Source of the DNA: Plasmodiophora brassicae
Lineage: Eukaryota
Direction of reading: 5' to 3'
DNA length: 64,000 nt
NCBI GenBank assembly: GCA_036867785.1
Contig: CP145422.1
Location: 682,001-746,000 of the forward strand
Positions 1 through 64,000 of this stretch are shown piece by piece. Position numbers and translations under genes: made by a program. Every line of letters begins with the position of its first letter. The first letter of the stretch is position 1. The notes beneath the pieces are model-generated. The model was not told the DNA's origin. It did no database searches and saw only the letters and a program-made list of their open reading frames with translations.

Positions 1-1604
1 CGTTAGCAGTAGCCGTAAATGCAGTGGCCATAGATCTGACGATGACGCCAAAGAATACGTGTTGAACGAACGGTTCCATCAGCGCATGTACGAGTCCCTG
101 CAACCAGGTGCTGTAGAGTGCGTAAACAGGCACCCTGGCATTGTATCGGGACACAATATGAACATTATACTTGCATCAGAATTGACGACGGGGTCGCGGC
201 ACACGACCCGAATCCGCCTTCACTGTCCGATCTGGTCAAGACTGCCGAGCTCCGCTGGGAAATGGTAGGTTTTAAGGCCTTGTGCGCGTCGAAGGTTGAG
301 TTCTGACAAACGCTCTCTACCTAGCTACTTCACTATATGGTTGGCTCGCAACGATATTCGCCTCCTTCGAAACCAGTCACGAACCTGCTGAAGAAAATGG
401 ACCTCATGTAAGCCGACTGCTCCTTCCGATCAGTGCATCTCTGGTGGAACTTACAGCTGCCTCTACCGTAGTTCGGTGCAGAACGGACAAGTTCGCCCGA
501 CCAGTTTCGGGTTCAAATTCCTTTTCAAGGACCTGTACTCTCAGTTATGGACTATCCTGATCGGATACATGAACAACCTTGAGGTTTGCGTTATTGGGCA
601 CTGTCCTGGTATGCGGTCTCAAACTGTCTGCGTAGGCTCGAAGTATGAACCGCCGCGAAGTGCTGTCGTTCTTGTTTCGCCTCGGGTTCCTTGAGCTCGG
701 CAAGGTAACTTCATGCATTTCGTCACGACTTCCATGCTGACACAAGCGCCAGGGGTATTCCTTGCGCACACTAACCGCGAGTCAGAAGAAGGTCGTAGCT
801 GATCTCTTCGAGTTCGGCATGATTCACCGCGCTACTGCAAAGAGCGACTGGTATTATCCAACGAGTCTTGCCATCGGCCTATCGTCTGGGAAATCGGAGT
901 CCCTGGGTGGCGGCGCGACTCAACGCTTTATTATTGTCGAAACTACGTTTAAGGTAACGGCGAACGCTTCGCGTTCATACTTCCCGGCGCTTACGTCATG
1001 CCAGGTGTATGCGTACACTGCCTCGCCGCTGCAGATTGCCTTACTAGGAATGTTCGTTGGGCTTGAAGCTCGACTTCCAAACCTAATCGTCGGTATGAAG
1101 TCAGGCAAGAAGTCATTTGGAGACGTTCTCTTACTGTGCTATATCTGTAGCACGAATCACGAAGAAGACAATACGACGAGCGCTTTCGATCGGTATCGGG
1201 GCGGAAGAGATCATAGCGTTCCTTCGTGCGCATGCGCATCAGGCATCCGCCCTACTTGGGAACGTTGCATCTGACCTGAATTCCCCTCCCGACAACGTCG
1301 TTGACCAAATAAGGCTGTGGCAGGTAATGTTGTTGTTGATGTCTGGAATCCACCGTTCTAAACGTTTGGGCCTCAGTCTGAGAGGCATCGTCTGTCATCA
1401 CGACCAGCGGCGCTCTTTCGCCAATTCAAAGATCGTGACGAATTCCAGACCCTTCTGGACTTCGCCGAGTCTAAGCAACTGGTTCTTTGGAAATCGCCCG
1501 AGTCGATGATGTTTGTCACCGTCCCGCATGGAGACGTCCCGATCCGCGAGTATTTGAATCGGATCAGGGGGCCAACAACAGCGACGAATACAGCAATCAG
1601 CTAG
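1..1604 (+). CDS. GTF2H4: TFIIH subunit Tfb2/p52, multi-exon, 5' end outside the window
   Basis: Spliced segments read YYPTSLA, FIIVETTFK/VYAYTASPLQIALL, ITKKTIRRALSIGIGAEEIIAFL and PDNVVDQIRLW. The last exon (1377-1604) ends in TAG. Confidence 0.9.
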
Positions 1605-1648
1605 AGAACTGGGTCTGTATTGCAACGCCTTGACGGGGCGTACTGGCA

Positions 1649-2053
1649 TCACACTAGGCAGCTTCGTTTGTTGTGCCCAATGCTCCCGCACGCCGAGCAT
1701 CGTTGCCGTTTGCGTGTGGACGTCGAGCGGATCATCAGGAGTGTATCCACTCCATGTCTATCCCTCGCGTCCAGCTGTTCGACTCTGGGGGAGCACTTGG
1801 CGCCAGAAAGTCCATGGGCGTTGTACTCTCGGCACATAGCATCCATGTTGGATGCAAAGCCGGTGAAGTCGACAAGCTCGTCGCCGGGCAAGGTTATGGA
1901 GCTGTTGTCGCCTTCGCATAGGCGAGATACCTTGACGTTCGTCGTTGTCGGCCGGCCTCTCACTGGTTCGCCGGGTTCAGCGCTGGCTTGCTTGACGCCG
2001 CCGATCCCCGGTATCGGTTTCATAGGCATCACCTCGACTGGTGCCGAGTCCAT
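1649..2053 (-). CDS. Hypothetical protein with C-terminal CCHC zinc knuckle
   Basis: 134-aa ORF ending RKRQRCSACGSIGHNKRSC (C-x2-C-x4-H-x4-C). An upstream exon is possible. Confidence 0.5.
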   Translation of the reverse strand: MDSAPVEVMPMKPIPGIGGVKQASAEPGEPVRGRPTTTNVKVSRLCEGDNSSITLPGDELVDFTGFASNMDAMCREYNAHGLSGAKCSPRVEQLDARDRHGVDTLLMIRSTSTRKRQRCSACGSIGHNKRSCLV

Positions 2054-2537
2054 CTATATACACGAACGAGCAAAGTCAGGATAATTGGCGAAAGAGCGTC
2101 GACCACAATCGTCGACGACCGATAGTTGCGTGTTGGCCACGACCGGGACTGGAACATTTGCGTCCAGCATGGCCACCACCATAGAGTTGTGGACAACTGT
2201 CGACGCACGACTCGTCGGGTATAGGCCCGGGCAAGCACGCTAGCAATCGTGTTTGGTATGAGGTCGTACCCTGAACAGCTTTTCTCTCGAACGACCCCAG
2301 GTACCCCCACGATCCAACCATAAGAGCGGCTTATGAAGGCCCTGTGAGGCCCCCCAGGAACTAACCTTAATCAGGCAGACGCTTTGCACATACTGGTCTC
2401 GAATCGTTCATCTGTTCATCATGTAGGATTCCAACCGTCCCAGAGCGTCCTGTCTTGGACGAGGTACAACTGGGCGTCAGGTCTCAGCGGCCTCTCCCCA
2501 CTGGTTATTCGGAATCTCCAGAGGTGTGAGGGGCGTA

Positions 2538-3233
2538 ATGGGTCTACGCGCACTGTCGGGTGTCTTGGTCTTCGCGATCATGCCGATAACGTTGACGGCG
2601 CCGTGTGGCTTCGAGCCACATATGCCACTGCGCGAGTTCGCGTTGCACAATGCTGAGTTCGCTGGCCTGGTTGACATGCGGAATGCCGCGTTCGCCCAGC
2701 TTCGGGCCTGCACTGATTCCGTTAATCACCTGCGAGCGGACCTGTGCAGGCACGCTGCCTTAGACGCCATCCACTCGGAGAGGGAATGGGTAGTGAAGGC
2801 GCTCATCCTAGGCGAGGATATGCCGCTACCGAAGATAACACTACGATACCCATACGATTGCAATCGGTACCGGTACGAACCTGGGCTGGCGGCAATGCTG
2901 CAATTCACGCTGGACGATCGCCATATACAGCATGACGTGAGCATGTTCCTCGACGGAACGTCGACAATGCTGACGAGGCTAGAAACCGACCTGGCAGGTC
3001 GTTTCAAGCCCTCCGAGTCAGACTTCGCGCTACGACAGGCTGATTGCGACGCCCTGGCACGCTACTACGATGCCATCGCAGCCTCTGTCAACGAGTTCCT
3101 GCGTACGGTCAGGCGAAGCTATGCCGCGCGTGCCACGAGGCACCGACAACGGTACCGCAAGAAGCGCCCCGGTTACGCCAGGCCCCTGCCCTCGCCACTA
3201 CGTCCTGCCCTGTACGCACAGATGGGTACGTGA
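2538..3233 (+). CDS. Hypothetical secreted protein
   Basis: Intronless ORF with signal-peptide-like MGLRALSGVLVFAIMPITLTA, a helical body and basic C-terminal RHRQRYRKKRP. Confidence 0.6.
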   Translation: MGLRALSGVLVFAIMPITLTAPCGFEPHMPLREFALHNAEFAGLVDMRNAAFAQLRACTDSVNHLRADLCRHAALDAIHSEREWVVKALILGEDMPLPKITLRYPYDCNRYRYEPGLAAMLQFTLDDRHIQHDVSMFLDGTSTMLTRLETDLAGRFKPSESDFALRQADCDALARYYDAIAASVNEFLRTVRRSYAARATRHRQRYRKKRPGYARPLPSPLRPALYAQMGT

Positions 3234-3377
3234 CGGTTCAGCGCGTTTCGATTCCTTAGCCTGCCCCATTGATGAACGTTTAGCGACAGGCGGACCCGTT
3301 CTCTGCTGAATGAACAACGGTTGACTGCAGTCCGTTGCGGAGTCCGTGGCCAATGCCAGTGTGACTGCGGTCGCACA

Positions 3378-4514
3378 ATGGCGACGTCGGTGTCGATCTC
3401 GGACCCGTACCGAGTGGCGCTGGTGCCCGAGTGCCCGGAGTGTGGGCCGTCGCCGCGCGGCGACCGCGTTATCCTCGACTCGTCGGGCGGCAAGTTCGTC
3501 TGCACCGACTGCGGCATCGTCGTCGGCGATCGTTTGATCACGGACGAGAGCGAATGGCGGACGTTCAGCAGCGATCACGGTGCCGGTGGCGATGACCGCA
3601 ATCGTGTCGGCGGCCCCGATAATCCTCTCTTTGAGGATCGCGAACTGACAACTGGAATTGCGGCGGACCCATCGAACATGTCTCGGGCTGCCTGCCTTCG
3701 CCTGTCGACGCGGTTCTGAATTGTATTGGATTCAGGAATTCGGTCCTGGGCAAATGGCAGAGCCTGGCATCGGGGCGGGGTAGTGAGAAAACGATCATCG
3801 AAGGGTTCTCCGAGATTGGCGAATTCGGCCATCGCATGGACCTCAGCGATTCGGTCCAGTATCGCGCCAAGGAGATCTTTAAGCAGATGCACGAGACGAA
3901 GAAGCTCAGAGGGCGCCCCCGGAATCTCATTGTCACTGCTTGCCTCTTCATTGCGGTACCGCAGACCTCAACCGTCGCCGTCCGGATCGTGTCTGATCCT
4001 GTGCGTCTAGTGCCAGGGTCAGAACGTCGATCGATCCCGGAAGGAGTTCTGCCGCATTACCGATGTCGACCTTCGCGACCTGGGTCGAGTGATCCAGAAG
4101 ATTCAGAAGCACATGAAGTCGGTGGCCCCATCGTCGTCATCGTCGGCGTATGGCCCTGTGGCGACGGCACGACCGCAGAAGCCATCGGCAGCAACGGCGT
4201 ACCTGAACCGGTTCTGTGCCCTGCTGAACCTGAAGCAGTCGTTCATCAGCGCTGTGTCGACGGTGGTCAGGCGCGTCGAGGCCATGGGTATCATGGCGGG
4301 GCGGAACCCGGCCACGCTGGCCTGCGCCTGCATCTATCTGGTCTCGGTGCTGAAACCGGAAACCAGACGCAACATCAGCGATATCGCGGATGTGGCTGCG
4401 ATTGCCGCCAGCACCATCAGGCTGGGGTACAGAAGCCTGCACCCGTATCGTCATTCGCTGATCCCAAAGGCCTACGCCGACGAGTCGGACATTGAGAGCA
4501 TGCCTTCGTCGTGA
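3378..4514 (+). CDS. GTF2B: Transcription initiation factor TFIIB (3 exons)
   Basis: Zn ribbon CPEC...CTDCG, B-reader ESEWRTF and RVGGPDNPL, cyclin repeats with GRNPATLACACIYL. Confidence 0.95.
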
Positions 4515-4585
4515 CATTGTACCATACAGTTATTATATCCACCGCTGCTGCGGCTACGTCTGTATTATACTACCCTCTCGCACGA

Positions 4586-5098
4586 TCATACGATCGGTGT
4601 CGTTGCCAGCGCTGTGTAGGCAACAACAGGGACCACGATCTTCCTTCGGCCGCTGAAGAAGACGGCAACGCCTTCGCCGATGCTGGCCACTAGGGACAGC
4701 GTCGCAGTCGGCGACGATAACGCGACAGGGGCGCTGTACGCCACGCTGCAGGCACAGATCGTGTACGACGCGGCCGACATCCATCTGCGTTCGTTCCTGT
4801 CCCGCCCGGATGCGAACACGATCCCGCATCGCAGTAGCGTTAGCGCCTGATGATGGGAAGCCGTCGTCAGCACACGGGACAGGACCGAATCGGGCATGCG
4901 GTGCCCTACAGGGATCAGCGCGCGCGCCTGTCGTGAGACAGGCTCCAGGACAGCGATCACAGCGAGCGTCGCGGCGACGTCACACAGGGCGAGCAGTTGC
5001 GGTATGACGTCGGCCAGGTAGGCGACCACCATGACAGCGGCGAACTTGACATGCAGCAGCAGACGCACGAGGCGCGCGCCGGCAGACGACGCGCTCAT
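4586..5098 (-). CDS. Hypothetical hydrophobic/membrane protein
   Basis: ORF with several hydrophobic stretches; no recognised family. Confidence 0.3.
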   Translation of the reverse strand: MSASSAGARLVRLLLHVKFAAVMVVAYLADVIPQLLALCDVAATLAVIAVLEPVSRQARALIPVGHRMPDSVLSRVLTTASHHQALTLLRCGIVFASGRDRNERRWMSAASYTICACSVAYSAPVALSSPTATLSLVASIGEGVAVFFSGRRKIVVPVVAYTALATTPIV

Positions 5099-6317
5099 GC
5101 TCGCCGCGCGCCTGTACGGCAACCTGAGCGAAGTCGGCAACCGGGGAACGCCTGGGCGTTGCCCGCGGATCGCTTCGTGGCGTTATCAGCGTACTCGCTA
5201 CCCTCGGGCGAACGCAGCGCCGGCGTCGACGCGCCAGTCGCAGTCCAGGCGCCGCGCGTCTAATTCAGCAAGCAGCCGTTTGCCGGAAGCGCGCTGCCGG
5301 CCCAGACGCCCTCCCGGGTGACGTCATGCCGCGCAATCGGAAGGGAATCGGGGGGCGCCGTCTACAGCAGTTATACTCGGCGCCCCCCGTATGTCTCTCT
5401 GCCTAAAAGCAGGGACGACGCTAACGCGACGACGAGCGCCCGGGTGACGACCGCACGACAGGTCGGCATCACGTGTGTTGGCATGCGGGTGTTGTGCCCT
5501 ACCTACGCTAGGCGGTGCGCCCGAGAGATTCTCGGTCGCATAACGATTCGGTTGTTGCTGGGCACCGATGGGCAACAACCACGGGCGGGGTCGTGCGACA
5601 GCGTGCGGGCTGGGCGCCACCTGTAGGTACTCGCGCTCGCGAGTTCACCGCTCGTTCTTGCGACCAACAGGATGTTACGTGCTCAATGCGATGTCGCCGA
5701 ACCTTCGACATTCCCATTCCGTCAACCGGCATCAGGTACGCGAATCAACCCCATCGGCTGAACATGGTATCGTACGGGAATGGAAGGTGTCGCAATCGCA
5801 AATGCACTCGGACTGTATTCCGCATATCAGCGCCGTCCCCCTCGCTGACGGCCAGCTCCCGTCTTTGTGGACCCGGGCCCTACACGTGCTTAATGTACGG
5901 CGTGCCAGGGAACGGGCAGACATTCCATAGCGCTCGACACCAACTACCCGCTGCTCTACCGAGCGCGCCGCGTCCGCTCGAGAACGACGACCTGGAGGAG
6001 CCGGCCGCGTTTCCCAGGGGGGCAGCTCGGCAACGTGCATGAAATGTAGCGTCGCGCATACACCTCGTCTGTCGGCATTGCTAAGCCGTGAGGCACCTTG
6101 CCTGCGACGCACGCGATCGGCGCCGCTCATCGCGGACGTCCGTCGTTAATGCCTCGACGGCGGCGTCCGGAAGAGTCCGGTCCCCGACCGCGCGCGCGTG
6201 CGCCTCCTACCAATTCCTCGTCGGGAGATCGTGTATCGACGAGCGAAACGAGGCGAACGTCGTCAAGTTTTGGTTTACTACTGGCGTTGTTTCAGTTTGG
6301 TGTGATGTTATCCCGGA

Positions 6318-9300
6318 TTAGAGGACGATGACAGCGGCAGCGAACGCCAGGACGATGGCCGCCGCGACGTTGAGCGCCGGTGCGCCACTGCCCTTCTTCA
6401 GCGTCATCTTCTCGAACGCCGACGCGTTGTATCGGGTCGCGTTGATCTGCGACGGCAGCCCGCACGAGTAATCGACGACGAGGTGGTAGTCGCGCGCAGG
6501 CGCCTTCGCGGTCGCGTCGCCGTACGTCGTCGTCGCATTGGTGCCGCAGGACGGCGTGCCGAACGTGGCCACGGTCGCGTTCACGTCGCAACGCTCTCGG
6601 CGCAGGCACTGGTCCATCAGCACCGGCAACGGGTCGACGTGGCAGTCGCCCTGCTTGAACGGGCCCTTGCAGGACGACGGGTTCCCGAAGCTCCCCTGCG
6701 CGAACCCGGTGATGACCTGGCCCTTCGGGCAGACGATCTCGCGGTGGCTCTTGGACGAGAAGCACCGCTCCTTGCCTTCGTCGACGTACACGCAGTCGTA
6801 GTCGGCCAGGACGCGGAAGTTGTTCGCATCGCTGGCCGCGTCGCAGGGTATGCCGAACAGCTTCGGGTTCGCCTCGACGTAGCACGATTCGCGCCCGGCA
6901 CACATGCGCTCCAGCGTCTCCTTCACGTTCAGGCTGCACGTCGTGTTGGACGACCACGGCTTGGAGCACGACCCCTTCTGCAGGCCGAACGTCGCCCGGC
7001 GCACGCGCTTGATGACGTGCTTGGCGGGGCACACCATCGCCTTGCCGCCGTTGTGGACGATGTTCTCGTAGCACTTGGCGACCACGGGTCTGGCCGGCTC
7101 GCGGCTGGGCGCGTAGCTGTGCTCCTGCTCCTGCCCGGCGTGCTTGGCCTTGTCACAGACGTAGTTGACGAGCAGGCGGTACCGTCCATCACGGGACGGG
7201 CAGGGCGCGCCGAAGAACGCCGGGTCGGCCGACACCTGGCACGACGTCTTGCCGAGGCAGGCCCCGCTGATCTTGTCGACGACGTCGCGGTGGCAGGCCG
7301 GGTTCGCTTGCCACAGCTTCGAGTGGAAGCAGGTGCCGTGCGGCAGGCCGAACGTCGACGACGTGAACGCGACGATCACGTCGCCGTCGTCGCAGCCCAG
7401 CGTCTGGAAGTGGTCGGCCGTCTCGCTCTCGAAGCACATGTGCCTGCGCCCGTGGGTCGTCGTCGTCGTACCCGACTGTTGCTGCTGCTCGTGCTGCTCG
7501 TGCTGCTGCTGGTGCTGCGACTTGGTCGTCGTAACGCCACCCCGCTTCGGCAGGAACGCATGCGGACGCGACTTGGTCGTCGTCGTCGGCGTCGTCGGCG
7601 TCGTAACGTCAACGTCGTCGTCGCAGTCCTCGACAGCGGGAATCGGCGCTGTCGTGATCCGCTGGAACATGGGCGTCGTCGTGAAGTTCGGCAGGAACAG
7701 GGGCGGCATGTCGGTCGTCGGCGCCGCGTCGCTCCCGTTCGTTGTGTTCGGCGCCAGAGGCGCCGTCGTCGCTGTCGTTGGCGCCACCAGGTCGCCGGAC
7801 GTGTTCGTCGTTGGCGGCGGCGTTGTCCCGTTGACGATCGTGACAGACAGCGTCGCGTTCGGGTGCTTCGGCGCGGTCGTGTTCACCATCGTCGGTGCCA
7901 CCAGGTCACCCGACGTCGTGTTCGGCGACGTTGTCGGCGCCGTCGTTGTCGCGTTCGACTTTGGCGCGGTTGGCGCGGTCGTGTTCGTCCCGTTCGGCGC
8001 GATCGACGTCGGGGCGACCATGTCACCAGACGGCATCGGCGTTGTCGTGTTCGTCTTGTTCGGCGCGATCGACGTCGGGGCAACCATGTCACCGGACGGC
8101 ATCGGCGTTGTCGTGTTCGTCCTGTTCGGCGCGATCGACGTCGGGGCAACCACGTCACCGGACGGCTTTGGCGTCGTCGTGTTCGTCGGGGCCGTCGTCG
8201 TTGTCGCGTTCGGCGACGTCGTCGGGGAGACCGATGCCGGTGCGACAACGTTGCCAGAGGGGGCCGGCGTCGGCGCCGTCGAGTTGGGCGACGTCGTCGG
8301 TGCGGTCGACGCCGGTGCGGCCAGGTCGGCAGACGGCGCCGGCGTGCTCGTGTTCGTCGTGGTGGTCGGCGGCGGCGTTGTCATCGACGTCGGCCCGGAC
8401 AGGTCGCCCAGCGGCGCCGTCGTCGGGTGGATGCACTGATAGTCGACACGGTCGACAGGAACGCTCGTCAGGACGCACATCGGTTGCCCGTTGCAGAGAC
8501 GCTGGACGGTGTCCAGCGCGGCGGTCGGCGCGGCCAGCGACCCTTCGTACGCGTTGACGATGTGCAGCGTCGATCCTTCCTCGCACCGGATCACCTCGGG
8601 CATCGCGGGCGCCGGCGCCGTCGTGAAGACGGGCACCTGCAGGCGCACGTTCGTCGAGTTGAACGGGTGCCGGGCCGTCGGCCCGCTCAGGTCACCGGGC
8701 GCCGTCGTGTACGTGGCGTTAGCGGGCGCCGTCGTCGGGAACAGGACAGGCGACGCGGTCCCACCAGGCATTGTCGTCGGGGCCGTCGTCCCGTTGACCA
8801 GGTCGATGGGCGTCGACGTGAAGACCATCGGACGGGAGGACTGGCCAGGCATTGTCGTCGGGGCCGTCGTCCCGTTGACCAGATCGATGGGCGTCGACGT
8901 GAAGACCATCGAATTGGAGACTTGGCCAGGCATTGTCGTCGGGGCCGTCGTCCCGTTGACCATGTCGATGGGCGTCGACGTGAAGACCTGACCCGGCATT
9001 GTCGTCGGTGCCGTTGTCGAGTTCTCTGGCGTCGACACATTAATCGGCATCGTCGTGGGCGCCGTCGTCGTGTTCAACGCGATATCCTCTGTTGTGGGCA
9101 GATTGCCAGGCGCCATCGTCGGCGCCGTCGTCTCGTTGACCATGTCGATGGGCGTCGACGTGAAGACCGTCGGCGCCGTTGTCCCGTTGACCATGTCGAT
9201 GGGCGTTGACGTGAAGACCGTTGGCGAGGTGAACGACCCGGGCGCCGTCGTCTTGTTGTGATGTTTGTGCTTCTTGTGCGGATGCGTTGTCATCGGCAAC

Positions 9301-10508
9301 GTGGCGTTGTCCGGTGCCGTCGTCATCATGGTCCCCGGCATGGACATGTCGCCAGACGGGAACTGGATCGGCGTCGGCGCCTTGGTCGGGTACTCGAAGA
9401 TAACCTCTTCGACGATGGGCGCCATCGGCATCGCCGTCGGCATCGTAGTGGACGCCGAACCCGAGCCGTACAGGCCCGCCCCAGTTACAGACAGCGGCAC
9501 GTCGACCGGTGCCATCGTCAGCTCAGGCTGGATGAAAAGAGCAGGCTGAATGGGCATCACAGGCTGTTGGAAGGCCACAGGCTGCTGAACGGCGACCGGG
9601 GCGGGCGAAGGCGGAGGCGGTGGCACCGTCGCGAACACTTCCGGGAACGGTGGCCACTGGATGTTGAAGTCGCTCGAAGGAGACGGCGTTGGCGCTGAGC
9701 CGGGCGTCGACGATGACCCACCGTTGTTGCCGCTGCTGGGCGCTGGCGACGACGAATTGCCCGACGGGCTCGGCGCTGGCGAGGAACTGCTCGACGGCGA
9801 CGACCCGCTCGACGGCGACGACCCGCTCGTCGGCGTCGGGGAATTGCCCGAAGGCGAGGACGTGCTCGACGAAGAGCCGCCCGAAGGCGACGATGATGAC
9901 TGGCTGCCCGGGCTGGCAGTCGAGACAGCCGTTGTCGGTGATGGTTCCGTCGTGGGCATGTTGATGTTGATCGTCGTCCCGCTGCTGCTGCTGCTGCTGC
10001 CGCTTGAAGTCGAGGAAGAGGACGAGGAAGACGATGATCCAGAGTCGGAGCTCGACCCGCTGCTCTTCTTGTGCTTGGGTTTCTTCTTGTGGTGCTTCTT
10101 CGGCTTCTTCTTGTGGTGCTTCTTCTGCGACTTGCCGTACCGGGCGGGTTTCGCGTTGCCGTACAGGCCCTTGTCGTTGCCGTTCACCTGGTACGGCTTG
10201 TTGTCGTTGAAGCGGAAGGCGGGCGGGTTCTGGAACTCGGGCGCCAGCGTCATCGGCGCCGTGGTCGGCGCTGGCGTTGGTGCCGGCGTCGGGGCGGGCG
10301 TCGGCGCCGGTGTCGGAGCTGGGGTTGGTGCTGGAGTCGGCGCCGGGGTTGGCCTTTCGCCATAGATTGGTAGGATCAGTGGCGCGTTCGCTAGCTTGGC
10401 GGCGACCTCCTTGGCGTACTCGGCTCCCTCACCGAGGGCGCGAACGTGGCCGGCCAGGACGAGAAGCGCCATGGGAATGAGGATCGAGACGGACCTGGCG
10501 GTCATCAT
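6318..10508 (-). CDS. Secreted, probably GPI-anchored Pro/Thr/Ser-rich mucin-like protein with SUEL (galactose/rhamnose-binding) lectin domains
   Basis: Intronless 1396 aa. Signal peptide, (PTPA)n, KKHHKKKP repeats and a TTAP-rich stalk. Three Cys-patterned SUEL-like domains at about 7436-6462 (FG.P.G.C...C.GK.SC.V.A....FG.PC) plus a degenerate one at about 8590-8432. Hydrophobic C-terminus. Confidence 0.85.
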   Translation of the reverse strand: MMTARSVSILIPMALLVLAGHVRALGEGAEYAKEVAAKLANAPLILPIYGERPTPAPTPAPTPAPTPAPTPAPTPAPTPAPTTAPMTLAPEFQNPPAFRFNDNKPYQVNGNDKGLYGNAKPARYGKSQKKHHKKKPKKHHKKKPKHKKSSGSSSDSGSSSSSSSSSTSSGSSSSSSGTTININMPTTEPSPTTAVSTASPGSQSSSSPSGGSSSSTSSPSGNSPTPTSGSSPSSGSSPSSSSSPAPSPSGNSSSPAPSSGNNGGSSSTPGSAPTPSPSSDFNIQWPPFPEVFATVPPPPPSPAPVAVQQPVAFQQPVMPIQPALFIQPELTMAPVDVPLSVTGAGLYGSGSASTTMPTAMPMAPIVEEVIFEYPTKAPTPIQFPSGDMSMPGTMMTTAPDNATLPMTTHPHKKHKHHNKTTAPGSFTSPTVFTSTPIDMVNGTTAPTVFTSTPIDMVNETTAPTMAPGNLPTTEDIALNTTTAPTTMPINVSTPENSTTAPTTMPGQVFTSTPIDMVNGTTAPTTMPGQVSNSMVFTSTPIDLVNGTTAPTTMPGQSSRPMVFTSTPIDLVNGTTAPTTMPGGTASPVLFPTTAPANATYTTAPGDLSGPTARHPFNSTNVRLQVPVFTTAPAPAMPEVIRCEEGSTLHIVNAYEGSLAAPTAALDTVQRLCNGQPMCVLTSVPVDRVDYQCIHPTTAPLGDLSGPTSMTTPPPTTTTNTSTPAPSADLAAPASTAPTTSPNSTAPTPAPSGNVVAPASVSPTTSPNATTTTAPTNTTTPKPSGDVVAPTSIAPNRTNTTTPMPSGDMVAPTSIAPNKTNTTTPMPSGDMVAPTSIAPNGTNTTAPTAPKSNATTTAPTTSPNTTSGDLVAPTMVNTTAPKHPNATLSVTIVNGTTPPPTTNTSGDLVAPTTATTAPLAPNTTNGSDAAPTTDMPPLFLPNFTTTPMFQRITTAPIPAVEDCDDDVDVTTPTTPTTTTKSRPHAFLPKRGGVTTTKSQHQQQHEQHEQQQQSGTTTTTHGRRHMCFESETADHFQTLGCDDGDVIVAFTSSTFGLPHGTCFHSKLWQANPACHRDVVDKISGACLGKTSCQVSADPAFFGAPCPSRDGRYRLLVNYVCDKAKHAGQEQEHSYAPSREPARPVVAKCYENIVHNGGKAMVCPAKHVIKRVRRATFGLQKGSCSKPWSSNTTCSLNVKETLERMCAGRESCYVEANPKLFGIPCDAASDANNFRVLADYDCVYVDEGKERCFSSKSHREIVCPKGQVITGFAQGSFGNPSSCKGPFKQGDCHVDPLPVLMDQCLRRERCDVNATVATFGTPSCGTNATTTYGDATAKAPARDYHLVVDYSCGLPSQINATRYNASAFEKMTLKKGSGAPALNVAAAIVLAFAAAVIVL
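7975..8170 (-). repeat. 66-nt coding tandem repeat PSGD(M/V)VAPTSIAPNxTNTTTPM x3
   Basis: Three near-identical ttcggcgcgatcgacgtcgggg units 66 nt apart. Confidence 0.85.
8760..9220 (-). repeat. Coding repeats VFTSTPID(M/L)VNGTTAPT(TMPG) x5
   Basis: Near-identical gtcgatgggcgtcgacgtgaagacc units recur. Confidence 0.85.
10262..10350 (-). repeat. 12-nt coding tandem repeat (PTPA about x7)
   Basis: Translation PTPAPTPAPTPA... with synonymously diverged DNA units. Confidence 0.85.
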
Positions 10509-21068: not shown

Positions 21069-23111
21069 ATGGGCTTCATGCCAGCCTTGCCAACACGATC
21101 GCCCGTTGTTAACTTCGATGACAATGCTGCTGGATTGCCTGCACAAACTTGTCAACCATCGAGGGACGACCTGCAGCGGCAACGACAATCCCTTCCCATC
21201 TTCAAACACCGGAAGCGGTTAATTGACGCGGTTCGTGCCAACGCGAATCTTGTCGTGGTCGGTGAGACAGGATCAGGAAAGACCACACAGTTGCCGCAGT
21301 ACTTACTCGAGACGACGGGGCTGGTGCCGAACGGCCAGAAGGTTGTCGTAACACAACCGCGTCGTGTCGCTGCCGTTACCGTTGCTCAGCGTGTCGCTAT
21401 GGAGATGGGGACCGCTGTTGGACAGACCGTCGGATATCACATTCGGTTCGAAGATCGCACATCCGCTTCCACGCGTCTGAAATTCGCCACCGACGGTATG
21501 CTTCTTCGCGAGTGTATCACCGACCCGGATCTGTCTCGGTACGCCGTCGTTATCCTGGACGAAGCGCACGAACGTACCGTCCACACCGACGCCCTTCTCG
21601 CTCTCGTCAGGCGTGCCCAGCGTAATCGTCGACAGAAGGGTCGCCGCGACCTGAAGGTCATCTGCATGTCAGCGACGATCCAGTCGGAACGATTCGCAGA
21701 GTATCTCGACCAGTGCCCGATCGAGATCATCAAGGGGCGAACATTCCCCGTTGATATCTTCTACCTTCGGCAACCCGAACGCGACTACGTCGACGCCGCC
21801 CTGATCGCCATTCTCCAGATCCACTTGGACCGGCCGCTCGACGGCGACATTCTCTGCTTCCTGACCGGGCAGGAAGAGATCGAATCCGTGCAAGGCCAGC
21901 TGGAAGACCGCGTTCGCCTATTATCCAGCGAGCACGCCCCGTTGCTGATCCGACCGATTTACGCCGCGTTACCTCAGGCCGCCCAGATGCGCGTCTTTGA
22001 GCGAACGCCCGATGGCGCGCGTAAGGTTGTCCTGGCCACGAACATCGCCGAGACGTCGATCACGATCGACGGGATTCGGTACGTGGTCGACTGTGGCCTC
22101 GCCAAGAAGCGCACGTTCCAGTCGGTGACCGGTGTGGACTCGCTGGTTCCGTCGGCGATCGCGCGCAGTGAGGCCTGGCAACGATCCGGTCGTGCCGGGC
22201 GGCAGATGCCCGGCCAATGCTACCGGTTGTACACAGAGGAGACATTCGACACCCTGGACGAGGTCGCCGTCCCCGAGATCCAACGGTGCAACCTCGCCAG
22301 CGTCGTCCTGCAGCTGAAGTCGCTCGGGATTGACGACATTCTCGGGTTCGAGTTCATGGACCCGCCCAAGAAACAGTCGCTAATCCAGGCGCTGATGCAT
22401 CTGTACGAGCTCGAGGCGCTGGACGCTCAGGGACGGATAACGGCGTTGGGGCGGCGCATGTCCCATCTGGCGCTGGAGCCCGTGTTCGCCCGGGTGCTGT
22501 TGGCCTCTGTCGACATGGGATGCTTCGATCCCATCGTCACCATCATTGCGATGCTGTCCACCGATCCCGTCTTCCACTACAGCAACAGCGCGAGGGAGGA
22601 AGCTGACGCCGCCCGGCGACGATTCGCTGGCGGCGGTGGCGATCACGTCATGCTCCTGAACGTGTACGATGCGTGCCGGCAGGTGAACTTCGATGAGCGA
22701 TGGTGCACACAGAACTTCGTCAGCGCAAGAGCGCTGCGGAAGGCAAGGTCGATCAGAGCACAGCTTCAGCAGGCGTTTGCGAAGGTGCCGACGGAGACGA
22801 GCTTGCCCGGTGAGAACCCCGAGGCGCTCGGCGAGCGGATCCGCCGATGTCTCATCACCGGAATGTTCCTCAACGTCGCCATCCTGCAACCGGATGGGTC
22901 GTACCGGACGCATACGAAGCAGGTCGTCAGTTTGCACCCTACATCGTCATTGTTCCCCAAGCGCCCGAAGCCGACGTGCGTCCTGTTCACCGAGCTCATC
23001 CGCACCACGAAGGTCTACATGCGAACCGTCAGCGAGATCGATCACGCGTGGGTGCACGAATGCACCCCTAGGGTGCGGCTTGTGAATCCGCACGATGGTG
23101 CCCGACAATAA
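21069..23111 (+). CDS. DHX33: DEAH-box RNA helicase, DHX33-like
   Basis: Intronless. GETGSGKTTQ, TQPRRVAA, DEAH, SAT and AWQRSGRAGR motifs, then HA2 and OB-fold regions. Confidence 0.85.
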   Translation: MGFMPALPTRSPVVNFDDNAAGLPAQTCQPSRDDLQRQRQSLPIFKHRKRLIDAVRANANLVVVGETGSGKTTQLPQYLLETTGLVPNGQKVVVTQPRRVAAVTVAQRVAMEMGTAVGQTVGYHIRFEDRTSASTRLKFATDGMLLRECITDPDLSRYAVVILDEAHERTVHTDALLALVRRAQRNRRQKGRRDLKVICMSATIQSERFAEYLDQCPIEIIKGRTFPVDIFYLRQPERDYVDAALIAILQIHLDRPLDGDILCFLTGQEEIESVQGQLEDRVRLLSSEHAPLLIRPIYAALPQAAQMRVFERTPDGARKVVLATNIAETSITIDGIRYVVDCGLAKKRTFQSVTGVDSLVPSAIARSEAWQRSGRAGRQMPGQCYRLYTEETFDTLDEVAVPEIQRCNLASVVLQLKSLGIDDILGFEFMDPPKKQSLIQALMHLYELEALDAQGRITALGRRMSHLALEPVFARVLLASVDMGCFDPIVTIIAMLSTDPVFHYSNSAREEADAARRRFAGGGGDHVMLLNVYDACRQVNFDERWCTQNFVSARALRKARSIRAQLQQAFAKVPTETSLPGENPEALGERIRRCLITGMFLNVAILQPDGSYRTHTKQVVSLHPTSSLFPKRPKPTCVLFTELIRTTKVYMRTVSEIDHAWVHECTPRVRLVNPHDGARQ

Positions 23112-23153
23112 ACGGCTTGTATTTACGTCGTAACGTGTCCCGTGTCGCGCCGC

Positions 23154-23745
23154 TCAGACGCCGCAGCGGCACGGGCGGGTCCGTTTCTCGTCCGCCGATG
23201 GCTTGCTGAATATGAAATGGCCGACCGCGCCACCAACCGCAATAGCGACAAACAGGCCGACATCATCTGTTGTGGAACGACGCTATCGAATTAGATGCCA
23301 GGTGATTTGAGCGGGTTAGCGCTTGCGACGCACATGTCATCGCGACAAGCATGACCCAGAGGCTGAGAACGATGCGGATCAGCTCCAGAAACGAACGCCC
23401 GAATCGATATGGCAGCGACAACGCAACGATGCCAGGTGGACTCAGTAATGGCAACCTAACCGGTGCAGTCAGCACGTGAACGTGGTGGGCAAGAAAATGC
23501 CCCTACTCGCTGCCCGACACGGCGCCTGCTCCGATCGGGCGTGCCAGCCCCCTATCCAACCCAGCCTGAATCGAATCCAGTCCGTACAGGAACGCGGCGA
23601 CGACGGCGACGGCAACGAGCGACGCGCAATACCCCGGGACGGTCTTGATCTCCCAGAACGAGAACAGGACGTGCTGGTGCTGCCAGTGCGTCGTGAAGTA
23701 CATCGGCATCATCATCGGCGGCATCGACATGCTCAACGACGACAT
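23154..23745 (-). CDS. Ctr/SLC31 copper transporter (3 exons)
   Basis: Met-rich N-terminus MSMPPMMMPMYF, MLVAM (MxxxM) spliced to YDVGLF, GxxxG in TM3, Cys-containing tail. Confidence 0.9.
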
Positions 23746-24308
23746 CCCGTCCCAATCGGCACCCGGCCACTTGCGAACTGTGCCACACAACTGCCTGGGA
23801 CGCAAAAATAGTCGCCCCCCCCCACACCCCCCACGACTGTCACAGGACCGTGCGTGCTCTCGTCGCCTGCGACCACCGTCCCCGAGGACATGGGCCCTTT
23901 TGCAACAAAACAGCCGACGTGACGACCGCTCCGTTGTCGAAACGTGTTCGTACAGCCAGTCGGCTGTGGTGTGCAGTGGAGCTACCTGCTACTACTGTAC
24001 CTGGACACATAGGTCGGGTCGGTGGGGGGCCGCCTGCGGCGACCTATTTCCGGAACGGGCTGGCCGTCCCGGTCCGGGGGGCCCGGTGGGCCGCGCCGCC
24101 ACAGTGGGGCGGCGATTGGCGAAAAGCGGAAAAACCGATGCCCCCAGTGGGCGTTGCGCACGCTAGAAGCGCAACTGCGCGCTCGGTTTGGTGCAGCCAC
24201 CACAGTGGACGCGATCCGGTTACCATTGGCGCACGCCCCAACGCCGAAAACATCATTGGCAACGCGGCGGCGCGGGCCTCGTATCTTCGCAGCAGCAGCG
24301 GGTCCGGG

Positions 24309-25307
24309 ATGCAGCTGGTGGGCGACAACGCGATGAAGACGTCGGTCGGGTTCAACATCCGTACGCCGACGTTGCAGCCGGTGCCGGCCGCGTCGACCGG
24401 TGGCCGGCCGGCGTCTGCGTGTTTCAGCCCGAGCATATTCCTCGATGGCCCCAACGGTGACCCCATCGCCGACATCTGCCTGCCCAAGGTCCCCGATGAT
24501 GTGCCCGAACGGTCATTGCTGTCCCGGTATCGGAGGTCGACCACGGACGATGTCCTCCTGTCTCTGCTTGAAAGGCAAGATGACGTTGCCGCGCCCAGCG
24601 ATGCCTCGATGGCGTCGGCTGGTCCGCCTGGCCTACAAGAGGCGTCGCTCGACGACATGTTCCGCGATATGTCCCCGTCGCCAATGTCTCGCCTGCGTCC
24701 CGATTCCATGTTCGATTCGGAGGCATCGCTCCCCGGGTCCAGTTGCCATCAGTGCAAGAACAGGCGCATGCCCAACGAGCTGTCGTTCTGCTGCGCCGAC
24801 GCTACCGACGAGGCATCGGGATCGTGCCGGAAGAAGTACTGTGACATCTGCCTGCAGAAGTTCTACGGCGAACCTCGAGACGACCAAGAGCGTGATGTGG
24901 AGCGACTCCCCTGGCCATGCCCATCGTGTCGCTCGATCTGCACCTGTGCCGCCTGTCGTCGCAACAAGGTGAAGCGGCCCGTCCCAGAGCACCTCTTGCA
25001 ATCGACGTCACCGGCGACGCTGTATGCCGTCAGCCTCGTCTACTTCGGCCAGGACATCACAGCACCCGTGGCGTCCGAGCTGATGAACCTGGCCACGCCG
25101 GAACCAATAACCGGGAGGAAACGACCACTGCAGCAACTGGATAAGCAGAAGAAGTCGGCGCCACGCTCCAAGAAACACTGCCCGTTCGACAAATCGCCAC
25201 CACCCACTGATCTGTCTCGTTTGGGCCCTGAGGAAGCCGACGAGGTCGTCGTGTTGCAGGGGTTAAGGGCAGCGGCCGAATCTGCATCTGCAATCCACGC
25301 CCTGTAG
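24309..25307 (+). CDS. zf-4CXXC_R1 (CDCA7-type) zinc-finger protein
   Basis: SCHQCK...C...C.KKYCDICLQKFYGE...WPCPSCRSICTCAACRR. The ORF is open from 23850. Confidence 0.8.
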   Translation: MQLVGDNAMKTSVGFNIRTPTLQPVPAASTGGRPASACFSPSIFLDGPNGDPIADICLPKVPDDVPERSLLSRYRRSTTDDVLLSLLERQDDVAAPSDASMASAGPPGLQEASLDDMFRDMSPSPMSRLRPDSMFDSEASLPGSSCHQCKNRRMPNELSFCCADATDEASGSCRKKYCDICLQKFYGEPRDDQERDVERLPWPCPSCRSICTCAACRRNKVKRPVPEHLLQSTSPATLYAVSLVYFGQDITAPVASELMNLATPEPITGRKRPLQQLDKQKKSAPRSKKHCPFDKSPPPTDLSRLGPEEADEVVVLQGLRAAAESASAIHAL

Positions 25308-25423
25308 GCGGCTGCGTCACCGTAACGTCATCGTGTATGTTGTATCATCCCAATAGCATACTCTTGAGGATCGTCCCCGTTCATAAACCGTCAAGTTTCC
25401 AGCCACGCTATCGGTTTCGTACA

Positions 25424-28046
25424 TCAGGGCGGCTCGGCGAGCCATGCGTGCACCTTGTCCCACATGGCCTGCTTGAACCGGTCGGTCTCGGCGCGCGTCG
25501 CCGCTGCGCGCCATCGCATCCAGAGGCGGCGTAATCGTACACGTTGACCCCGCTTGCTGGTTACGCGTAACCGGCGCTGGACACGCTTATGCCAGAAACG
25601 CACCGCCACCCGCATCCGCATCAGGTGACGCGACGAACGGCCTGACGATACGATCCTGGTTAGCGTTCAGTGTGAGTCGCGCGCCACGGTTTCTGACCTT
25701 GCTGAAGCGCGGATCGCCATTGCCCCCATGCTGTCCGGATTCTGGCGTGGTCAGCGACCTCCTCTGCACGAACCAGCACTGTGGCCCGAACCGATCGAGC
25801 GTGATGCCACGACCTCCACGTCCTGGATATAAGCTTTGCGTTATAGAACGTGACAGAGCTGCGCTGCTGTTGCCTGCAGAACTCGACCAGGCGCCGCCAA
25901 GGGCCCCAGCCGCGGTACACAATGGACGAACGATCCCTGTGCATCAAGGCCAGCGCGGTCATCTGTGACGCGATCTGTCTGCGACGTTGCCGCTCCTGTT
26001 CGGCAGCTAGGTCGGCAATGGCCTTCAGTTCCTCTTCGCGTTGCCGTTGCTGGGCAGCGGCAGCAATTCGTGCCTGTTCTTCAACCATAGCCTTCTGCCG
26101 CTGTTGCTCGACGCGTTCTTCAGCGTGACGTCGCCGCTGCTCGGCGACAACGTCAGGAGCCGGGGTAGATGGCCTCCTGACGACGTACATATCAGTTCTC
26201 GTGTCATGGCCCACCCTTTGCAGATCGAACTTCTTTGGAACTCGTTTGGCTTTGACCGCCGTCGTGGAGCGACTTTGACGAAGACCGGGCGAAGGTCGCG
26301 TTGTGTTGCCGTTCTCGGTTGTGGGCATAGCAGCTAAGGCGCCGATTAGCGACCCGGCCATTCGGCGCCGCTCCTCGCTCTCCTGCAGGACGCTTCGGGC
26401 AACCTTCTCCGATCGAACGAATGCCCGCCATTGATGAAATGTCTGTCGGAAATAGTCAGCCTTGCTGGATCACGCGACACCGACTACACCCAATGCGCTT
26501 ACGTCTATTAACCTGCGATGCTGGGCCCTCTCGAACGCAGTGATGGATGCGGTGAACCGACGGCGAAGGACGGCATTGGCCCATTGAGACCACGCTCGAA
26601 ACGCGCGCCGCTGTTTACGCACAGCGAGTTGCCGTTCATAGAATGCAACATCCATCTCAGCTGGTTCGTCTTGTGCCTGGCACGGATCCCGATCGAAGGT
26701 TTCGATTGTCGTTTCAATGGCAACGCCATCGTGGCCGACTGCTCCTGGGATGCATGGTGATGGAGACTCGATTCCAGGGTTAGCAGCATCGGCGTTGTCA
26801 GAGTCGCCCCTTCCGCCTGCTTGACCAAACTTCCCGCTGTCGTTGTCGTAGACAGTTCCAGGGTCGGGGACGATTTCAGCAGTTTCATCTTTAGTGGCGA
26901 CGTCGGCACCGGGTGACGATTCAGGAAGGGCTCGCGGATCACCAGCATCCACACTCGGCAGTGTCGAGTCAACGCGTTCCAGGCAACCGTGCAGAGGTGA
27001 GATTGTCGCTGAACCCCCATTGTCAGGGCGCCTGACGTTGATCTGGTTCGTGGTATCTGAACCTTCAGCAGACGAGTGAACTACCAGAGCAGGTTGCGTT
27101 GCGGTCCATGTCTGGTCGGTGTTTTCAACGGTTTCCTGAGGTTCACACTTGATTCTCCTCTGGCAAGGAGTTATACTGTCGTCGACAGCGGCGTCTACGT
27201 CTTTTTCATCGCCGTCGACGCCGTTGCCCGTGTCACTTTCATCACTGATGGTTCCGGATGTGTAACGGTGAACAGATGCCTTCGGTCTGGATCGCCTTCG
27301 ACAGTCGTATACCCTGTTCCCATACCGTTCCGACGCATTAGCAGTGAAGATCGCGGGTTACCGGAGACATTCTCACCCATCGTGTCGCAGCAATTCGTTG
27401 TACTTGGAGTCCCGTTTAATTCCCGACGATTGCTCGTCGATAGCAAAGCATCGACGCAGTAACGCGCGCGCGTCTCCGTTATATGGAGAATTCTCTGTGT
27501 CGAACTGGTCGCGTCGGGACACCACGCCTCTCACCGCGCTCTCCGCGTCGCTTTCTATCGCCTATGAGCGCGTAATCAGCGCCAGAGAGTTGTGCTAACG
27601 ATTACGTACCTTGACCCATTCCTGCACGGATTGCGACGTACTGTACGACTTGCGTTCTCGAGCTTCTTGGAGTAGATTCCAGACGCGTGCATTGGCCTCG
27701 ATCGTTTCAACCTGTTGAACCTCCCATGGCCGCAGCTCGTCGTCGTCCAGTCCCCTCAGCCGATCCTGAGCAAGCGTCGATAACGAAAGCCCACACTGCG
27801 CAATCGTTTCGTTCTCACCCATGCAGTAAGCTCGCCCTCTTCGACGAGTAAACTCGAGCGCGGAAGCGATGTCCGGGCACGATTTCTAGACGGTACGCGA
27901 CGTTTAGGTGTAGAACGTTTTACGACAGGCGACGGTGCGGGTCGTGCAGGCATGACCAGTTGCGGCCCGCCAATAGGTCTAGACTGTGGCCGCCCTGGAC
28001 CAAGCATCGAACGGCCTGAAATGCCAAGCATGCCATCCATCACCAT
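25424..28046 (-). CDS. Coiled-coil protein with Trp-periodic repeats, CCDC191/Sfi1-like (multi-exon)
   Basis: Chain of ORFs with FRAWSQW, GWGPWRR, TWRSW, AWGQW and LWMRW motifs plus a coiled coil. Confidence 0.5.
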
Positions 28047-28240
28047 GACAGCGGCGCTTGCTGATAGAATCCGAGAATGACCCGAGGGTCTGTGACAAGG
28101 TGCGCTCAGTGAAGACCTTGACGAAGCGGGAGGACAACTTGACAATGAGACTACACACATGTCGTTGTTTATTTACGAACCGTCATCACTGTCGGATGGG
28201 TCGACGGTAGGCCCAGGAACGTTCGCGTTTACCGCCCACA

Positions 28241-28828
28241 TTAGTGCAGGGACAAGAACGCGGTTCGAATGATATATTCCTATCAGCTCAGGGAATCAGG
28301 ACAGACGAGAATCACCATGTCAACGTGACGATTACCGTGAAGGTTACGAAATCGTATGAGCTCTTTGTGTGAAATTACCGGTACCTTGACGTATCGGGCT
28401 GTTGTGGTGGAAATCCATTGCTGATTGTCGAACTGGGAGTTGACATGCATGGCCCATCTTTGCCATAAAGATTCATCGCTGAGAAACCGGTGCAATACGT
28501 ACGCCGCGCAGAGCGACAGCGACCACCCCGGCAGCGCGTCAACGTAGGCACGAAACTCATCATACACGCTCCCGATAACCTTGAAGTTGACCTTCTTGCA
28601 TGCCTTGCTCGCCCATTTCGCCTTCAGCGACCTCACACTGTCCGTCCCCGGCGCTCGCCGCTGCAGCGTCGACGACGACGCCGCGGCGACAGGTGCCGGC
28701 GTGGATCGCGGACGCCCTAACGGGAACAAATCCAACGGCGTCAGCTCGCCCGTCGGCCACCCATCATATGCCGGGTACAATGTTGCCTCCGAATCATTGA
28801 CTGTTTGATGAGGCCATTCTACCGCCAT
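28241..28828 (-). CDS. Hypothetical protein with two ribbon-helix-helix-like segments
   Basis: ORF 28283-28828 plus a putative 36-nt intron (28280-28315) and last exon EYIIRTAFLSLH*. Confidence 0.5.
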
Positions 28829-29077
28829 CCGTCGGCAACAACTTGCCAATGATCAGCACGCCTTTTTTGTCGCCAATCGATCGGCATCTGGTCGAACGCG
28901 CTCCCTTTCGTCTCACATATTACTTGTACGGAATACGCCGGGGCAGAACCTGCAACTAGTATTCGGTAATGGCGGTGTACGGTCATGAATGTCGCGTTGC
29001 AAACGTAGAGCAGTTGCTGGGTTGTATGAGGTTTGGGGTTGGGTCAGTGACGCAGGGCAGACTTGCGATTATAGGGC

Positions 29078-29446
29078 TCAGAGGTTCTGCTGCGTGAGCA
29101 TTTCGGCGACCTTTCCGAGGCCGACCGACAGCACTTCGGCGGTAGCGCCGTCTTTGCCAACGGCGACAAGCAGCAGCGTCTTGGTCTTGAACACGCAGGC
29201 GGGCGCCGGGCCAGCTCGCGCCTGAAGCGAATCGCCGTCGGTACGCAGGAGCATGAACTTCTTACCGCCGATCGTCAGCGAGGACATGCCCGCGCCCGAC
29301 AGGCCCGACACAATCGCCTTGATCTCGGGCGCCGTCACGGTCAGGCCCGACTGGGCGCAGGTAGCCCCCTCGAGCGTGAAGATGCCCCCGCCCTGGATGT
29401 CCTTGATGGCCAAAACGTGCGCGTTCCATGCATCCCAGCCCGACAT
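29078..29446 (-). CDS. Profilin
   Basis: 122 aa; MSGWDAW, GLTVTAPEIKAI, LTIGGKKFMLLR, KTKTLLLVAV and KVAEMLTQQNL. Confidence 0.9.
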   Translation of the reverse strand: MSGWDAWNAHVLAIKDIQGGGIFTLEGATCAQSGLTVTAPEIKAIVSGLSGAGMSSLTIGGKKFMLLRTDGDSLQARAGPAPACVFKTKTLLLVAVGKDGATAEVLSVGLGKVAEMLTQQNL

Positions 29447-30215
29447 GATTGATCAGTGGTTGACCGCTGCGACGACCTTGAGCAAGCAGACGATGACGAC
29501 GACGACGAGCAGGCGACTTGAGTTGTGGTTGGCGGCGGCCGCGGACTCACCCAGTCAGAGGCGTAGGCCTCCCTCAAAATAGCGTGACTCGTATGCCCTG
29601 GGCACGCGTCCCCTCCCCGATTTATCATCGACCCTCGAATCGCCATTCTATTTACGTCGTATTGTCAGGCGGCGCCCACCCCCGCTGGCGCTGGTCTGAC
29701 GTCCCGCGGCTTCTGCCACGAAGTCGAGACCGACGGATCCATTTAGGTATCCGCGAGGCTGCTTCTGATGCTGGCAGCCCTACCCGGCCGTTCCACAGGC
29801 CCAGAAGAATGCCTTGCGTCAGAGCTTTAGGAGGGAAAGAGGTACGGGGAGCCCCTTGTCAAGGCGCAGTAGGATACAACAGGCTGCCGTCTACGTTACT
29901 GGTGAGATCTCGACGCCCCTACCGTAGACTCTACGTTACAAGAGCCCCGACAGGCGACAACGATTGTTCGGCCAGCTCTACCGTTCTCCTGCGCTACTAG
30001 CCCAAGATGGTGAGCATGTCGACGCGGACTGAACGTTCGTTTTCAGGAAGGAGGTAATCGAGGCAAACCGTTTATCAATCATCATCGGATCACTTGCCCA
30101 TCGGTCCAACATATTAATTTTGGAGAACAGCCATGATCCGGCGTTCTTGCTAAATTGCTCCTTGCTGTAGTAAATAGACCAAGTGCCCTGTAACTTATCT
30201 CGGAGGGGAAAAAAG

Positions 30216-30287
30216 AGCCGCAAGCGGGACTCGAACCCGCAACTTCTGGTTCCGAAGACCAGCACGCTGCCATTGCGTCATTGCAGC
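30216..30287 (-). tRNA. tRNA-Arg (anticodon UCG), copy 1
   Basis: Cloverleaf: GCTGCAA/TTGCGGC acceptor, CTGGT-CTTCGGA-ACCAG anticodon arm, GGTTCGAGTCC T arm. A T6 Pol III terminator follows. Confidence 0.95.
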
Positions 30288-30544
30288 AGACCAGACGTAA
30301 GTGGCCGTGTCGAGTACTGGTAGTCGCTCCCGAAATTTTCCTGTGTGTGAACCGTACAGTAGCACCGACGAAACGATATCTTCATCACGAATTGGACGAT
30401 CAGCGGCGGGGCATGGGGAAGCACCAGGTGACAGGTGACTCCTAATGACAGGTTTCCGGTTGGCGGGCTACCAGTGAGGAAACGTAAAAGGAACATATCA
30501 CATATGGCATCCCCTTTAGCCAGCGCAAGGGCCAAGAAAAAATG

Positions 30545-30616
30545 AGCCGCAAGCGGGACTCGAACCCGCAACTTCTGGTTCCGAAGACCAGCACGCTGCC
30601 ATTGCGTCATTGCAGC
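30545..30616 (-). tRNA. tRNA-Arg (anticodon UCG), copy 2
   Basis: Identical 72-nt sequence to copy 1, with its own T6 terminator. Confidence 0.95.
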
Positions 30617-30916
30617 GAAGCACAGTACGGAGTTCGTGGCAAGCGCCCAACCGGCAACCATCGCACTCACCGCGTTGCAGCAATCGATGGTTGTGATCCA
30701 GGCGGCTTTACCTTGAGTTTTCATCCGACGGGCGACGTCGCCACGTGCGGTGCGGGGGCGCACTTGCGCAGAAGGTTAGTGGTTACCTAGAACTGGGTAC
30801 GGTATGACGCAGGTGCAAACACAGCGAGAATTCACAACTGCTCTTCATGCGTCCAGCGTTCGTTCGAAGTAGCAGGAATCGAGCAATTCATAGAGCATCA
30901 CGGACTCGCGACGACA

Positions 30917-31240
30917 ATGGCGGACGCGATGTGCCTCATACGGTCATACCTGACATCGTCATGTCTTTGGGAGGATCGCGATCCTACAGCCGCTTCCGCG
31001 AATGTCGTCGTCCTGGAGAAAGACGACGACCCTGTTGACCTCACCATCCACATCAGGAGCAAGGCACGTTACAATAAAGTCGGTATGCCTGTAATGTACG
31101 TTCCCAGCGCTAGTAACCAGTCTGAGCTTGGCCGGGCGTACGCTTTGAGCACAAGAGCAACCGGTATGAGACCGGTCAACTTGCACCATGGAATGCCTCA
31201 AGTTATAAAATACGCCAACCTGGTACCCAAACCAAGATAG
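30917..31240 (+). CDS. Short ORF, possibly 5' exon(s) of the TTLL gene
   Basis: ATG in good context, preceded by a CGGACTCG element; no family recognised. Confidence 0.3.
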   Translation: MADAMCLIRSYLTSSCLWEDRDPTAASANVVVLEKDDDPVDLTIHIRSKARYNKVGMPVMYVPSASNQSELGRAYALSTRATGMRPVNLHHGMPQVIKYANLVPKPR

Positions 31241-31328
31241 GGGTCGTGATTGCGTCGTGGGTACCGGTTCCCGATCCCGACTAACTGTAGTCCAAGAGTC
31301 CGACTCGCCGCATTATCTTCGTTAGACA

Positions 31329-33278
31329 ATGTCTTTCGACAGCAAGACACCCTCGGTCGCCCGTAGGCGACGCTCAGTGACACCATTAGGCTTCCCGATG
31401 GCCTCCGCAAGCGATCCGAGGCGGGTCATCCAGTCGCAATCGACTCTAGTCATCGCTGGCGCCGCCCCTAGGTGGTTGCACAGCTCGAGCGTGTCGCGAC
31501 GGCCGCTGGTTCAAAGAGGGCGAACGCGGGAGCACGCTTTCCCACGCGGTCTGCAACATCGACATCCGTCCCAAAGGGCATCGGTTGCGGCATGCTCTGC
31601 CCCATCGGCTGGCGCCGACGACCTTTACCCAGGCGCTGATGAAGGCGACGACTACGTTGACGTTGACGTTGACGTCACCCATGTCGATAACGCGTCATCC
31701 GCACAATCGGAGCCCGAGTCCGACCTGGACGACGCGTCCGGAAGCGACAGCTCTGATTTCGGTGGCGACGAAGGCGACGACGATGGCGACGACGGGGACA
31801 GCGACGAGGACGAGACAAGTACAATCGCAGCGTCCGTTAGCCAGAAGCATCTGCCGCAACATGCTGGACGAGGCATTCGCGTTGACGTCCACGGCAAGGT
31901 GCATTTCCCCTATCCGGGCAGCACAAAACTCACCAGGCCAGCCCCGTCGACCCTGACGACCACTACGAAGGTCCTCCGGTTCAAGCTCTCGTCGACGGTC
32001 TGGAAGTACAACGCCGTCGTCAACGCCCTGCGGGCAGCGGGCCTGCACCCGACAACGAAGACGTCGGCGGCGAACGTCTACTGGGGCCGGCACCTGCCAC
32101 CGCACGCGTACGACAGGCTGATCGCTCCGCATCAGAAGCTGAACCACTTCCCGGGCACATGGTGCATCGGTCGGAAAGATCGCCTCGCCCTCGGCATGGC
32201 CCGAGCACGAGCAAGGTTCGGTGCACAAGCGTTCGGGTTCGTTCCTTCATCGTTCGTCCTGCCTGAGGGTCGCGCCCAGCTGGAACGCGCCATGGCGGTT
32301 GCGTCCCCTGGATCGGTATGGATCCAGAAACCGTACAGTTCGTCCTGTGGCAAAGGGATTCGCCTGATCTGGAAGGACGGGCGAATGCCATCGAAGAAGA
32401 CGCGATGCGTCGTCTCAAGGTACATCCGGAACCCGTTCCTGATCAACGGGTTCAAGTTCGACCTGCGTCTGTACGTCGTTGTGACCTGCATGGACCCGCT
32501 ACGAATCTACGCTCTCGACGACGGCCTGGTTCGGTTCGCCACCGAGCGATTCGCCATGCGTCGGACGACGATCACGCACCGGCGCATGCACCTGACGAAT
32601 TACAGTGTGAACAAGGGGTCGAAACAGTTCGTAAAGAACGCGGACGCGCAGGAGAACGACACGGGTAGCAAGTGGAGCCTGCAGGCGTTGCACCGGTGGT
32701 TCCAGGACCATGGCATCGATGCGAGCGCCGTCCAGGACCGTCTGGACGACGTCCTGGTCAAGACGATCATCGCGGCGGAGGGGACTGTATCCAAGAAATG
32801 TGCACGCCTGCGGGTCGGCCGCACGAATTGCTTCGAGCTGTTCGGCGTCGATGTGCTCCTGGATTCGAACCTGCAACCATGGCTGCTCGAGGTCAACATC
32901 CTACCGTCGCTATCATCGTCGTCCCCACTGGACAAGCTCATCAAGACGAAGCTCATGTCGGACGTGTTCCACATCGTTGGGGTCGACGCTCCCGGCGTGA
33001 AGTCGTCGCGGGTCCCAATGCATCATCCGGGCGTTCCGACGCCCGCCGCTCGCGGCATCGACCTGATGGCATTGTCGGAGAGCGATATCGCGATCCTCAG
33101 GGAGGTCGAGCTCGAAAACCGACGCAGAGGGCATTTGCGTCGCCTGTTCCCGAACGCTGCCAACACGGGCACCTACGCGCGGTACTTTGACGCCCAGCGG
33201 TACAACAACGCCTTAGTGGCAAAGTGGCTCGAGCTTCCACGACGAGTGGGTCTGAAAAGGATAGGACTGGGTGACTAG
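31329..33278 (+). CDS. TTLL4: Tubulin polyglutamylase, TTLL4-like
   Basis: QKLNHFPG...IGRKDRL, WIQKP.SSCGKGI, KFDLRLYV, GLVRFATE, MHLTNYSVNK and FELFGVDVLLD...PWLLEVN. Confidence 0.9.
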   Translation: MSFDSKTPSVARRRRSVTPLGFPMASASDPRRVIQSQSTLVIAGAAPRWLHSSSVSRRPLVQRGRTREHAFPRGLQHRHPSQRASVAACSAPSAGADDLYPGADEGDDYVDVDVDVTHVDNASSAQSEPESDLDDASGSDSSDFGGDEGDDDGDDGDSDEDETSTIAASVSQKHLPQHAGRGIRVDVHGKVHFPYPGSTKLTRPAPSTLTTTTKVLRFKLSSTVWKYNAVVNALRAAGLHPTTKTSAANVYWGRHLPPHAYDRLIAPHQKLNHFPGTWCIGRKDRLALGMARARARFGAQAFGFVPSSFVLPEGRAQLERAMAVASPGSVWIQKPYSSSCGKGIRLIWKDGRMPSKKTRCVVSRYIRNPFLINGFKFDLRLYVVVTCMDPLRIYALDDGLVRFATERFAMRRTTITHRRMHLTNYSVNKGSKQFVKNADAQENDTGSKWSLQALHRWFQDHGIDASAVQDRLDDVLVKTIIAAEGTVSKKCARLRVGRTNCFELFGVDVLLDSNLQPWLLEVNILPSLSSSSPLDKLIKTKLMSDVFHIVGVDAPGVKSSRVPMHHPGVPTPAARGIDLMALSESDIAILREVELENRRRGHLRRLFPNAANTGTYARYFDAQRYNNALVAKWLELPRRVGLKRIGLGD

Positions 33279-33333
33279 CCGGGAACAGCGCATGCGAATA
33301 CAATAAATAGTTGGACGCCTGTACTGATGCGCG

Positions 33334-34110
33334 CTAGTGGTCTTCCTCGAACAATCCGGGACAGTGGGCCAACAGGTCATCGTTATCCCTGTACTTGTAC
33401 CCACAGTACAGGCAGTAGCTGTAGACGACACGCAGGTACGATAAGATCTCGTCGAGCTTGTCCTCGACTTCAGTGAGTCTCTCGGCAGGAGGGATGACGC
33501 GACGTCGGAGAGCGATAGGCTCATGCTGCACGGATTCATAGCCGAATGCATCTCGTTCTGGGTCATAGAACGCGTCCGCCGATGACGGGCGTTGGTCGGC
33601 GAGCCACATGAAATTAACAAAGAGGCCCGCCTCCTCATCCAGCTGCCTGCAGACGCGTTGGGCCGTCGCCAGCTTCCCTTCGACGCGCCGGACAGCGTAC
33701 TGGTGGCTCATTGCGCCTCGAAACGCATCGTCTTGCGCCTGTTTCATACGATGAGCGAGCCGCAGCCGAATCTCTGCCACCTGGGCGGCATGCCGTTTCA
33801 GTCCAAGCCCCGACCTAGATCCTATCGAACGAGTCAGAGCAGCGTCTGAAATGATAAGAAGAGCCGAAATACCTGGACTCGTGTCAATGGCAATAGGCTC
33901 TTGGACGCCAGAACCGGTTTTGCCCAATCCCTGTCCGGGCGTATATCCCATGCGGAGCAGCAACTGGTGCCCGCGGTTGCTGGCCGGGATCGGCGTCGCC
34001 AGGCCCTGGTCCAACCTGCCACGAATCGACATCGGCTCCGTCCTCGGCCGCTCCGGCTCCACCTCGAACGTCATCGCCATGTAGTCGCCCGCGTCATCGG
34101 ACGGCGCCAT
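33334..34110 (-). CDS. GPATCH11: G-patch and DUF4187 protein GPATCH11/CCDC75
   Basis: SNRGHQLLLRMGYTPGQGLGK..GVQEPI and C-terminal YLRVVYSYCLYCGYKY...CPGLFEEDH. Confidence 0.9.
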   Translation of the reverse strand: MAPSDDAGDYMAMTFEVEPERPRTEPMSIRGRLDQGLATPIPASNRGHQLLLRMGYTPGQGLGKTGSGVQEPIAIDTSPGISALLIISDAALTRSIGSRSGLGLKRHAAQVAEIRLRLAHRMKQAQDDAFRGAMSHQYAVRRVEGKLATAQRVCRQLDEEAGLFVNFMWLADQRPSSADAFYDPERDAFGYESVQHEPIALRRRVIPPAERLTEVEDKLDEILSYLRVVYSYCLYCGYKYRDNDDLLAHCPGLFEEDH

Positions 34111-34395
34111 CGCCGGTCGATTCGACGCAAATGGCGCACATAATTCCGTAACGGGGTAGCAATGGCGAACGAACGACAGACGTCCGTTAGCACCAGCGCG
34201 GAGTGATGGGCAGGGGATTGGGTCAGCTCAACCTGGAAACGTACCGCTAAGTAGCTGCTGCTAACGATGTGTTGAACGGCGCGCGGGGGGGCCGTGCATG
34301 ACGTCGGGCAGTGCTGCCAAAATAATATGGTTGGCCACGTCGGACTGTGGATGGAGAAAGTCCGAGGCAGTTGTTGTAATTGCGTGTCGCATGAC

Positions 34396-37300
34396 ATGAC
34401 GGCGCACGCGGTGAACGACGGCGCGTCCGACGAGCGGGAGCTGCGCCTGTCCAGCATACTGGCGAGCCGGGCGACGGCGGCCGCGACCGGCCGAGAACGC
34501 GCTGCCTCCGGCAGCGAACGGTCATGGTGCGCCGTCTGCGAATCGCTGTTTGACGAGGACGACATGTCGCGGCGCACGTGTACGGGGCTGTGCAGGCGAT
34601 CGTTTCACTCCTTCTGCATATCGAGCGATCCCGGAATCGATCACGCACCGTTCGTCTGCCGGCAGTGCGTTGCCCAAGAGGTATGCCCGTGTTGTTTAAC
34701 GTTACAGCTTAACTGATGTCCATCCAGCACGCCTGTTTTCAGTGTGGAGAAACGGCACCGGATTCCGAATTGCGCCACTGTTCGGTGCGTTCCTGTGCAA
34801 AGTTCTTCCATCAGGCGTGCTGGAAGGAGGCTGGCGGTGGGACGAAGCCCGTTTGCGGACGTCACCATTGCCAGCGATGCGTTCGTCGCGGCCTGCCTGT
34901 GGAAGACCGTAACCCGGACCCCGTTCATCGTTGCATACGCTGTCCAAAGTCGTGGGACCTGAAATGTATTCCGAAGGGATCGTTTCGCCTGGACTTCCGT
35001 CCGAGTACCTTCCTGATATGCCCGGACCATACGCCCTGGCCGACGTCTGCTCGCCTTTCCGCGGATATCGGGCGGCGAGGAGGGCCGTCGAGCGATGTCA
35101 GCAGTGATGAGGACAGTGCATCTGCCACTGGGGAGTTTATTCCATTTGACCTGCCTACCGAATGGACATCTGATGCGGGTGGAACGGCTGTTGACGCTGA
35201 CGAACTGCCGCAAGCGCCTGTACTGCAGCCAGCAGAATCGACATCATCGAAATCGCGTAGGCTTCGCAGTTCGAAACAGGCTCCGGACGCTGCTCCAGCG
35301 AACGACGCCGTTGAGCCAGACGCTGTTAACGGTGAAGACGAGGACCGCATGGAAGAAGAGTCTGAAGACGTTCGAAAAGGTGAAACACCCGAAGGTGTTA
35401 AAGGTGAGCTGGTGTCAGAGCCGACACGACGAGGGCGCGGTCATCACCGCAAACACTCGGGCGCGTTTTCGAAGAAGGCGAACGCGAAAGTTCTGTCTCA
35501 GTGTCACTATTGCGACCGCGAGTTCCGGTACTCCTATTCTCGCAATCAGCAGTATGTTTCGTCAGTGTGTGGCGTTCCGTACCCTTTTCTGACACCGTGA
35601 TGTGATAGTGAGCGCGACGAACACCCTGAGCAATGTCCACTGCAATGCCCGAACTGTCGCGCAGGGTTCCACTCTCAAAGACCACTGGAGAAGCACCTGG
35701 CTCATGGATGCGGGCTCTCCCAAGCGGAGCAGACGCCGTCACAGCCTCTGTCTCCCACCACCCAGCGCTCTGCGGACGATTCGTCGGTGCCCAAGCTGCG
35801 ACCACGCAGGAGCGTGGTTTACGATTCCGCACCGATCGGCGCCATCTGCTGCGATTATTGCCCGAAGACGTTTCATCAAATGTCGAACCTCAAGACGCAT
35901 GAACGTCAGTGCCATCCAGAACAGTGCCCCTTGCATTGTGCTGGGTGCGGCGCGCCGTTTCATTCGAACGTGCCCTTGGAGCGTCACACCGCCGAGTGCG
36001 AGGCGTTCCAGAGGTTGTTGGCGGTCGCGAGCGACGATCACCAGTCCGCCGCTTCTGACGTTGACATGATCGACAAGATGGAGGACGTCGACGACGTGGC
36101 AGATGATGAATCTATGAGCGAAGGCGAGCGCCGCCCGTCTAATCGGTTGTCGCATGGATCCAGTACCGGTCGTCGTTCGAGCTGGGCGACAGGATCTCAG
36201 GCAAGCTCGGGTCAGTACCCTTGCTCTCTTTGCGATCGGGTGTTTACCCAGGTGTCGGCGATTAATGCGCATGAACGTAATGCCCATCCTGAAATATGCC
36301 CTCTCCACTGCATGTACTGCGACAAACCATTCCACACCGTCCCGCCTCTTGAACGCCATCAGATGTCGTGCCCGGATCGCAACGAAGCGAAAGAGACTCC
36401 GCCGCCTGCACAGCCTGCTGACATGCCGATTCGGATTCATCTGCCAGGCTTCAAGACGAACCCCATGTATCGTGAGGCTGGCCAGTTCCGGTGCAGTTTC
36501 TGCTCGACTTCCTTTGATCGTCGGTTTGCGCTGACCACTCACGAGCGTGAAGTTCATCCCGATCTGGTCCCTTTCCGCTGTCCGATTTGCGGGTCAGGGT
36601 TCTCCAGTCGTACCGCCTTGGAATCGCATGCGAATTTCTGCATGGACCATACCTGTGAAGAGTGCGGTCGCGATTTCTTTTCACGACATGCTCTGGAGAA
36701 GCATGCGGCTGACAATGGGCACAACGCGGGTCCTCCTATGGAACCAATCGTTTGCCCACATTGCTCCAAGACGTTCAAGTGGCAACGATCTCTTGACCAT
36801 CACCTTGTTCGTGTTCACAAGGAGACTCCTGGTGGCCAGTCCTCTGGCAACCAGCAGTTGTTCTACAGGCCTCCGACACCAACGTCAACGCTGTTGAACT
36901 TCGTCCCCCGGAAACGTCTTCGCAACGCTGACGATGGGTCGATGTCATCCTCATCGTCATCGTCTTCTGCCGAGTACGACGATGCCTACAAGGCGATCGA
37001 CGAGAACGTTTATGTTTGCAGCAAACCGGCCCCGACCGAGCCGCCGCCTCTTTGCGAATGTTCTGGTCCAGGTCCTCTCTGTGTGGACGATTCTTGCATC
37101 AACGTGCGTGCCCGCATCGAGTGTGACGTAAGCGCACATGAGTGTGCCAATCAACGCTTTCAGCGGAAGGAGTTTTCTCGAAATGCGGATTCTCTCTCTG
37201 TTGTCCCCGACGCGTCTGATGGATCTCCATGCCTGACCACGACAACCGACATACCTTCCGGATCCCTCATCGTTGAGTTCGTTGGAGAAGTCCTGGACGC

Positions 37301-38663
37301 TGCCGCTCGGCGAACGCGCTCGTCCCCCAGGCCTATCATGCTACGTTTGACACAGCATCTGACCGTTGATGCCACCCGGTTCGGCAACGTCAGCCGATTT
37401 ATTCAGCATTGTCGTTCGCATCCGCCGCCATCAAATGGGGGCGCGCACGCTGTGACTGACGGTCCTTCGATAACCGGACCGAACTGTTCGACGACGGTCT
37501 GGTCGGCCAACGGCGTTCTTCACATCGGCGTGTTCGCCGCACGCGACATTGCCGCCGGCTCCAAACTGACTGTCGACATGGGGCAATCCGGTCGTGTTGC
37601 CTACGACAACGTTCTTCGGAAGAACAATCATCGGGACTCATCGTCGGGTACTCCATCTGGGTCAGTTGGTCTGGGCGGCCTCCCTATCCCTAGAGCCATG
37701 CCTAGCCCTTTAAACATCTACGATCGTGAACGGCTGCCTTCTCAGATGCAGTTCGATGCCGTTGTCTCATATCAGCTGGACAAAGGGGTCGACCCGCACG
37801 CTGCAGAGGCGAAGATCGCTGGCGTCTACCTGATCAGAAACTGGCGAAGATCGTTCGCCGAATTTGCTGCAAACTCCGCCAAGCACTTCAGGATAGGGCA
37901 GACCAAGGACATTGCTGACAATCTGGCCGCGTACGAGAAGCTGAACAAGCAGCGGGTGCGAAGGCCGCCTCCTGCTGCTGTCGAAGCCCTGCGCACTGCA
38001 CCGAGTACGTCTCCGATCCGGATGGGCAGAGTGCCAGACGCGCGTGTCGTGATGCCGCCGGTATCGCTTCTTCCAACTCCGCGTCAGCTGGGCGAAGGCG
38101 ACTCTTCTTCGGATGAATCCAGCTTCGATGCGGCTGCGAGCGCTGCGATTGCCGAGGAGGTCGACATTGCGCTTGATTTTGAGCTCGACGAAGACGACGG
38201 TTCGTCGGTCGTCAATCTGTCTTCGTCCAAGCGGGATCCGCAACGAGATCGGGATTCGTCCAGGCATCGGACGCCACCTCCAAGGTCATCGCGGGGCCCA
38301 TCGACGAAGGGCACTCCTGGATCGTCCTCAACGCAACCAGATGAATCGTCGTCTTCCGCGTCCCGACGTGCCGTCATCGGCGGCATTGTTGAACCAGTCA
38401 ACAACGGCGACGAATCACTACTCGGAAGGCGGTCTGCATCTGAAGTGGTTCAGTCGACCGAAGATGACGCGAACGACTGTGACGCCTCAAGCTCATCGTC
38501 GCCGCCCCCAGGTCGGGAAAACGGTGCAATTCCAATGGCCATCGACAGGTTCACCTGCGAACAATGCCACAAGTCGTTCGAACGGCTCGGCGAACTCCGA
38601 AGCCATGTCGAGCATCGTTGCAGACGGTCGGGTGCAGCTGCGGCCATCGCTGGTGTTGTCTAG
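34396..38663 (+). CDS. PHD fingers, C2H2/C2HC zinc-finger array and AWS-SET-like protein (degenerate SET)
   Basis: NSD-type PHD cluster, about 11 zinc fingers, AWS (CEC...CVDDSCIN...EC...CANQRFQR), and SET with RFIQHC and KLTVDM. Introns near 34681-34727 and 35552-35608. Confidence 0.85.
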
Positions 38664-38894
38664 GAAGACCGGGGGCGTCGTGAGCGCTGGCGCATCGCAT
38701 CACTGGACGGTAATATCTCAGTTTACTAGCCTGCTACACGTAGTGGATCATGGGCTTGCATATCTACTGCATCATATATCCTGATGAGTTCACAATTCCT
38801 ACGTGTGTGTACATTTTCTCGGTTGGCGACCAACCTGAGGGTAGTGTACGGTAGCTGGCCGATGGGCGAACCGCGGTATGTCGGTCAACCCGCA

Positions 38895-38915
38895 CGGACT
38901 CCGTGGCGGAGTCCG
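38895..38915. promoter_or_regulatory. Doubled CGGASTCCG element upstream of DDX55
   Basis: Copies at 38895-38903 and 38907-38915, 24 nt before the ATG. Confidence 0.5.
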
Positions 38916-38939
38916 CAGCCAGCTCAGTGGGTGGCCACC

Positions 38940-40879
38940 ATGCCGGCTCCTCCTTCGAGACGATGGGACTCGGTGGACCCGCCGTTAAGTCCAGCGACCC
39001 TATCGGCAATATCGACGTTCGAGTTCGAAGCCATGACACCTGTTCAGGCTGCGACAATTCCATTGTTCACGAAGCACCATGACGTCGTTGTTCAGGCGTG
39101 TACAGGTTGGCGATATCCGTTTCAACAGCCCGTGCTTACACTTAAGTCGGTTGATCATCCGTAGGAAGTGGTAAAACTTTATCTTTCCTGGTTCCGATCC
39201 TGGAGATCCTGCTTAGACGGAACGGTACCTGGCCGGCTCGTCACGTTGGGGCTGTCGTGATTTCCCCAACGCGAGAGCTTGCTGCGCAAATATTCGCAGT
39301 CGCCCAGCGTCTACTCGCTGGGGTTCCAGACACCGTGTCTCCCCTACATGCATTGCTTCTTGTTGGTGGTATCCATGCCAACCGTGAAGCAGAGACCCTG
39401 GCCCAGTCTGGGGCCAACATCGTGATCGCGACACCTGGCCGACTGCAATCCACCATCGAATCCAACTCCTTGTCACTCGACCTCCGAACACTCGAGGTGC
39501 ATTCCGCTCTGCCGCTTCAATGTGCTTCACATCCTTACCATCGGCCGATCAGGTGCTTGTCCTGGATGAGGCAGATCGCCTGCTGGACATGGGGTTCGAG
39601 GCCTCCATCACCGCCATTCTTCGTCGGCTTCCCAAACAGCGCCGCACCGGCCTGTTCTCAGCCACACAAACGTCGGCCGTTGAAGGCCTCATCCGAGCCG
39701 GCCTTCGAAACCCATCCAGAATCGACGTCCAGGTTCGAAGAAAGGACACCACACAAGCGACGCCGTTAACGCTGTCCAACCGGTACATGGTCGTCGAGCC
39801 GGATGTGAAACTGGCGCAACTGGTCGCCTTGCTGTCCCCACAGTCGCCTCGTCGCAAGATCATCGTGTTCGTGCTGACGTGTGCGCTGGCCGACTACCTC
39901 GGCGTCGTCCTGTCGAGGCTGACGTCCCTGAAAGGGCGCACGATTCGTGCCCTGCACGGCAGGATGAAACCATCGTCAAGAACGAAACTGTACGCCGAGT
40001 TCGTTGCCGACCAGGACCCATGTGCCCTGCTCTGCACCGACCTCGTCGCTCGCGGGTGCGACGTCCCCGATGTCGACCTCATCGTCCAGTTCGATTCGCC
40101 CCAGGTCTCGGCTCCGCCTGGGTTCACCCATCGCGAACGACTCAGACCGTTGTGTGCAGGACCCCGACTTCTTCGTGCATCGTGTGGGACGAACGGCCCG
40201 AATGGGTCGCTCTGGGGACGCCCTTCTTCTCGTCCTGCCCACCGAGACCGAATACGTCGACGTCCTTCAGGTTCGTGGCGTCCCCATGGACCCGACCGAC
40301 GAAGGCCCGCCGTCCGACGGTCAGGGTCTGACTGACGAGATCCGGTCGCTGGCTCGTAGCGATCGGGACGTGATGGAGAAGGGCCAGCGCGCCTTCGTCT
40401 CGTTCGTTCGCGGGTACAAGGAGCACCTCTGCAACTACGTGTTCCAGCTCGCGCGGCTGCCCCTGGGGCGCTTAGCGGAATCGTTCGGCCTGCTGTTCCT
40501 ACCGCGGATGCCCGAGATCCACAAGGCGTCGGCGGCGCAAACGGCTGGGTTTGATGGACCGACCGACGTCGACCCCGATGCGATCCCATACCTGGAGGCG
40601 TCGCGCGAGAAGCAACGACAGGCGAACCTGGCGACGAAGCGGGCCGAGCGCGCGAAAGCGAAACTGGAACGGGAGCGCGCGCGTGCCGAGGCGCTGGAGC
40701 GCACGAAGGCGGCTGTGAAGGCGCGCCGCAAGCGGAAGCAGAGCGAAACGCAGGACCGCCAGGCCGAATGGGACGACCTGGCCAGCGAGGTCTACGAGTA
40801 CAAGCGGCTGAAGCGCGGCAAGATCACCATGAAGCAGTTCGAGGTGCTGGTCGGCGAGCGGGCGCCCAATGACGAATGA
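38940..40879 (+). CDS. DDX55: DEAD-box RNA helicase DDX55/Spb4 (multi-exon)
   Basis: [55 protein letters not shown] and [18 protein letters not shown]. Confidence 0.93.
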
Positions 40880-40943
40880 ACCGGTACAATAGTAGTAGCG
40901 GGTCATGGATCTCGACGGTGTAATCAACGGGGCGCGCGGGTCG

Positions 40944-41240
40944 TCAGCTCGCGAACGGGTTGTTGACGTCGCTGGCGAACGTGACGTAGGCGAGCTTGAC
41001 GTCCGGGCGCTTGTAGTACTTTGGCGTGGACGAGCGCGCGAACAGGGCGCGCCGGGTGGCGCCCAGCCGGTTCAGCGTGTTGACGCGCGCCACCGGCAGG
41101 TTGTACAGCTGGCGCAGGTACGCGGCGATCTCCTTCTTGCCGAAGTCGACCGGCACGCGGAACAGCGCCTTGTTCGCCCCCAGGTCCTTCGACGACTTCA
41201 CCAGCATCACCGTCGCCGACAGCAACGTCTTGCGGACCAT
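40944..41240 (-). CDS. MRPL23: Mitochondrial ribosomal protein uL23m
   Basis: FRVPVDFGKKEIAAYLRQLYNLPVARVNTLN...KLAYVT. Confidence 0.85.
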   Translation of the reverse strand: MVRKTLLSATVMLVKSSKDLGANKALFRVPVDFGKKEIAAYLRQLYNLPVARVNTLNRLGATRRALFARSSTPKYYKRPDVKLAYVTFASDVNNPFAS

Positions 41241-41380
41241 CGCTGGTCGACCTTGTACACCTCGATCTGGACTGCGCGCGGTGCGGGGTGCGCCCTCGCC
41301 GCACACCGCACCGCTACACACGATGATTACGGTACAACGCTGGGGCAGAGCGACGTACACTGACACGAGTGGACACTACA

Positions 41381-64000: not shown

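Follow-up and report, generated by a model that had tools for sequence, protein, structure and literature searches.

One SET domain encoded in a 64,000-nucleotide stretch of the Plasmodiophora brassicae genome (contig CP145422.1, positions 682,001 to 746,000; hereafter the window) resembles that of H3K36 methyltransferases and departs from them in its catalytic motifs, which raises the question of whether its gene still encodes an enzyme and, if not, what the protein might do with the zinc fingers that accompany the domain. The gene (34396-38663, + strand; here called the pseudo-SET gene) consists of three exons, joined as 34396-34680, 34728-35551, 35609-38663, and encodes 1388 amino acids with the sole stop codon at the end.

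34396..34680, + strand: exon 1, with the ATG start at 34396 and the first PHD finger at about 34528-34668
34681..34727, + strand: intron 1, 47 nt, GT-AG, phase 0
34728..35551, + strand: exon 2, with PHD_NSD (about 34728-34829), PHDvar_NSD (about 34869-35033), an acidic linker and the start of finger 1
35552..35608, + strand: intron 2, 57 nt, GT-AG, within finger 1
35609..38663, + strand: exon 3, with fingers, AWS-SET, helical segment, tail and stop, continuous in transcript contigs

The P. brassicae database protein P0001 corresponds to this model plus 22 N-terminal residues from an upstream ATG. Transcript contigs start at 34330, 34378 and 34379; contigs cannot fix a start, and these fit better with the ATG at 34396 than with the upstream one. 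Spliced contigs were present in all three RNA-like runs, from three studies, with both introns removed and none lying inside the SET region; the RNA status of these runs is deduced from intron skipping, none being recorded as RNA. Restoration of the SET motifs by splicing, which the sequence-only reading had named as a result that would refute it, is ruled out in these contigs, as no joint falls in the SET region, assembled contigs being of a kind that drops rare isoforms. In a fourth sequencing run the gene is unspliced. The idea that the unusual motifs stem from sequencing or assembly errors, or that the gene is dead, deserves next to no weight and is largely refuted: although the protein is known from a single database cluster with one member sequence, all four runs, from four studies, match the window at this gene and list no alternative letters or indels, three of the four are spliced, and the reading frame is open across 1387 codons (4.1 kb).

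From its N terminus the protein comprises an NSD-type PHD triplet, ten zinc fingers, the AWS-SET domain, a helical segment, a low-complexity tail and an eleventh finger. Pfam detects PHD_NSD, PHDvar_NSD, zf-C2H2 and SET, with PHD and AWS below cut-off. The NSD PHD cluster (PF22908, PF23004), above cut-off and N-terminal to AWS in P0001, bears out the PHD cluster read from the sequence and identifies it as NSD-type. The reported count of about 11 fingers also stands, at 11, but not the reported order, in which all preceded AWS-SET: ten do so and the eleventh lies at the C terminus. Neither PWWP (PF00855) nor C5HCH (PF17982) gave a Pfam match on P0001 or on its sibling P0153 (described below), and P0001 has no Pfam match to the PR domain (PF21549), its domain being an AWS-SET C-terminal to ten fingers. 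The Pfam SET score is 41 bits for the pseudo-SET protein versus 93 for the paralogue.

36990..37580, + strand: AWS-SET domain, fold predicted to be kept, active-site positions lost
About 37224-37232, 37395-37412 and 37563-37580, + strand: motifs I, III and IV, respectively, within AWS-SET
37413..37472, + strand: 20-residue insertion in motif III, present in transcript contigs, lower model confidence
37581..37690, + strand: place of the post-SET region, without cysteines; pLDDT below 50 from model residue 204

The domain falls in the SET2/ASH1/NSD class of AWS-SET domains, with Pfam SET above and AWS below cut-off and with PDB and fold matches in agreement. Its PDB sequence matches are ASH1L, NSD1 and SETD2. 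The fold model, which was built from an alignment of active relatives and is thus biased toward a SET fold, has a pLDDT of about 90 across the SET core and matches ASH1L (Z 23.3, rmsd 1.6 over 173 residues) and NSD3 (Z 22.9). The top sequence and fold matches are all ASH1L, NSD or SETD2 and AWS is present, the trees containing no Set3/MLL5 rows; descent from the Set3/MLL5 clade would be argued against on these sequence and model grounds.

The departures reported in the sequence-only reading were all recovered: motif III reads RFIQHC at 37395, motif IV reads KLTVDM at 37563, and the protein lacks all three post-SET cysteines, which homologues conserve at 96-98%. Further losses, not part of that reading, comprise both motif I glycines and the tyrosines equivalent to NSD2 Y1092 and Y1118 (NSD2 numbering taken from PDB sequence matches of the intact sibling). 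One AWS cysteine is also lost, the I-SET helix is shortened, and motif III carries the 20-residue insertion. The lysine cage of NSD2 is formed by Y1092, L1120, F1177 and Y1179, the Y1092 equivalent being described as essential in NSD1 in the part of PMC10244704 used here; three of these four positions (Y1092, F1177, Y1179) are changed. Retained are the equivalents of R1138, H1142 and L1120, and the R, F, H and PN of motif III.

The losses are unevenly distributed. Among cofactor, lysine-channel and post-SET positions 10/12 are lost (2/12 kept), versus 4/25 of the scaffold positions (21/25 kept), a difference with a Fisher p of 1.4e-4 (1.7e-3 once the post-SET cysteines are left out), for classes that were drawn after viewing homologue conservation and hence not blind. 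Of the 37 columns with a conservation of 90% or more, the pseudo-SET domain keeps 23; the losses are not due to chance, because this number lies below that of every one of 138 near-complete homologues (median 36, lowest 26). In every structure reviewed in the pertinent section of PMC3178901, the cofactor is in contact with the side chain of the Asn, and in MLL5 the absence of SAM binding goes with loss of XGXG, NH and Tyr (PMC5094779, in the passage cited). Judged from its residues, the AWS-SET of the pseudo-SET protein appears to be enzymatically inactive. Against inactivity speak the remaining R1138, H1142 and L1120 equivalents, the Tyr-to-Phe change at the Y1092 equivalent, which is seen in 13/149 homologues, and several PRDM proteins that are active despite absent SET motifs (PMC4146578, relevant section). 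The proposal of an NSD-type H3K36 scaffold with lost catalysis is supported by the Pfam PHD domains, the PDB and fold matches and the 10/12 lost positions.

An intact relative lies 18 kb from the pseudo-SET gene.

56693..59275, + strand: intact NSD-type paralogue P0153, 730 aa, with PHD cluster, Myb/SANT, AWS-SET-post-SET with all motifs, and helical segment
37692..37907, + strand: helical segment of the pseudo-SET protein, matched by the paralogue alone in the proteins and genome searched

Best PDB matches of this sibling are NSD3, NSD2 and NSD1 (E 1.6e-58 to 3e-56), versus 5e-45 for SETD2 and 1e-43 for ASH1L. Intron 1 of the pseudo-SET gene and the sibling intron 57011-57105 occupy the same alignment column. 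The pseudo-SET PHD cluster scores highest with the sibling among 181 fetched proteins, by a small margin (224 versus 210 for the next), and the helical segments of the two proteins align with a score of 94, compared with a shuffle maximum of 50 and 53 for the next protein; the genome search with this segment returned only two matches, the pseudo-SET gene and the sibling. On the shared intron, PHD cluster and private C-terminal segment, the sequences indicate that the pseudo-SET gene most probably arose by duplication from the 56693 NSD-type gene, as the earlier reading of the two as paralogues had implied. DNA similarity between them amounts to one 33-bp match. A segmental duplication was considered and rejected, with no further gene pair found between the two neighbourhoods. 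The SET trees do not pair the paralogues: the long pseudo-SET branch joins P0150 among 74 rows (a quick method) or P0007 among 34 rows (40 rows dropped, the longest branches among them), the AU test does not reject the pairing (p=0.357), and neither tree places the domain reliably. In the 34-row tree the pseudo-SET end branch measures 3.09 changes per column versus 1.21 for the sibling. The slot filled by fingers in the pseudo-SET protein is occupied in the sibling by its Myb/SANT domain.

35502..35711, + strand: finger pair 1, C2H2, 7-residue linker, C2HC
35850..35999, + strand: finger pair 2, its first finger bearing a Q-1, S2, N3, T6 helix
36222..36371, + strand: finger pair 3
36492..36818, + strand: finger pair 4 and fingers 9 and 10, the sole run of four closely spaced fingers
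38556..38621, + strand: finger 11 (C2HC), C-terminal, after a Ser/Asp/Pro-rich tail

PRDM9-type arrays are tandem TGEKP-linked fingers encoded by a near-identical minisatellite, and neither feature was found here. None of the ten inter-finger stretches holds a TGEKP linker; 4/10 upstream fingers are of the C2HC type, in dispersed C2H2-C2HC pairs that lie 40-74 residues apart and whose units are 44-54% identical in DNA; fingers 2, 4 and 6 have proline at helix position +3; and the finger region contains no minisatellite, with no variants listed across the four runs. The suggestion that the protein is targeted by its fingers in a PRDM-like manner is weak because of the dispersed C2H2-C2HC pairs, the missing TGEKP linkers, the three helix prolines and the lack of a minisatellite. 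The Phe/Leu hydrophobic core is retained in 10/11 fingers, and the helix of finger 3 is, judged by its helix positions, the most DNA-binding-like. Other C2H2 proteins of the genome have TGE[KR]P linkers (11 loci translated). A donor for the finger pair was sought elsewhere in the genome; the other 24 matches are not the C2H2-C2HC unit, and the 11 translated are ordinary TGE[KR]P proteins. The PRDM-type design proposed earlier also fails in its order, since the PR domain of PRDM proteins is placed N-terminal to the fingers (PMC4146578, section cited) and the SET domain here is C-terminal to ten of them.

NSD1/2/3 and MES-4 share with the pseudo-SET protein the PHD triplet N-terminal to AWS-SET. 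In contrast to them, it has no detected PWWP or C5HCH, no post-SET, altered active-site residues and 11 added fingers, and the combination of GxG, NH(S/C), ELxF/YxY and post-SET cysteines that marks NSD enzymes is not found in it. MLL5, SETD5, Set3, Set4, UpSET and SET-24 have likewise lost XGXG, NH and Tyr with the fold kept, likewise have a shortened SET-insert helix and in most members combine PHD and SET (PMC5094779, PMC12886896, in the passages drawn on). The same motif loss is seen in the pseudo-SET domain, the His being kept and the Asn lost; unlike this group, the protein has AWS and zinc fingers and appears to belong to a different SET clade, and MLL5 keeps a post-SET region. A degenerate SET-like domain combined with zinc fingers also occurs in FOG1/ZFPM1 and PRDM proteins; in the account of PMC4146578 used here, FOG1 uses its nine mixed C2HC/C2H2 fingers to recruit proteins and has a PR domain that fails to bind AdoHcy. 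The multiple classical zinc fingers typical of PRDM proteins are present (11 fingers). PRDMs, however, are proteins of metazoans and carry their PR domain at the N terminus, whereas in the pseudo-SET protein the NSD PHDs lead and AWS-SET follows the fingers; the likeness to FOG1/PRDM is analogy, not descent, and in these analogical terms FOG1 is a closer counterpart of the fingers than PRDM9. Arabidopsis SUVH2 and SUVH9 are inactive SET paralogues of active enzymes that serve as adaptors and are targeted to methylated DNA by their SRA domain; they differ from the pseudo-SET protein in belonging to the H3K9 clade. The inactivity of SUVH9 is mentioned in a section of PMC4146578.

Relatives were sought in several collections. 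A word-index search with the SET region, which scored 8000 candidates, retrieved only the query protein and a single ASH1L-like match from a fungus; a search with the PHD region retrieved only the query protein among 13 candidates. HMMER against 1.84 billion representatives gave 1474 matches, none under 1e-30, and none of the best 150 of the 1474 had two or more C2H2-like patterns. The sibling search yielded 32 matches under 1e-40, none listing zf-C2H2; six metagenome loci matched, the four translated resembling fungal Set2, and the clusters returned by the ESM Atlas were generic SET and C2H2 ones. The collections searched yielded neither an orthologue nor a protein of the same architecture, so that the PHD-fingers-AWS-SET combination, whose wider occurrence had been put forward as a check, was not met elsewhere in these protein, metagenome and structure collections; the absence of orthologues from them is weak evidence, and the case depends on sequence data from a single species. 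The literature searched, which held few subscription papers and whose supplementary SET lists could mention the gene, gave no description of the gene or its architecture and nothing on P. brassicae chromatin regulation.

For the pseudo-SET gene, what is observed is its structure, its splicing, the loss of residues at the active site and the retention of those in the scaffold; it is probably a transcribed, lineage-restricted pseudo-methyltransferase gene, duplicated from the 56693 NSD-type gene, whose product works as a non-catalytic chromatin adaptor. After duplication of this H3K36 methyltransferase gene, the copy would have ceased to bind SAM productively and to methylate lysine, and the folded AWS-SET and the PHD triplet may have been retained as chromatin- or protein-docking surfaces. 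The fingers, which would take the slot of the sibling's Myb/SANT domain and may descend from a C2H2-C2HC pair that was duplicated internally long ago, could be mostly protein-binding modules, with possible nucleic-acid contact by fingers 7-10, and the whole would act as an adaptor, much as MLL5/Set3, SET-24 or FOG1 do. It is unlikely that the fingers instead read DNA in a sequence-specific manner, bringing a dead SET domain to loci, recruiting or competing with the sibling and shaping local H3K36/H3K27 methylation. The Phe/Leu cores, the Q-S-N-T helix of finger 3, the close spacing of fingers 7-10, the sibling's Myb/SANT domain in the same slot, the helical segment private to the two paralogues and an EZH-like SET gene in the genome (G000:C10, read from translation) speak for such targeting; the lack of TGEKP, the C2HC second fingers, the +3 prolines and the wide spacing of the pairs speak against it, as do the dispersed mixed fingers of FOG1, reported not to bind DNA (cited as unpublished in the section of PMC4146578 used). 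A version that a protist would have built independently, in which fingers pick loci and the SET domain recruits or blocks the sibling through the shared segment and so draws H3K36me2/H3K27me3 borders at chosen genes, is quite unlikely; if true, the H3K36 clade would include a pseudo-enzyme paired with an enzyme, and a PRDM-like design would exist beyond the animals.

The long end branch, the insertion, the shortened I-SET helix, the lost AWS cysteine and an AWS score below the Pfam cut-off would all suit a zinc-finger/PHD factor whose SET domain is a decaying remnant kept by its in-frame position. Such a vestige is very unlikely: the losses concentrate on active-site positions, and random decay is improbable because the scaffold was spared while DNA similarity to the sibling dwindled to the single 33-bp match. 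A divergent active enzyme, for example one with a non-histone substrate or with a partner supplying the post-SET lid, is highly improbable. It could draw on the surviving R, F, H and PN of motif III, on Gln being conservative for Asn, and on PRDM2, 3, 6, 8, 9 and 16, which are reported to be active although they lack the usual motifs (PMC4146578, same section); yet the changes affect both SAM anchor points, the motif IV Tyr, two further tyrosines and the post-SET zinc site at once, and 0/138 homologues lost as many conserved columns.

Inactive SET domains are already known from the Set3/MLL5, SET-24, SUVH and PR (FOG1) lineages; an NSD-derived one with zinc fingers was not found in the literature and databases searched. 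A presumably dead copy and an intact sibling 18 kb apart form a clean natural pair for studying the function of an NSD scaffold without catalysis, an issue of importance for mammalian NSD proteins too. The P. brassicae genome holds at least one further degenerate H3K36-clade SET besides the pseudo-SET domain, which suggests that this obligate root parasite has turned writers into adaptors more than once.

The protein P0150 provides a second degenerate SET domain of the H3K36 clade. It has Phe at Y1092, Met at Y1179, RQ for NH, no motif I glycines and no post-SET cysteines, and differs from the pseudo-SET protein in its ASH1L-type architecture (SET-PHD-BAH) without fingers. We take it to look like nematode LIN-59. 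In the excerpt of PMC11075575 used here, lin-59 is listed as the ASH1L counterpart, with no mention there of inactivity.

The gene for the NSD-like SET paralogue lies on the plus strand in three exons (window 34396-34680, 34728-35551 and 35609-38663), which together form 1388 codons with a stop only at the end. The database protein P0001, named in the source records as a C2H2 zinc-finger protein of Plasmodiophora brassicae, is the product of this gene with 22 extra N-terminal residues. In contigs from three runs of three studies, only the two predicted introns, of 47 and 57 nt and both GT-AG, were skipped, and exon 3 was continuous; intron skipping was absent from the gene's contigs in a fourth run. 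That the runs are RNA is presumed, and the skipping supports it. No differing letters or indels relative to the window were listed across the gene in any of the four runs. The unusual SET motifs are thus not spliced out in the dominant form, and the agreement of the transcript contigs rules out assembly error as their source. The start ATG at 34396 is overlapped by a short upstream frame (window 34391-34399), in which an ATG and one further codon precede the stop. On the minus strand, a G-patch/DUF4187 gene (window 33334-34111) is arranged head to head with the SET gene, the starts being ∼285 bp apart, which suggests a common promoter.

The N-terminal part of the protein comprises a PHD finger, PHD_NSD, PHDvar_NSD, an acidic linker and ten zinc fingers. 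These are followed by AWS-SET, a cysteine-free stretch at the post-SET place, a helical segment and a Ser/Asp/Pro-rich tail, behind which finger 11 forms the extreme C-terminal end. A domain search detected no PWWP. The motifs RFIQHC and KLTVDM, reported by the sequence-only reading, were found at the same positions in the translated gene model, and alignment confirmed the loss of all three post-SET cysteines. The SET domain was aligned with 149 homologues (150 matches listed, one without an alignable domain) and with the sibling, an intact NSD-type paralogue (P0153, window 56693-59275). At the 37 columns with at least 90% conservation, the protein keeps 23 residues and the sibling 36; the 138 near-complete homologues keep a median of 36 (lowest 26). 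Both motif I glycines are lost. In NSD2 numbering, read off alignments, Y1092 is replaced by Phe, Y1118 by Ile, N1141 by Gln, E1174 by Lys, F1177 by Val and Y1179 by Met, and C1144 is displaced by a 20-residue insertion; the equivalents of R1138, H1142 and L1120 are retained. Among the 12 positions assigned to cofactor, lysine channel or post-SET only 2 survive, compared with 21 of 25 scaffold positions (p=1.4e-4; p=1.7e-3 without the post-SET trio), although these p-values are not blind because the classes were drawn after the data had been seen.

Four papers support the weight of these positions: the Asn side chain touches the cofactor in every structure reviewed (PMC3178901); the lysine cage consists of Y1092, F1177, Y1179 and L1120, the first of which has an essential equivalent in NSD1 (PMC10244704); MLL5, without XGXG, NH and Tyr, does not bind SAM (PMC5094779); and SET-24 likewise has no activity (PMC12886896). 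Judged by its residues, the protein is very probably catalytically inactive. Counting against certainty, Phe at Y1092 also occurs in 13 of the 149 homologues, and several PRDM proteins are active despite missing the usual motifs (PMC4146578).

An AlphaFold2 model of the AWS-SET region, built on a 73-row alignment, gave pLDDT values of ∼90 across AWS-SET, lower in the insertion, <50 in the post-SET slot (model residues 204-250) and 59-76 in the helical segment. The model matched ASH1L (Z 23.3, rmsd 1.6, 173 residues), NSD3 (Z 22.9) and NSD1/2 (Z ∼22), but is biased towards the SET fold since the alignment rows are active relatives. The structural alignments stop just past motif IV.

Eight of the eleven fingers form four pairs, in each of which a C2H2 finger is joined through a 7-residue linker to a C2HC finger that follows it. 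Identity between pairs is 36-52% at the protein level and 44-54% at the DNA level, their spacing is 40-74 residues, and finger 3 carries the same His as the corresponding fingers of the other pairs. Fingers 7-10 are closely spaced. None of the ten linkers is TGEKP, proline occupies helix position +3 in fingers 2, 4 and 6, and TGE[KR]P linkers are typical of other C2H2 proteins in the genome. Together with the dispersed C2H2-C2HC pairs, this anatomy, judged by C2H2 arrays in general, argues against a PRDM9-like DNA reader. Some nucleic-acid binding by finger 3 and fingers 7-10 is still conceivable. A nearer analogue is FOG1, in which, according to PMC4146578, nine mixed fingers recruit proteins and the PR domain is cofactor-blind.

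We consider it fairly likely that the protein is a non-catalytic chromatin adaptor: the folded SET domain and PHDs would dock onto chromatin or partners, and the fingers would bind mainly proteins. That the protein is targeted to DNA and there recruits the sibling or competes with it could draw on finger 3 and fingers 7-10, but is unlikely given the linkers and helix prolines. A vestigial SET domain, against which the surviving scaffold speaks, is improbable. A divergent active enzyme, for which the PRDM precedents speak and against which the combined losses stand, is slightly more improbable again, and an artefact, given the concordant contigs, is barely credible. Inactive SET domains as adaptors are already established; for an NSD-derived inactive SET with eleven fingers we found no published description in the literature searched. 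The comparison also drew on PMC11075575 and PMC10013772, and a term search in PMC6823432 was empty. The finding is real and testable, and is known from one species at the sequence level.

The sibling (730 aa, plus strand) contains PHDs, a Myb/SANT domain and a complete AWS-SET-post-SET, and matches NSD3/2/1 more closely than SETD2 or ASH1L. The two genes are tied by a phase-0 intron at an identical PHD-cluster column, by the PHD cluster itself, for which the sibling scores highest of 181 proteins compared, though narrowly (224 vs 210), and by the segment after SET, which reaches a score of 94 (shuffled maximum 50) and has genome matches at these two genes only. In SET trees the degenerate domain sits on a long branch, placed beside P0150 (an ASH1L-type homologue) in one and beside P0007 (another homologue) in another; a tree constrained to pair it with the sibling was not rejected (AU p=0.357), and the tree adds no support. 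The duplication is old, because a single 33-bp DNA match is left and a comparison of the two neighbourhoods found no paired genes. The P0153 model omits ∼54 nt in frame (window 57188-57243) within the second PHD finger; the open frame there encodes a His/Cys ligand stretch, and the skipped segment is possibly a false intron. Directly after the sibling lies a WW-MyTH4-FERM protein (window 59516-61654), the motor domain being absent from this frame.

Neither an orthologue nor a protein of the same architecture appeared in word-index searches of protein databases, among the matches listed by HMMER over 1.84 billion representatives, or in a metagenome scan or Atlas look-ups; these collections may not include other phytomyxids. 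The SET domain of P0150 (SET-PHD-BAH) has decayed similarly, with convergent losses of the motif I glycines, NH, motif IV tyrosine and post-SET, so this gene is not the only predicted pseudo-enzyme in the H3K36 clade. P0150 may resemble nematode LIN-59. The genome has 25 SET matches. Since motif-intact H3K36-clade genes occur elsewhere, including two more on contig C12, H3K36 writing is predicted to be independent of the degenerate gene. Three further loci are:

G000:C9 ∼629577-629867 (L011; L028:5566-5868), minus strand: second degenerate H3K36-clade SET, RCIRHS in place of RFINHS, motif IV tyrosine absent
G000:C10:587424-587822 (L009): SET domain, RLSHS in place of RFINHS
G000:C11:271381 (L046): third NSD-type PHD cluster

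The C9 domain is followed by a long glutamine-rich 732-codon frame, and post-SET-like cysteines seem to lie in the next exon. The C10 domain may be of the ATXR3/SDG2 type. The genome SET search reported no match near the C11 cluster, and the stretch ahead of it looks, to our eye, bromodomain-like. The window also contains:

30209-30287 and 30538-30616: 79-bp direct repeat, whose two copies lie 329 bp apart and share 98.7% identity
6321-10622, minus strand: 1434-codon frame that matches SUEL lectin three times and is internally repeated at ∼7944-9219
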